64,000 nucleotides of DNA from Fusobacteriaceae bacterium (GCA_051652785.1 JBOFUX010000041.1:8471-72470), one strand, 5' to 3'. Positions 1 to 64,000 are shown, counted from the stretch's first letter. Notes: a model not told the origin generated them from the sequence alone. A program made the numbers and translations.

Positions 1-872
1 AATCCACAGATAAGTCCTGCAGCGAAAGAATCTCCTCCACCTACTCTATCAACTATTCTTACATCATATTTTTTAGAATGATAAAATTCACTTCCATCAT
101 ATATTAAAGCTGACCATCCATTATCTGAAGCAGAATAAGATTCTCTTAAAGTTGTTGCAATATATTTAAATCCAAATTTTTCTTTCATTTGTTTGAATAT
201 ATCCTTGTATCCATCTAATTCTAATGTTCCAGACGTTACATCTATATTTGCAGGTTTAAATCCTAAAACTTTCTCTGCATCTTCTTCATTTCCAATACAA
301 ACATCAACGTATTTCATAAGACTTGTCATTACTTCTTTTGCTCTAGCTGGAGACCATAATTTTTTTCTATAATTTAAATCTACCGATACAGTTACTCCAT
401 GTTTTTTAGCAGCTTTTAAAGCTGCTTCAGTTACAATAGTCGCTTCTGATGAAAGAGCAGGTGTTATCCCTGTAAAGTGAAACCACTCTGCATCTTTAAA
501 TATTTCATCAAAATCAAAATCATTTACAGAAGCTGTTGATATTGCTGAATTTGCTCTATCATATACAACTTTGGAAGCTCTCATAGAAGCACCTGTTTCT
601 AGAAAATATATTCCTAGTCTCTCTCCACCTCTTGCTATATAATCTGTTTTTACTCCATATTTATTTAGTGTTTGCTTTGCACATTCCCCTATTTCATTTT
701 TAGGAAGTTTAGAAACAAAATGAGCATCATATCCAAAGTTAGAAAGTGAAACTGCAACATTTGCTTCTCCTCCACCATATATTGCATCAAAACAGTTAGC
801 TTGTGAAAATCTCTGAAATCCTGGAGAAGTTAGCCTTAACATTATTTCTCCCATTGTAATAACTTTTTTCAT
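1..872 (-). CDS. kdgK: 2-dehydro-3-deoxygluconokinase (PfkB family), C-terminus runs off the window
   Basis: Reverse translation from ATG at 870-872 gives MKKVITMGEIMLRLTSPGF... The window edge reads ...DRVGGGDSFAAGLIC, the PfkB DxxGxGDxF signature. It lies directly downstream of eda. It is absent from the ORF track because the stop is outside the window. Confidence 0.8.
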   Translation of the reverse strand, partial: MKKVITMGEIMLRLTSPGFQRFSQANCFDAIYGGGEANVAVSLSNFGYDAHFVSKLPKNEIGECAKQTLNKYGVKTDYIARGGERLGIYFLETGASMRASKVVYDRANSAISTASVNDFDFDEIFKDAEWFHFTGITPALSSEATIVTEAALKAAKKHGVTVSVDLNYRKKLWSPARAKEVMTSLMKYVDVCIGNEEDAEKVLGFKPANIDVTSGTLELDGYKDIFKQMKEKFGFKYIATTLRESYSASDNGWSALIYDGSEFYHSKKYDVRIVDRVGGGDSFAAGLICG

Positions 873-915
873 AATTTTATCTCCCTTTTCATAATTTATC
901 TCTAAATATTAATAA

Positions 916-1560
916 TTATTTTTTTAAATTTAATCTAGCTTCTTTTACCTTTGCTACAAAAGATTTTGCTGTAGCACTTATCTCATCAGAACTTCCACTA
1001 GCTAATTTTCCTCCTGCTCCAACTGCAATTACTCCATTTTTTATCCATTGATCCACATTCTCTAAACTAACTCCCCCAGTAGGCATTATATTAGCCTGAG
1101 GTAAAGGTCCTTTTATTGCTTTTATGAAGTCTGGTCCGAAAGCACTTCCTGGAAATAATTTAACAACATCTACACCATATTCCATAGCTTTTACTATTTC
1201 TCCAATAGTCATACAACCTGCCATATATGGAACTTGGTATCTATTACAAAGTTTTGCCGTCGCTTCATCAAAACAAGGCGAAACTATATACTCAGCCCCT
1301 GCAAGTATTGCAATTCTCGCTGTTTCCGAATCAAGTACTGTCCCCGCTCCAACTATTAAATCACAAGCTGGTATTTGCTCTCTTAGAGCTTTTATAACTT
1401 CGGTTGCACCTGGTACTGTATAAGTTACTTCAATAGCAGGTAATCCACCAGCAACACAAGCTTTTGATATTCTTAATGCCTCTTCTAAACTTTCTGCTCT
1501 TACTACCGCCACCACTCCAATGTCTGTTATTCTTTTTAAGGTTTCAGCTTTTTTTATCAT
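916..1560 (-). CDS. eda: 2-dehydro-3-deoxyphosphogluconate (KDPG) / KHG aldolase
   Basis: 214 aa with typical Eda length and sequence (VVAVVR..., GLPAIEVTY, VKLFPG, PTGGV). Adjacent to kdgK. Confidence 0.85.
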   Translation of the reverse strand: MIKKAETLKRITDIGVVAVVRAESLEEALRISKACVAGGLPAIEVTYTVPGATEVIKALREQIPACDLIVGAGTVLDSETARIAILAGAEYIVSPCFDEATAKLCNRYQVPYMAGCMTIGEIVKAMEYGVDVVKLFPGSAFGPDFIKAIKGPLPQANIMPTGGVSLENVDQWIKNGVIAVGAGGKLASGSSDEISATAKSFVAKVKEARLNLKK

Positions 1561-1625
1561 TTTTTACCTTCCTTTTTATTTTGTTCGTATTTGCGTATCT
1601 AGTCCGAGTTTTATTATGTGACTTA

Positions 1626-1654
1626 TTTATACATCTTTTTGTTTTTAAAGTCAA
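1626..1654 (-). promoter_or_regulatory. Candidate sigma70 promoter for eda-kdgK (TTGACT-17 nt-TATAAA)
   Basis: Minus strand reads TTGACT (1649-1654), a 17-nt spacer, then TATAAA (1626-1631), about 65 nt upstream of the eda ATG. Confidence 0.45.
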
Positions 1655-2037
1655 CTATTTTTTCTTAGTTGTGGGTTAAAAAAAATCATTTGGTTCTTAA
1701 TTCTTATCATTATTCATAATTTTTTTGTTTTAATCTAGTTTTCTGGTGTTAATATTTCTATGTTTTCTCCATAAAATAGATTGTATTATTATATAGTTTT
1801 AGATTATCACCATCTATTTTATGAGAAATATTTTCTTTGGAATTTTTTTTTAAAATTAATTTTAATAAATTCTGAATTTTCCCATACTGTTTGAATAGAC
1901 TTTACTAAAATATTTACATTAGCATAAGATTTCATTTTATTCTCCTCATTATTAATAGAATAACACTAGAATGTAAACTATTCTCATAAAATATATCTCT
2001 AATTTTTCTTAATTCTATATTTTTAAATCAAAACAGT

Positions 2038-2086
2038 TAAAAAAAATACCAACTAAGATATTTAATCTTACAGTTGGTATTTTATA
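2038..2086 (-). terminator. Intrinsic terminator downstream of the IclR-family gene (A/T-flanked, potentially bidirectional)
   Basis: 9-bp perfect stem ATACCAACT (2046-2054) / AGTTGGTAT (2072-2080), flanked by an A-run and a T-run. Confidence 0.5.
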
Positions 2087-2267
2087 AATCTAAAAGTATC
2101 AATTTTTTTCATCTATATCCATGTTTACAGATGAACCTGTCTTTTGTAATGTATTTTAATTTTTACAATAAAATATTTCATAATATCTCACCTCTTAAAC
2201 TCATTATTCCTAATAGAAATATAGTGTTAGTAAGGCATACTTTATTTTTTCTTATTTATCAAATTTA

Positions 2268-3017
2268 TTATAATTTATACCCTATTTCCCTTGAAATTTC
2301 CAAAGCAAAATTTTTCATTATCTCTACATTCTCACTTATATTTTCATGTTTATTATAAAATCCTGAAGCACTTATTGCTGCTACAATTTTTTTATTTTTA
2401 TCCAAAATAGGTGTGGATATACAAAGCATATTCTCTTCTAATTCTCTATTGTCAATAGCGTAACCTTGAACTCTTATTTTCTCTATCTCTGTTATAAAAT
2501 CTTCTGAGTTTATCAATGTATATTTTGTTCTTTTTGGCATTCCTTTTTCCAATAATATTTTTTCTATATCTCTATTTGTATATCTTGAAAGCATTATTTT
2601 TCCCAACCCTGTACAATGAACTGGATTTTTAGTTCCTAAAGTTGCTGTTGTTATAATAGGACTTTTAGGTTCACTTTTATCCAAATAAATGACCTCTCCA
2701 TCTTTTATTATCCCTAAAAATATTGTTTTATTTAATTTTTCAGCTAAGGTTTTCAGATGTTTTTTAGCAAGTTTTAACATATCATTTTCATAGCTAAGTC
2801 CAATTTGAAAACTTTTTAATCCTATGATATATTTTTTCTGTATCCCCTCTACAACTGATACCATATCTGTATAAAGAAGAGTTTGAATTATATCAAAAGC
2901 ACTACTTTTAGGTATTAAAAACATCTCTTGAATCTCTCCTAAAGTTAAGCCTCCTTGAGATTCACTTATTGCCTCTAGTATATTTATACTTCTTTCTATA
3001 CTCTTACTTATTTTCAT
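2268..3017 (-). CDS. IclR-family transcriptional regulator (KdgR-like by context)
   Basis: 249 aa with an N-terminal wHTH (ILEAISESQGGLTLGEIQEMFLIPKSSAFDIIQTL) and a C-terminal IclR effector-domain pattern. Located upstream of eda-kdgK. Confidence 0.8.
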   Translation of the reverse strand: MKISKSIERSINILEAISESQGGLTLGEIQEMFLIPKSSAFDIIQTLLYTDMVSVVEGIQKKYIIGLKSFQIGLSYENDMLKLAKKHLKTLAEKLNKTIFLGIIKDGEVIYLDKSEPKSPIITTATLGTKNPVHCTGLGKIMLSRYTNRDIEKILLEKGMPKRTKYTLINSEDFITEIEKIRVQGYAIDNRELEENMLCISTPILDKNKKIVAAISASGFYNKHENISENVEIMKNFALEISREIGYKL

Positions 3018-3048
3018 TTTCTTACTCCCATTATTCTATAATCGCTTC

Positions 3049-3071
3049 AAAAAAAAAAGATTAATCTTTTT
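3049..3071 (-). terminator. Weak AT-rich hairpin plus T-run downstream of hflX
   Basis: Palindrome AAAAAGATTAATCTTTTT (3054-3071) is followed on the minus strand by a long T-run. A second GATTAATCTTTTT copy lies at 3094-3106. Confidence 0.35.
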
Positions 3072-3121
3072 ACGTTTGTGAAATCCGTTTTTTGATTAAT
3101 CTTTTTAATTTAACAATGATT

Positions 3122-4915
3122 TTATACTTCTTTCACTAAAAATTTTAAACATTTAGCATATACTTCATCATTTACATTTGCTATTACTTTTGCTCCTTCA
3201 GATTCAAACTCCTCTGAATCTATTATGGCATGTCTATGTAAATAAGCATTTATAGATGACTCTGAATATGGAATTAAATACTCACATTTTCTTATTGTTT
3301 TAGGTAACATCTCACAAGAAATTTCTAACAGAAGTTCTAAATTAATACCTTTAATAGCACTAATTTCAACTATTTTATAATTTTTAAATTCTTCTTTTAA
3401 CTCATCTAAAACTTTTTCTGATGTTATATCAGTTTTGTTTAAAGCTAATATGGTAGGTTTTTCAGAAACTCCTAATTCTTCCAATACATTTTCCACTGCA
3501 TGTATTTGTTCTATAACTGTTTTTGAGGCAGAATCAACAACATGTACAATTAAATCTGAAAATATAACTTCTTCTAAAGTTGATTTAAACGCTTCTATTA
3601 AATCATGTGGTAGCTTTCTTACAAAACCTACTGTATCTGTAAGTGAAGCTATTCTCTTATCAGGAAGTATCACAGAACGTGTAGTCGTATCAAGTGTTGC
3701 AAATAGTAAATTTTCAGCGAATACGTCTTCTTTTTTTGATGAGTTTTCACCAGGATATAAATCAACTATCTTGTTTCTAAGAGACGATTTTCCAGCATTG
3801 GTATATCCAGCTAAAGATATTTTAGGTATCCCTGATTCTTCTCTTCTCTCTCTTTGAACACCTCTATTCTTTCTAATTTTTTCTAACTCTTGTTTTAAAT
3901 CATGAATCGCATCCCTTATTCTTCTTCTATCTATTTCTAATTTTTTTTCTCCTGGTCCTTTTGTTCCTACTCCACCACCTATTCTTGACATCATAGAACC
4001 TAATCCTATTAATCTCCCAGAACGATATTTTAATTGGGCTAACTCAACTTGAATTTTAGATTCCCTTGTCTTTGCTCTTCTAGCAAAAATTTCCAAAATA
4101 AGAGTAGTTCTATCTATAACTTTACAACCTGTAACCATTTCTAAATTTTTAATTTGAACTCCTGAAAGTTCTTCATCAAAAATTAATAAATTTGCACCTT
4201 TAACTTGCTGAACCATAGAAAGAGATTTTGCTTTCCCACTTCCTATGAAAAAAATAGAATCTGGTCTGGATTTTTTTTGATACATTGTATCTACAACTCT
4301 TATATTACAAGCTCTTGCTAATTCTCCAAGTTCTTCTAAACTTTCTTCTGTATCTATTCCCACAAGAATAGCTACTTCTTCATCAGATTCAAAAACTATT
4401 TTTTTTCTAAGTTCCATCTCTACCAATTCAACTCTTCCTAAAAAATCAAAATTTTGAGCTTTTTCCATAGAGAGAGGTCCAAATTGTTCATAGCTTAATA
4501 CTCCATCTTTTATATTACAAAATCCTATACTTACTCCATTTATTCCCTCTTCACTTATTCCTATAGCTAAAACTGCATCTAATTTTAATTTTATTAGTGC
4601 TGATATATCAACACTGGATAAATTTGAATATCCACTGGGATGGGTATGTATAATTCTTATTCCACTAAGTTTTCGCTCACTTACATTTAAAATAGGGAGT
4701 TGAACACTAGCACTATCTCCAATGGATACTTCTATTATTTTCCCTTTTCTGTCTATAGCAACATTTATCTCTCTATTAATTCTGAAACTTATTTTTGAAA
4801 TTAATTGGACAAGTTCTTCATTAAAAAGAGTTCCTTTATCTATTTTCATTTCATATAAACTATTTAAAGTTTCTAAAATATGCTCTTTTATTCCCTCTAT
4901 ATTTCCTTGTATCAT
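3122..4915 (-). CDS. hflX: GTPase HflX with about 175-aa N-terminal RadC/JAB-like extension
   Basis: 597 aa. The C-terminal ~420 aa show HflX features (GYTNAGKSSL P-loop, DTVGF, NKTD). The N-terminus carries IIHTHPSGYSNLSSVD. An AGGAG RBS lies 9 nt upstream. Confidence 0.85.
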   Translation of the reverse strand: MIQGNIEGIKEHILETLNSLYEMKIDKGTLFNEELVQLISKISFRINREINVAIDRKGKIIEVSIGDSASVQLPILNVSERKLSGIRIIHTHPSGYSNLSSVDISALIKLKLDAVLAIGISEEGINGVSIGFCNIKDGVLSYEQFGPLSMEKAQNFDFLGRVELVEMELRKKIVFESDEEVAILVGIDTEESLEELGELARACNIRVVDTMYQKKSRPDSIFFIGSGKAKSLSMVQQVKGANLLIFDEELSGVQIKNLEMVTGCKVIDRTTLILEIFARRAKTRESKIQVELAQLKYRSGRLIGLGSMMSRIGGGVGTKGPGEKKLEIDRRRIRDAIHDLKQELEKIRKNRGVQRERREESGIPKISLAGYTNAGKSSLRNKIVDLYPGENSSKKEDVFAENLLFATLDTTTRSVILPDKRIASLTDTVGFVRKLPHDLIEAFKSTLEEVIFSDLIVHVVDSASKTVIEQIHAVENVLEELGVSEKPTILALNKTDITSEKVLDELKEEFKNYKIVEISAIKGINLELLLEISCEMLPKTIRKCEYLIPYSESSINAYLHRHAIIDSEEFESEGAKVIANVNDEVYAKCLKFLVKEV

Positions 4916-4930
4916 AAAATCAACTCCTAA

Positions 4931-5773
4931 TTATTTAACTTTAAACCCTTTATCAGTTTTTTCAATCAGTCCTTTTTTTAAAAGATTTCCAGCTGCTCTT
5001 TTAAATGCTTTTTTGCTTAAATCAAAAAAATCTTTTATGTCTTCTGGAGATGATGAATCAGAAAATCTAAATGAATCCCCTAACATATTCATTTTTTCTA
5101 ATATTAATTTAGCATCTGCATCCATTTGTTCATGGGCTACTGCTCTAGGAGATAGATCTAATTTACCATCTTCTCTAACTCTTATAACTCTCGCTTGAAT
5201 CTCTTCACCTATATAAAAAGTCTTAAAACATTCATTATTTGGTATCATTCCAAAGTATCTATCATCCACTGCTACAAAAACTCCAATTTCTGGGTTTATA
5301 TTATATACTGTTCCTGTTATGAAATCATTTTTTTGATAATCTTTACATGGTAATAAGAAATTATAAATTTTCATTGTAGCTGAAACTCTTCCTTTACTAT
5401 CCTCATAAAGACCTACTAAATATTTTTCACCCTTTTCAACTTCTATGTTTTGTTGGCTTATTGGTAATAAAACATCTTTATTCAAGCCCCAATTCAGAAA
5501 AGCACCTAAAGTTGGATTTATATCCACTACTTCTAGTTTTGCAAGTGTTCCCACAAGAGCAGCAGTCACTCTGAAAGTTGCAGTAAATCTATCTTCTGAA
5601 TCCTTATAAATCAATACATCAACTTCATCTCCAACTTTTAAATCTTTACCTTCTAATTCGTTTATTGGTAACAATATATTATCTTGTGAATTTTCTGTTC
5701 CTGCATCTAAATAAGCACCTATACTCACTATATTATTTATTACTAAAGTTTGTCTTTTTCCTACTTTTATCAT
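4931..5773 (-). CDS. cvfB: CvfB/YitL-family S1-like RNA-binding protein
   Basis: 280 aa with repeated S1-like OB segments and a C-terminal winged-helix-like tail (KKAFKRAAGNLLKKGLI), as is typical of the CvfB family. Confidence 0.7.
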   Translation of the reverse strand: MIKVGKRQTLVINNIVSIGAYLDAGTENSQDNILLPINELEGKDLKVGDEVDVLIYKDSEDRFTATFRVTAALVGTLAKLEVVDINPTLGAFLNWGLNKDVLLPISQQNIEVEKGEKYLVGLYEDSKGRVSATMKIYNFLLPCKDYQKNDFITGTVYNINPEIGVFVAVDDRYFGMIPNNECFKTFYIGEEIQARVIRVREDGKLDLSPRAVAHEQMDADAKLILEKMNMLGDSFRFSDSSSPEDIKDFFDLSKKAFKRAAGNLLKKGLIEKTDKGFKVK

Positions 5774-5884
5774 TTGTTCAATCTTTAACAGATCTTTCTC
5801 TGTTAAAGTTCACCTCCATATTTATTATTTATAACCTTTATTATACACTAAATCTCATTTATATAATAGCTATAATTTCTTTAT

Positions 5885-7093
5885 TTATCTTATTTTTTTA
5901 AAAAATTTATAAAATGTAAAAGTCCCACTAAGATACAAAACTACGGTAACATAATATGGTAAATTATACGATATATTTTCCATTACATATCCTGCTACAA
6001 TAACACTTAGTGCTCTAGTAAGATAAGATGTCATTAAAATCAAACTGCTCATAAGTGCTCTATCTTGTTCTTCCACAATATCCATAGATATATTTTGTAT
6101 TAAAGGTTGATTTAAATTCATCAGAGTTGATCTAAGCAAAAAAGATATAGCAACGATTATAATCCCCTGTGGAAAAGCAATAGATATTAAAAATGGAATA
6201 GACAGTAATTGACAAATAATTATGGTATTTTCTTTTCCTAATATTTTTGATATATAAGGGACTAAAATTCCTCCTATGACAAGCCCAACTTGTGAGAGAG
6301 CCATTATTCCTCCTACACTTGCACTATCTATATTTAATTGATACTTTAAATATATGCTAAAAAATGGAACTACAAGACCTGCACCAAATCCAATAAAAAT
6401 ATTATAGATAATAAAACCACAAGCTTTTTTCTGATTCATTATTCTTCTAAATGAAATGTATATATTTTTACTTTTTTTAGCTATTTTTATAGTTTTTTCC
6501 TCTAATTTTAATACTGGTATTATCATACTTAGTATTAATAACGCCGCGATATAAAACATTATAGGTATCACATTTTTTAAGTCAAAAAATTTTGAAAAAA
6601 TACCATTTAGTCCGCCACCTAAATAGCTACCACAGATTATACCTATACTCTGAATAACAAAATTTTTACTAAATATTGCAACTTTTTCTTCTACTTTTGA
6701 ATTTTCTGCTAAAAGTACACCAACTGAAGTAGAAGGAAAACTATAGCCAACACCTGTAAATATTGCAAAGAATACAAGAGTAGAAACTTTTGTCGAAGTA
6801 CCTATCCCTATCATACCTATACAAATACTTATTATTCCTATTATTAAAGATTTTCTTCTTCCTAAAATACCTAAACAGTAAGCACTTAATAATGATCCTG
6901 CTCCTACTGATAAGCTATTAACTGCTAAAACTTTCCCTACTATGCTCTCTCCAAAACCTAAAGTTTTTATATGAATACCTATAAAAACAAAAAAAATACC
7001 TTGAATAACAAAGCTACTAATAAAATTTAATAACATAATATTTTTTATATTATTATTATAATTTTTAAGTTTAAGTTTTTTCAAAAATATCAT
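5885..7093 (-). CDS. MFS transporter
   Basis: 402 aa with about 12 hydrophobic segments and an MFS-like loop motif (GILGRRKS). Confidence 0.7.
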   Translation of the reverse strand: MIFLKKLKLKNYNNNIKNIMLLNFISSFVIQGIFFVFIGIHIKTLGFGESIVGKVLAVNSLSVGAGSLLSAYCLGILGRRKSLIIGIISICIGMIGIGTSTKVSTLVFFAIFTGVGYSFPSTSVGVLLAENSKVEEKVAIFSKNFVIQSIGIICGSYLGGGLNGIFSKFFDLKNVIPIMFYIAALLILSMIIPVLKLEEKTIKIAKKSKNIYISFRRIMNQKKACGFIIYNIFIGFGAGLVVPFFSIYLKYQLNIDSASVGGIMALSQVGLVIGGILVPYISKILGKENTIIICQLLSIPFLISIAFPQGIIIVAISFLLRSTLMNLNQPLIQNISMDIVEEQDRALMSSLILMTSYLTRALSVIVAGYVMENISYNLPYYVTVVLYLSGTFTFYKFFKKIR

Positions 7094-7189
7094 ATATCAT
7101 CCTTTTATATTTTTTATATACTGTGATATAATTATAATACTACTACAATTAAAAAAAATAAAGCTTAATATTAAAAAAAGGAGATAATT

Positions 7190-8077
7190 ATGAAATATAT
7201 TTTTAACCCAATCTTATTTGTTAGCTTTTTATTAATATCAAAATTCAATTTTTCTCAAAACAAATTGAATTTTATAGTTCCATACGGTCTTCCTTCTATG
7301 ACTACTACATACATGGAAAAAAATCAACACGCAAAAGTGAATAATATAAAATATATAGTTGAAAAAAATTCAAGTTCTCTTATTAATTCTATACTAAAAG
7401 AAGAGGCTGATTTTGCAATTGTTCCTTCTAATTTTTCTGCTAAGATTTTAGAGAATAAACTTCCATATTCTATTCTTGGTACTATAGGTTGGGGTTCTTT
7501 TTATTTAGTTAGTTTTAACCATTTAAATTCTATTTCAGACTTATCAAATCAAGAAATTGTTCTGCACGGAAAAGGGCTTACTCCTTCTCTTATTTCTAAT
7601 TATATTCTAGCTAAAACTAAGGCTGAAAATGTAAAGTTTCAATATTTAACCTCTCCCAGTGAAGTTTCTTTATTTTTTTTAGCTAAAAAATATAAATATG
7701 CAATTATTCCTGAACCTATGCTGTCTAAATTAATGTTAATAAATAGTAATATTAAAATATTAATAAATTTTAATGAGGAATGGAAAAAAATTACTAATTC
7801 TGATTTAGGTTATCCACAATCTACACTTATTGTTAAAAATAATATTTTAAATAATAATAATATTCTCGTTGAAAATTTTATTTTTGAATTAAAAGAAAGT
7901 ATTAATTTCCTAAAAAATAATGCTTTTAACGTAATGTATTCAGAGTGGGAATTAAATAACACAACAATAGCTAATTTCAATATTTACTATATCCCTTATG
8001 AGAAAACACTAAAAGAATATCAAATATTTTTTAATCTTATAGGAGGAAAACCTTTTGACTCTGAAATATCTCAATAA
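7190..8077 (+). CDS. ABC transporter substrate-binding protein (NitT/TauT/NMT1-like by context)
   Basis: 295 aa with an N-terminal signal-like segment. It is first gene of a 3-gene ABC unit. A strong RBS AAGGAG lies upstream. Confidence 0.55.
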   Translation: MKYIFNPILFVSFLLISKFNFSQNKLNFIVPYGLPSMTTTYMEKNQHAKVNNIKYIVEKNSSSLINSILKEEADFAIVPSNFSAKILENKLPYSILGTIGWGSFYLVSFNHLNSISDLSNQEIVLHGKGLTPSLISNYILAKTKAENVKFQYLTSPSEVSLFFLAKKYKYAIIPEPMLSKLMLINSNIKILINFNEEWKKITNSDLGYPQSTLIVKNNILNNNNILVENFIFELKESINFLKNNAFNVMYSEWELNNTTIANFNIYYIPYEKTLKEYQIFFNLIGGKPFDSEISQ

Positions 8078-8825
8078 AAATATTTTAACTTTAGTAGGAT
8101 GGTGTATTTTTTTTATTCTTTGGGAAATAATTTCAATTTTACTAAACAATGAAATTTTATTTCCACCTATAAGTAGTGTGCTATTTTCTCTTTTTTCTTT
8201 GTTAAAACAGAGTAATACTTATTTTTTTATTTTAAATACTGTTAGTACATTGATACTATCTTTTTCTATGTCCTTTTTATTGGCTTTAATTTTAGCTATT
8301 ACAGCAAAAAAAATTAATGTTTTGAAATATTTTATCACACCATATATTATTATATTAAAATCAATTCCTACAATAGCTTTAATTTTAATTATAATTATTT
8401 GGAGCGATCTCGCAAATGTCCCATTTTTAATAGGCATAGCTATTTCATTAGGAGTTTTATTTGATTTGTTATCTTCAGCTATTTCATCTGTTGATTCGAA
8501 ACTTTTAAAAATGTCAAAACTTTTTAATGTGCCTAAATATAAAGTACTAAAAAACATATACATACCATCTATTTACTACTCTATATGTGAGTCTCTTCAT
8601 GCTATCCTTAGTTTAACTTTTAAAGTAATCATAGCAGGAGAAGTTTTAGCACAATTAGATAATAGAATTGGAGGGGAACTTTTCAATGAAAAAAACAATT
8701 TAAATACACCATACTTTTTTGCTTGGTTATTAATTGTCTTAATTATTTCTTTTATTCTTGAAAACATTATTAAATTTATTACCAAAAAAATAAAAAAAAT
8801 AGAGGTGAGTAATAATGAAAATTAA
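8055..8825 (+). CDS. ABC transporter permease (NitT/TauT family-like)
   Basis: 256 aa and polytopic. It overlaps both the upstream SBP gene and the downstream ATPase gene. Confidence 0.75.
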   Translation: MTLKYLNKNILTLVGWCIFFILWEIISILLNNEILFPPISSVLFSLFSLLKQSNTYFFILNTVSTLILSFSMSFLLALILAITAKKINVLKYFITPYIIILKSIPTIALILIIIIWSDLANVPFLIGIAISLGVLFDLLSSAISSVDSKLLKMSKLFNVPKYKVLKNIYIPSIYYSICESLHAILSLTFKVIIAGEVLAQLDNRIGGELFNEKNNLNTPYFFAWLLIVLIISFILENIIKFITKKIKKIEVSNNEN

Positions 8826-9489
8826 AAATCTTTCTAAAGCATATGGAGAGTTAAAAATATTTGAAAATTTAAATATAGAATTTTCTAAAAATAAAATATC
8901 TGTAATTCTAGGAAATTCCGGTTGTGGAAAAAGTACCCTTTTAAATTTAATTTCAGATAATACGCTAAAATACACAGGTACAATTGAAAATAATGAAAAA
9001 TTTATAAGTTATATTTTTCAAGAAGACCTTCTTATTCCTTGGAAAACTGTCTATGAAAATGTTGAATATGTTTTAAATTTAAAAGATGAAATAAAAAAAA
9101 ATAATATTATAAATAATAATCTCACTTTAGTTGATTTATATGAATATAAAAATTTTTATCCTCATGAACTTAGTGGAGGAATGAAAAAAAGAGTTGGAAT
9201 AGCAAGAGCATTCTCTTTCCCTTCCACTCTTCTTCTATTAGATGAGCCATTTGCTTCACTGGACATAAATATTACAAAAACAATTTTAAAGGATTTTATA
9301 AAATTACAAAATAAAAATCCTAAAACTGTTATACTTGTAACACATAATATTGATATAGCCTCAATTTTAGCTGATGAAATTTTTATATTAACTGACAAAC
9401 CTACAACTTTAAAAATCTCTTTTAAAAGAATTTCTTACAGTAGCAATCAAAATTATAAAAATGATATTCTTAAACATTTAAACTTTTAA
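8815..9489 (+). CDS. ABC transporter ATP-binding protein
   Basis: Walker A GNSGCGKST, signature LSGGMKKR, Walker B LLLLDEP. Confidence 0.85.
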   Translation: MKIKNLSKAYGELKIFENLNIEFSKNKISVILGNSGCGKSTLLNLISDNTLKYTGTIENNEKFISYIFQEDLLIPWKTVYENVEYVLNLKDEIKKNNIINNNLTLVDLYEYKNFYPHELSGGMKKRVGIARAFSFPSTLLLLDEPFASLDINITKTILKDFIKLQNKNPKTVILVTHNIDIASILADEIFILTDKPTTLKISFKRISYSSNQNYKNDILKHLNF

Positions 9490-9497
9490 TTTAATTT

Positions 9498-10724
9498 TTA
9501 AAAAGCCCAATTACCATTTTCAAATATTGATATTCTTTTTCCATCTAAGGTTTCTCCTATAATTGAGAGATCTGAACTTCCAATCATGAAGTCTACATGT
9601 GTAAGAGAAGTGTTTACTCCCTTCTCTTTTTTTTCTTTCTCTGTTAAGTTTTCTCCATTTTTAATACAACTTAAATAGGCTTCTCCTATGGCTAAATGAC
9701 ACGAAGCATTTTCATCATACAGTGTATTATAAAATATTATCCCTGATTTTGAAATTGGAGAATTAAAAGGAACTAATGCTACTTCTCCTAAATATTTAGA
9801 TCCCTCATCTGTTTCTACTAAATTTTTTAGTATTTCCTTTCCTTTTTCAGCATAGTACTCTATTATTTTTCCATCTTTAAATTTAATTTTAAAATTATCT
9901 ATTATATTTCCATTATAAACAAGTGGTTTAGAACTTATCACAGTCCCATTTACTCCTGTTTTTTTAGGAAGAGTAAAAACTTCTTCTGTGGGAATATTAG
10001 CAACAAAAATATTTCCTTTTTCATCTTTATCTCCTCCACCTGCCCAAATATGATTTTTAGGAAGTTCTATAGTTAAATCAGTTCCTAAAGAATTTTTATA
10101 GTATAAAAATTTAAACTGTTTTTCATTTAAAAACTTTTGTTTTTTACTTAAATTTAAATTATGCTCTTTCCAAGATTTTATAGGATCTTCTGTATTTATT
10201 CTAGTTACTTCAAAAATAGAATCCCATAAATTTAAAACAGCTTTCTCTTCAGCGACATCAGGAAAAACTTTTTTTGCCCATGATTTTGTTGGAACTGATA
10301 TAACACACCATTTATTTTTATTATTCATAATTCTTTCATAGTGAGATTTTAATGATTCTCTTCTAAGTATATTATATTTTGACACTCTTGTAGGATTAAT
10401 ATCTTTTAATAGTGTTGGATCTGTTGCTGATATACTTAAAAAAGATGCTCCTTTTTCACTATAGTATTCCACTGATTCTGATTGCCACTTAGGAATATTT
10501 TCAAATATATCATCACTTCCATAAAGATAACGTTCTTTAGATACTATATCGTCATTCCAAAATACAATTACTTCTTTTGCTTCTAATTTATATGCTTCTT
10601 TCACTATAAATCTAGTAAATTCAAATGTTTCTGTAGGAGAATTAACTATCAGTATATCTCCCTTCTTTATATTAACCCCAATATTAACTGCCAATTTTGC
10701 ATACTTAATTAGCTTATCTTCCAT
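9498..10724 (-). CDS. pepS: Aminopeptidase, M29 family (PepS/AmpS-like)
   Basis: About 408 aa with M29-type sequence throughout (…GEVALVP…CHLAIGEAY…HVDFMIG). I prefer the ATG at 10724 (AGGAG 10 nt upstream) over the TTG at 10733 used by the ORF track. Confidence 0.85.
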   Translation of the reverse strand: MEDKLIKYAKLAVNIGVNIKKGDILIVNSPTETFEFTRFIVKEAYKLEAKEVIVFWNDDIVSKERYLYGSDDIFENIPKWQSESVEYYSEKGASFLSISATDPTLLKDINPTRVSKYNILRRESLKSHYERIMNNKNKWCVISVPTKSWAKKVFPDVAEEKAVLNLWDSIFEVTRINTEDPIKSWKEHNLNLSKKQKFLNEKQFKFLYYKNSLGTDLTIELPKNHIWAGGGDKDEKGNIFVANIPTEEVFTLPKKTGVNGTVISSKPLVYNGNIIDNFKIKFKDGKIIEYYAEKGKEILKNLVETDEGSKYLGEVALVPFNSPISKSGIIFYNTLYDENASCHLAIGEAYLSCIKNGENLTEKEKKEKGVNTSLTHVDFMIGSSDLSIIGETLDGKRISIFENGNWAF

Positions 10725-10741
10725 TATATTCAATCTCCTTT

Positions 10742-11419
10742 TTATTTACTTTTATCAGTTATAAATCTTCCCGTTTCTATAAAATCTAAAATATACTCTG
10801 CTGTTCCCTGTTTTTTATGTAATTCTTTATGCCCAAAAGGAATATTTAAAATTTCAAATTCTTCATTATCTTTTTCATTATCAAAAACAACTTCATCATT
10901 ATTATAAATTCCATCATTATATGGTTTTAACCATTTTTGATATATTTTACTACTATGTTCAGTTCCTCTAATTATTCCAACTGCTGTATTTTCTGGTTTT
11001 TCTATCTTTTCTATCTCATTATTTAGAAATATTTTAAGAGGTTTGAATATAAAGCTCAAAGGTTTTATAAATATTTTTAATTTTTTTGTAATTATCGGAG
11101 TTTTTGTAGGAGAAGCTATTAAGAGCATTTTTACAAGAGAATTTTTTAATCCTTCTTTTTCAACTACCTTCCTAACTAGAATACCTCCAATACCGTATCC
11201 TATCAGTATAAGCTCTTCATGTTGTTCAAATTTACTTTCTTTTATGCTAATTATTTTTTCTTTTATTATTTTTTCACTAACTTCTATATTTTCAAAAGTT
11301 AACGGTAATTCTAAATTATCCACTCTAAATCCTAGATTTGAAAGAAAATTTTCAATAAAATTCATATCTTCACTAGATCCTAAAAATCCATGTACTAATA
11401 ATATTCTATAAAAATCCAT
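10742..11419 (-). CDS. Alpha/beta-hydrolase-fold protein with non-canonical nucleophile elbow (GYGIG)
   Basis: 225 aa. The N-terminus LLVHGFLGS is an oxyanion-type motif. The elbow LILIGYGIGG has Gly where Ser is expected. Good RBS. Confidence 0.5.
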   Translation of the reverse strand: MDFYRILLVHGFLGSSEDMNFIENFLSNLGFRVDNLELPLTFENIEVSEKIIKEKIISIKESKFEQHEELILIGYGIGGILVRKVVEKEGLKNSLVKMLLIASPTKTPIITKKLKIFIKPLSFIFKPLKIFLNNEIEKIEKPENTAVGIIRGTEHSSKIYQKWLKPYNDGIYNNDEVVFDNEKDNEEFEILNIPFGHKELHKKQGTAEYILDFIETGRFITDKSK

Positions 11420-11517
11420 AATAGTCTCCTTTTTGTTTTTCTTTAATTATAGACTAACATTAAAAAAAAAACAATTATAAATATAAATAAATATATTTTT
11501 AAAACTTTAAATATATT

Positions 11518-11546
11518 TTGACTTACAAATTATTTTGTAGTATAAT
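11518..11546 (+). promoter_or_regulatory. Consensus-like sigma70 promoter (TTGACT-17-TATAAT) with a palindrome in the spacer
   Basis: TTGACT at 11518-11523, a 17-nt spacer containing TACAAAttatTTTGTA, and TATAAT at 11541-11546. It lies 57 nt upstream of the TonB-dependent receptor ATG. Confidence 0.5.
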
Positions 11547-11602
11547 ATTTCCATTATAAGATTTAATATATCATATTAAATATCTAGGGAGGAAATTTTC
11601 AA

Positions 11603-13735
11603 ATGAAAAAATTATTATTGTTATCACTTTTTATTAGTGCACTTTCCAATGCTCAAGAAATACAGTTAAAAGAAACCTTAATTACATCTTCAACTGGATT
11701 TGAAGAATCAGCAATGAAAGAAAATAAAAATGTTACTGTTATTACAAAGGAAGATTTAGAAAAAAAAGTTTATACTGATATTTCTGAAATTTTTAGAGAC
11801 GCACCTAACGTAGTAGTTCAAAATACACACTTTGGACCTGTTATTGATCTAAGAGGTAATGGAGAAAGAGCAATTTCTAGAGTTAAAATTCTAGTTGATG
11901 GTATTTCTGCTAATCCTTTAGATGAATCTATGGGAGTTGTTCCTCTTAATACTATTCCATCAAATAGTATTGAAAGAATAGAAATTATTCCTGGAGGAGG
12001 AGCGGTTTTAAACGGCTCAGGAACAGCTGGAGGAATTATTAATATAATAACTAAATCCTCTGCTAGAAAAAACTTCTTTAACAGTGAATTCGGCGGTCTT
12101 TCTTATGATACCCAAAAATATACAACTGCTGCAGGATATAATATAACAGATAGTTTATATGCTAATTTTGGTTATTCATATCTTATGGGGGAGGGATATA
12201 GAGATGGAGATAAAAGAGAAAATGGTGCCTTTAATGGTGGAATAGATTATAAAATAAATGATAAAAATAGAATCAGATTTCAAGGAAGTAAATTTTCTGG
12301 ACGTGAAGATGGTTCTTATCCAATATCTAAGGAACTTTTAGCTCACGATAGAAGAAAAAAAGGTTTTTCTAGTGAATCAAAAACTGAAAGGGAAGTATAT
12401 AGTGTAGACTATGAATATAAAGCAACTGAGAATTTGACTTTACTTTCTACTTTTTATAAGCAAAATTATGAAAAAAACTTTACTGATTTAATACATATGA
12501 AAACCTTTAACATAAAAATGGGAAGTATGCCTTTTCCTATTACCATGAAAGATGTTGATTCAGGTATGGATGGATTATTTAGTGAAAAAACTCAAGGTAT
12601 AAAATTAAAAAGTAAATATAAGTATGAAAATGGTGAAATAATTTTAGGTTATGATTATAGTAAAACAGATTTAATAAGACACAGTCTTGTAACTGCAGCA
12701 GGAAAAGGATTTATGAGTCCTAGTCCCAGTATGCAAATTCCTTTAGGAGATGTAGATGTAATTGTTGATTTACTTAATGATATGTATAAAGAAACTCATG
12801 GATTTTATGGATTAAATAAATACAATTTAAACTCTGACTTACAACTTACAACAGGTTTAAGATTTGAAACTTCTACATATGGTGGGGATAGAATTAGTTC
12901 TACAACACCTTCTATGAATGGAAAGCCTGTTGGAACATTTGTTAACACTACTTCTTCAGATAAAACCGAAGAGAATTTTGCTGGAGAATTAGGACTTAAC
13001 TATGCTTATAATTCTACAGGAAGTGTTTACACTAGATATGAAAGAGGATTTATTTCACCAGTTCCAGGTCAAGCGACAAACAAAATAGCAGGAGAATATT
13101 ATGCTAATGATATAAAATCTGAAACATCTAATACATTTGAAGTTGGACTTAAAGATTTTATTGGAAATACTTTCGCTTCATTAGCCATCTTCACTACTTT
13201 TACAGATGATGAAATAACTATTCAGCAAGGAAATGTTCATAATCCCGCTACTAAAGAATGGATTTGGCTTAACCTTGATAAAACTAGAAGAATAGGAACT
13301 GAATTATTTTTAGAGCAATATTTTGGAAAATTAACACTTAATCAAGGTATCACCTATGTTAATGCTAAAATCACCAAGGGAGAGTATAAAGGGGAAGATG
13401 TTCCTTTAGTTCCTGAAGGAAAAATAACATTAGGTGCTTCTTATAAATTTACAGAAAAATTTTCTACCGGATTACTTTTTAATTATATAGGTAAAACAAC
13501 AGTTAGAGAATATGATAGTGAGCATACGTTAACAACAAATAAAACATTTAAAACTGATATCTCATCTCATAACTTTACAAACTTAAATTTTAATTATAAA
13601 GTAAACGACTATTTTTATTTAGGAGCAGGAGTTAATAATTTATTCAATAATAAATATAATTATACTGAAACGAGAAGTTCGGCAATTCCAGCACCAGAAA
13701 GAAACTATTATCTTTCTGGTAGTATAAAACTATAA
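11603..13735 (+). CDS. TonB-dependent outer-membrane receptor
   Basis: 710 aa with a signal peptide, an N-terminal plug region (…DLRGNGERAISRVKILVDG…IEIIPGGGAVLNGSGTAGGIINIITK) and a C-terminal beta-barrel with alternating aromatic pattern. Confidence 0.85.
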   Translation: MKKLLLLSLFISALSNAQEIQLKETLITSSTGFEESAMKENKNVTVITKEDLEKKVYTDISEIFRDAPNVVVQNTHFGPVIDLRGNGERAISRVKILVDGISANPLDESMGVVPLNTIPSNSIERIEIIPGGGAVLNGSGTAGGIINIITKSSARKNFFNSEFGGLSYDTQKYTTAAGYNITDSLYANFGYSYLMGEGYRDGDKRENGAFNGGIDYKINDKNRIRFQGSKFSGREDGSYPISKELLAHDRRKKGFSSESKTEREVYSVDYEYKATENLTLLSTFYKQNYEKNFTDLIHMKTFNIKMGSMPFPITMKDVDSGMDGLFSEKTQGIKLKSKYKYENGEIILGYDYSKTDLIRHSLVTAAGKGFMSPSPSMQIPLGDVDVIVDLLNDMYKETHGFYGLNKYNLNSDLQLTTGLRFETSTYGGDRISSTTPSMNGKPVGTFVNTTSSDKTEENFAGELGLNYAYNSTGSVYTRYERGFISPVPGQATNKIAGEYYANDIKSETSNTFEVGLKDFIGNTFASLAIFTTFTDDEITIQQGNVHNPATKEWIWLNLDKTRRIGTELFLEQYFGKLTLNQGITYVNAKITKGEYKGEDVPLVPEGKITLGASYKFTEKFSTGLLFNYIGKTTVREYDSEHTLTTNKTFKTDISSHNFTNLNFNYKVNDYFYLGAGVNNLFNNKYNYTETRSSAIPAPERNYYLSGSIKL

Positions 13736-13782
13736 TAATCCCCCCCTTCTAATAGACTTAGAGGGGGGGATTATTATAGTTT
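13727..13782. terminator. Bidirectional intrinsic terminator (20-bp perfect stem with C7/G7 core)
   Basis: AAACTATAATAATCCCCCCC (13727-13746) pairs perfectly with GGGGGGGATTATTATAGTTT (13763-13782) around a 16-nt loop. It sits between convergent genes, and the left arm includes the receptor stop codon. Confidence 0.75.
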
Positions 13783-13795
13783 TTATCTATTGTAT

Positions 13796-14482
13796 TTACT
13801 CATTATTTAAAAATTTATAAGTAATTCCACCAATAATAGCTCCAATAATAGGTGCTACCCAGAATAACCAAAGTTGAGAAATTGCCCCTCCACCTACAAA
13901 AATAGCTACTGCTGTACTACGTGCAGGATTTACTGATGTATTTGTTACTGGAATACTTATTAAATGAATTAATGTTAAAGCTAAACCAATAGAAATTGGA
14001 GCAAAACCTTTAACTGCATCTTTTTTGGTAACACCCATTATTACAAAAATAAATCCTGCTGTTAATACAATTTCAATCACTAAAGCTGATAATAGAGTGT
14101 ATCCACCTGGTGAATGAATTCCATAACCATTAGTAGCAAAACCACTATCTAAAGAAAACCCTGCTATTCCACTAGCAACAATATATAAAATAGTTGCTCC
14201 AAAAATTCCACCTAAAACCTGAAATAATATATAAGGAAGTAATTCTTTTTTATTAAAACGTCCTCCCACTGCTAAGCCTATAGAAACTGCAGGATTTAAA
14301 TGACAACCTGAAATATCTCCAATTGCATAAGCCATAGTAAGAACACTCAGTCCAAAAGCTAAAGAAACACCTGTAAACCCAATTCCTAACTCTGGAAATC
14401 CTGCTGCTAAAACTGCACTTCCACATCCACCTATAACTAGCCATGCTGTACCTATAAACTCTGCTAACAACTTCTTTTTCAT
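13796..14482 (-). CDS. aqpZ: Aquaporin Z
   Basis: 228 aa with two NPA boxes (HLNPAVS, VNPARS) and the MIP-family pattern. Confidence 0.9.
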
Positions 14483-14604
14483 TTTTCCTCCAAGTAATTT
14501 TTTATATTATAGAATATTTTATAATATTCCTAAGTTGTTATTATACCATGAAAAATGAAAATAAAAAATTATTTTATAGTTTCTTATAGCTATTCACACT
14601 ACAT

Positions 14605-16983
14605 TTAATCTATTTTTTGTGGTTCTATATGCCATATTTCATTTGAGTATTGAAGAATTGTTCTATCTGAGGAAAATTTTCCTGCATTACATATATTTAG
14701 CCATGCTTTTTTTGCCCAAGCTAGTTTATCACTATATAGAAGATTTACTTTTTTCTGAGTATTTCTATATTCTTCAAAATCCTTTAATACATAATATTCA
14801 TCAGCACTATGCCAATCTGTTCCATTCATTAATGAGTCATATATTTCTCTAAACATCCCTGTTCCATCATCAGAAAATGTTCCATCTATTAGGGAATCTA
14901 TTACTGATTTTAATCCTTCTACATTTGAATAGATATCCCACGGGTTATATCCTTCTATTTTTTTTATATCTTCCACTGTAAGACCAAAAATAAAATTATT
15001 TTCTAAACCAGCTTCTTCCACTATTTCAATATTTGCACCATCTAATGTACCTAGTGTTAATGCTCCATTTAGCATAAATTTCATATTACCTGTTCCTGAA
15101 GCTTCCTTTCCTGCTGTGGAAATTTGTTCTGAAATATCTGCGGAAGGGAATAATTTATGTGCTACAGATACACGATAGTTTTCTATAAAAATAACTTTTA
15201 TTTTATTATTTACTTGAGAATCATTATCTATTTTTTTTGCAACTTCATTTATTAATTTTATTATAGCTTTAGCTCTTCTATATCCTGGTGCAGCTTTTGA
15301 TCCAAATATGTATGTTACAGGCTCCATTTGAATACTAGGATTTACTTTTATCTTATTGTATAAATCTATAATTTGAAAAATATTTAAAAGTTGTCTTTTG
15401 TATTCATGCAATCTTTTAACTTGAATATCAAAAATAGATTCTGGATTTATCTCTATATTTTGATTTTCTTTTAGATATTTTGCTAGCTGATTTTTTTTTA
15501 TATTTTTTATATTAAGAAATTTTTCTAGTATTTCTTCATCATTAGAATATTTTTCTAATTTTTTTAATTGTGTTAAATCTAATATCCAATCTTTTCCTAT
15601 AAGTTTTGTTATTAACTCTGAAAGTTCAGGGTTTGAAAGTAATAACCATCTTCTTTGAGTTATTCCATTTGTTTTATTTTGAAATTTTTCTGGATAAAAT
15701 TCGTACCATTCTTTTAGCTCTTCTGTTTTTAGAATTTCAGTATGAATAGAGGCTACCCCGTTTACATAGGAGCTTCCGTAAATAGCAAGCCATGCCATAT
15801 GAATAAGTTCCCCTTGAATAATAGACATTCTATTTTGTCTATCATAATCTCCGGGATATTTTTCTTCAAGAGCAAATTTCAATTGGTTATTTATCCCCAA
15901 TATTATTTCATAAATTCTTGGTAATATCTCTTTATATAATCCTATCCACCATTTTTCTAATGCTTCTGCTAATATTGTGTGATTTGTATAAGCAAAAGTT
16001 TTAATAACTATTGACCACGCTAAAGTCCACTCAACCTCTTCTACATCACATAGTAGTCTCATTAACTCAGGAACAGCTATTGTTGGATGTGTATCATTTA
16101 ATTGAATTACTGTAAATTCTGGTAATCTAGTAAAGTCTTTTCCATGAACTTTTTTAAATTTTCTTAATATATCTTGTAAAGATGCTGATACAAAGAAATA
16201 TTGTTGACGTAATCTCAGTAATTTTCCTTCGTTTGTTGAGTCATTTGGATAGAGTACCCTTGAAATATCTTCAGCTCTATTTGCTTTCCAAAGAGCTTTA
16301 TTATAGTCTTGATCATTAAATGCATTATAATCTAAATCTTCTGTTGGAAGGGACTCCCACAGTCTTAACGTATTTATATTGTTCGTTCCATATCCAATTA
16401 TTGGTGTATCATAAGGTATTGCTCGAACAGAAAAATCTGAAAAATCTACTTTTACTTCCTCACATATTTTTTTTACAGACCATGGATCACCATATTTCAA
16501 CCAAGTTTCAGGCTTCTCAACTTGAAATCCATTTTCTATTTTTTGATTAAAAATACCATTTTTATACCTAATACTATAACCTTTACCTGGTAAATTTAAA
16601 GTTGCTAAAGAATCAATAAAACAAGCAGCAAGTCTTCCTAATCCGCCATTTCCTGTCCCTGCATCATCTTCTTCCTCTTCAATTAAATTATAATCTATTT
16701 CAAGTTCTTCAAAGGCTTTTTTTACACTTTTTATAATTCCTAAATTTATCAAATTATTTCCCAGTGCTCTTCCCATTAAAAATTCTGAAGAAAAATAATG
16801 TGCCTGTTTTACACTCACATATTTTTCTGCTGTTTCTAACCACTTTTCACTAATTGATTCTACTATTGTTCTAGCTAAAGCAAGATAAATATCATGTTTT
16901 TCTGCATTTTCAATTCTTTTTCCAGCATCAACCAAAAGATGTTTTTTTATTCCATCTTTCAATTGCTTTTTATTTAATTTCAT
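14605..16983 (-). CDS. glgP: Glycogen/maltodextrin phosphorylase
   Basis: 792 aa with the PLP-lysine region EASGTGNMKFMLNGALT and GT35-family sequence throughout. Confidence 0.9.
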   Translation of the reverse strand: MKLNKKQLKDGIKKHLLVDAGKRIENAEKHDIYLALARTIVESISEKWLETAEKYVSVKQAHYFSSEFLMGRALGNNLINLGIIKSVKKAFEELEIDYNLIEEEEDDAGTGNGGLGRLAACFIDSLATLNLPGKGYSIRYKNGIFNQKIENGFQVEKPETWLKYGDPWSVKKICEEVKVDFSDFSVRAIPYDTPIIGYGTNNINTLRLWESLPTEDLDYNAFNDQDYNKALWKANRAEDISRVLYPNDSTNEGKLLRLRQQYFFVSASLQDILRKFKKVHGKDFTRLPEFTVIQLNDTHPTIAVPELMRLLCDVEEVEWTLAWSIVIKTFAYTNHTILAEALEKWWIGLYKEILPRIYEIILGINNQLKFALEEKYPGDYDRQNRMSIIQGELIHMAWLAIYGSSYVNGVASIHTEILKTEELKEWYEFYPEKFQNKTNGITQRRWLLLSNPELSELITKLIGKDWILDLTQLKKLEKYSNDEEILEKFLNIKNIKKNQLAKYLKENQNIEINPESIFDIQVKRLHEYKRQLLNIFQIIDLYNKIKVNPSIQMEPVTYIFGSKAAPGYRRAKAIIKLINEVAKKIDNDSQVNNKIKVIFIENYRVSVAHKLFPSADISEQISTAGKEASGTGNMKFMLNGALTLGTLDGANIEIVEEAGLENNFIFGLTVEDIKKIEGYNPWDIYSNVEGLKSVIDSLIDGTFSDDGTGMFREIYDSLMNGTDWHSADEYYVLKDFEEYRNTQKKVNLLYSDKLAWAKKAWLNICNAGKFSSDRTILQYSNEIWHIEPQKID

Positions 16984-17016
16984 AATTCCCTCCTAAATAT
17001 TTTTAAATTTCATTCT

Positions 17017-17814
17017 CTAATTTTGAACAGATAATTCTTGCATAGAATGTAAATTTATTTCTTTCCAAAAATTACCATTATAATTTTCTGCAAGTTTCAT
17101 TATATAAATATCATTATGAATATGTTCGGCTACTATATAAACAAGAAGTTTATTCTCAGAATATGTACCACTAAATTTACCACTATAGTTACTAGCTATT
17201 ATAGCCTTTTTCATATCAGAAACAACTAAAATTCTTTTATTTTCTTGGGTTTCTTCTTCTTTAATTTCATTTCTATAATAAACTTCTATTCCCAATTCTT
17301 CATAATTTTCTTTTTTAAAACTAAAAAGAATAACTCTAATCCCTCTTTCTTTCAAAGTTTTAAAAATATCTTTAAATTTTTTTAAGTCCCAATTAGTATT
17401 TATATATATCTCTTTTTCGCTGCTACTTAGCATTTGAGAAATTCTTTCTATCACTCCTCTTTCAGAATTTAAATTATAAAATTGAGATTCTGAGGAATTT
17501 ACATTAACCTCTTTGAATTCTTTTTCTAAAATCTTAGCCGCATTGTTCATCTCTTCTTTTGCTCTTTTCAAAAGTAATTTCGGATCTATTGCCACATAAT
17601 AAGTTATTTCCCCTTCTTGTAAAGATAAAATATATCCTTTAGATGATAATTTTGCTAAAATATCATAAACAGTACTCCTAGGATACCCTAATTTTTTAGC
17701 TATTTTAGAGCCATTAGAAGATGGGCTCTTAATTAATTCATAATAAACTTCGCTTTCTTTTAACGACAATCCTAATTTTTCTAAATTTATAATTATATTT
17801 TGTCTCTTGTCCAA
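17017..17814 (-). CDS. TrmB-family transcriptional regulator
   Basis: 265 aa. The N-terminal wHTH (LGLSLKESEVYYELIKSPSSNGSKIAKKLGYPRSTVYDILAKLSSKGY) is typical of TrmB. The gene is embedded in the maltodextrin cluster. Confidence 0.75.
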   Translation of the reverse strand: MDKRQNIIINLEKLGLSLKESEVYYELIKSPSSNGSKIAKKLGYPRSTVYDILAKLSSKGYILSLQEGEITYYVAIDPKLLLKRAKEEMNNAAKILEKEFKEVNVNSSESQFYNLNSERGVIERISQMLSSSEKEIYINTNWDLKKFKDIFKTLKERGIRVILFSFKKENYEELGIEVYYRNEIKEEETQENKRILVVSDMKKAIIASNYSGKFSGTYSENKLLVYIVAEHIHNDIYIMKLAENYNGNFWKEINLHSMQELSVQN

Positions 17815-17818
17815 AATT

Positions 17819-19309
17819 TCACCTCATATTTTTCTTAGTTATTTTCTTTAATCTTTTTGCTAACTTCAATGTTAAATCTTCCTCTTTAAATCTCCATTGC
17901 CAATTTTCTGATGATGTTGAAGGTATATTCATTCTTGAGTTATTGTCAAGTCCTAATAAATCTTGCATTTGAGTTAGTGCCATTAAAGATTTACTACTCC
18001 AAACAGCTTCTATAAACTTCCAATTTATTTCATCAGAAATAACAAACTCCATTTCACCTAAATACTCATCACATTTTCTCTTGTCTGATTTTTTTACATT
18101 CTCATACCAACCTACAACGGTTTCATTATCATGAGTTCCTGTATATGCAACTGAATTTTCTAAATATTTATGTGGTAAGTAATCACTTTCTTCTTTAGAA
18201 TCAAAGGCAAATAATAAAATTTTCATTCCTGGGTAACCACTTTCAATTAACAATTGCTGTACTTCTAATGTTAAAAAACCTAAATCTTCTGCTATTATTG
18301 GCATATCTCCTAAAGAATTTTTTATTGTGTTAAACAATTTAATTCCCGGTCCTTTTTCCCATTGCCCTTTAGCAGCAGTTTTTGAATTAGCAGGAATAGA
18401 CCAGTATGACTCAAAACCTCTAAAATGATCAATTCTTACAATATCATGAAGATTAAAACAAGATTTTATTCTTTCTACCCACCATACATATTCATTTTTC
18501 TCTATATTAGACCAATCGTATAAAGGATTCCCCCATAATTGTCCATCAATACTAAAATTATCTGGAGGACAGCCTGCTACTCTGGTAGAATTTTTATTTT
18601 TATCAAATAAAAACATCTCACTTTTGGACCATGCATCACTGCTGTCAGAAGCTACAAATATAGGAATATCACCTATAATTTTTATATTCTTTGAATTAGC
18701 ATATTTTTTTAATTTTTTCCATTGTTTATAGAATATGTATTGTAGAAAAATATAGAACTCAATCTCTTTTTTCAATTCTTTTTTTATATTTAATATGGAT
18801 TCTTTTTCTCTATTTTTATATTCACTTGACCACTCATTCCAATTTTTTTGATTAAATTTTTCTTTTAATGCCATAAATAAACAGTAGTCTTCTAACCAAT
18901 ATTTTTCTTTTTTTTGAAAAATAATTGTTTCTTTTGATCTATTTTTTTTTATAAAACATTCATAAGATTTTCTTAATATAGGAAATTTATAAGTATATAT
19001 ATCCCCATAATTTATACTTCCTTTCTTATTTATTCTTTCTAAAATCTCTATATCTTCTCTTTCTAAAAGTTCTTCTTCCACTAAATTTTCTACATCAATA
19101 AAATATGGATTTCCTGCAAAAGAAGAAAATGATTGATAAGGAGAGTTCCCATATCCAGTTGGTCCTATTGGAAGTACTTGCCACAATTTTTGTTCTGCAT
19201 TTTCTAAAAAATCTACAAATTCGTATGCTTTTATTCCTAAATCCCCAATTCCATATGCACTAGGAAGGGAACTTATATGTACAAGTATACCACTTTCTCT
19301 TTCGAACAT
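17819..19309 (-). CDS. malQ: 4-alpha-glucanotransferase (amylomaltase, GH77)
   Basis: 496 aa. Starts SGILVHISSLPS.YGIGDLG and contains RIDHFRGF and GTHDN. Confidence 0.9.
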   Translation of the reverse strand: MFERESGILVHISSLPSAYGIGDLGIKAYEFVDFLENAEQKLWQVLPIGPTGYGNSPYQSFSSFAGNPYFIDVENLVEEELLEREDIEILERINKKGSINYGDIYTYKFPILRKSYECFIKKNRSKETIIFQKKEKYWLEDYCLFMALKEKFNQKNWNEWSSEYKNREKESILNIKKELKKEIEFYIFLQYIFYKQWKKLKKYANSKNIKIIGDIPIFVASDSSDAWSKSEMFLFDKNKNSTRVAGCPPDNFSIDGQLWGNPLYDWSNIEKNEYVWWVERIKSCFNLHDIVRIDHFRGFESYWSIPANSKTAAKGQWEKGPGIKLFNTIKNSLGDMPIIAEDLGFLTLEVQQLLIESGYPGMKILLFAFDSKEESDYLPHKYLENSVAYTGTHDNETVVGWYENVKKSDKRKCDEYLGEMEFVISDEINWKFIEAVWSSKSLMALTQMQDLLGLDNNSRMNIPSTSSENWQWRFKEEDLTLKLAKRLKKITKKNMR

Positions 19310-19324
19310 TTTTACAACCCCTTT

Positions 19325-20953
19325 TTATCTACCTAATTTTTCTAAGATATTATTTTTTATATTATCTGCTTTAGAACCATAAACAGCTTGTACACCACTA
19401 TCTTTAACTATTAAACCTATTGATCCTGTTTTTTTCCAATCTTTTAATTCTCCAACTAAAGTTTTATTTTTTATAGTCACTCTAAGCCTTGTCATACAAG
19501 CGTCTACTTCTAATATATTATCTCGACCACCTAATAAAGCTATTATTTCATTAGCTATTTTCCCCTCTTTATTTATCAAAAAATTATCCTCTATATTTTC
19601 TTCATCCTCTATATAGTTTCCTTTTCTCCCAGGAGTTGGCAAATTATATTTTTTTATTATTATATTAAATAAAGTATAGTTTAAAAAGAAAAACACTATA
19701 CAAGCAATTACAAAATTTATTAAATCCTTTGTTAACCCAGCCTTTAGCATAAGAGGAACTCTTGATATAAGTTCTAAAAATCCAAAAGAATGAACTCTTA
19801 AAGATACAACATCTGCTATTGCAAAAGCTACTCCAGTTAAAATAGAATATGCCACATATAAAATAGGTGCTATAAACATAAACATAAACTCTATTGGTTC
19901 AGTAACTCCAGTTAAAAATACCGCTAGCATAGCTGAAAAAAATATTGTTTTATATTTTTCTTTTTTATCTTTATCTACATTATTTAACATAGCAAAACCT
20001 ATTCCTAATAAAGAAGCACTAGATAATATCACCTGTCCCACTTTAAATCTTGCTGGAACAACGGTAAGTAACAAATTTTTATAACCTTCTACATCTCCTG
20101 ATATTTTTAAATTATTTAAATCTGTTATCCACGCTAACCATATCGGATCTTGACCTGCTATAATTGCGCCAACTCCAGTTCCAGTTAATACTTTATATGT
20201 TCCCCCTAAATCTGTATAGTTCATAGGTATTGTTAACATATGATGAAGTCCAAAAGGCAGTAATAATCTTTCCAAAGTTCCATATATAAAAGGAGCAATA
20301 ACAGGTGCTGAATTTCTTGATGTTGCTATCCACTGCCCAAAATAATTTAACCCCCACTGAATAAACGGCCATAAAATAGAAAGTAAAATTGCTACAATAG
20401 TAGAAAGAACAATTACTACAAAAGGAACAAATCTTTTTCCATTGAAGAAATCTAATGATTTAGGTAATTTATTATAGTTATAGTACTTATTAAAAATTAC
20501 TGCTCCTAAAAATCCAGATAATATTCCTACAAATACTCCCATATTTAAAGCTGGTGCTCCTAAAACCATAGTAAAGTAATTTTTAACTAAAAGCTCTTGT
20601 CCTGTAAAAGATTTTACAATTGTAGTTCCCTCAGTTAGCATTCCTGCATCTATTGAGAAAATACTTCCTGATATTCTATTTATGAGAATAAATGTCATTA
20701 TTCCGGCGAAAGAACCTCCGGCTCTTTCTTTTGCCCAAGACCCTCCAATCGCTATTGCAAAAAGAATATTTAAGTTTACTATTATAGCCCAACCCATATC
20801 TTCCATTACTCTACCTACTAATCCAAGCTCTGTTCCCCCTATTAATTTTCCTATTGAAACCATGAGCCCTGCAGCTGGCATAACTGCTATTACTACAATT
20901 AAAGATTTTCCAAATTTCTGCCAAAAATCAAAAGAGATTAATTTTTTTTTCAT
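19325..20953 (-). CDS. PTS glucose/maltose-family EIICB component
   Basis: 542 aa with a polytopic EIIC region and a C-terminal EIIB carrying the cysteine motif DACMTRLRV. Confidence 0.85.
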   Translation of the reverse strand: MKKKLISFDFWQKFGKSLIVVIAVMPAAGLMVSIGKLIGGTELGLVGRVMEDMGWAIIVNLNILFAIAIGGSWAKERAGGSFAGIMTFILINRISGSIFSIDAGMLTEGTTIVKSFTGQELLVKNYFTMVLGAPALNMGVFVGILSGFLGAVIFNKYYNYNKLPKSLDFFNGKRFVPFVVIVLSTIVAILLSILWPFIQWGLNYFGQWIATSRNSAPVIAPFIYGTLERLLLPFGLHHMLTIPMNYTDLGGTYKVLTGTGVGAIIAGQDPIWLAWITDLNNLKISGDVEGYKNLLLTVVPARFKVGQVILSSASLLGIGFAMLNNVDKDKKEKYKTIFFSAMLAVFLTGVTEPIEFMFMFIAPILYVAYSILTGVAFAIADVVSLRVHSFGFLELISRVPLMLKAGLTKDLINFVIACIVFFFLNYTLFNIIIKKYNLPTPGRKGNYIEDEENIEDNFLINKEGKIANEIIALLGGRDNILEVDACMTRLRVTIKNKTLVGELKDWKKTGSIGLIVKDSGVQAVYGSKADNIKNNILEKLGR

Positions 20954-21106
20954 TTTTCACATCTCCCTTTAATTAAATATATTTAAATATGTTGTATAAT
21001 TATTACTACTTTTTATTATAGTTCTTTATTTTTTAATTTTCAAGTTTTTTCATTAAAAATCAACACTTTAAAGACAACAATAAAACAAAATTTTCTAAAA
21101 AAATAT

Positions 21107-21145
21107 AAAAAGAGCTCATGTGGATAGAGATCCAGAGCTCTTTTT
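21107..21145. terminator. Bidirectional intrinsic terminator after thiP
   Basis: AAAAAGAGCTC (21107-21117) pairs with GAGCTCTTTTT (21134-21144). Confidence 0.6.
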
Positions 21146-21168
21146 ATATTTTTTACTAATTATTTTTA

Positions 21169-22704
21169 TTAATCTTTTTCTAATATTTTTTGTGAAATAT
21201 AAAATATTATTATTAAAAAAATTAATGTTATTGTATTTAGTGCTGAACTTTCTAAAAATTTCTTTTCTGATATTAAAGAATAATTTACCAGGGGAATAGT
21301 AGGAAAAACTCTTGATATTTGCATTGTGTATCCTATCGTAAACTCTCCAAATAAAATTGCAAATATTTGCATAAATATCCATAAAAAAACTCTTTTTAAT
21401 AGTGGAAATTCAATATATATAAAATTTGTAAAATAATTTACTCCATCAAGTTGCGCAGCTTCTAAAACTTCACTATTAAAATTTTTAATATAGCTATACA
21501 TAAAAGAATAGGCAAGAGGAAGAGAAACTAGTACATAACCTTGAATTAAAATTATAGACAAAGGAATATTAAAAGAAATATTTAAATAAATTAATGTTAT
21601 TCCTAAAAAACCACTAGAAATTCCAAATGTAGAATATACAATAAAATTTGTAAATTTATTATATGTTTTTATCATAAAATATGAAAGAGCAGTTACTATT
21701 AAACTACCAATAAGAGATAGGAAAGTTGAATTTAATATCCCTTTAATAACTGGATATGTTTCATTAAATTTTGAAGAAAATATTATTTTATAATGTTCCA
21801 ATGAAAACTTTCCAATATAAAAATTATAAAAACTAAAAGTGAAACTAACTAATATAATTAAAATTAAAATTAAAAAATATAAAACTGAAATATATTTAAA
21901 AATATTAGTTGTTTTTTTTAGATATTGAGTACCATTTAGTTCATATTCAGAGATTTTTATACTTAAAGTATTAATAAAAATTAAAATTAAAGATTGAACT
22001 CCACCTAAAATCATAACTTTTGTAAAATCAAAACTTCCAATTAAAGTTGTTGCTATTTCTGCTTCTATAGTTGTATATTTAGCTCCACCTAAAGCGAAAA
22101 CTAGAACAAAAGATGTAAAAGAATAAAGAAAAACTAAAAAAGAGGCTCTATATATTTGTGGTAGTATCAAAGGTAATTTTATTTTAAAGAATATTGTATA
22201 CTCTTTCGTTCCTGCTATTTGTGCTTCTTCTTCTATTTCCTTGGGAATAGATTTTAAAGCCTCTGCAATATATTTTAATAAAATAGGTGAATTGTAAAAA
22301 CAGTTAGCTATTATAATACTAGTTAAGCTATAATTTATTCCACTTTTTTTCAGAAAAGGTATGCTGAAGATAATACTAAAGGACACTATTGCTGATATTG
22401 GTGGAAACATAAATGGTATAAAAAATAATTTATCCAATACTCTAGTTAAGATATTTTTATTATACGCCATATAATAAGACGGTATTATTGTTATTATCAA
22501 AGAAAAAATAACAGTTAGTATCCCTTGTTCAACAGAGTTTTTCAAAGTAAAAAAATCAAAATTTCCTGAAATAAAAAAATTTATAAACTCTTTACCTACA
22601 AAAAAATCCTTTGTAAATACATATAATGGTACTATCCAAATAATAAAATAAAACAAATTAAATAAATTATTTTTTTTTCTATTTTTATAAACTAAATTAA
22701 ACAT
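21169..22704 (-). CDS. thiP: Thiamine/iron(III)-type ABC permease, duplicated two-domain form (ThiP-like)
   Basis: 511 aa with two tandem permease halves. It follows the ThiB-like SBP under a TPP riboswitch. Confidence 0.75.
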   Translation of the reverse strand: MFNLVYKNRKKNNLFNLFYFIIWIVPLYVFTKDFFVGKEFINFFISGNFDFFTLKNSVEQGILTVIFSLIITIIPSYYMAYNKNILTRVLDKLFFIPFMFPPISAIVSFSIIFSIPFLKKSGINYSLTSIIIANCFYNSPILLKYIAEALKSIPKEIEEEAQIAGTKEYTIFFKIKLPLILPQIYRASFLVFLYSFTSFVLVFALGGAKYTTIEAEIATTLIGSFDFTKVMILGGVQSLILIFINTLSIKISEYELNGTQYLKKTTNIFKYISVLYFLILILIILVSFTFSFYNFYIGKFSLEHYKIIFSSKFNETYPVIKGILNSTFLSLIGSLIVTALSYFMIKTYNKFTNFIVYSTFGISSGFLGITLIYLNISFNIPLSIILIQGYVLVSLPLAYSFMYSYIKNFNSEVLEAAQLDGVNYFTNFIYIEFPLLKRVFLWIFMQIFAILFGEFTIGYTMQISRVFPTIPLVNYSLISEKKFLESSALNTITLIFLIIIFYISQKILEKD

Positions 22705-22738
22705 ATATCAAAACCTTTCTTTTTTTATTTTTTTATTA

Positions 22739-23701
22739 TTAATTCGTTCTTAAAATTTCTAGAAGTTCTTTTTTCCATCTTTCTAAGTTTTTTATGGCCT
22801 CTTTACTATCTAATTTTACTATTTTATTAGAGAGTGGAATATAGGCAAATTCATTTTCTAATTTAATTTCTGTTACTGGTAGCATGTAGTTTTTTTTCAT
22901 TATTTTTTCTTGTGCTTCTGGTGTCAAAAGGTAATCTATAAATTTTTTAGCTCCCTCTTTTATAATCTTTTTCTTAGTCAATCCAGCACCTTCAAGGCAT
23001 AAATAAGCTCCTTCAATAGGAATTATTGTGTCATATTTAGGGTTTTCTCCTTCATAAAAAAAAATATTACTTGTTGCAAAACCCATCATCATTGGTGCTT
23101 CTCCTGTTTGAAATTTTGCAAAAGAATCATCCCAATCAGAAGCTGTAGTTAATATTGCTGGAGTTAATTCCTTCCAAAATTCTTGCCATTTATCTCCATA
23201 AACTGCAATTGTCCAAAGCATTATTTCTTGTCCTGTAGATGATCGCGGATCTTGAATTAAAAGTTGTTTTTTTAATTTTTTTAATTCTTCAAATGATTTA
23301 GGTGGATTTTTTAATCGTGTTCTATCATAATTTATTCCTAATAAACTGTAATCAAAAGGAGTTATATATCCCTCTTCGTCCATTAGATATTCAGACTTTT
23401 CTATATTTTTCAAATTTGGTGATATATACTTTTCTAACAAACCTTCAGATTTAGCCAGTTCTCCACTAACTAAACTTAATGATAAAACTACATCTGATTG
23501 AGGATTATTTTTTTCTAGCTTCATTCTTGGGACTATACCTTTCATTCCAATAAATTTTATTTCATCTCCTGTTTTTTTTTTAAAATCTTCTTTAAATTCT
23601 TTTTCTAACCATTTCATTGATTCAGGAGCATAAATAACAATAGTTTCTGCAAAGATATTTAAAGAGATAAAAGCTACCATTAGTAATATTAATTTTTTCA
23701 T
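22739..23701 (-). CDS. thiB: Thiamine-binding periplasmic protein (ThiB/TbpA-like)
   Basis: 320 aa with a signal peptide and SBP family-1/Fe3+-type pattern. It is immediately downstream of the TPP riboswitch. Confidence 0.8.
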   Translation of the reverse strand: MKKLILLMVAFISLNIFAETIVIYAPESMKWLEKEFKEDFKKKTGDEIKFIGMKGIVPRMKLEKNNPQSDVVLSLSLVSGELAKSEGLLEKYISPNLKNIEKSEYLMDEEGYITPFDYSLLGINYDRTRLKNPPKSFEELKKLKKQLLIQDPRSSTGQEIMLWTIAVYGDKWQEFWKELTPAILTTASDWDDSFAKFQTGEAPMMMGFATSNIFFYEGENPKYDTIIPIEGAYLCLEGAGLTKKKIIKEGAKKFIDYLLTPEAQEKIMKKNYMLPVTEIKLENEFAYIPLSNKIVKLDSKEAIKNLERWKKELLEILRTN

Positions 23702-23732
23702 TCTTAACTCCTATAATTTTTATACAAATAAA

Positions 23733-23768
23733 ATAAAAAAAAGCTGTAATTTTCACAATTACAGCTTT
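23733..23768 (-). terminator. Riboswitch expression-platform terminator
   Basis: Stem AGCTGTAATT (23742-23751) pairs with AATTACAGCT (23758-23767), followed on the minus strand by a T-run. It lies between the TPP aptamer and the thiB RBS. Confidence 0.7.
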
Positions 23769-23770
23769 TT

Positions 23771-23860
23771 GAGTATATTCCGCTATATTCTTTCCCTTTC
23801 TAGAATTACCTAGCAGGTTAAAACGGTATAATCTCAGCACAAAGGCACCCGTGAATCTAT
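23771..23860 (-). ncRNA. TPP (THI-box) riboswitch
   Basis: Minus strand reads CACGGGTGCCTTTGTGCTGAGATTATACCGTTTTAACCTGCTAGGTAATTCTAGAAAGGGAAAG. This carries the conserved GGGUGC, CUGAGA, AACCUG and AGGGAA blocks. Confidence 0.85.
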
Positions 23861-23864
23861 ATAT

Positions 23865-23893
23865 ATAGTACCAAGTTATCTTTTTTATGTCAA
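23865..23893 (-). promoter_or_regulatory. Candidate promoter of the riboswitch-thiBP unit (TTGACA-17-TACTAT)
   Basis: Minus strand has TTGACA (23888-23893), a 17-nt spacer, then TACTAT (23865-23870), directly upstream of the aptamer. Confidence 0.5.
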
Positions 23894-23929
23894 GAAATAA
23901 AAATGCAATTATTTATTAGAAATTAAAAA

Positions 23930-24955
23930 TTATTTATTTTTCAATTCATATAACTTAGAAATAAATTCATCTACATCTTCTTTATTACTATCAAACGAAG
24001 TTACTAATCTTATTTCGTTTTTTTCAACATTCCAAATATAAAAATTACAAAACTCTTGTAAAGGTTTTATTATTTCTTTAGGTAATATTGCAAATACTGC
24101 GTTTCCTAGAACTTCATTTGTTATTTCTATTCCTATATTCTTTAGCTGTTTCTCTAAATATTTAGCAGTATCATTTGCTTTTTTAGCACATTCATACCAT
24201 AAATTATCCTTTAAATAAGGAATAAATTGTCCTGATATAAATCTCATTTTAGAAATTAATTGAAGATTTTGCTTTCTTATACTTTTAAAATCTTTTGCTA
24301 GTGATTTATTAAAAAATACTACTGCTTCTCCACACATAAGTCCATTCTTTGTTCCACCAAAGGACAGCACATCCACACCTAAATCTCCTGTCATTTCTTT
24401 AAAAGAATGCCCTAAAGACACTGCTGCATTAGCTAATCTTGCCCCATCCATATGTAAATACATATTATTTTCTTTTGCAAAATTTGATATTTCTCTTATC
24501 TCTTTTAATGAATATATTGTTCCTGATTCTGTTGTTTGACTAATTGATATTATATCTGCACTTGGTTTATGAAATGTATTTTTAAAATTTAACCATTTTT
24601 TAGCTAGTTCTAAATCTAATTTTCCATTTACACTTGGAACAGAGAGTAATTGCATCCCTGTTATTTTACTTGGAGCTCCTGTTTCATCTTGAAGTATATG
24701 AGCACTCTCAGGACAAATAACAGCAGAAGTTTTTCCCTTCATTGCCTCTAGGGATAAAACATTTGCTCCAGTTCCATTTATTACAAAATAAACTTCTATA
24801 TCATTACCAAAGTGCTTTTTAAATTCATCAACTGCTTCTCTAGTTATGTCATCATACCCATAAGCTGATACATGACCAGTGTTTAATTCTACTATTTTTT
24901 CTAAAATCTTGTGATGAACTCCACTATAATTGTCACTTGCGAAAGTTTTTTTCAT
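23930..24955 (-). CDS. ltaE: Low-specificity L-threonine aldolase
   Basis: 341 aa with a beta-eliminating-lyase fold pattern: FASDNYSG, HMDGARL, and the PLP lysine in FGGTKNG. Confidence 0.85.
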   Translation of the reverse strand: MKKTFASDNYSGVHHKILEKIVELNTGHVSAYGYDDITREAVDEFKKHFGNDIEVYFVINGTGANVLSLEAMKGKTSAVICPESAHILQDETGAPSKITGMQLLSVPSVNGKLDLELAKKWLNFKNTFHKPSADIISISQTTESGTIYSLKEIREISNFAKENNMYLHMDGARLANAAVSLGHSFKEMTGDLGVDVLSFGGTKNGLMCGEAVVFFNKSLAKDFKSIRKQNLQLISKMRFISGQFIPYLKDNLWYECAKKANDTAKYLEKQLKNIGIEITNEVLGNAVFAILPKEIIKPLQEFCNFYIWNVEKNEIRLVTSFDSNKEDVDEFISKLYELKNK

Positions 24956-25049
24956 AAAAATCCTCCTTAATTACTTTATAAATTATTATACCATAAAAAA
25001 ATGAAAATTATTTTTTCATTTTTAATTTTCATTTTTTTATAATATATTT

Positions 25050-25442
25050 TTAGTTTTGGTCTTTTTTTATTTCTGCTTCCATCATGTTATAATTATCGTA
25101 CCCTTCTTTCATCATTACTGTTCTATTTTTTGCTTGCATTTGAGCTATTTCTAAATTAATTTTCTCAACTGCTTTCCAATCAACATTATCATTTAACATT
25201 AGTTTTCTTATTGCTATTCTTTTTTCCTGTATTATTATTCTATTTTGTTGCTCTTCCCTTGTTAGAGTTCTTCTTCCAAACCTTGTATTTCCCATCATAC
25301 CAGTTCCATTCTGATGCTCGTATCCCGAATTATTATGATGCCCATATTCTGAATTTTTATATCCTCTTCCATGAGTTCCAAAACTATTGGCAAAAGTCAA
25401 TGTCCCCAAAGCTAATACACCTATTAATAACATTTTTTTCAT
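25050..25442 (-). CDS. Periplasmic Spy/CpxP/ZraP-family protein (LTxxQ motif) with His/Gly/Met-rich N-region
   Basis: 130 aa with a signal peptide, a GHHNNSGYEHQNGTGMMGN tract, LTREEQ, and a helical C-terminal part. Confidence 0.5.
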   Translation of the reverse strand: MKKMLLIGVLALGTLTFANSFGTHGRGYKNSEYGHHNNSGYEHQNGTGMMGNTRFGRRTLTREEQQNRIIIQEKRIAIRKLMLNDNVDWKAVEKINLEIAQMQAKNRTVMMKEGYDNYNMMEAEIKKDQN

Positions 25443-25554
25443 TTTACTACCTCCTAAGTGATATTCTATCTCTATAAATAGAATACCACTTAACTATGTC
25501 ATAAATATGTCAAAATAATATTATTTAAAATATATTTAGCTTTTATTCTTTCAT

Positions 25555-25965
25555 TTAATTTTTTTTTACAACTAATTTGTTTCCTTCAATTTCAATAACT
25601 TCAACCATATCGTTTACTCTTATTTCTTCTTCAGATTTTATAGTCCAAGATTTTCCATCAAGATATACTCCATAATTTAGACTATCTTCAATTTTTTTCA
25701 CTTTTACTATTTTTCCTCTAATTCTATCAATATTTTCTTGCTTCTTATTCAATTTATTTACACTAAATTTTCTTAAAGCAATCATTGAACCAATTGAAAC
25801 TACTATAAATAAAATCATTTGCCAAATTATTGATGAATAAAAAATAGAATATAATAACGCTGAGAGGGCTCCTAAAGCGAACCAAATAGAGATTAAACCT
25901 GGTATTATTGCTTCAATGATGAGAAAAATAACTGTTAACGCTCCCCATAAAATTGTAGTATTCAT
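25555..25965 (-). CDS. NfeD-family membrane protein
   Basis: 136 aa with N-terminal TM helices and a C-terminal OB-like segment (GKIVKVKK…WTIKSEEEIRVNDMVEVIEIEGNKLVV). Confidence 0.7.
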   Translation of the reverse strand: MNTTILWGALTVIFLIIEAIIPGLISIWFALGALSALLYSIFYSSIIWQMILFIVVSIGSMIALRKFSVNKLNKKQENIDRIRGKIVKVKKIEDSLNYGVYLDGKSWTIKSEEEIRVNDMVEVIEIEGNKLVVKKN

Positions 25966-26057
25966 AAAAAAACCTCCTTAAATATTAAAAAATAAGTAGT
26001 TCCATAATTTTAATTAATTTTTTTGATAAACATAAATGCTAAAAAATCTAGACACTA

Positions 26058-26318
26058 CTATTTTTTTAAACTCTTAATAGGTATATTAACTACTAATGCA
26101 GTTTTTCTATCTGTTTCTGCTAAATTTGAAATCTCAATATTGAACTCTCCAGAATCAATTACAACATATTTTGAAATTATTTGAATTATTTCATCTCTCA
26201 TTTTAGTCATTATTTCTTCTGGAATAATTGCTCTATCATGAATTAAAACTAATTTTAATCTATCTTTTGCAATATTTTTTGATTTATCTTTTTTAAATAA
26301 TAAATTAAACATTCCCAT
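26058..26318 (-). CDS. minE: Cell division topological specificity factor MinE
   Basis: 86 aa containing AKDRLKLVLIHDR. Follows minD. Confidence 0.9.
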   Translation of the reverse strand: MGMFNLLFKKDKSKNIAKDRLKLVLIHDRAIIPEEIMTKMRDEIIQIISKYVVIDSGEFNIEISNLAETDRKTALVVNIPIKSLKK

Positions 26319-26326
26319 TTCATCAC

Positions 26327-27118
26327 CTATCTTTTAAATATATTTTTAAATTTTGATATAAAACCTTTTTTTGTATCTAAATCCAAAAACGGCACCTCTT
26401 CTCCAATCGCTCTCTTTGCTATATTTCTATATGCTTGAGCTGCTAAAGACTCACCTTTTAAAACTACAGGCTCTCCTTTATTAGTTGAGATAACTATATT
26501 TTCATCATCAGGAATAATTCCAATAATTTCCACTGCTAAAATATCAACAATATCTTCCACACTAAGCATATTTCCTTCTTTTACCATATTCATTCTTATT
26601 CTATTAATAATAAGCTTCGGATTTTTAATCTCACTAGCTTCTAAGAGTCCAATTATTCTATCTGCATCTCTCACGGCTGAAACTTCTGGTGTTGTTACTA
26701 CATAAGCTTCATCTGCTGCTATTATAGCATTTTTGAATCCTTGCTCTATTCCTGCAGGACAATCTAAAATAATATAATCAAAATCATCTTTTAGGGAGTC
26801 AATAAGTTCTTTCACTTGTTCTGGAGTAACATCATTTTTATCTTTTGACTGAGCAGCTGGTAAAAGATATAGTGATGGACATCTTTTATCTTTTATCATA
26901 GCAGATTTTGCTTTACAACGTCCTTCAATTACATCTACAAGGTCAAAAACTATTCTATTTTCTAAACCTATTACCACATCTAAATTTCTAAGTCCTATAT
27001 CCATGTCAACAAGTAAAACTTTTTTTTGTAACATTGCAAGACCTGCACCTAAATTTGCTGTTGTTGTTGTTTTTCCAACACCACCTTTACCAGATGTTAT
27101 TACCAATACCTTCCCCAT
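26327..27118 (-). CDS. minD: Septum site-determining ATPase MinD
   Basis: 263 aa with the deviant Walker A SGKGGVGKTT and a C-terminal amphipathic tail. Confidence 0.95.
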   Translation of the reverse strand: MGKVLVITSGKGGVGKTTTTANLGAGLAMLQKKVLLVDMDIGLRNLDVVIGLENRIVFDLVDVIEGRCKAKSAMIKDKRCPSLYLLPAAQSKDKNDVTPEQVKELIDSLKDDFDYIILDCPAGIEQGFKNAIIAADEAYVVTTPEVSAVRDADRIIGLLEASEIKNPKLIINRIRMNMVKEGNMLSVEDIVDILAVEIIGIIPDDENIVISTNKGEPVVLKGESLAAQAYRNIAKRAIGEEVPFLDLDTKKGFISKFKNIFKR

Positions 27119-27126
27119 AATTCCCC

Positions 27127-27801
27127 CTAAAAATTAAAATTTTTATCTATAAAGTCTATCGTTATTTGTTCATTCTTTATATAGGCTACTTCAAATCCCA
27201 TTGTTTTATCAATTTTTTTATTTGCTATAATCCCTTGCTCTGGATGTTTCGCTATAAAAGTAGCAATTCTAAGTTGAATTGGATTAAAAGCTTTTCCTAC
27301 TATTATAGCTTTTTCATCTCCATTTTTTCCAGCTTGAACAATACCGGATATTTTTCCAATTACAATAACATTTCCTTTTGCCTCCACAATCGCTCCAGGA
27401 TTTATGTCTCCAAATATAATAATATGACCTTCAAAACTAATAACTGCTCCAGATCTTAATGTTCCCCAATGAAATTTAGTTATTCCTTCTTCCGTGGAAA
27501 AATTTTCGATTTTTTTAATCTCTTCAATTTTTTCCTCTTGATTATAATATAAATAAATTATTTCAATAGATGTCACTTTTTTTAATGTTGCTATTAATTT
27601 ATTTTTCTCTTTTTCTAATAGTTTTCTTCCTTTAAACTCAACATCTATTTTTGAATTTTTTACCATATTTTCAATTTCTAATATTTTTTTTATAAATGCT
27701 TTTTGCAATAACTTAAATTCTATACTATCATCCAGTATAAATGTTAACATTTTATTTTTAAATTTTAAAGTTATTAGACTATCCATAGTAAACTCCTTCA
27801 A
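27127..27801 (-). CDS. minC: Septum site-determining protein MinC
   Basis: 224 aa with a C-terminal beta-helix repeat pattern (GHIIIFGDINPGAIVEAKGNVIVIGKISGIV). Lies upstream of minDE. Confidence 0.85.
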   Translation of the reverse strand: MKEFTMDSLITLKFKNKMLTFILDDSIEFKLLQKAFIKKILEIENMVKNSKIDVEFKGRKLLEKEKNKLIATLKKVTSIEIIYLYYNQEEKIEEIKKIENFSTEEGITKFHWGTLRSGAVISFEGHIIIFGDINPGAIVEAKGNVIVIGKISGIVQAGKNGDEKAIIVGKAFNPIQLRIATFIAKHPEQGIIANKKIDKTMGFEVAYIKNEQITIDFIDKNFNF

Positions 27802-27814
27802 TTATATTATAAAA

Positions 27815-28696
27815 CTATAGATCATTTTTATCATAAGCTTTCCCTGATGAGCTAGGTGCTACTGCTTTTCCCACTACTCCTGCTAGAGCTAGCAAAGTAA
27901 GGATATATGGTATCATTTGTATAAATTGTGGTGGTATAAATGTGAAATACTGTTGAATTAAAACTTGAGCTGCATCTGCAAATCCAAATAATAAACTAGC
28001 AAGAATTACACCTTTAGGCTTCCATTTTCCAAAAACAAGTGCTGCTAAAGCTATAAAACCTCTTCCTGCAGACATTTCTTTTGTAAATTGGCTCAATGCT
28101 CCTATGGAAAGATAACCTCCTCCCAATCCTGCCAACATTCCAGATAAAATAACTCCAATATATCTTATCTTATAAACATCTATTCCTACAGTATCTGCAG
28201 CTAAAGGATATTCTCCCACAGCTCTCATTCTTAATCCTGTAACAGTTTTATATAGAAATATCCCTGAAAGTATAACAACTATATAAACAATATAGACTAC
28301 AACCGACACTCCAAAAATTCTTGGAGCACTAGGAACTATTGGTGTATTACTTGATTGTTGAAATAATACTCTTAACATAAAAACTGTAAAACCAGAAGCA
28401 AAAAGATTTATTGCTACCCCAGATACCACTTGATTTCCTTTGTATTTTATACTTATAATCGCATGAATTAGAGCGATAAATCCTCCTCCAATTATTCCTC
28501 CTAAAAGTCCTAAAATCCAACTTCCAGTATAATATGATGTTATAGCAGTAAAAAAAGCTCCCATTAACATCATTCCTTCTAAACCTATATTTACAACTCC
28601 TGAAATTTCAGAAAACATTCCACCTATTGCAGTTATCATAATAGGTGTTGCTTGTCTTAAAGTTGCCATTAATAAACTTAATATAATAGTTACCAT
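27815..28696 (-). CDS. ABC permease, BMP/nucleoside-type (BPD_transp_2)
   Basis: 293 aa and polytopic. Second permease of the unit. Confidence 0.8.
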   Translation of the reverse strand: MVTIILSLLMATLRQATPIMITAIGGMFSEISGVVNIGLEGMMLMGAFFTAITSYYTGSWILGLLGGIIGGGFIALIHAIISIKYKGNQVVSGVAINLFASGFTVFMLRVLFQQSSNTPIVPSAPRIFGVSVVVYIVYIVVILSGIFLYKTVTGLRMRAVGEYPLAADTVGIDVYKIRYIGVILSGMLAGLGGGYLSIGALSQFTKEMSAGRGFIALAALVFGKWKPKGVILASLLFGFADAAQVLIQQYFTFIPPQFIQMIPYILTLLALAGVVGKAVAPSSSGKAYDKNDL

Positions 28697-28699
28697 TGA

Positions 28700-29746
28700 C
28701 TACACCACCTTTTTTCTTTTTATTACAAATCTAAACATATTTTCTGCTGCTATAAGTAAAATTATAATAGCTTGAATCATTATTATTATTTGACTAGGAA
28801 TTGAGGTGTTAAATTGCATAGATCTACCTCCAACTCTTAAACCTGCAAATAAAATTGCTGCCGCTAAAGCTCCAAAAGGATTATTTTTTCCTAGAAGTGC
28901 AACTGATATTCCATCAAATCCAAATGTAGCCATAAGACCTTGTTTATATGTATATTGTCCTACTCCTCCCAAAACTCTTTCTGCTCCTGCAAAAGCTGCT
29001 AAAGCTCCAGAAATACCTAAAGAAAGTGCCATTATTAATTTTACATTTATCCCTGCATTTTCTGAGGCAGTAGGATTATAACCTACTGCCTTTATTTTAT
29101 ATCCTAAAACTGTTTTTTCAAAAATAAACCAAACAATTACAACCATTACTAAAGCTATAATAAAACCATAATTAAGAGCCTCATTAGTCCATGGCATAAT
29201 TTGCTGTAATTTAGCAGAATCTAAAACTGGTGGTGTTTGAGGGTTTGGTCCATTTATTCCACCTTGTTTAAGAGGGTAATTTATCATATACTGTTCTACA
29301 TTCATAGCTATATAATTTAACATTATTGTAGAGATAACTTCATGGATACCTAATTTAGCTTTTAAAATACCCGCTATAAATGCCCATAAAAATCCTCCTA
29401 AAACTGCTAATAATATAACTATGTAAACATTATTTATAAAATTATTAGCTACAAAAGCTCCCACTCCAGCAGCAACAAGTCCTGATATTGTTATTTGACC
29501 TTGAGCTCCTATATTAAACATTCCACCTTTAAATGCAAAAAGTACAGCAAGTCCTGTGAAAATCATAGGGGTTGCTTCTAGTAAAGTTCTGGCTATTGCT
29601 TTTTGAGTTGAAAATGCACCAGTAAATAAGTAATAATAAGCTGTTATTGGACTTTCTCCTAAATATGCTATGATTACAGCTCCTATTATTAGAGCTATTA
29701 CTACAGCTACTATAGGAATTAATATGTTTTCCAATTTTTTATTCAT
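28700..29746 (-). CDS. ABC permease, BMP/nucleoside-type (BPD_transp_2)
   Basis: 348 aa and polytopic. Overlaps the stop of the ATPase gene. Confidence 0.8.
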   Translation of the reverse strand: MNKKLENILIPIVAVVIALIIGAVIIAYLGESPITAYYYLFTGAFSTQKAIARTLLEATPMIFTGLAVLFAFKGGMFNIGAQGQITISGLVAAGVGAFVANNFINNVYIVILLAVLGGFLWAFIAGILKAKLGIHEVISTIMLNYIAMNVEQYMINYPLKQGGINGPNPQTPPVLDSAKLQQIMPWTNEALNYGFIIALVMVVIVWFIFEKTVLGYKIKAVGYNPTASENAGINVKLIMALSLGISGALAAFAGAERVLGGVGQYTYKQGLMATFGFDGISVALLGKNNPFGALAAAILFAGLRVGGRSMQFNTSIPSQIIIMIQAIIILLIAAENMFRFVIKRKKVV

Positions 29747-31265
29747 TTATTTTACCACCTGCCATTAATATTCCAATTTTTTCTTCTGTTGCTTCCTCTC
29801 TATTTAAAATTCCCGTTATATGTCCTGCACACATAACTGCTATTTTATCTGATAAATTCATTATCTCTGAAAGCTCAGAGGAAACAACTAGTAATGCTTT
29901 TCCTTTCTCTTTTTCTAATAAGAGCATTTTATGTATAGATTCAATAGCACCAATATCTACTCCTCTCGTTGGCTGTGCTGCAATTATAAGGAGATTTTTT
30001 TTCTCAAGTTCTCTTGCGACTATTATCTTTTGCTGATTTCCACCAGAAAATTTTCCAAATTCAAGTTCTGGTTCAGCTGGTCTAACATCATATTTTAATA
30101 TATATTTTAGTGTTCTACTTTTTATTTTTTCAAAATTTATCAAAAATCTTTTTTTAGAATATAATGTCTCATGTTGTCCTAATGCAAAATTTTCCATAAG
30201 ATTATACTCTGCTATCCCTGCTCTCTTATGTCTATCTTCTGGAATATGTGCTATTCCTGCATTATCAAGCTTTCTTCTTCCTATATTAGAAATTATATTT
30301 CCGCTCAATTTTATTTCTCCACCTTTTTCTATTTTCATGAGTCCAGTTAAAGCTTCTATAAGTTCTGTTTGACCACTTCCTTCTACTCCTGCTAAACCTA
30401 GTACTTCTCCTTCTCTAATTGAAAAAGAAACATTTTCTACTTTCATCACTCCAAAATTATTTTTTAAAGAAACATTTTTTACTGTCAATATTTCTTTTCC
30501 TATTTTTACTATTGGTTTTTTTGTAGTAAAAAGTACTGCTCTTCCAACCATTGCATTAGCAATCATCTCTTTTGTAGCTTTTGAGGTTTTAAAATTTGAA
30601 ATATTTTTTCCTCTTCTAATTACAGTTATATTATCTGAAATAGCTAAAACTTCTTCCAATTTATGGGATATAAATATAATTGTTTTTCCTTCAGCTATTA
30701 AATTATCTATAATTTTATAAAGTTCTTTTGTTTCTTGAGGTGTTAAAACTGCCGTTGGCTCATCAAATACTAATAGATTAGCTCCTTTAAATAAAATTTT
30801 TAAAATCTCTATTCTTTGTTGCATTCCAACAGACAAATCTTTTATAAGAGCGTTGGGTTCTATATCTAAACCATATTTATGTGAAACGTCAATTACATCT
30901 TTTCTAGCTTTATCCAAATCTAAAAACATTCCTTTTTTAGGTTCAACACCTAGTATCATATTTTCTGCTACCGTCAATGTTGGAACTAGCATAAAATGTT
31001 GATAAACCATTCCAATTCCTAATTCTGCTGCAATACTAGGTCCATCTATTATTGTTTCTTTTCCATTTAAAATTATTTTTCCAGATGTTGGTTGATATAA
31101 ACCATTTAATATTTTCATTAATGTAGATTTTCCTGCTCCATTTTCTCCTACTATAGCGTGTTTTTCACCTTTAAGAATATTAAGATTTATGCAATCATTA
31201 GCGATTACTTTTCCCCCTACAAAAGTTTTCCTAATATTTTCCATTTTTAATATACATTGGTCCAC
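29739..31265 (-). CDS. ABC ATPase with duplicated nucleotide-binding domains (nucleoside/simple-sugar type)
   Basis: 508 aa with Walker A GENGAGKST, a second degenerate NBD, LSVGMQQR and FSGGNQQK. The GTG start has a GGGAGG RBS 5 nt upstream. Confidence 0.9.
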   Translation of the reverse strand: MDQCILKMENIRKTFVGGKVIANDCINLNILKGEKHAIVGENGAGKSTLMKILNGLYQPTSGKIILNGKETIIDGPSIAAELGIGMVYQHFMLVPTLTVAENMILGVEPKKGMFLDLDKARKDVIDVSHKYGLDIEPNALIKDLSVGMQQRIEILKILFKGANLLVFDEPTAVLTPQETKELYKIIDNLIAEGKTIIFISHKLEEVLAISDNITVIRRGKNISNFKTSKATKEMIANAMVGRAVLFTTKKPIVKIGKEILTVKNVSLKNNFGVMKVENVSFSIREGEVLGLAGVEGSGQTELIEALTGLMKIEKGGEIKLSGNIISNIGRRKLDNAGIAHIPEDRHKRAGIAEYNLMENFALGQHETLYSKKRFLINFEKIKSRTLKYILKYDVRPAEPELEFGKFSGGNQQKIIVARELEKKNLLIIAAQPTRGVDIGAIESIHKMLLLEKEKGKALLVVSSELSEIMNLSDKIAVMCAGHITGILNREEATEEKIGILMAGGKINE

Positions 31266-31290
31266 TTTTTCCTCCCATGAATATTTTATT

Positions 31291-32802
31291 TTAATTTCCT
31301 ATGTTTTTCATTATTACAAATGTTAAATCATCTATTTGTTCATGTTCTTTTTCAAACTCCATTAATCTTTTTAATAAACTTATTTTTATATTTTCTGAAG
31401 TTTCATATCGATTTTTATAAATAATATCCTTTAATCTATTCATTCCAAATAGTTCTTTTTCTTTATTTTCTGCTTCAGTTATTCCATCTGTATAGAGTAC
31501 AACTATATCCCCTTTTTCTAATTTTATTTCTGATTGATTGTATCTATAATCTTTTATAAATCCTATAGCCACTCCCTTTACTGTATGGAGTTCTATTTTA
31601 TCTGTCTTTGCCCTATAAACGATAATCGGATTATGACCAGCATTAGAATAAGATAAAATTTTTGTTTTATAATCAAATTTACAATGCATAATAGTAATAA
31701 ACATATCTTCCGCAATATCAGGATAAATAATTTTATTTAAAGCATTTAAATCTTGTCTTGGTGCTATTCCTCTAGTGCTTAAAGTTTTTAGTATGGATCT
31801 AGCAATTGCCATTAAAAATGCAGCAGGCATACCTTTTCCACTTACATCTGCCATTGTTACATAGAGATTTTCTGACTCGTGAATATAATAATCATAATAA
31901 TCTCCACCGATCTCTTTAGCAGGTTCAAAATAATTTGCAATATCTAAACCAAAAATCGACTTAACATCTTGGGGAATTATTTGTTTTTGCATTTTTGAGG
32001 CTAGCTCTAATTCCTTTGATATTCTTTCTTTTATTAGTAAATCTGCATAAATTTGTGCATTATTTATTGCAATTGATATTTGGATAACTAAGGCTGATAT
32101 TGTCTCTTCATCTAAATCAATTAAATTATCCTTATCTTCAATAACAAAAATTACCCCTAATTCTTTTCCTTTTACAACAAGAGGAGAAATTATAACAGTC
32201 TCTTCTTGTTCCAATGAAAAGTTTTTAGATAATTCTTTATATATTTTTGTGAATTTTTCTCTATTGAATTTTTTCCATTCATCTAGCTCATAAAAAACTT
32301 CACCAGCGTAACTAATATTTCCTTTTATTCTTTTTCTTTTTAATTCTCCATTTTCCCATAAATATAAAGATATTCTTTTCGCACCAGTTAGAACAAAATA
32401 AGCATCTAATATTATATCAACTGTTTTTTTTAGTTCAATTACTGATAAAACTGTTCTTGCCAATGCATTTAAATTAGATAAATTTGCTACTCTTTTTTCA
32501 AGTGCTTGATTGCTATATTTAAGCTGATTTGATTTAGTCACAAGAGCATTATACGTTATTTCTAATTCAGTTCTATATTCTCTTAATTCTTCAATGGAAT
32601 TATCTAATTCATTTTTTTGTTTTCTTAACTCTTTGAATAGATCTAGATACTCTTCTTTTAAATTCTCAGGAATTTTTTTATACCTCTCATTCGTTCTAAA
32701 ACTATTCATTATATTCTCTATAAGAATTCTTTGTTTTTTTTCATGTCTTTTTAATAAATAAATAAAACCAATAAAAAGAAAAAATATTACACCTAAACTC
32801 AT
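31291..32802 (-). CDS. Membrane-anchored GAF-domain PP2C (SpoIIE/RsbU-type) serine phosphatase
   Basis: 503 aa with an N-terminal TM helix, a coiled-coil, a GAF-like middle region, and a C-terminal PP2C domain with DVSGKGMPAAFLMA and YTDGITEA. Confidence 0.75.
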   Translation of the reverse strand: MSLGVIFFLFIGFIYLLKRHEKKQRILIENIMNSFRTNERYKKIPENLKEEYLDLFKELRKQKNELDNSIEELREYRTELEITYNALVTKSNQLKYSNQALEKRVANLSNLNALARTVLSVIELKKTVDIILDAYFVLTGAKRISLYLWENGELKRKRIKGNISYAGEVFYELDEWKKFNREKFTKIYKELSKNFSLEQEETVIISPLVVKGKELGVIFVIEDKDNLIDLDEETISALVIQISIAINNAQIYADLLIKERISKELELASKMQKQIIPQDVKSIFGLDIANYFEPAKEIGGDYYDYYIHESENLYVTMADVSGKGMPAAFLMAIARSILKTLSTRGIAPRQDLNALNKIIYPDIAEDMFITIMHCKFDYKTKILSYSNAGHNPIIVYRAKTDKIELHTVKGVAIGFIKDYRYNQSEIKLEKGDIVVLYTDGITEAENKEKELFGMNRLKDIIYKNRYETSENIKISLLKRLMEFEKEHEQIDDLTFVIMKNIGN

Positions 32803-32866
32803 AATGTCTCCTATCAGTTATTTTTTATGCTAAATTAAATATAGTATACTCTATTTTTCAATGTTT

Positions 32867-34642
32867 TTAAACCTTTTTTTCATACTCTTTTATTGCTAAG
32901 GCTATATTTATAGGAACTATCTTCTTTAATTGTTCTAAATCAGCTTTAAATATATTTTTTATACTTTTAAATTCATTAATTAAAAGTAATTTCCTCTTTT
33001 CCCCAATTCCTTTTATCTGGTTTAATTCAGAAGTTATCACTCTTTTACTTCTCAACTTTCTATGATAAGTTACTCCAAATCTATGTGCCTCATCTCTTAC
33101 TCTTTGAAATATTTTTATAGATTCTTTTGACATATCAATAATATATGGTGTTGTTTCCCCATATTTAAAGACTAGCTCTTCTTTTTTTGCTAAACTTAAT
33201 AAATCCACTAAATGTAATTTATTTAATTTTTTTAATATTTTTCCAACTGCATTTATTTGCCCCAATCCTCCATCTATTAAAATCATATCAGGAAATTCAC
33301 TTTCTTTTAGTTTTGAGTATCTTCTTGTAACTACCTCTTCCATCATAGCAAAATCATCTGGAGTATCTTTACAAATTATTTTATATTTTCTATACTCATT
33401 TGTTTTCGTAATACCTTCAATAGCAACACTCATAGAGGCAACTGCATCTTTTCCTGAAATATTAGAAATATCAAAGCATTCTATTCTCCTTGGATATTTT
33501 TTAAGAGTTAATTTTTGATATATATACATAAGTCCCTCTTCTACAACTGATTTTCTTTTATAGTAAGACTCTATATCTTTTTCTAAGTTTAAAGTTGCCA
33601 TATGTAAACTTTCTTGTTTTCTACTCTTAATTTTTGGAAAAAATAACTCTACATTATTTTCTGAATATGTATTAAAATATTTTTCCATTAAACTTTTATA
33701 TACTTTTAACGAAGGATTAAAAACTATATTTTTAGGAATAAAATGTTTTGAATAATATGCAAAAATTATCATTTCATTTAAATCCTCATAAATTTTATCT
33801 TTCAATGAAATTGTTACACTATTTTTTCCTACAATTTTTCCTTCTCTGTAACTTAAAACTAATACAAAAACATTTTCATCAACTTTTTTATAAACAAAAG
33901 AATCTTCATCTATATAATTTTTCAACTCTGTTATTTGAGAAATAGTACTATTTTTTAATTCATCTATTTGATTTTTTAGAATAAGCGCTTCTTCAAATTT
34001 CATTTCATTAGAATATTTTAACATCTCATTATAAATTTCGTCTATATATTCTTTTCCATTACCTTTTAAAATTCTTTTTATCCCTTCTATTTTAAAATTA
34101 TACTCTATTTCTATATTTTTATAAACACAGGGTCCTACACAAAAATGCATATAATATTTTAAACAAGGTTTTGAATATATTTTTTTCATGTCTCTATTAC
34201 AATCTCTAATATTAAAAATTCTCAATAAAGTTTTTTTTAAGTTCCAAGCTCCGTGTGGATAAGGTCCATAGTAAGTTCCTTTTTTACTATCCAAAGATCT
34301 TGTAGTTCTAATTATAGTTAGAGAGGGGAAGCTCTCATTTCCTATTTTTATATAAGGATATGTTTTTTGGTCTTTTAAAGCTATATTATACTTAGGTGAA
34401 TATTGCTTTATTAAATTATTCTCCAATACAAGTGCATCTATTTCACTATTGCAAAGAATATATTCAATATCTTCAATATTTTTAACTAATTCTTTTGTTT
34501 TAGTATTTTCATGTTCTCTATTAAAATATGATGAAACTCTATTTTTAAGATTTTTAGCCTTTCCAACATAAATTACAACTGATTTTTTTTTCATAATATA
34601 AACACCTGGATTTTCAGGAATATCTACAATATTTATACTCAT
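32867..34642 (-). CDS. uvrC: Excinuclease ABC subunit C
   Basis: 591 aa with an N-terminal GIY-YIG motif (GVYIMK…IYVGKAKNLKNRV) and a C-terminal HhH. Confidence 0.95.
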   Translation of the reverse strand: MSINIVDIPENPGVYIMKKKSVVIYVGKAKNLKNRVSSYFNREHENTKTKELVKNIEDIEYILCNSEIDALVLENNLIKQYSPKYNIALKDQKTYPYIKIGNESFPSLTIIRTTRSLDSKKGTYYGPYPHGAWNLKKTLLRIFNIRDCNRDMKKIYSKPCLKYYMHFCVGPCVYKNIEIEYNFKIEGIKRILKGNGKEYIDEIYNEMLKYSNEMKFEEALILKNQIDELKNSTISQITELKNYIDEDSFVYKKVDENVFVLVLSYREGKIVGKNSVTISLKDKIYEDLNEMIIFAYYSKHFIPKNIVFNPSLKVYKSLMEKYFNTYSENNVELFFPKIKSRKQESLHMATLNLEKDIESYYKRKSVVEEGLMYIYQKLTLKKYPRRIECFDISNISGKDAVASMSVAIEGITKTNEYRKYKIICKDTPDDFAMMEEVVTRRYSKLKESEFPDMILIDGGLGQINAVGKILKKLNKLHLVDLLSLAKKEELVFKYGETTPYIIDMSKESIKIFQRVRDEAHRFGVTYHRKLRSKRVITSELNQIKGIGEKRKLLLINEFKSIKNIFKADLEQLKKIVPINIALAIKEYEKKV

Positions 34643-34646
34643 AATT

Positions 34647-35546
34647 TTACCAATGTCCTTTTTCTTCTTCTCTATTTGATGTATATATTTTTATGTTTTT
34701 TATTTTTGAGAGTTCCTCATTAAATAATTGTACAAAAGTTACTGAACGGTGTTTTCCACCACTACAACCAAAGCCTATAGATAGATGTTTTTTTCCTTCT
34801 TTAATATAATTGGGAATTAAAAATTTAATCATATCCATAAGTCTATTATAAAATTCTTTTGAAACTTCACTATCCATAACATAATCTTGAACGTCTTTGT
34901 CTTTTCCATTTTTTATTTTTAATTCTTTTATATAGTATGGATTCGGCAAAAACCTTACATCAAAAACTAAATCTAAATCTATAGGCATACCATATTTAAA
35001 ACCAAAAGATTGAAGATGAATATTTAGTTCATTTAAATCTTTATTTTTCAAATAATAATTTTCTTTAATTTTTTCTCCTAATTGTTTAGCAGAGAGATAA
35101 GATGTGTCAATTATTTTTGTAGCTCTTTCTCTAATTCCATACATAATATCTCGTTCGTTTTTTATATTTTCTAAAAGTGTAGAAAATTCAAGAGGATGTT
35201 TTCTTCTTGTTAAATTATATCTATTTAAAATCATTTCATCTGAAGCCTCTAAAAATATTATTTCATTATTTGGAATCATCTCTTTTACAAAATCTAAAAA
35301 TTCTAAATATTCTGAAATTTCTTCAAATGATCTTATATCTAAACCTATTGCTATTTTATTTATTTTACCTTTTTTTATTCTTAATTCCTTGTGATTAACA
35401 CTATATTTTTCAATTATAAATTTACTTAATGTACAAGGTAGATTATCCATAGTTAAATAGTCCATATCTTCTAAGAAATTTAAAACTGATGTTTTTCCAG
35501 CACCACTTAGTCCTGTTACAATTACTAAACTTTCTATTGCTATCAT
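34647..35546 (-). CDS. rapZ: RNase adapter protein RapZ (YvcJ)
   Basis: 299 aa with the P-loop GLSGAGKTS and C-terminal GCSGGKHRSV. Confidence 0.9.
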   Translation of the reverse strand: MIAIESLVIVTGLSGAGKTSVLNFLEDMDYLTMDNLPCTLSKFIIEKYSVNHKELRIKKGKINKIAIGLDIRSFEEISEYLEFLDFVKEMIPNNEIIFLEASDEMILNRYNLTRRKHPLEFSTLLENIKNERDIMYGIRERATKIIDTSYLSAKQLGEKIKENYYLKNKDLNELNIHLQSFGFKYGMPIDLDLVFDVRFLPNPYYIKELKIKNGKDKDVQDYVMDSEVSKEFYNRLMDMIKFLIPNYIKEGKKHLSIGFGCSGGKHRSVTFVQLFNEELSKIKNIKIYTSNREEEKGHW

Positions 35547-35561
35547 AATCTCCTCCTAATT

Positions 35562-35595
35562 TTAAAAATAAAAAGCTGCATAAAAGCAGCTTTTT
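35562..35595 (-). terminator. Intrinsic terminator of argS
   Basis: AAAAGCTGC (35571-35579) pairs with GCAGCTTTT (35586-35594), with a T-run on the minus strand. Starts 4 nt after the argS stop. Confidence 0.7.
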
Positions 35596-35598
35596 ATT

Positions 35599-37323
35599 TT
35601 ACATTCTCTCTAAAGTCTTTATTCCTAAAAGAGATAATCCTATTTTTAGTGTTTCTGAAGTTAAGCTCGCTAGTAAAAGTCGAGATTGTAATATAGTGGC
35701 TTCTTGATTTAGAATAGGACAACTATTATAAAAACTATTGAATTTTTTAGAAAGTTCAAAAATATAATCTGCAATTAAATTTGGCTTACAAGTTTCAGCT
35801 GCTTTTAATACTAAATTATTAAATAATGTTAATTGATGTGCGAGGACTCTTTCTTCTACATTTATAAAATTAATAGCATGGTTAAGGTCTATTGTTATTC
35901 CCTTTTCTTCAGCTTTTCTTATAATTGATTTTATCCTAGCATAGGCATATTGTAAGTAGGGTGCTGTATTTCCTTCAAAACTTAATACTTTATCCCATTC
36001 AAAAACAACAGCACTCTGTCTATTTTGCGAAAGATCCGCATATTTTATAGCTCCCATTCCCACCACTTCTGCTATCATATTTTTTTCTTCTTCTGATAAA
36101 GTTGGATTTTTTTCATTTACAACAGTATAAGCCCTTGTTTTTCCTTCATCTAATAGCTGTTCAAGTTTTATCACATTTCCTTTTCTCGTTGAAAATACTC
36201 CATCAGCAAATCTCATAATTCCAAACCAAATATGTTGTTTTTCTACTTCCCAACCTAATTTTTCTGTTATTTTAAACAATTGTTTGAAATGATCTTGTTG
36301 TCTTTCATCTGTTAAATATATTAATTTATTTACATCATAGGTACCCAGTTTATATTTTATTGTAGCAATATCAGAGGTTGAATACAAAAATGCGCCATCA
36401 CTTTTTTGTACTAAACATGGATTAAGCTTTTCCTCTTCAGAGAATATTACTACTTTTGCTCCTTCACTCTCTACTGCTATTTTTCTTTCCAATAGCTCTG
36501 TTATAACACCTGGCATTATATCATTGTAAAAAGATTCACCATTATAAACATCAAATTTTACATCCATTCTATCATACATTTTATTATACTCATTTAAAGA
36601 AACTTCAATAAATTCTTTCCACAATCTACTGTTCTCAGTTTCTCCATCTTGTAATTTTTTTAGTTCTAATCTAGCTTGTTCTTCAAGAAACGGTTCTTTT
36701 TCAGTTCTATTAGAAAACTCCACATAAACTCTTTCTAGTTCCTCTATTGGATTTAGTTTATACGCATCTTTGTCTAACCAATTTCTATATCCTATTATAA
36801 GTTTTCCAAACTGTGTTCCCCAGTCTCCAATATGATTATCTGCTATGGTTTCATAACCTAAATAGTTATAAATTCTTTTTACAGAGTCTCCAATAATTGT
36901 TGATCTCAAATGTCCTATATGCATTCTTTTCGCTATATTAGGGGAAGAATAATCAATTATAACTTTTCCTTTTCTATTTAAAAAAGAAAAATCTATACCT
37001 TCTTTTATAACTTTTTTTACATACTCACCTAAAAATTTATTTTTTAAATATATATTTATAAATCCAGGACCTGCTATTTCTAATTTTTCAATAATATTAT
37101 TTTCTAATAAATTTTTAACAACTTCCTCTGCTATAGATTTAGGATTTTTTCCTAATATTTTAGTATTCATCATAGCAAAATTTGTTTGAAAATCACCAAA
37201 CTTTTCATTGGTTGCTACAGTTATTTCCACTGCTTTAAATGCTGATTCAGGATATATTATTCTCATGGTAGCTTCAAATATTTCAGCAATTTCTTTATCT
37301 ATTAATTTAACCAAATTATTCAC
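35599..37323 (-). CDS. argS: Arginine--tRNA ligase
   Basis: 574 aa with the class I HIGH motif (MHIGHLRS) and a C-terminal DALR anticodon-binding pattern. GTG start with AAGAG upstream. Confidence 0.95.
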   Translation of the reverse strand: MNNLVKLIDKEIAEIFEATMRIIYPESAFKAVEITVATNEKFGDFQTNFAMMNTKILGKNPKSIAEEVVKNLLENNIIEKLEIAGPGFINIYLKNKFLGEYVKKVIKEGIDFSFLNRKGKVIIDYSSPNIAKRMHIGHLRSTIIGDSVKRIYNYLGYETIADNHIGDWGTQFGKLIIGYRNWLDKDAYKLNPIEELERVYVEFSNRTEKEPFLEEQARLELKKLQDGETENSRLWKEFIEVSLNEYNKMYDRMDVKFDVYNGESFYNDIMPGVITELLERKIAVESEGAKVVIFSEEEKLNPCLVQKSDGAFLYSTSDIATIKYKLGTYDVNKLIYLTDERQQDHFKQLFKITEKLGWEVEKQHIWFGIMRFADGVFSTRKGNVIKLEQLLDEGKTRAYTVVNEKNPTLSEEEKNMIAEVVGMGAIKYADLSQNRQSAVVFEWDKVLSFEGNTAPYLQYAYARIKSIIRKAEEKGITIDLNHAINFINVEERVLAHQLTLFNNLVLKAAETCKPNLIADYIFELSKKFNSFYNSCPILNQEATILQSRLLLASLTSETLKIGLSLLGIKTLERM

Positions 37324-37370
37324 CTCTTATATTGTATTTGAATATATTCCATAATTTAAAATTACAAAAT

Positions 37371-37396
37371 AAAAAAAAATGGGCATTATTGCCCAA
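37371..37396 (-). terminator. Intrinsic terminator ending the structured RNA upstream of argS
   Basis: Minus strand reads UUGGGCAAUAAUGCCCA followed by U9. It lies 47 nt upstream of the argS start. Confidence 0.7.
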
Positions 37397-37610
37397 TTAA
37401 AGAATAAATCCAACTTACCGCCTTCAGTATAGTTTTAGTCGCCAGTACTATACGGTGGTAACCAGTTCCAATTTATGTACAGGGTCCGTAAACCAAAAGG
37501 GGTTTCGTGACTTAACTGATGTATAAAAAGCAGCGCCAGTTCCAGTGACGACATTAGGCCCAAAACCTCGTGAAAATAGCGTATAAGCCAGATTTTTCTT
37601 ATTCTTTAAT
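37396..37610 (-). ncRNA. Unclassified structured RNA (argS leader or independent sRNA) with a long 5'/3' closing helix
   Basis: Visibly more G+C-rich than the flanks. It has its own promoter and terminator. The 5' and 3' ends pair over about 27 bp: 12 perfect bp, then 10 bp including three G-U pairs, then 5 bp. There is also an internal 7-bp hairpin. See findings. Confidence 0.5.
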
Positions 37611-37612
37611 GG

Positions 37613-37641
37613 ATTATAACATTAAAAAAAATTTTTTTCAA
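37613..37641 (-). promoter_or_regulatory. Near-consensus sigma70 promoter (TTGAAA-17-TATAAT)
   Basis: Minus strand has TTGAAA (37636-37641), a 17-nt spacer, then TATAAT (37613-37618). It lies just after the aspS stop and a few nt before the RNA closing helix. Confidence 0.6.
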
Positions 37642-37658
37642 CTGTATTTTAAAATTTT

Positions 37659-39446
37659 TTATATTTTGTTTTTATCTTCTTCTAATATAACTTTTAATGA
37701 AAGTTCCATCAATTGTTTTTCATCTACTTTTCCAGGTGCTTCTGTCATTAAACACTGCCCTTTATTTGTCTTAGGAAAAGGTATTACGTCTCTTATTGAA
37801 GTTTCTTTTAGCATTACCATAAGCCATCTATCTATTCCAAATGCCAAACCACCATGAGGTGGTGCTCCATATTTAAATGCATCTATGAAAAAACCAAACT
37901 TATCTCTTGCTTCTTCCGCTGAAAGTCCTAACTTTTCAAAAACTCTAGCTTGAACTTCTGGATTAAAAATTCTAATAGAACCTCCCCCAATCTCAGAACC
38001 GTTTAAAACCATATCATAAGAATTAGTTCTAATATCTTCCATCTCACCAGACATAAATAATTCCATATCCTCTGTTTTTATTGATGTAAAAGGGTGATGT
38101 TGTGCTTGGTATCTGCCCTCCTCCTCAGAATATTCAAACATTGGAAAATCAACTATCCATAAGAATTTAAACTCATTATTATTTATAAGATTCAGTTCTT
38201 TCCCTATTTTTAGTCTAAGTGCACCTAAAGCTCCAAATACAATTTTTTTTGTATCTGCTATAATTAATATTATATCTCCTACAACCGCTCCACTTCTATT
38301 AACTATAGCTTTCATTTTTTCTTCAGTAAAAAACTTTGCCACAGGGGAATTAACTCCCTCTTCTGTTATTTTTATGTATGCCATTCCCTTTGCACTAAAA
38401 TATGTTTTAGCATAATCTTCATATTCTCCAATCATTTTTCTGCTAAATTTTTCCGCAGCTCCTGGTGCAACAATACATTTTACTACTCCACCATTTTCTA
38501 CACAATTCTTAAATGCTGTAAATTCTCCATCTTTCACTATATCTGTTAAATCTTTTAACTCTACATCAAATCTTACATCTGGTTTATCTGAACCGTATCT
38601 TTCCATAGCTTCAAAATATGGCATTCTTTCAAATGAATAATTGGCTTCTTCTCCTGTTACATTTTTAAAAACTCTTTTTGCTAGCCCCTCTATTGTATCC
38701 ATTATATCATTTTGAGTTACAAAGGACATCTCTATATCTAGTTGAGTAAATTCAGGCTGTCTGTCTGCTCTTAAATCTTCATCTCTGAAACATTTAGCTA
38801 TTTGAAAATATTTTTCTATTCCACCTATCATAAGCAATTGCTTAAATAGTTGTGGAGATTGAGGTAAAGCATAAAACTCCCCTTGAGATATTCTACTTGG
38901 CACTAAGAAATCTCTTGCTCCTTCTGGAGTTGATTTTGTTAAAATAGGAGTATCAATATCTAAAAATTCTTGTTCATCCATATAATTTCTTATTGACATA
39001 ATCATTTTATGTCTCATTTTAAGATTATTTAACATTTGTGGTCTTCTCATATCTAAATATCTGTATTTTAATCTCATAGTTTCACTTACATTTTCATTTC
39101 CTGAAACTTGAAAAGGTAAAACATCACAAGGATTTAAAATTTCCAATTCAGTTGCAAATATTTCTATTTCCCCTGTTGGTATATTCATATTTTTACTATA
39201 TCTCTCTCTTACTATTCCTGAAACTGTTATAACAGATTCATTTTTTAATTTTTGAGCTGATTCTACTATTTCTTTTGCTACTACATCTATATCAAAAATT
39301 ATTTGAGTTTTTCCCTCTCTATCTCTTAAATCTATAAAAGTTAGACCACCTAAATCTCTTTTTGTATCTATCCAACCTGATAACGTTACTTTTTCTCCAA
39401 CATTGTTAAGTCTTAACTCTCCTAAATTATGCGTTTTATAAATCAT
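37659..39446 (-). CDS. aspS: Aspartate--tRNA ligase
   Basis: 595 aa, class IIb, with [18 protein letters not shown] and GLAFGIDR. Confidence 0.95.
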
Positions 39447-40681
39447 ACTAATCTCTCCTTTATTTCTTCTAATGTAAGTTCAAACTGTTCTCTATTTTTA
39501 AAGTTTTTTAATAGATACTTTTTATTGTCTATTTCATTCTTCCCTATTAATATAGTATATTCAACACCTAATTTATCAGCTTTTTTCATCTGTGCTTTTA
39601 TGCTTTTTTCAGAATATTCCACTACAGTTTTTATTCCACTTACTCTCAATTCATTAGCTATTTTCATTGCTACCTCTATACTTTCATCACCTACCCAAGC
39701 TATATAAACCTTAGGTAAATTCAAAGGGAAATCATCTAAAAGCATCATAATTCTCTCTACTCCTGCAGCATAACCAAAAGCTGGTATTTCTTTATCACCT
39801 AGTTGTTTTAATAAATTATCGTATCTTCCACCACCTAATACAGTTCCTTGAGCACCTAATTTATTTGTTATAACTTCATAAACAGTTCCAGAATAATAAT
39901 CTAGTCCTCTTACAAGTCTTGAATCTTCTCTATAATTTATTTCAAATATTTTTAAATATTTTTTTAGCTCTTCATAGTGATTTTTTTCCTCTTTATCTAA
40001 TGAATCAATTATACTAGGGGCATCTTTAGTCAGAGATTTACATTTTTCATTTTTACAATCCAACACCCTTAGAGGATTATTTTCTTTTCTATTTTTACAA
40101 TCTTCACATAATTCTTCTTCCAGTGGTTTTAAAAACTTTAGAAGCTCATTTCTATATCTAGAACGAGAGTCACTTCCTCCAACAGAATTTATTACAAGTT
40201 CTAAATCTGTTATTTTAATTTTTTCTAAAAATTTATAACTCATAGCAATAACTTCTGCATCCAGTATTGGTGAACTTTCACCTAATACCTCTACACCTAT
40301 TTGATTAAACTCTCTCTGTCTTCCAGCTTGAGGTCTTTCATATCTAAACATAGAACCAATATAATAAAATCTGCTTATTTCTTCATGTCCATAAATTTTA
40401 TTTTCTAAATAAGCTCTCACCACTGAAGCCGTTCCTTCGGGTCTTAAAGTTATACTTCTATCTCCCTTATCCATGAAAGTATACATTTCTTTATCTACAA
40501 CATCTGTTCCTTCTCCTATGCCTCTTTTAAACAATGCTGTCTCTTCAAAGATTGGAGTTTTTATCATTCCATAACCATAGTTATCAAAAAATTTTGCTGC
40601 ATTTTCTGTCACATAATTATATTTTATACTTGTAGTTCCATATATATCTTTAGTTCCTCTGACACCTTTTATAAGTTCCAT
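39443..40681 (-). CDS. hisS: Histidine--tRNA ligase
   Basis: 412 aa with [17 protein letters not shown] and GGGRYD. It has a 4-nt overlap with aspS. Confidence 0.95.
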
Positions 40682-40694
40682 ATTTTACCTCTCT

Positions 40695-41927
40695 TTATTT
40701 AATTTTCCATAAATTTTCTTGTTTTTCCTTTATTAACTTTTCATTTCTGTTATCTCCTGGGATGTAGTAACAACCATATTTTTCTGAGTATTTCTGGATA
40801 ACAAAATTATTTGGAAAGTCATGAGGATATTTATATCCTTGTGCATTTGAATCTATATGCTTTGGAACTTTTTCAATTTCATTTTTTTTTAAATCTTCTA
40901 ATACATTATTTATAGCATTATAGCACGAAGGACTTTTTGAAGATATAGCTAAATAAATAGTCACTTGTGCTAATATTATTCTAATTTCAGGCATTCCTAT
41001 TTTTTCACTTGCTGTTAGAGCTGAAGTTGCCATGAGAAGTGCCTCAGGATTTGCCATTCCAATATCCTCACTGGCTAAAACAGTTAATCTCCTTGCTATA
41101 TATCTGGGATCTTCCCCACCATTTAAAAGTTGTCCCATCCAATAAACTGAACTATCTGGATCACTTCCTCTTATACTTTTTATCATAGCTGAAATTATAT
41201 TATATTTATCCTCTTCTTTATTAAAACTAGATTTTCTTTCAGTGAAAACTTCTAAAAGTTCTTCAGTATCTAAATCTTTCCCTACATTTCCATATAACTC
41301 TAAATAGTTTATAGCTATTCTGCTATCTCCTCTAGACATGGAAATTATTATTTCTATTAATTTTTCTGGTATATTATTTAAATTCAAATATTTTATGCCT
41401 CTTTTTAATATTAATTCTATATTATAACTAGTCAGAGGTTTAAACTCAAATACTAAAACCCTTGATAGAAGAGCATTATTCAAATTATAATATGGATTTT
41501 CTGTAGTGGCGCCTATTAATATTATAGTTCCAGATTCAGTGCTAGAAAGAAGAGAATCTTGTTGTAATTTATTAAATCTATGAATTTCATCTAAAAATAA
41601 TATTGTTTTTTTTCCATAATATTCTAGATTTTTTTTTGCTTTTTCTATTACTAGTTTTAACTCAGCAACTCCTGATGTTGTTGCATTTAAAATTTCAAAA
41701 TTATATGATAGTTCCTTAGATATGATTTCACCTAAAGAGGTTTTTCCCACTCCTGGTGGTCCGTAAAATACTGAATTAGTTAGCTTCTTTTGCTCTATAA
41801 GTTTTCTCAAAACTTTACCATCACCTAAAATTTTATCTTGACCTACAAAATCATCTAAAGATGTGGGTCTTAATTTTAAAGCCAGTGGCTGAAAATTTTT
41901 ATGATTATCACTAAATATATTTTTCAT
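40695..41927 (-). CDS. rarA: Replication-associated recombination protein A (AAA+ ATPase)
   Basis: Contains GPPGVGKTS and LFLDEIHRFNK. I prefer the ATG at 41927 (GAGGGA RBS 5 nt upstream) over the longer TTG-initiated ORF ending at 41948. Confidence 0.9.
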   Translation of the reverse strand: MKNIFSDNHKNFQPLALKLRPTSLDDFVGQDKILGDGKVLRKLIEQKKLTNSVFYGPPGVGKTSLGEIISKELSYNFEILNATTSGVAELKLVIEKAKKNLEYYGKKTILFLDEIHRFNKLQQDSLLSSTESGTIILIGATTENPYYNLNNALLSRVLVFEFKPLTSYNIELILKRGIKYLNLNNIPEKLIEIIISMSRGDSRIAINYLELYGNVGKDLDTEELLEVFTERKSSFNKEEDKYNIISAMIKSIRGSDPDSSVYWMGQLLNGGEDPRYIARRLTVLASEDIGMANPEALLMATSALTASEKIGMPEIRIILAQVTIYLAISSKSPSCYNAINNVLEDLKKNEIEKVPKHIDSNAQGYKYPHDFPNNFVIQKYSEKYGCYYIPGDNRNEKLIKEKQENLWKIK

Positions 41928-41940
41928 TTGTCCCTCTCTA

Positions 41941-41975
41941 AAAAACAAAAGGCGTATTGACTGGCAATACGCCTC
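41941..41975 (-). terminator. Intrinsic terminator after secG
   Basis: AGGCGTATTG (41950-41959) pairs with CAATACGCCT (41965-41974), followed on the minus strand by TTTTGTTTTT. Confidence 0.65.
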
Positions 41976-41980
41976 TTACA

Positions 41981-42217
41981 TTATTTTATAATATATAGAA
42001 CAAGTGCAGAAACTACAAATATTATTGCAGCTATTGTTGTTGCTTTAGCTAGTGGTCCCCCATCCTTCGATATACCAAAAATTGTTGTAGAAGCTCCTGA
42101 TCCCATACTAGACGTCATTCCGTTTGTTCTATCTGGTTGAATAAGAACTAATCCTATTAAAGCTACCGCAGATATAAAAAGTACCACTGTTACTAAACTT
42201 TCCATATTTTCCTCCAT
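41981..42217 (-). CDS. secG: Preprotein translocase subunit SecG
   Basis: 78 aa with two TM segments flanking a Gly/Ser-rich loop, which is typical SecG size and pattern. Confidence 0.8.
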   Translation of the reverse strand: MEENMESLVTVVLFISAVALIGLVLIQPDRTNGMTSSMGSGASTTIFGISKDGGPLAKATTIAAIIFVVSALVLYIIK

Positions 42218-42315
42218 ATTTTATTTTATGTTATATTATATAATATAACTATGAAAATTAAAAGAAAAATTTTCTTTTAATTTCACTTATAATTTATAAA
42301 TATAAAGTAGCTCTA

Positions 42316-42912
42316 TTATTTATCTCTTATTTTTTTCAAAACAAATTTTATAGCAGTTTCTATATTTTTTATTTTCCTTATTTCTTCTTTGCTAATTAAT
42401 TTATCAATCTCTTTTTTATTATAGCCTAAACTTCCAAGAGCTAGGTATAATTCTTCCTCTAAAATAATACTTTCCTCTATTTTTTCATGTGATTCTAGTG
42501 CAATTATATTCAGTGATGTCATTTTATTTTTTAAATCTAATATAATTTGTTTTGATTTTTTTTCTCCTAATTTTGGAACAGTTTTTAAAGTTTTAAAATC
42601 CTCTTCTATTACAATTCTTTTAATTTCCCTAATTTCAAAAGATGATAAAATAGCTAGTGCTAAAGATACACCAATTCCTGATACACTTAATAACATTTCA
42701 AAAATAGTTCTATCTTTTTCCTCTAGAAAACCGATAAGTTTAAAAGCATCTTCTTTTATATAGTTATATATGTATAGTTTTTCTTCTTTTTCCACCTGAA
42801 TTTTTTCATATGTTTTTAAGGATATAAATATTTTATATCCTATTCCATTTACATCTAATGCTAAATACTCTGGTTTTTTACACTGTACTTCCCCTCTTAA
42901 ATATTCAAACAT
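42316..42912 (-). CDS. ruvA: Holliday junction branch migration complex subunit RuvA
   Basis: 198 aa. Starts MFEYLRGEV and contains HhH motifs (VSGIGVSLALAILS, VPKLGEKKSKQIILDL). Confidence 0.9.
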   Translation of the reverse strand: MFEYLRGEVQCKKPEYLALDVNGIGYKIFISLKTYEKIQVEKEEKLYIYNYIKEDAFKLIGFLEEKDRTIFEMLLSVSGIGVSLALAILSSFEIREIKRIVIEEDFKTLKTVPKLGEKKSKQIILDLKNKMTSLNIIALESHEKIEESIILEEELYLALGSLGYNKKEIDKLISKEEIRKIKNIETAIKFVLKKIRDK

Positions 42913-42925
42913 AGCTGCCCCTTTT

Positions 42926-45766
42926 TTATATTTTTTTATTAGATAAAACTTTTTTTAAATAATGTCCTGTATAACTTTTTTTGTTTTTAGAGACTTCTTC
43001 TGGTGTTCCTACTGCAATCACTTTTCCACCCATATCTCCACCTTCAGGACCTATATCAATTATATAGTCTGCTGATTTAATTACATCTAAATTATGTTCA
43101 ATTATTATAACTGTATTTCCTTTTTTCACTAATCTATTTAGAACTCCAAGTAGTTTTCTAATATCTTCAAAATGCAACCCTGTTGTAGGTTCATCTAATA
43201 TGTATATAGTTTTTCCACGAGATGTTTTTGATAGTTCACTTGCAAGTTTTATTCTCTGAGCTTCTCCCCCTGATAAAGTAGTTGCTGGTTGTCCAAGCTT
43301 TATATAATCTAGTCCCACATCTATAAGCACTTTTAATTTTTTTTCTAAATTAGGAATAGCTTGAAAAAAATTATATGCTTCTAAAACTGTCATTTCCAAA
43401 ACTTCAGCTATATTTTTATTTTTATAACGAGCTTCTAATGTATCTTTATTGTATCTTTTTCCTTTACAAACTTCACATTCTACATATACATCTGGAAGAA
43501 AATTCATCTCTATTTTCATTATTCCTGCCCCTTGACAAGCCTCGCATCTTCCACCTTTTACATTGAAAGAAAATCTTCCTTTATTCCAACCTTTAATTTT
43601 TGAATCTTTCGTTTCAGAAAAAATATTTCTGATTTCATCAAAAATTTTAGTATAAGTAGCTGGATTGGACCTTGGAGTTCTTCCTATTGGATTTTGGTCT
43701 ATATCTACAACTTTTTCTAAATCTTCTAATCCACTTAACGATTTGTATTCTAAAGGATAAACTTTTCCACCATTTAATTTGTTAAAAAGAGCTGGAAAAA
43801 GAGTTTGATTTATCAGTGTAGATTTTCCACTTCCACTAACACCTGTTATTACAGTCATAACACCCTTTGGTATTTTTGCATTTATATTTTTAAGATTGTT
43901 TCCAGTAGCACCACAAATCTCAATATATTCCTTTAACTCTCTTCTTATTTTTGGAGTTTTTATTTTTAATATTTTATTTAAATATTGTCCAGTTACTGAA
44001 GTTTCTGAAGCTAACATTTCTGTTGGTGTTCCTTTAAAAACTACATATCCACCGTTTATTCCTGCACCAGGACCTATATCAATTATATAGTCTGCTTGTC
44101 TCATGGTATCCTCGTCATGTTCTACAACAATTAATGTATTACCTAATTTTTTTAGTTTGGAAAGAGTGAGTAAAAGTTTATCATTATCCCTTTGATGCAA
44201 TCCAATGCTTGGCTCGTCTAAAACATATAATACACCAGTCAAACCTGACCCAATTTGAGTTGCTAGTCTTATTCTTTGAGATTCTCCCCCTGATAAAGTT
44301 TTAGTTCCTCTCGCTAAACTTAAATAATCTAAACCTACATTTATCATAAAATTTAATCTTTCTTTTATTTCTTTTAATATTTCCTTTGCTATTTTTTCTT
44401 GTTTTGATGTTAAATTTAAATCTATAAAAAAATCTAAGGATTTTCTTATACTTAGTTCACAAATTTCAATTATATTTAATTCACCAACAGTTATAGATAA
44501 AACTTCTGGTTTAAGTCTTTTTCCTCCACATACTTTACAAATTTTTTCAACCATATACTTGTTTTCTATCTCATCTTTCATAGCCTCAGAGAAACTTTCG
44601 GCATATCGTCTTTCTAAATTTGTTACTATTCCTTCAAATTCTTTAAGTCCATGAAAACTATATTCACCATCATAATCTACACGAAATTTTTTTCCCTCAG
44701 TTCCATAAAATATTATATTTTTATTTTTTTCTGAAAGTTTTTCAAAAGGTTTATTCATGTCTATTTTAAAATTATTACACATGGATTTAAATATTTCCCA
44801 AGAGTACCCTTTTCTTACTGAAGCTCCTGGAACATATATTCCTCCATTATTTAAACTAAGTTTTTTATCTAAAATTAGTCTATTTTCATCTACTTCCATT
44901 TTTTTTCCAATACCTTTACATTCAGGACAAGCACCATAAGGAGCATTAAAAGAAAATAGTCTAGAATTTAGTTCGGGAATACTAACATTTTCATGGTAAG
45001 GGCAGCTTAAATTTTCACTATATGGATAATCTATATCATCTATATTTAATATTATTTTTCCGTTGGAGAGTTCAGAAGCGTGCTCAAGCCCTTCAGTTAA
45101 TCTTCCTAAAAACTCCTCTTCTTCTTTTTTTATAACTAATCTATCAATTATAACTTCTATGTTATGCTTCTTATTTTTATCTAAATCTATCTCATCTTCT
45201 AAATATAAGATTTGATTATTGATCCTTGCTCTAACAAAACCTTTTTTTAATAAATTGATAAATAAATTTTTATGAGTTCCTTTTTTGTCTTTTATTACTG
45301 GAGATAAAATAACTAATTTTTGACCTGTTTTAAATTTTTCTAAAACATTATTATATATCTCTTCGATTGTTTGTTTCTCTACTGGAGTATTGCATATAGG
45401 GCAATGGGGCGTTCCAATATGTGCAAATAAAAGTCTCATATAATCGTAAACTTCTGTTATAGTTCCAACAGTGGAACGGGGATTTTTATTAGTAGTCTTT
45501 TGCTCTATGGATATCGCTGGTGACAATCCCTCTATACTATCTATATCCGGCTTATCCATTTGTCCTATAAACTGTCTTGCATAGGCAGATAAACTCTCAA
45601 CATATCTTCTTTGCCCCTCAGAATAAATTGTATCAAATGCAAGTGAGGATTTTCCACTTCCACTAACACCTGTAATTACTACAAAACTATTTTTAGGTAT
45701 TTCAATATTTATATTTTTTAGATTATGTTGTCTTGCTCCTTTTATTATAATTTTATCTAACACCAA
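42926..45766 (-). CDS. uvrA: Excinuclease ABC subunit A
   Basis: 946 aa with two ABC modules (GVSGSGKSS twice, LSGGESQR/LSGGEAQR) and zinc-finger cysteines. Confidence 0.97.
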   Translation of the reverse strand: MVLDKIIIKGARQHNLKNINIEIPKNSFVVITGVSGSGKSSLAFDTIYSEGQRRYVESLSAYARQFIGQMDKPDIDSIEGLSPAISIEQKTTNKNPRSTVGTITEVYDYMRLLFAHIGTPHCPICNTPVEKQTIEEIYNNVLEKFKTGQKLVILSPVIKDKKGTHKNLFINLLKKGFVRARINNQILYLEDEIDLDKNKKHNIEVIIDRLVIKKEEEEFLGRLTEGLEHASELSNGKIILNIDDIDYPYSENLSCPYHENVSIPELNSRLFSFNAPYGACPECKGIGKKMEVDENRLILDKKLSLNNGGIYVPGASVRKGYSWEIFKSMCNNFKIDMNKPFEKLSEKNKNIIFYGTEGKKFRVDYDGEYSFHGLKEFEGIVTNLERRYAESFSEAMKDEIENKYMVEKICKVCGGKRLKPEVLSITVGELNIIEICELSIRKSLDFFIDLNLTSKQEKIAKEILKEIKERLNFMINVGLDYLSLARGTKTLSGGESQRIRLATQIGSGLTGVLYVLDEPSIGLHQRDNDKLLLTLSKLKKLGNTLIVVEHDEDTMRQADYIIDIGPGAGINGGYVVFKGTPTEMLASETSVTGQYLNKILKIKTPKIRRELKEYIEICGATGNNLKNINAKIPKGVMTVITGVSGSGKSTLINQTLFPALFNKLNGGKVYPLEYKSLSGLEDLEKVVDIDQNPIGRTPRSNPATYTKIFDEIRNIFSETKDSKIKGWNKGRFSFNVKGGRCEACQGAGIMKIEMNFLPDVYVECEVCKGKRYNKDTLEARYKNKNIAEVLEMTVLEAYNFFQAIPNLEKKLKVLIDVGLDYIKLGQPATTLSGGEAQRIKLASELSKTSRGKTIYILDEPTTGLHFEDIRKLLGVLNRLVKKGNTVIIIEHNLDVIKSADYIIDIGPEGGDMGGKVIAVGTPEEVSKNKKSYTGHYLKKVLSNKKI

Positions 45767-46038
45767 ATATCTCCTTTTACTTTTTTATACAATTCTATCA
45801 TAAAAACAAGCTATTTTTAAATATATATTTATATATTTTAATTTTTATAAATTATTTATTTAGTTTTATTACAATTTAATTGACAAATATATTAAAACAT
45901 TGTACATTATTTAAAATATAAATATATTATCTCAGAAATATATTTTATACTCATATGTTAGCTATATGATATACGAAAAGAATTAGGTATCTAAAAATAG
46001 ATAAGACTTGTTTTAATATAAAATAATAGGGGGGGAAA

Positions 46039-46794
46039 ATGGAATTACTATATATGAATTCAGATGATGCAGAAAAAAATTTTAAAAAAAATAGTATAGG
46101 AATTTTAGTGATTGGTAGTATCGAGCAACATGGTGCTCACGCTCCTTTAGGTACAGATTTTATTATCCCTAACTTTTTAGCAAATGAGATAAAAAAAAGA
46201 GAAGATGTTATTCTTCTTCCTGGAATTCCATATGGAGTGTGTACCTCTATTAAAGAGTTTCCTGGAACCATTGATATTGGATATGATGTTTTATTAAATT
46301 TACTTCGTTCTATTATTAAAAGTGTTTCTTATTTTGGAATGAAAAAAATAATTTTCATAAATGGTCACGGAGGAAATATTTCTGTATTAGATAGAGTTGC
46401 ACTTGAATTTTATAGCCACGGTGGAATAATAGCAACTTTAGACTGGTGGCTAATCGCAAAGGAGATAAATCCTAAATATGGAGGTGGACATGGAGATATT
46501 CAAGAAACTAGTGCAGTTATGGCTATTGCACCTGAAAGTGTAAATTTAGATTTATGCAAACCACCTATAGTTAAGCAATTATCTAAAAATTTATCTAATA
46601 AATATATTTCAAACTATACTTTTAAAAATGGAACAGTGAAAATACAAAAAACTTTTATTGATGTTGCACCTAATGGCTGGATTGGTCCATTGGACCCTAA
46701 AAATTCAAGTGAAAAACTTGGAAAAGAAATGATGAATGAAATGACAGCATATATAAATTCTTTTATTGATGAATTTAAAACTATTGTAAGATAA
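46039..46794 (+). CDS. Creatininase-family amidohydrolase
   Basis: 251 aa with GSIEQHGAHAPLGTD and INGHGGN, the metal-ligand motifs of the creatininase family. Confidence 0.75.
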   Translation: MELLYMNSDDAEKNFKKNSIGILVIGSIEQHGAHAPLGTDFIIPNFLANEIKKREDVILLPGIPYGVCTSIKEFPGTIDIGYDVLLNLLRSIIKSVSYFGMKKIIFINGHGGNISVLDRVALEFYSHGGIIATLDWWLIAKEINPKYGGGHGDIQETSAVMAIAPESVNLDLCKPPIVKQLSKNLSNKYISNYTFKNGTVKIQKTFIDVAPNGWIGPLDPKNSSEKLGKEMMNEMTAYINSFIDEFKTIVR

Positions 46795-46806
46795 TTAAGG
46801 AGATAT

Positions 46807-48312
46807 ATGAATAAAAAATTTATTTTTATATTTGCATTTATTTTATTAACAATATCTTGCTCAAAACAAAAGAAAAATAATATAACTGATAAAACCTTAG
46901 TTATATCTCAAGGAGCTGATCCTCGTTCATTAGATCCTCACAAGGCTATTGATACACCATCAGTAAGAGTTTATTCCCAAATTTATGATCAGCTAGTACG
47001 TCATAATATAAATATGGAAATAGAGCCTAATTTAGCTAAGAATTGGACTTGGGAAAATCCCACAGAGATAATTTTTAATTTAGAAGAAAATGTGAGATTT
47101 CATAATGGAGATAAATTAACTGCATCAGACGTTAAATTTTCATTGGAAAGAATGTTTATCTCACCTACAGTCTCATTTTTGATTAATGAAATTAATAAAA
47201 TAGAAGTTATAAATGAAACTACTATTAAAATAACTACAAAGCAACCATTTGGTCCATTACTTAGCCATTTAGCACACCCTGGTGCAGGTATATTAAATGA
47301 AAAACATACCAACTCTTTAGGGGCACAGTATGGTATTTCTCCTATGGGAACTGGACCTTTTAAGTTTTCAGAATGGATTCCTGGTGATAATGTAAAATTA
47401 GTCTCAAATTTAGAATATTATCGTGGTACTACTCCTATTAAAAATATAATGTTTAAAAATATTGTTGAGGGTAATAATAGAACAATTGGATTAGAAACTA
47501 AAGAACTTGATATTTCATATGATGTAGAACCAATGGATATAAATATAATAAAAAATGAAAAAGATTTATCTCTATTATCAAAGAAATCTTTAGGAACAGC
47601 ATATCTTGGATTAAATATGAATAAAAAACCATTTAATCAAAAAGAAATAAGACAAGCTATTGCATATTCACTAGACGCTGAATCTATTGAAAAAATAATT
47701 TACAATGGAGCAGCTACAATAGCGGATTCGCCGTTAAGCCCTCAAATAAAAGGGTATAAAAGTAGTCGCAAATACAATAAAAATATTTTAAAAGCTAAGG
47801 AACTTCTTTCTATTGCTGGTTATCCTCACGGTTTTAAAATGAAAATTTGGGTAAATGATAGTCAGATAAGAAAAGATATTGCTACAATATTTCAGGCACA
47901 GCTAAAAGAAGTTGGAATAGACGTTATAATAGAAACTATGGAATGGGGGTCTTATCTTGAGGCAACAGCAAGAGGAGAACATGATTCTTATCTATTAGGT
48001 TGGTCTACTGTTACAGGAGATGCAGATTATGGACTATACCCTTTATTTCATTCTTCTAACTTTGGTCGTCCTGGAAATAGATCTTTTTATAAAAATGAAA
48101 AAGTTGATACTTTTTTAGAGGAAGCTAGAGCGACCATTGAAGTAAAAAAAAGAATTGAACTTTATGAAGCTATTCAAGATATAATTCAAGAAGAACTTCC
48201 TATTATCACCTTTGTATTTGTTGGTCAAAATGTCGGAATAAATACAAAAGTTTTAAACTTCAATCTTCACCCAACTGGATATCATGAGCTATATCAAGTG
48301 GATACTAAATAA
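46807..48312 (+). CDS. ABC substrate-binding protein, family 5 (peptide/nickel type), probable lipoprotein
   Basis: 501 aa with a signal peptide ending ..LLTISCSK and the SBP_bac_5 pattern (LVISQGADPRSLDPH…). No cognate permease or ATPase genes are adjacent. Confidence 0.8.
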   Translation: MNKKFIFIFAFILLTISCSKQKKNNITDKTLVISQGADPRSLDPHKAIDTPSVRVYSQIYDQLVRHNINMEIEPNLAKNWTWENPTEIIFNLEENVRFHNGDKLTASDVKFSLERMFISPTVSFLINEINKIEVINETTIKITTKQPFGPLLSHLAHPGAGILNEKHTNSLGAQYGISPMGTGPFKFSEWIPGDNVKLVSNLEYYRGTTPIKNIMFKNIVEGNNRTIGLETKELDISYDVEPMDINIIKNEKDLSLLSKKSLGTAYLGLNMNKKPFNQKEIRQAIAYSLDAESIEKIIYNGAATIADSPLSPQIKGYKSSRKYNKNILKAKELLSIAGYPHGFKMKIWVNDSQIRKDIATIFQAQLKEVGIDVIIETMEWGSYLEATARGEHDSYLLGWSTVTGDADYGLYPLFHSSNFGRPGNRSFYKNEKVDTFLEEARATIEVKKRIELYEAIQDIIQEELPIITFVFVGQNVGINTKVLNFNLHPTGYHELYQVDTK

Positions 48313-48377
48313 AATCTTTATTTAGCAAAAAAGAATATTATTATTTATATTCTTAATATAAATTCTGGAGGAAAATT

Positions 48378-49583
48378 ATGAAAAAAAAAATAGTTTTAGC
48401 TTATTCTGGGGGATTAGATACTTCTGTTATAATTCCATGGCTAAAGGAAAATTATGATTGTGAAATTATAGCAGTCGCTGTGAATGTTGGACAAAAAGAT
48501 GATTTTAAAGCTGTGGAAGAAAAAGCTTATTTAATTGGAGCAAATAAGTTTTACTGTATTGATAAAACTGAAGAATTTGTAAATGAGTATGTGTTTCCAA
48601 CTTTAAAAATGGGAGCTATTTATGAAAATAAATACCTCCTTGGAACTTCTATGGCGAGACCTATTATAGCAAAAGCTTTAGTTGAGATTGCTCAAAAAGA
48701 AAATGCTAAACATATAACTCACGGTGCTACTGGAAAAGGAAATGATCAAGTTAGATTTGAATTAGCTATAAAAGCTTTAGATCCAACTATTGAAATTATT
48801 GCTCCTTGGCGTATTTGGGATATAAAATCTAGAGAACAAGAGATCGCTTATTTAGAAAATAAAGGAATTAGTTTGCCTTTTTCAAAAAAATCTCCATACA
48901 GTAGAGATGAAAATCTATTTCATGTTAGCCATGAGGGATTTGATTTAGAACTTCCAGAAAATGAACCTAGTTATGAAAATATTTTACTATGGACTAATAT
49001 ATTAGAAAAAACTCCTAATAACAGTGAATATATTACACTTGAATTTTTAAAAGGAATTCCTGTAGCTCTAAACGGAGAAAAATTGTCTGGAGTTAAATTA
49101 ATTGAAAAATTAAATAAAATAGGTGGACTTCACGGAATTGGAGTTTTAGATATAGTTGAAAATAGATTGGTCGGAATGAAATCTCGTGGTATTTACGAAA
49201 CTCCTGGAGGAACAATTTTATTTTATGCTCATGAAGAGCTTGAAAGACTATGTTTAGATAAGGATACCACTCATATGAAAATTCAACTTGCTCAAGAATT
49301 TTCTAAACTTGTTTACAATGGAAAATGGTTTACAACACTTAGAGAAGCTATTAGTTCTTTTGGAGATATAACCCAAGAATATGTTACAGGTGAAGTAAAA
49401 ATAAAACTTTATAAAGGAAATATGATTTTAGCAGGTACAAAATCTCCATACTCGCTACATTCTGAGGATTTCTCAACTTTTGAAGAGGACACTGTATATA
49501 ATCAAAATGATGCTGAAGGATTTATTAATTTATACGGGCTCCCTTTAAAAATAAAAGCTTTAATGAAAATGAAAAATAAATAA
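48378..49583 (+). CDS. argG: Argininosuccinate synthase
   Basis: 401 aa with AYSGGLDTS and [13 protein letters not shown]. Confidence 0.95.
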
Positions 49584-49587
49584 TATT

Positions 49588-49636
49588 AAAAAAAATGGAT
49601 AAATTTAAACTAGTTAAATTTTATCCATTTTTTTAT
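49588..49636. terminator. Bidirectional AT-rich terminator between argG and the epimerase gene
   Basis: About 14-bp stem (ATGGATAAATTTAA / TTAAATTTTATCCAT, one bulge), flanked by an A-run and a T-run. Confidence 0.55.
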
Positions 49637-49641
49637 TACAA

Positions 49642-50514
49642 TTAATAATCAAATTCAGTTTCATAAGAAGCTGAAAAATATTTATTTGCTTCTAATTTTA
49701 TTAAATCTTTTTTATCTTTAAAATCACCACAAAAATCTGCATCATCACTTTTTCCAAGCCAAGGTTCAATACATATAAAATTCCCTGCGAGTTTCTTCCA
49801 AAAAGCGATATATTTAAATCCTTCAATTGTAACTAATATTTTTCTTTCACTTTTTTTTTCACGAAGAATAACATATTTACTTTTAAAATCTGAAAAAACA
49901 AATGTTTTATCAAAACCAGGTGTATCTAATGTTATTTTTTTTTCTTTTGTTTCATAAGTAAAAATTTTTCCTGTATATACTCCATTCTCATTTAATTCGT
50001 GTAAAAGCATTTTCTCTTCAACTTCAAATTCTAATGAGTAATCTTCTAAAGAATGATAAGAATCAAAAGGACATTTAAATGCAGGGTGAGCTCCCACAGA
50101 AAAATATAATAATTTATTCATTGGATTATATACTGAATAATTTGTTATTAATTTTTTTTCTTCTAATTTATAAGTCACAACAAATTTAAAATCCATTGGA
50201 AAAGTGTTTTCAGGTAGCATATCTCCAGTTAAAGATAATATTACTTCAGTATTTGAAATTTTTTTAGAATCAAAAACTGAAGCCCTTGCAAAACCATGAT
50301 TAGTAGTTAATGAGAATGATTTTCCTTCAAATCGAAACTCATTATTATTGCATTTTCCAACTACTGGAAAAAGAACTGGTGATACCCCATCCCATATTTC
50401 TTTATTTCCATCCCACATATAATTAGCTCCTGTTTTCGTATTAATAACTTCACGAATTTCAGCACCTAACAAATTTACATGAACGGTTAAAAACTCGTTA
50501 TAAATTTTAATCAT
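49642..50514 (-). CDS. Aldose 1-epimerase-family protein
   Basis: 290 aa with the pattern of small GalM/YeaD-like mutarotases (…LFPVVG…HGFAR…GAHPAF…EPW). Confidence 0.7.
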   Translation of the reverse strand: MIKIYNEFLTVHVNLLGAEIREVINTKTGANYMWDGNKEIWDGVSPVLFPVVGKCNNNEFRFEGKSFSLTTNHGFARASVFDSKKISNTEVILSLTGDMLPENTFPMDFKFVVTYKLEEKKLITNYSVYNPMNKLLYFSVGAHPAFKCPFDSYHSLEDYSLEFEVEEKMLLHELNENGVYTGKIFTYETKEKKITLDTPGFDKTFVFSDFKSKYVILREKKSERKILVTIEGFKYIAFWKKLAGNFICIEPWLGKSDDADFCGDFKDKKDLIKLEANKYFSASYETEFDY

Positions 50515-52139
50515 AATTCCTCCTTTATTACATTAATAGTCTTTTGATTTGTATAAATAACAAATCCTGGTTTTGAGCCATTAGGTTTCGTTACATATTT
50601 TCTTCGTGTATAATCAACACTTATTTTATCTCCTAAATTACCTCGAGAAAAATTAGCTGCATAACTAGCTGCCTTTTCAATAAGTTCAGGCGTTAAATTA
50701 TTCTCATTACATTTTAATATAACATGAGAACCGGGAATATCTTTAGCATGAAACCAAAAATCATCTTTAGCACCTATTTTAAAAGTTATATAGTCATTTT
50801 CAATATTATTTCTACCATATATTATAGTAAAAAATTCATCTATAATTGATACCCCTAATGATATTTTCTTTTTATTTTTTTTTATTTTTTTACTATCTTT
50901 TAAACTTTTTTTCAAATATTTTTGATTTTCTAATTCTTCAATAATATTTTTTAAGTTTTCCACTGTGGGAACTGTTTTTGTAAAAGTTAAGATAGAATTT
51001 AAATAATCTAGTTCTTTTTGAACCTCTATTTTTCTAATTTTATTGGCTTCTAATCCTCTTTTCAACTTATTATATTTTTTATAATATGATTCAATATTTC
51101 TTTGAATTGAATGAGTTTTATTAAGTGCTATATCTATCATTTTATCTGTATAAAAATTATATAATTCAACTTGAGAAATAAATTTAGGTATGGAATAAAT
51201 ATTTGCTGCTAAAATATCACCAATTTCTTTATATTCATTTAAATTATTTTTTTCTATATTATCTTTTTCTATATTTATTAATATTTTTTCTATTTTTTTT
51301 ATCTTTGTATTTGTAGCTCGAGTGATTTTGTTTAATAAAATTTCAAAACTAGAAGATAAAGCATTTTTTTCTAAATAAAATTCAACTAATTCACTAAAAG
51401 TTTGAAATGGGATAACCTCATCATAAAATTGAGGTTTTACAGTAAATAAAACAGTTGCTAATATTATTTTTTTTTCTTTTAAATAACATTTTGGAGAAGA
51501 GATTGAGTTAAGAATATTTTTTAAATCTTCAAAATTTGAAATAGTCAATGCTAAATTTTTTCCAACACCTTCTAAAGAAGCGACTAATCCAATATTTTTA
51601 AAATTTTCAAAATTTTCCTCTGTTACACTTAAAGGAAGATTTTTTTTAGAGATAATAGGTTGAAAATATTCTGCACCAGGAAGTAAAACTCTTAGTCTAT
51701 TTTCTTCTATTGGAATTTTTTTTATTAAATCTAAAATTTTATTTTCAAAGTTAACAATAATAAGATTTGAATGTTTTCCCATTATTTCAAAATATAATTT
51801 ATATATATGAATTACTCCTAATTCATCAAGTTTTTTAAAAGAAAAACAAAGAATTCTATCCATCCCTATCTGTTCTATTTTTTCTAGTAAAGCATTAGAA
51901 AAATATTTTCTAAGTGAAAGAACAAAATTAAATTCTTCATTTAATCTAAAACTTTTTTCATTGGAAAGAAAACATATGGGTAAAGAATTATTACAAGATA
52001 TAACTAAGGAAACTTTTCCAAAAGATAAAGTAACAGAATTTTCTGTCTCTTGAGATATTTTCCCTATTTTTTTCCCTACAAGATTAGAAGAAAATTCTTC
52101 TATTATCTTGTGAAGAGATATTCCGTCTAAATAAAACAT
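50511..52139 (-). CDS. rqcH: Ribosome quality-control factor RqcH (NFACT / FbpA family)
   Basis: N-terminal NFACT-N region, a coiled-coil middle, and a C-terminal DUF814-like segment (FWFHAKDIPGSHVIL). I prefer the ATG at 52139 (AAGGAG 6 nt upstream) over the ORF-track start at 52181, which overlaps the upstream gene. Confidence 0.8.
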   Translation of the reverse strand: MFYLDGISLHKIIEEFSSNLVGKKIGKISQETENSVTLSFGKVSLVISCNNSLPICFLSNEKSFRLNEEFNFVLSLRKYFSNALLEKIEQIGMDRILCFSFKKLDELGVIHIYKLYFEIMGKHSNLIIVNFENKILDLIKKIPIEENRLRVLLPGAEYFQPIISKKNLPLSVTEENFENFKNIGLVASLEGVGKNLALTISNFEDLKNILNSISSPKCYLKEKKIILATVLFTVKPQFYDEVIPFQTFSELVEFYLEKNALSSSFEILLNKITRATNTKIKKIEKILINIEKDNIEKNNLNEYKEIGDILAANIYSIPKFISQVELYNFYTDKMIDIALNKTHSIQRNIESYYKKYNKLKRGLEANKIRKIEVQKELDYLNSILTFTKTVPTVENLKNIIEELENQKYLKKSLKDSKKIKKNKKKISLGVSIIDEFFTIIYGRNNIENDYITFKIGAKDDFWFHAKDIPGSHVILKCNENNLTPELIEKAASYAANFSRGNLGDKISVDYTRRKYVTKPNGSKPGFVIYTNQKTINVIKEEL

Positions 52140-52149
52140 ATTTTTCTCC

Positions 52150-52812
52150 TTATATTTTTGTGCAAATAAGATTTTTAGCATCTAAAGCATCTAACTTTAT
52201 AATTTTTTTATCAAAAGTTAATATTTCAATCTCTTTACCTGTTTTATAAACTTCAACAGTGGAAAAATTTTTTATTCCATTCTTCTCAAAAAAATCTTGT
52301 ATAATAGGAGTTCCTTTAATTGCTACAACAGAAACCTTTGTTCCTCTTGAAAATTCATCTAAAGGGAGAGGCTTAAAAAAACCTGTTTTATTTGATAAAT
52401 TATTTAAAATAACTTCAAAAATTTCAATAAATTTTTCTAAATCAGGAAGAGCTACATTTTCAGTAATAGAAGAAAGTAACATATTATGATAATTATTATG
52501 ATAAATCAACGCTTCAAGACCTTTTTTATCTAAAGCTACATATACTTTTCTTCTATCTAATTCAGAACGGGTTCTAGTTATAAATCCTTTCTCTGAAAGT
52601 TTAGAAACTGCCACTGTTGCTGTTCCCATTGTTGTTCCTAGTCTATCAGAAAGCTCGTGCATAGTTAAAGTATCTGAATTTATTGCGTCTATTATGTGTA
52701 GTTCTGTATGTGTAAGACCTTTTATCCCAACTTTTAATGCCATATCTTCTGTTTTATAAAAAAGTTTGAAAAACTCTTCTAAAACACCATTAACTCTATT
52801 TACATTTTTCAT
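52150..52812 (-). CDS. MarR-type wHTH regulator with C-terminal FeoA/SH3-like domain
   Basis: 220 aa with a MarR-like core (LTHTELHIIDAI…MHELSDRLGTTMGTATVAVSKLSEKGFITRTRSELDRRKVYVALDKKG). The last ~70 aa follow the FeoA pattern (G.KV.VVAIKG…G I…VEV…). Confidence 0.65.
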   Translation of the reverse strand: MKNVNRVNGVLEEFFKLFYKTEDMALKVGIKGLTHTELHIIDAINSDTLTMHELSDRLGTTMGTATVAVSKLSEKGFITRTRSELDRRKVYVALDKKGLEALIYHNNYHNMLLSSITENVALPDLEKFIEIFEVILNNLSNKTGFFKPLPLDEFSRGTKVSVVAIKGTPIIQDFFEKNGIKNFSTVEVYKTGKEIEILTFDKKIIKLDALDAKNLICTKI

Positions 52813-53466
52813 TTACACCACAACCTTATCTATTATTTTTAGCGATTCTATTCTTTCTTTATAATTACCTGAAAATATATACGATCCTGCAACAAATATA
52901 TTTGCTCCAGCTTCCATACAATTTATAATAGTTTTATCTGTTATTCCACCATCAATTTGAATATCAATTGTTGAGCTCATTTTTCTAACATCTTTAATCT
53001 TTTGAATAGTAGTTTCTATAAAAGATTGCCCTCCAAAACCTGGATTAACACTCATAATTAATACCATATCTAAATCATCTATAATATATTTTAAACAATC
53101 CACAGAAGTTGCTGGGTTTAAAGAAACACCTACTTTTTTTCCAAGAGATTTAATTTGTTGAATCGCTCTATGAAGATGAACTGTCGATTCTACATGAATA
53201 GTTATCATATCAGCTCCTGCATTAGCAAAAGCTTCTAAATATCTTTCTGGAGCCTCTATCATCAGATGAACATCAAAAAATAAATCGCAATGTTTTCTTA
53301 TTGCTCCTATAACTAGAGGACCAAAAGTTATATTAGGAACAAAATTTCCGTCCATAACATCAATATGTACCCAATCTGCTCCTGCTAGTTCTAAATTCTT
53401 CATTTCTTCTTTTAAAATACTAAAATCAGCTGATAGTATAGAAGGAGCTATTTTATTTTTATTCAT
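52813..53466 (-). CDS. rpe: Ribulose-phosphate 3-epimerase
   Basis: Contains IAPSILSADF, HIDVMDG and SVNPGFGGQ. I prefer the ATG at 53466 (AAGGTGG RBS 8 nt upstream). Confidence 0.95.
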   Translation of the reverse strand: MNKNKIAPSILSADFSILKEEMKNLELAGADWVHIDVMDGNFVPNITFGPLVIGAIRKHCDLFFDVHLMIEAPERYLEAFANAGADMITIHVESTVHLHRAIQQIKSLGKKVGVSLNPATSVDCLKYIIDDLDMVLIMSVNPGFGGQSFIETTIQKIKDVRKMSSTIDIQIDGGITDKTIINCMEAGANIFVAGSYIFSGNYKERIESLKIIDKVVV

Positions 53467-54352
53467 ATTTATTCCACCTTTCATTTTTTAATGTTTCGTA
53501 TATTTTTTTATAAAAATTATATCTGTATTCTGTTATCTTATGATTAACTACAAGTTCTTTTATTCCACACTCAGGCTCATTTATGTGAATACAGTTATTA
53601 AATTTACAAGGTTTTCTTTCCTGGGAAAACTCTGGAAAAACTCTTTCTAATGTTTCTATATCATTAATTTCAGGAAATTCAACTGATGAAAATCCAGGAG
53701 TATCAATTATAAATCCTCCAGTAGTTAAATGTAATAATTTTGTGTCTCGGGTAGTATGTTTTCCTCTTTTTAATCTCACACTAGTAATACCAGTTTTTAA
53801 CTCTTTTTCATTTTGTAATAGATTTATAATACTAGATTTTCCAACTCCACTAGGACCACCAAAGGCTGTTACATTGTCTTTTATTATATTTTCTAATTCT
53901 TGTATTCCTATATTTTTTTCTTGTGAAATAAATAGTAATGGAACTTTTATGTCTTTTAAATAAGATAAATTACCAGCAATTTCTTCTTGTTCTTCCACAG
54001 TAATCAAATCAATTTTATTTATAACTATAATTGGTTTTATTTTATTAAAAAAACTATGTAGAAGTAATATTCCCAGCCTTTCATAATCTATAACTGGATT
54101 TCTCGCTGAAAATTGAATAACAAAATAATCTATATTAGCTACTATTGGTCTAAGGAGAAGATTAGTTCTTGGAAAAACCTTTGTTATAGCGTTTTCACTG
54201 CTTATTTCAACAATATCTCCAACTACACAATTGTCTTTTCTATCACTTCTTTTAAGGATACCTCTTAATTTTGACTCAAAAATTCCAGTTCCTGTATCTA
54301 CATAATAAAATCCTTGTACTTTATTTATAACTCTTCCTTTTATAAAAATCAT
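53459..54352 (-). CDS. rsgA: Ribosome small-subunit biogenesis GTPase RsgA
   Basis: 297 aa with a circularly permuted GTPase (NKIDL … GPSGVGKSS) and the zinc knuckle CKFNNCIHINEPEC. Confidence 0.9.
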   Translation of the reverse strand: MIFIKGRVINKVQGFYYVDTGTGIFESKLRGILKRSDRKDNCVVGDIVEISSENAITKVFPRTNLLLRPIVANIDYFVIQFSARNPVIDYERLGILLLHSFFNKIKPIIVINKIDLITVEEQEEIAGNLSYLKDIKVPLLFISQEKNIGIQELENIIKDNVTAFGGPSGVGKSSIINLLQNEKELKTGITSVRLKRGKHTTRDTKLLHLTTGGFIIDTPGFSSVEFPEINDIETLERVFPEFSQERKPCKFNNCIHINEPECGIKELVVNHKITEYRYNFYKKIYETLKNERWNKYE

Positions 54353-54371
54353 CTCCTTTTACTTCTACTTC

Positions 54372-55076
54372 TTATTTACTAACTGTAAAGTCTATAAAAC
54401 TTCCACCAGATAATTTTGTTCTGTATTCAACACTCGTTTCCACTACAGTATCAGGTTCTATACTTTCAAAATTTTCATATTTAACATTTCCAAGAAGAAG
54501 AGAATTATCTCTTAATATCGTAGTTGCTTCTTTAAAAGTAAGACCTATTAAATCAGGCATTTCAACTGTAGAAACTTCAAATTTTTTATTAACTAAAAAA
54601 TTAATTTTATCTGAATATGAAAGTAATGATCCAGCTGGAGGTTCAGTTGAAATAACTTCCCCTGTAGGAATATCAGTAGTAATATAAAAAACTTCTCCAA
54701 TTTTATAACCTTTACTTTCTATAATAGATTTAGCATCTGTGTAATTAAGACCAGTTACACTAGGAACTTCTGTATCATTAGCTCCTTTACTCACCCAAAC
54801 TTTTACTATTCTATTTTTTTTTATAACTTTATTAGCAAGAGGTTCTTGCATAAAAACTGTGTTCTGAGATTCTTTTGAAAATTCTTGTGAAACTTCTAAT
54901 ATTCTAATAGGGCTCTTATTTGTTAATAATTTAATATCATCAATATTCATTCCTATAAAATTAGGTGTATAATAAAAAAAATTGTTAAAATATATTTTTA
55001 AGGATATGTCAATCGAAAGGTAGAAAACACCAATTAGACATATAAACGCAAGCAATTGTAGTAATTTTTTTTTCAT
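54372..55076 (-). CDS. Membrane-anchored protein with three PASTA repeats and no kinase domain
   Basis: 234 aa with an N-terminal TM helix followed by three ~65-aa repeats beginning PNFIGMN, VPSVTGLNYTDAKSII and MPDLIGLTFKEATTIL. Confidence 0.75.
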   Translation of the reverse strand: MKKKLLQLLAFICLIGVFYLSIDISLKIYFNNFFYYTPNFIGMNIDDIKLLTNKSPIRILEVSQEFSKESQNTVFMQEPLANKVIKKNRIVKVWVSKGANDTEVPSVTGLNYTDAKSIIESKGYKIGEVFYITTDIPTGEVISTEPPAGSLLSYSDKINFLVNKKFEVSTVEMPDLIGLTFKEATTILRDNSLLLGNVKYENFESIEPDTVVETSVEYRTKLSGGSFIDFTVSK

Positions 55077-55285
55077 TAATCCTCCAAAATTATAGTTTAA
55101 ATTTTAATATTTTATAATACATTTTAAAACATTTTAACAAATTAATCAAGTAATGATATTTTTCTTTCTAAGAAAAATTTTAAATTAAAAAAAATCTTTC
55201 TTTATGTTGTTTTTTTTTTAGTATAATGATAAAATTTTAATGAGTTATATTATGTGAAATAATTATCAATTTTGGAGGTGATTTT

Positions 55286-56311
55286 ATGAAAAAAATTTTA
55301 GATAGATATTCAATAGGCGGTTGAGCAAATAAAATAGGACCGGAGGTTCTTTCAACAATTATTTCTGATCTTCCAAGAGTAGAAGATCCAAATTTAATAG
55401 TAGGTTACGATAAGGCAGATGATGCCGCAGTTTATAAACTTACTGAAGATATAGCAATGATTCAAACTTTAGATTTTTTTACACCTATGGTAGATGACCC
55501 TTATTTATTTGGAAAAATAGCAGCAGCAAACTCTTTAAGTGATGTTTACGCTATGGGAGGAATTCCTAAAACAGCCATGAATATTGTATGTTTTCCTGAA
55601 AAAGAAGAAATTTTAATACTAAAAGAAATTTTAAGAGGTGGAGCTGAGAAGATAGCAGAAGCTGGAGCTGTTTTAAGTGGTGGACATTCTGTTCATGACC
55701 CTGAAACAAAATATGGACTTTCAGTTACTGGAATTGCTCATCCTGATAAAATTTGGAAAAATTATGGTGCGGAGATAAAAGATATAATAATAATGACTAA
55801 ACCTCTTGGAACAGGAATAATTTCCACAGCTTCTAAAATGGGAAAAGCAACTGATGAGTCAATTAACAAAATGATAAATTATATGATTATGCTCAATGGC
55901 TATTCAGCTAAAATATTGCGTAATTATCCTATAACTTCATGTACAGATATAACTGGTTTTGGATTTTTAGGTCATCTCTATGAAATGGCTCGTGCCACTG
56001 AAAAAACATTTGTTATTGAATCAGAGTTAGTTCCTTATATTGAAGAAGCAAAAGATTATGCTAATGAATTTTATATTACTGCTGGGGGACAAAAAAATAG
56101 GCTTTTTGTTGAAAAAAATATAACATTTGAAAATATTCCATTTTGGTTACAAGAAATTATGTTAGACCCTCAAACATCAGGAGGATTACTTTTTACAGTT
56201 AATCCTAAACATTTAGAAAATATAATACATGACTTTAATAATGAAAAAATAGAATTTTGGGTTATTGGAACAGTTGAAAAAAAACAAGATAAAAGTATTA
56301 TTATAAGATAG
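55286..56311 (+). CDS. selD: Selenide, water dikinase (selenophosphate synthetase), selenocysteine-containing (UGA at 55322-55324)
   Basis: ATG at 55286 has a GGAGGTG RBS. Translation gives MKKILDRYSIGG-U-ANKIGPEVL…, in frame with the ORF-track fragment 55457..56311. G-[C/U]-x-x-K is the SelD active-site loop. Confidence 0.9.
55336..55350 (+). promoter_or_regulatory. Candidate bacterial SECIS hairpin for the selD UGA
   Basis: AGGACC-GGA-GGUUCU hairpin (6 bp including one G-U) begins 11 nt after the UGA, which is the canonical spacing. Confidence 0.4.
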
Positions 56312-56319
56312 GAGAAAAT

Positions 56320-57696
56320 ATGGACAAGGAACTTTTAAAAAAACTTCCAAAAGTAGATAAACTTTTAATACATAAAGAATTAGAATCTTTGGCTAAAGAA
56401 ACAACTTATTATACTTTTATAGAAACTATTAAATCAGGTATAGAATATTTTAGAACTCAAATTTTAGCTAAAGAAATAGTTGCTTTTACAGAAAAAGATG
56501 TGTTAGAAAAAATAAAAGAATTAGGACAAAATAATAAACTTTATAGTTTAAGAAAAGTTATTAATGGAACAGGAACTATAATTCATACAAACCTAGGAAG
56601 ATCTCTAATGTCCACTAAAATGGTAGAAAACATGTCAAAAATTTCTCTAAATTACAATAATTTAGAATATGATTTAAATAAGGGGAGTAGAGGTAGCAGA
56701 TACAGTCATTTGGAAGAACTTATTTGTAAAATTACAGGGGGAGAAAGAGCATTAGTAGTAAACAATAATGCCGCCGCTGTTATTATTTGTCTCAATGAAT
56801 TTGCAAAAGAATCAGAAACTATTGTTTCACGAGGTGAACTGGTCGAAATAGGCGGTTCTTTTAGAATTCCTGATATTATGAGTTTGTCAGGTACTAAATT
56901 AGTAGAAGTAGGAACTACTAATAGAACTCATAAAATCGATTATGAAAAAGCTATTAATGAAAATACAAATATGCTACTGAAAGTCCACTCTTCTAATTAC
57001 AAAATGGCTGGTTTTATTAGTTCTGTTACTGTAGAAGAAATAGCAAATATAGGGAAAGAAAATAATTTAATCACAATGGAAGATATAGGAAGTGGTATTC
57101 TTATAGATTTATCAAAATATGGAATAGCAAAAGAACCCACTGTTCAAGAAAGTATTAAAGCTGGAATAGATATAGTGACCTTTAGTGGAGATAAACTTTT
57201 AGGTGGACCGCAAGCTGGAATAATAGTAGGAAAAAAAGAACTCATTGAAAGATTATTAAAAAATCAGTATTTAAGAGCCTTTAGAATGAATAAAAATTCT
57301 ATTGCTTTATTAGAAGTTGTATTTAGCTATTATTTAGATGAAAGAGAAGCTATAAAAGAAATACCTACTTTAAGAATGATTTTAGAACCTAAAGAAAATG
57401 TGTATAAAAGAGCAATAAATTTAAAAAAAATATTAGATGAAAGTTTAATAAATTCTGTAGTGATAGAAACAAAAGCAAAAATAGGTGGAGGATCAATGCC
57501 AGAAGAAACTGTTCCTAGCTATGGGCTTAGTTTTTTAGGAAATGCTAATTATTTAGAAGAAAAATTTAGGCTTAATGAGCCCGCAATTATAGGAAGAATA
57601 TATGGCAATAGTTTTGTTCTTGATATGAAAACTATACAAGAATTTGATTTTTCTGAAATTTCAAAAATAATTAAAAAAATTATGAAAAAAAAGTGA
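56320..57696 (+). CDS. selA: L-seryl-tRNA(Sec) selenium transferase
   Basis: 458 aa with NNNAAAV and the PLP lysine in FSGDKLLGGPQAG. Confidence 0.9.
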   Translation: MDKELLKKLPKVDKLLIHKELESLAKETTYYTFIETIKSGIEYFRTQILAKEIVAFTEKDVLEKIKELGQNNKLYSLRKVINGTGTIIHTNLGRSLMSTKMVENMSKISLNYNNLEYDLNKGSRGSRYSHLEELICKITGGERALVVNNNAAAVIICLNEFAKESETIVSRGELVEIGGSFRIPDIMSLSGTKLVEVGTTNRTHKIDYEKAINENTNMLLKVHSSNYKMAGFISSVTVEEIANIGKENNLITMEDIGSGILIDLSKYGIAKEPTVQESIKAGIDIVTFSGDKLLGGPQAGIIVGKKELIERLLKNQYLRAFRMNKNSIALLEVVFSYYLDEREAIKEIPTLRMILEPKENVYKRAINLKKILDESLINSVVIETKAKIGGGSMPEETVPSYGLSFLGNANYLEEKFRLNEPAIIGRIYGNSFVLDMKTIQEFDFSEISKIIKKIMKKK

Positions 57697-57703
57697 GGTA
57701 AAA

Positions 57704-59611
57704 GTGAGAAATTTAATAATAGGGACAGCTGGACATATTGATCACGGAAAAACAACACTGATAAAAAATTTAACAGGATTTGATACAGATACCTTACCAG
57801 AAGAATCCAAAAGAGGAATGACAATAAATTTAGGCTTTGCATACTATACTCTTCCGTCAAAAAAAAAAGTAGGAATAATAGATGTTCCAGGTCATGAAAA
57901 ATTTATAAAAAATATGGTTGCTGGAGCTTCAGGAATAGATTTTATTATGCTAGTTATCGCTTGTGATGATGGGATTATGCCACAAACGATAGAGCATTCC
58001 AACATTTGTAAAATTTTAGGTGTTCAAAAGGGATTAATCGTTTTAACTAAAAGAGATTTAGCTTCAGATGAAAAAGTTCTTCAAATAAAAAAAGAGATAA
58101 AAGAAATATTTCAAGATTCTTTTTTAAAAAATTTACCTATTGTAGAAGTAAGCTCAAAATCATTGAAATCATATGAAAATTTAAAAACTATTTTAAATCA
58201 AGAATTAGAAAAAATAAATTTAGAAAACAAAAATGAAAATGACTTTAGAATGGCAGTAGATAGAGTTTTTACTGTTAAAGGTTTTGGAACAGTGGTAACG
58301 GGAACAACAATCTCAGGAATTATAAATGAAGGAGACATTATTACTTTGTATCCAAATAAGACTACTCATAAAGTGAAAGGTATTCAAAATCATGGAATTA
58401 AAATTATTTCACTTGATGTTGGAAATAGGTGTGCACTAAATTTAAGTAATTTAGATGTTCAAGAAGTCAAAAGAGGAGATATTATATCTAAAAATAAAAA
58501 TCTAGATATTTCTAATCGTATAGATTGTATTTTTACTTTATTAAACAAAAAAAATAAAGTAAAAAATAATAGTAGAATTCGCCTACACATTGGAACGACA
58601 GAGGTTATTGGAAGAATAAAACTATTAATGGAAGATGAAATAGTAACTTCTAAACCCACTTATGTTCAACTTGAACTAGAGAATAATATTGTCGCAGTGT
58701 GTGGGAGTATAGGAGTAATTAGAAATTATTCTCCTCTTGATACAATAGGTGGAATAAAAATTCTTAATCCTCGTGGAAGTAAAACTAAAAAAAGAAATTT
58801 AGAATATATAAATAGATTAAAGACATTAGCTTATGGAAACAAGGATTCAAAAATAATTTCATTATTAAATTCTAAGAATTTTTTATTTTTGACTTTACAA
58901 GAGATTATAAAAGAAATTGGTGAAAATATAAAAGAAGATGAAATTCAAAATTTAGTTATAAATAAAGAACTAATTGCTATTGAAAGCTCAGATTTAATAA
59001 AATATCTTTCTGCTACAGAATTTAAACGAATTTCAGAACTAGTAAAAAAATTATTAGAAGAATTTCATGAAAAAAATAAAATGAAGAAAGGTATTCAACG
59101 TTCAGAATTAAAAAATAAACTTTTTAACTCCCTTTCTACAAAGGAATTTAATTCCATTATAAGTAATTTACAAAATGAACTATTGGATATTGAAAATGAG
59201 AATATTTTTATTAAAAACTATAAAATAAAGCTATCTAAAGATGAAAAAAAATTAAAAGATGAAATACTTACACTTTATAAAAAATATGAATTCTCACCTG
59301 AAAATATTGATAAAATATTAGAAAAAATAGAAAAAAATAAAAAAATTGAATTTATAAAATTACATGAATTTTTAATAGATAGCGGATTTTTAATTTCTTT
59401 AGATCAAAATATATTTATAATGAGAGGATTTTTTATCGAATCAGAAAACCGTCTAAAAGATTTTCTTTTTTTAAATCAGAAAATAACTCTTAAAGAGTAC
59501 AAAGAACTGTTAAATATCAGCAGAAAAGAGGCTCTTGTTATTTTAGAAAAATTTGATGCTTTAGGTATTACAAAAAGAATAGAAAATTATAGGGTTTTAA
59601 AAAAATTTTAA
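57704..59611 (+). CDS. selB: Selenocysteine-specific elongation factor
   Basis: 635 aa with GTAGHIDHGKTTL, DVPGHEKF and TKRD, plus a long C-terminal winged-helix extension. GTG start with GAGG upstream. Confidence 0.9.
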   Translation: MRNLIIGTAGHIDHGKTTLIKNLTGFDTDTLPEESKRGMTINLGFAYYTLPSKKKVGIIDVPGHEKFIKNMVAGASGIDFIMLVIACDDGIMPQTIEHSNICKILGVQKGLIVLTKRDLASDEKVLQIKKEIKEIFQDSFLKNLPIVEVSSKSLKSYENLKTILNQELEKINLENKNENDFRMAVDRVFTVKGFGTVVTGTTISGIINEGDIITLYPNKTTHKVKGIQNHGIKIISLDVGNRCALNLSNLDVQEVKRGDIISKNKNLDISNRIDCIFTLLNKKNKVKNNSRIRLHIGTTEVIGRIKLLMEDEIVTSKPTYVQLELENNIVAVCGSIGVIRNYSPLDTIGGIKILNPRGSKTKKRNLEYINRLKTLAYGNKDSKIISLLNSKNFLFLTLQEIIKEIGENIKEDEIQNLVINKELIAIESSDLIKYLSATEFKRISELVKKLLEEFHEKNKMKKGIQRSELKNKLFNSLSTKEFNSIISNLQNELLDIENENIFIKNYKIKLSKDEKKLKDEILTLYKKYEFSPENIDKILEKIEKNKKIEFIKLHEFLIDSGFLISLDQNIFIMRGFFIESENRLKDFLFLNQKITLKEYKELLNISRKEALVILEKFDALGITKRIENYRVLKKF

Positions 59612-59624
59612 TTTAGGAGGAAAA

Positions 59625-60221
59625 ATGGCTGAAACATTAAAAAAAATAGATGCTACAGGAAAAGTTTGTCCACTACCAGTAATTATGACTAAAAATGCTT
59701 TAAAAGATATAACAGAAGGATTTTTAGAAGTAACAGTAGATAATTTCACAGCTTCACAAAATATTGAAAAGTTATGTAAAGAAATAAAAGTGATTTCTAC
59801 TTTAGAAAAAAAAGATGACCTTTACATTATTCAAATTGAAAAGAAAATTTTATTAAATGAAATTGAAGAAAAAAAAGAAGATAGAAATAATGTAGTTGTA
59901 GTAATTGATTCAACAGAAATGGGAAAAGGTAAAGAAGAGCTAGGAAAAATATTAATGAAGGGATTTATTTATACTTTAACAGAATTAGAAACTCTTCCTA
60001 CAAGTGTTATATTATATAATTCTGGAGTTTTACTTGGTGTTCAAGGTTCTGACTCAGAAGAAGATTTAAAAAAACTAGAAGAACTAGGAGTTTCAATTCT
60101 TTTATGTGGAGCATGTACTAATTTTTATAATGTTACAGAAAAAATAAAAATAGGAACAATAACTAATATGTATAATATTCTTAATATTCAAATAAAAGGA
60201 GATAAAATAATAAAACCATGA
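59625..60221 (+). CDS. yedF: YedF-type selenium-metabolism protein (TusA/SirA-like N-domain plus DsrE-like C-domain)
   Basis: 198 aa with the TusA-type motif GKVCPLPVIMTKNAL and a C-terminal LLCGACTNF. Located within the sel locus. Confidence 0.75.
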   Translation: MAETLKKIDATGKVCPLPVIMTKNALKDITEGFLEVTVDNFTASQNIEKLCKEIKVISTLEKKDDLYIIQIEKKILLNEIEEKKEDRNNVVVVIDSTEMGKGKEELGKILMKGFIYTLTELETLPTSVILYNSGVLLGVQGSDSEEDLKKLEELGVSILLCGACTNFYNVTEKIKIGTITNMYNILNIQIKGDKIIKP

Positions 60222-60487
60222 TAAGAGAAGAAAAATTTTTAATCTTAGTTGCAGATTCTACACATTTAATAATAAAAACAGAAATACTTTTAAAAAATAA
60301 TAGTATAAAATGTAGAGTAATACCTCTTCCTGCTGAGCTAAAAGCAAGTTGTGGTCTTTCAGTAAAGTGTGAAGTTGAAAATTTAAAAGAAATAAAAAAA
60401 ATATTAAATGAAAATAAAATAGAAGCGGAATTAGAATTTTATAAAGTTTATAAAATTGGATTAAAAAAATCCTTTGAAAAGATTTAA
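60218..60487 (+). CDS. Small DUF3343-like putative S/Se carrier protein
   Basis: 89 aa with a 4-nt overlap with yedF. The pattern (FLILVADSTHLIIKTEILLKNNSIKCRVIPLPAELKASCGLSV) is typical of DUF3343 proteins found beside yedF. Confidence 0.6.
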   Translation: MIREEKFLILVADSTHLIIKTEILLKNNSIKCRVIPLPAELKASCGLSVKCEVENLKEIKKILNENKIEAELEFYKVYKIGLKKSFEKI

Positions 60488-60556
60488 GAGATGCTCTATT
60501 TGTTATTTTAACCGTTGACACTTGCTATAAATTATGGTAACATTACTTAGTCACAT

Positions 60557-60650
60557 GGAAGCGGATGGGTAACTGGTGTTCCCTCCAGTCTTCAAAACTG
60601 CGTTAGCGACTCTGGTCGTTGGTAGGTTCGATTCCTACACGCTTCCGCCA
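60557..60650 (+). tRNA. selC: tRNA-Sec (anticodon UCA) with encoded CCA
   Basis: GGAAGCGG…CUUCAAA (anticodon loop with UCA)… a long variable arm GCGUUAGCGACUCUGGUCGUUGG … GGUUCGAUUCC T-arm … CGCUUCC-G-CCA. Length 94 nt. Confidence 0.9.
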
Positions 60651-60679
60651 ATATTACAATAAAAAATAATTAATTTTTA

Positions 60680-60708
60680 ATACCGCAAAATTTATATGCG
60701 GTATTTTT
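60680..60708 (+). terminator. Intrinsic terminator after selC
   Basis: ATACCGCA (60680-60687) pairs with TGCGGTAT (60697-60704), followed by TTTT. Confidence 0.65.
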
Positions 60709-60717
60709 ATTATCTTT

Positions 60718-61533
60718 CTATTTATAATAAGATGTAGTATATCTAAATTTTAAATAGAGTATTAAAATTATAAAAAACAAAAAAATGAAATCTTGTTTTC
60801 TAAAAGAATATTCATTGAATCTTGTTTTCTTATTAGGAAGACTATACCCTTTTATCTCCATAGCATTTGCCAATTCTTCTGCTCTTATTAAAGCCGAAGA
60901 AATTAAAGGAACAAGCATATTTCCATAAAACTTAATTCTTTCAATAAAAGTTAGTTCCTTTATATCCCATCCTTTAGAGGCCTGGGCATTTTTTATTCTC
61001 TCTGCTTCTTCAAAAAAAAGAGGGATAAATCTTAACGATATTGAGAGAATTAACGCTACCTCATTTACAGGAAATTTTAATTTTTTTAAGGGTAAAAAAA
61101 TATCTTCTAATCCATGAGTTAATTCTATCGGTGGAGTGGTTAATGTTAAAATAAAAGCTACCCCTATTAAAATAAAAAATCTTAATAAAATTAATAAAGC
61201 ATTCCTTAAACTTCCTTCATAAATAGTGAATATTTTCCATTGAAATAAAATATCTCCTGTTTTTGTAAAAATAAATTGAAAAATTAAGGTCCAAATAAAA
61301 ATAAAAAAAATAGGTTTTATTCCAAATAAAAAATCTTTTAAGCCAATACCAGAAAAAATTATTGCTCCTAGTAAAATCCCCGTCATAATATAGAAAAAAA
61401 ATATATCCGAGCTAAGAATAGAGCAAATTGATAAAATTAATGCAGCTACAATTTTTGTCACAGGATTTAACCTGTGAAAAAAAGTTTTTCCCTCTTTATA
61501 TTTACCAATAATTAAGTTATTTTTCATTTTCAT
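60718..61533 (-). CDS. ecfT: ECF transporter transmembrane component
   Basis: 271 aa and polytopic, with the conserved ARG-type coupling-helix region (…ISLRFIPLFFEEAERIKNAQASKG…). Follows ecfA1A2. Confidence 0.85.
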   Translation of the reverse strand: MKMKNNLIIGKYKEGKTFFHRLNPVTKIVAALILSICSILSSDIFFFYIMTGILLGAIIFSGIGLKDFLFGIKPIFFIFIWTLIFQFIFTKTGDILFQWKIFTIYEGSLRNALLILLRFFILIGVAFILTLTTPPIELTHGLEDIFLPLKKLKFPVNEVALILSISLRFIPLFFEEAERIKNAQASKGWDIKELTFIERIKFYGNMLVPLISSALIRAEELANAMEIKGYSLPNKKTRFNEYSFRKQDFIFLFFIILILYLKFRYTTSYYK

Positions 61534-62377
61534 CTCTCCTTCTAAATTCTCTTAAAAGAAAGTTAAAAGAATCAACTTTAGAATTGAGATTATTTTTTTT
61601 ATGTATATTAAAATTATTTTTTTCTAAAATTTCAATATAATTAGGAATAAACTTCATTTTTTTATCTATACTTTTAGAGAAATTCAAAAATTCAAATTTA
61701 TTTCCATCAAAATTAATTTCACCATTTTTCATAAATACAATTCTATTTATATATTCCCAAATATAATTTAAATCATGAGAGACTATTATTACAGTTGTTC
61801 CTAATTCATTTAATGTTTTAAGACTTTTCAATAGACTTTCTTTATTCTGATAATCCAGTCCAACTGTCGGCTCATCTAAAACTAAAATAGCCGGTGAATA
61901 AATTGCCATACCAGCTATAGAGATTCTTTTTTTCTCGCCTCCACTTAACTCAAAAGAATTTTTTTTTAACATATCATCACTAATATTAAATATTTTTTGT
62001 ATTTTTTTTAATAGTTTTTCTTGCTCTAAAATAGAAATCTTAAATTTTGAAGGAGCAAATAACAATTCTTCTTTAATTGTTTCTGAAAAAAATTGGTCCT
62101 CAGGAAATTGAAAAACAACACCAATTTTACGTCTTAAAGAGTTTAAATCTTTACTTCTAGAGTCAATTGATATATCTAAAACATTTACCTTTCCAATATT
62201 TGATTTTAAAATTCCATTTAAATGCTTCAAAAGAGTGGATTTTCCGCTTCCTGATTTTCCTATTATTGCTAAAAATTCACCTTTTTTTACCTCTAAATTT
62301 ATATTTTTTAAAATGAATTCATTTTCTGAATTTCCATATGAAAAAAATAATTTTTCTATATTAATTTGTGTAACCAT
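61517..62377 (-). CDS. ecfA2: ECF transporter ATPase
   Basis: 286 aa with GKSGSGKST, LSGGEKKR and LVLDEPT. Confidence 0.85.
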   Translation of the reverse strand: MVTQINIEKLFFSYGNSENEFILKNINLEVKKGEFLAIIGKSGSGKSTLLKHLNGILKSNIGKVNVLDISIDSRSKDLNSLRRKIGVVFQFPEDQFFSETIKEELLFAPSKFKISILEQEKLLKKIQKIFNISDDMLKKNSFELSGGEKKRISIAGMAIYSPAILVLDEPTVGLDYQNKESLLKSLKTLNELGTTVIIVSHDLNYIWEYINRIVFMKNGEINFDGNKFEFLNFSKSIDKKMKFIPNYIEILEKNNFNIHKKNNLNSKVDSFNFLLREFRRRDENEK

Positions 62378-63150
62378 TTTTTCACCTCAGCAGCATCTTC
62401 ACCCTTATTTTTAAAAAAAATTTCAATTTCATATATCAAGGGATAATTCAATGAATAGTTTTCCATTATTTGTGAATTTTTAAAAAATTCTTTAGAAGGA
62501 AGAACAGTAACAAGTTTTCCTGAATCTAAAAGTGCTATTCTATTAGCTAAAATTAATTCTTCTGGGTCATGTGTTATCAAGATAATTGTATGATTTTTTT
62601 TTATTTCTTCAATTATTTTTAGTAATACTTTTTTAGAACTTAAATCCAGCATAGATGTTATTTCATCAAAAATTATAACAGGTGGATTGAAAACTAGTAT
62701 CCCTGCAATAGCAACTATTTGTTTTTGACCTCCAGAAAGTTCATTTGGATTTTTAAAGAGAAGTTCTTCTATCTTTAACTGTCGAGCTATGTCAAAAATT
62801 TTTTCTCTCATTTTTTCTCGTGATATTCCTCTATTTTCAAGAGAAAAAGCTAAATCATCAATAACTTTATTCCCAATAATTTGATTATTTGGGTTTTGAA
62901 AAACTAATGATATATCCCCTCTAATTAAAGATATATTTTTATAATTATATTTTTTTCCAAAAATGTAAATATCCCCTGATATAGGCCTGACTAAACCTAC
63001 TAAAAGTTTTCCTAATGTAGATTTTCCACTACCATTTTTTCCTGCAAGAGCTATAATTTCACCCTTACAAATATTTAAACTAATATCAGATAATATATTT
63101 TCATTTTTATATTTAAAATTTAAATTTTTTATTTCAATAATATTTTCCAT
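62356..63150 (-). CDS. ecfA1: ECF transporter ATPase
   Basis: 264 aa with GKNGSGKST, LSGGQKQ and IIFDEIT. Confidence 0.85.
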   Translation of the reverse strand: MENIIEIKNLNFKYKNENILSDISLNICKGEIIALAGKNGSGKSTLGKLLVGLVRPISGDIYIFGKKYNYKNISLIRGDISLVFQNPNNQIIGNKVIDDLAFSLENRGISREKMREKIFDIARQLKIEELLFKNPNELSGGQKQIVAIAGILVFNPPVIIFDEITSMLDLSSKKVLLKIIEEIKKNHTIILITHDPEELILANRIALLDSGKLVTVLPSKEFFKNSQIMENYSLNYPLIYEIEIFFKNKGEDAAEVKKWLHKLI

Positions 63151-63169
63151 GTTTTCTCCAAATATTTAT

Positions 63170-63730
63170 TTAATTTACTCTATATTTATTTGATAATTTT
63201 CTATGAACTATTAAAAAAATAGCACTTTGAATAATTCCTTTAAAAATATTAAAAAAACCATAATAATAACAGACATATCCCAAAAAAGAATCATCTTTTT
63301 TATTTATAAGTTCCAGTAAAAAATCCATTTTATAAAGTTTTGCATAAAATGGAGTGATATAAAAATAATTAGCTATAATCATAAAAAAAGTCATGGAAAA
63401 AATCCCTAAAAAAAGAGCTATTCCTATTTTTTTTGTTTTTTCATAAAATATTATAGTTGGTAAAATAAATGTCAATGCTCCTAAAAAATTTGCAACTTGT
63501 CCAACACCACCAGTTTGACTTCCTTTTAATAAAACATAAAGTAATATTTTAACAAAAGCAAGAGCTATTCCCATAAGTGGTCCTCCTAATAAACCCCCAA
63601 AGAGAACTACAACATCTGAAAGATCAAATTTTAGCCAAGGTGCTAAGGGAAAAGGAATTTCAAATATCATTACTATAAAAGACAGTGCTCCTAAAACACC
63701 TATCAATGCGATATTTTTAGTTTTTTGCAT
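63170..63730 (-). CDS. ribU: ECF S-component, riboflavin-specific by riboswitch context
   Basis: About 186 aa with 5-6 TM segments. It lies directly downstream of the FMN riboswitch. I prefer the ATG at 63730 (GGAGGA 7 nt upstream). Confidence 0.7.
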   Translation of the reverse strand: MQKTKNIALIGVLGALSFIVMIFEIPFPLAPWLKFDLSDVVVLFGGLLGGPLMGIALAFVKILLYVLLKGSQTGGVGQVANFLGALTFILPTIIFYEKTKKIGIALFLGIFSMTFFMIIANYFYITPFYAKLYKMDFLLELINKKDDSFLGYVCYYYGFFNIFKGIIQSAIFLIVHRKLSNKYRVN

Positions 63731-63783
63731 AAAAGAATCCTCCATAAAAATTTATTTAACAGTTATTTAAAAATAATATTATT

Positions 63784-63809
63784 AAAAAAACTCGAATATA
63801 ATTCGAGTT
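63784..63809 (-). terminator. FMN riboswitch expression-platform terminator
   Basis: Minus strand has an AACTCGAAT…ATTCGAG hairpin (63791-63797 / 63801-63807) followed by T7. Confidence 0.65.
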
Positions 63810-63845
63810 AAATTGATCCATAAAAAAATAGAAATATTTTTTTTA

Positions 63846-63961
63846 CTTCTCTCATCCAGACTATTACTGTCGGTTTTGGAATTTCACCAAATCAAGCCTA
63901 AGCTTCGCGGACTATCACCGCCGGTTGGGAATTGTAATTTTCTCACTCACCCACCCCGAAG
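63846..63961 (-). ncRNA. FMN riboswitch (RFN element)
   Basis: Minus strand reads CTTCGGGGTGGGTGAG…TTCCCAACCGGCGGTGATAGTCCGCGAAGC…TTGATTTGGTGAAATTCCAAAACCGACAGTAATAGTCTGGATGAGAGAAG. This matches the conserved RFN blocks. Confidence 0.85.
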
Positions 63962-64000
63962 TATATATTGTTATATTAAATAATATGATAAAAAAAAATA

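Follow-up and report, generated by a model that had tools for sequence, protein, structure and literature searches.

A predicted 6S RNA gene, in a diverged form missed by the Rfam model, between aspS and argS of Fusobacteriaceae

We found that the RNA encoded between aspS and argS on the minus strand of a 64,000-nt stretch of Fusobacteriaceae DNA (GCA_051652785.1, JBOFUX010000041.1:8471-72470; hereafter the window) is very probably the product of a 6S RNA gene (ssrS), predicted from its sequence to be a diverged Fusobacteriaceae version. The assignment is one of transitive profile homology, without a direct Rfam match: RF00013, the 6S model of Rfam, accepts related RNAs, and a reciprocal model built from that group matches the window. 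On this assignment the RNA belongs to a known class and represents neither a new regulatory principle nor a novel argS regulator; of note are an annotation gap, the synteny of hisS, aspS and 6S in Firmicutes and Fusobacteriota, and a possible co-transcription of 6S with argS. A preliminary description of the window had held that the RNA fits no known class, which is correct only in that the Rfam model fails to score this copy and is otherwise contradicted by the homology to 6S RNA. The coordinates of the features and of the neighbouring genes are collected in Table 1.

Table 1. Features of the predicted 6S RNA gene and its neighbours in the window
Feature	Position	Strand	Sequence or remark
Sigma-70-type promoter of the 6S gene	37613..37641	-	TTGAAA (37641-37636), 17 nt spacer, (TGn)TATAAT (37618-37613)
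Predicted 6S primary transcript	37372..37606	-	~235 nt; core matched full-length by R1 and also matched by R2
Intrinsic terminator	37371..37395	-	UGGGCA-AUAA-UGCCCA then U9
Outer closing stem, 5' strand	37599..37610	-	AUUAAAGAAUAA; pairs with 37396-37407, 12 perfect bp
Outer closing stem, 3' strand	37396..37407	-	UUAUUCUUUAAU; read from the sequence
Closing stem P1, 5' strand	37578..37592	-	UCUGGCUUAUACGCU; pairs with 37409-37422
Closing stem P1, 3' strand	37409..37422	-	GGCGGUAAGUUGGA; covariation, mapped onto the window
Helix P2, 5' strand	37560..37567	-	GGUUUUGG; pairs with 37431-37438; bubble border on the closing-stem side
Helix P2, 3' strand	37431..37438	-	CUAAAACU; covariation, mapped onto the window
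Central bubble, 5' strand	37544..37559	-	GCCUAAUGUCGUCACU; 16 nt; predicted template strand
Central bubble, 3' strand	37439..37456	-	ACCGUAUAGUACUGGCGA; 18 nt; starts with conserved CCAC-(Y)UAU
Apical (upstream-like) arm	37457..37543	-	P3 8 bp, CGC bulge, P4 11 bp, P5 CAG/CUG, P6 hairpin
rarA-like gene	40695-41948	-	NCBIfam
hisS	39443-40681	-	NCBIfam
aspS, upstream neighbour of the RNA	37659..39446	-	NCBIfam
argS, downstream neighbour of the RNA	35599..37323	-	NCBIfam; probable start TTG 37314
rapZ	34647-35546	-	NCBIfam

Homology to 6S RNA

The comparison with Rfam suggested in the preliminary description gave neither a T-box nor a 6S match: at the gathering thresholds of Rfam 15 nothing was found at the window RNA, and at E<=10 only chance matches appeared there. 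At the same E-value limit, the copy in F. nucleatum likewise matched neither family, and no riboswitch or other Rfam family of relevance turned up for either copy. The gathering score of RF00013 (6S/SsrS) is 46.4 bits, and neither the window copy nor the F. nucleatum copy attained it.

The connection to 6S RNA was found through homologues. When 80 argS loci taken from reference genomes were searched by nhmmer, 57 proved to have the RNA immediately ahead of argS, L052 and L053 with marginal matches only; the carriers were members of Fusobacterium (including F. nucleatum), Cetobacterium, Ilyobacter and other Fusobacteriaceae. A non-redundant alignment of 33 Fusobacteriaceae sequences (A1/A2) served as the basis of a covariance model, R1, which matched the core of the window RNA (37407-37594, minus strand) with 172 bits. 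In addition, metagenomes were scanned with a pattern derived from the most conserved motif, yielding 80 loci, in 79 of which R1 gave a full-length match; the RNA of locus L105 and about 40 related metagenome RNAs were matched over their full length with 95-113 bits. RF00013 itself matched the RNA of L105 (5209-5411) full-length with 51.5 bits and those of ten further loci (L121, L086, L157, L125, L100, L112, L153, L141, L123 and L093) with 47.4-53.9 bits, all eleven matches falling at exactly the coordinates given by R1. We then used a reciprocal model, R2, built solely from 16 RNAs of this Rfam-passing group (alignment A4). R2 gave a single match in the 64 kb of the window, at 37403-37597 on the minus strand (92.3 bits, E of about 6e-21), and matched every Fusobacteriaceae locus tested with 70-113 bits. 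The window RNA is thus homologous to RNAs that Rfam itself accepts as 6S RNA.

The 6S model of Rfam and the pipelines that depend on it miss the entire Fusobacteriaceae branch, comprising Fusobacterium, Cetobacterium, Ilyobacter and relatives, and because of this an RNA without a family seems to be encoded in the most G+C-rich intergenic element near argS. Inclusion of Fusobacteriaceae sequences in the 6S seed alignment would close this annotation gap. The high G+C content emphasized in the preliminary description was borne out, the RNA core having 43% G+C against 27% for the whole window, and a 200-nt segment on the RNA (41.5% G+C) lying at the 99.8th percentile among all such segments of the window.

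Promoter, terminator and rod structure

The near-consensus promoter and the clean intrinsic terminator reported earlier are both present. The promoter matches 11 of the 12 consensus positions, with TG preceding TATAAT, and comparable TTGACA/TATAAT promoters lie upstream of homologues. The terminator stem-loop (37395-37380) has 6 bp, four of them G-C, and is followed by U9. We predict the 5' end of the transcript from the location of the -10 box and its 3' end from the U-run. In the window the terminator is separate from the closing stem of the RNA, while in the F. nucleatum copy, as in the free-standing homologues described below, the U-run lies directly 3' of the closing stem itself. Folding of the window transcript gave a minimum free energy of -64.1 kcal/mol (z = -3.0), as good a value being reached by 0 of 200 shuffles.

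The homologue search and covariation analysis proposed at the outset support a conserved structure. RNAalifold folded the 33 sequences into a consensus of 56 pairs, with compensatory changes at 30; on A2, 95.5% of the cells are paired, all five measures beat each of 500 shuffles, and slid controls all drop to 30-48% paired. In a merged alignment of 64 sequences from both of the subtypes described below (A3), 41 of 58 pairs are compensatory and 91.7% of the cells are paired. R1 contains no branch points, and the RNA is an unbranched rod in which the central bubble separates a closing stem from an apical one, i.e., the covarying rod with a large bubble that characterizes 6S RNA. The preliminary description had likened the closing helix to that of 6S RNA while seeing no bubble by eye; the likeness stands, and the bubble does exist, between two covarying arms.

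The extensive pairing of the two ends was readable in the sequence as described, with 12 perfect bp, a 5-nt bulge (GAAAA) and a further 10 bp, three of them G-U, between AUCUGGCUUA (37593-37584) and UAAGUUGGAU (37417-37408). The AAGAAUAA/UUAUUCUU pairing of the outer stem is retained in Cetobacterium. On A2, P1 has 13 pairs, seven of them compensatory, with 95.6% of cells paired, and on A3 compensatory changes occur in 10 of 11 pairs. An internal loop separates P1 from P2; a helix considered within this loop was set aside, since its registers differ by lineage and column-by-column assessment is impossible. P2 is paired in 96-98% of cells, with compensatory changes from U-A to C-G. Beyond the bubble, P3 is paired in 99% of cells, and P4, which is variable in sequence and fixed in length, shows compensatory changes in 8 to 10 of its 11 pairs. 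An invariant motif in the apical arm, UCAG..GUCACG / ACGGAYYCUGUA, lies 19-25 bp above the bubble, a spacing equal to the distance from the -10 to the -35 box of a promoter.

Three other candidate elements were not retained. The 7-bp hairpin GUAUAGU/ACUAUAC (37453-37447 with 37433-37427) noted earlier is present in the window, and it failed as a conserved element: its cells are paired in 65% of cases, a level equalled by 102 of 500 shuffles, and it overlaps and competes with the 3' strand of the conserved P2. A GGGCC/GG(A)CCC pseudoknot, noticed by eye, clashes with three covarying helices. Finally, ACG, CGA or CGG in GUCACG...ACGGA might be read as a specifier-like Arg codon or anticodon mimic; however, the two segments are engaged in pairing (P6), and they are just as invariant in copies remote from argS.

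The two subtypes, the Fusobacteriaceae RNAs and the Rfam-passing group, differ mainly in the central bubble, whose 5' and 3' strands measure 16-20 nt and 17-23 nt, respectively, in the 64 homologues. In the Rfam-passing group the 5' bubble strand is U-rich (GGCUUUACUCUUUUUUAAU), that of L105 aligning with the consensus bubble of Rfam 6S RNA, and the 3' bubble strand contains a hairpin of 6-7 bp, CCUGUAA/UUACAGG. Such a small hairpin is common among 6S RNAs without being universal, and it is absent from the window copy and from Fusobacteriaceae. In the latter, GUCGYY (37547-37552) can pair with GGCGAC (37438-37443) across the bubble to form 6 bp (A2 columns 46-51 with 167-172). Compensatory changes at this pairing occur in L023 and L006. 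The pairing competes with GCC/GGC, where P2 ends, and is absent in the Rfam-passing subtype; on A3 it is 81% paired, and half of the sequences are unpaired at two positions, indicating that it is lineage-specific. If real, the cross-bubble pairing would narrow or partly close the bubble in the free RNA, so that, on this structural model, the Fusobacteriaceae RNA could be a closed-bubble variant of 6S RNA. The lack of the 3'-strand hairpin and the cross-bubble pairing plausibly explain why RF00013 misses the window copy.

A terminator-like hairpin was also flagged inside the RNA, at 37534-37550 on the minus strand (CGUCACUGGAACUGGCG then CUGCUUUUUA) and at the same place in F. nucleatum (L054 2835-2850, plus strand). 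It competes with P3 and with the cross-bubble pairing, and may represent a co-transcriptional folding intermediate or may have arisen by chance.

In one locus of an uncultured Fusobacteriaceae bacterium (L059, CAZFBB010000089.1), two 6S-type RNAs occur in tandem between aspS and argS, at 1315-1501 and 1518-1709, 16 nt apart. With R1 the first, a member of the divergent subtype of L052, L053 and L139, scores 82 bits and the second, a canonical copy, 155 bits, and a promoter is visible upstream of the first only. The tandem recalls the 6S-1 and 6S-2 paralogues of Bacillus, although the L059 pair is arranged as a dimer.

Genomic context and relation to argS

The neighbours of the RNA, named by NCBIfam, are all on the minus strand, in the order hisS-aspS-RNA, then argS. 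Within 37312-37323 (minus strand), the argS start was previously placed at GTG 37323; TTG 37314 is more likely judging from the sequence, since homologues align only from residue 4 of the ORF beginning at that GTG, and GAGGTG resembles the ribosome-binding site. The window gene, like the 6S genes of Bacillus and Staphylococcus, lies immediately downstream of hisS-aspS: bsrA, the gene for 6S-1 RNA in B. subtilis, is flanked by aspS and yrvM (PMC11077062), its position also being the subject of Suzuma 2002 as cited in PMC10578484, and the 6S gene of S. aureus is located downstream of the hisS-aspS operon (PMC3386247). The old gene order hisS-aspS-6S is thereby extended from Firmicutes to Fusobacteriota.

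Each of the 57 Fusobacteriaceae argS loci with the RNA has it directly upstream of argS, in the same orientation. Among the F. nucleatum group, where aspS is no longer upstream, the RNA is still separated from the start of argS by about 27 nt; for example, in F. nucleatum SB042 (L054 2751-3005), as well as in L046-L051, the closing stem and the U-run are followed about 27 nt on by the ribosome-binding site and ATG of argS, and no promoter-like site was found between RNA and argS in F. nucleatum, the promoter of the RNA being the sole one on the strand. This constancy, together with the order of promoter, structured RNA of about 200 nt, terminator and aminoacyl-tRNA synthetase gene, which is the layout of a T-box (RF00230), is what speaks for the RNA being a cis-acting leader or attenuator of argS, whether it were an operator bound by ArgRS, a T-box of divergent type or an RNA sensing arginine or tRNA-Arg, with termination at the U-run before argS under its control. 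We consider such a leader highly improbable, however, on several grounds. As the preliminary description had recognized, T-box features are lacking: in addition to the negative Rfam search, there is no T-box sequence, specifier loop or antiterminator, and the 5' and 3' ends are joined by a closing helix. The rod is unbranched, the closing stem, at more than 25 bp, has a stability too great for a switch, and no conserved pairing competes with the terminator. Furthermore, some homologues score above the Rfam threshold for 6S RNA, and neither aspS nor argS occurs within several kb of about 40 metagenome homologues (the group with 95-113 bits and 33-40% G+C). In the loci checked, the gene downstream of these is often convergent, such as tgt (L105), msrB (L092), a cobC-like phosphatase gene (L093) or a Crp/Fnr-like gene (L086), and other arrangements include gmhA-RNA-rapZ (L118) and aspS-RNA without argS (L121, L157). 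Conversely, the RNA is missing at the argS loci of Psychrilyobacter, Leptotrichia, Sneathia and Sebaldella, which gave no Rfam match to a T-box either. Neither mark of T-box membership, an Rfam match or an invariable position upstream of an amino-acid gene, was thus found, some homologues having no downstream synthetase gene at all.

Since its sequence and structure are kept while its neighbours change, the next gene often being convergent, the RNA is no leader but a separate gene, which has a strong promoter and a terminator, as each free-standing copy likewise has its own. Of the two options left by the preliminary description, an independent small RNA is therefore the one supported, by the copies far from argS and their convergent downstream genes, and a new cis-regulator of argS is not supported, in view of the same free-standing copies and of the Psychrilyobacter argS loci.

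Given the constant linkage and the spacing of about 27 nt in F. nucleatum, a secondary role of this 6S RNA gene in argS transcription is possible. In F. nucleatum argS has no apparent promoter of its own, and for this reason at least part of argS transcription probably stems from read-through from the 6S promoter. E. coli ssrS is co-transcribed with ygfA. The read-through predicted here also parallels B. subtilis 6S-1 molecules extended by sequences of the neighbouring aspS and yrvM mRNAs, which still bind the holoenzyme (PMC11077062). A stronger version, in which the Fusobacteriaceae 6S gene and argS form one transcription unit, with the argS promoter weak or absent and ArgRS synthesis dependent on read-through of the 6S terminator, and in which the closed-bubble variant may apply in addition, is offered tentatively and seems to us rather doubtful. 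If such a unit exists, the level of an essential tRNA synthetase would be coupled to the transcription, folding or processing of an RNA that regulates polymerase.

Other RNA genes were observed in the course of these searches. On the minus strand of the L104 contig, a tmRNA gene (1048-1333; Rfam, 58.7 bits) directly abuts a 6S homologue (874-1058). The sole Rfam matches at gathering threshold in the window were an FMN riboswitch (63840-63967, minus strand, 93 bits) and a selenocysteine tRNA (60557-60646, plus strand, 65.8 bits), and no T-box match was obtained anywhere in the 64 kb, including the region upstream of hisS-aspS (40682-42000, minus strand). The hisS-aspS operon of S. aureus is reported to be under the control of a T-box motif (PMC3386247).

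Predicted template, product RNA and function

6S RNA, a well-known housekeeping RNA, sequesters RNA polymerase by imitating an open promoter. Compared with the RNAs of RF00013 (E. coli SsrS and B. subtilis 6S-1, BsrA), the window RNA is alike in its length (~190-235 nt), its unbranched rod and central bubble, the G-C pairs flanking the bubble and its own sigma-70 promoter. It differs in lacking an Rfam match and a 3'-bubble hairpin, in the possible 6-bp pairing across the bubble, in its very conserved apical internal-loop motif and in directly abutting argS.

The product RNA of B. subtilis 6S-1 is 5'-GUUCGGUCAAAACU (PMC10578484), from which we deduced the template AGUUUUGACCGAAC. The corresponding stretch is GGUUUUGGGCCUAAU in the window and UUUUUGGGCUUUAC in the free-standing group; in this comparison, which on the B. 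subtilis side rests on the product-RNA sequence only, the predicted window template (in the region of the P2 5' strand) resembles that of 6S-1, both having a U-rich template strand followed by GGGCC/GACC.

By analogy with known 6S RNAs, the window RNA would dock in the active site and DNA channel of the holoenzyme containing the housekeeping, sigma-70-type factor, and would hold this holoenzyme back when growth slows. The apical arm may take the part of upstream DNA, its invariant motif lying where a -35 box would be expected, some two helical turns above the bubble; the 3' bubble strand, with its CCAC-YUAU start, may mimic the non-template strand of the -10 region; and the 5' bubble strand would be the template, with P2, P1 and the outer stem standing for downstream DNA. 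When nucleotides return, as after a nutrient upshift, polymerase would copy the 5' bubble strand into a short product RNA, starting at about 37551-37553 and running into P2, with the predicted sequence 5'-(AC)AUUAGGCCCAAAACC, a prediction that is testable. Copying would unzip P2, displace CUAAAACU, refold the RNA and free the polymerase. In some lineages (L023, L027, L052), the 3' strand of P2 can be drawn into an alternative hairpin, and the displaced strand may there refold with the 3' bubble strand; such a hairpin is not general across the homologues (mean z -1.3). In the structural model, the 7-bp hairpin of the window could be a refolding of the P2 strand of the same kind.

Alternatively, the RNA might be derived from 6S RNA and have acquired a different or an added function in Fusobacteriaceae, for example by serving mainly as the stable 5' part of a transcript shared with argS, or by binding a partner other than polymerase. 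The loss of the 3'-bubble-strand hairpin in the Fusobacteriaceae subtype, the gain of the GUCGYY/GGCGAC pairing with its compensatory changes, a similarity below any reportable Rfam 6S match, the tight linkage to argS and the genome with two subtypes in tandem would all be compatible with this idea, which we nevertheless regard as improbable: the template strand, the edges of the bubble and the motif at the -35 distance are the most conserved positions, co-transcription of a 6S RNA with a downstream gene has already been reported elsewhere (PMC11077062), and the 6S RNA of F. nucleatum binds RNA polymerase (PMC11039985).

Another rod-like, polymerase-associated RNA missed by standard 6S models is Ms1 of actinobacteria, a 6S-like RNA that binds core RNA polymerase and that the window RNA resembles in these respects, its own association with polymerase being predicted. 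We know of no profile link of Ms1 to true 6S RNAs, whereas the window family has one.

A 6S RNA of F. nucleatum was reportedly described by Ponath et al. in 2021. From the same bacterial family as the window RNA, the F. nucleatum 6S RNA pulls down RNA polymerase subunits and yields product RNAs (PMC11039985, Zhu et al. 2024). Two unnamed F. nucleatum motifs, HRC-7-1 and HRC-7-2, are given in Brewer 2021 (PMC8632094). The published 6S RNA is likely to be that of the locus upstream of argS, the orthologue at L054 2791-2976, which is the sole 6S-type RNA of F. nucleatum that our models found in the loci examined.
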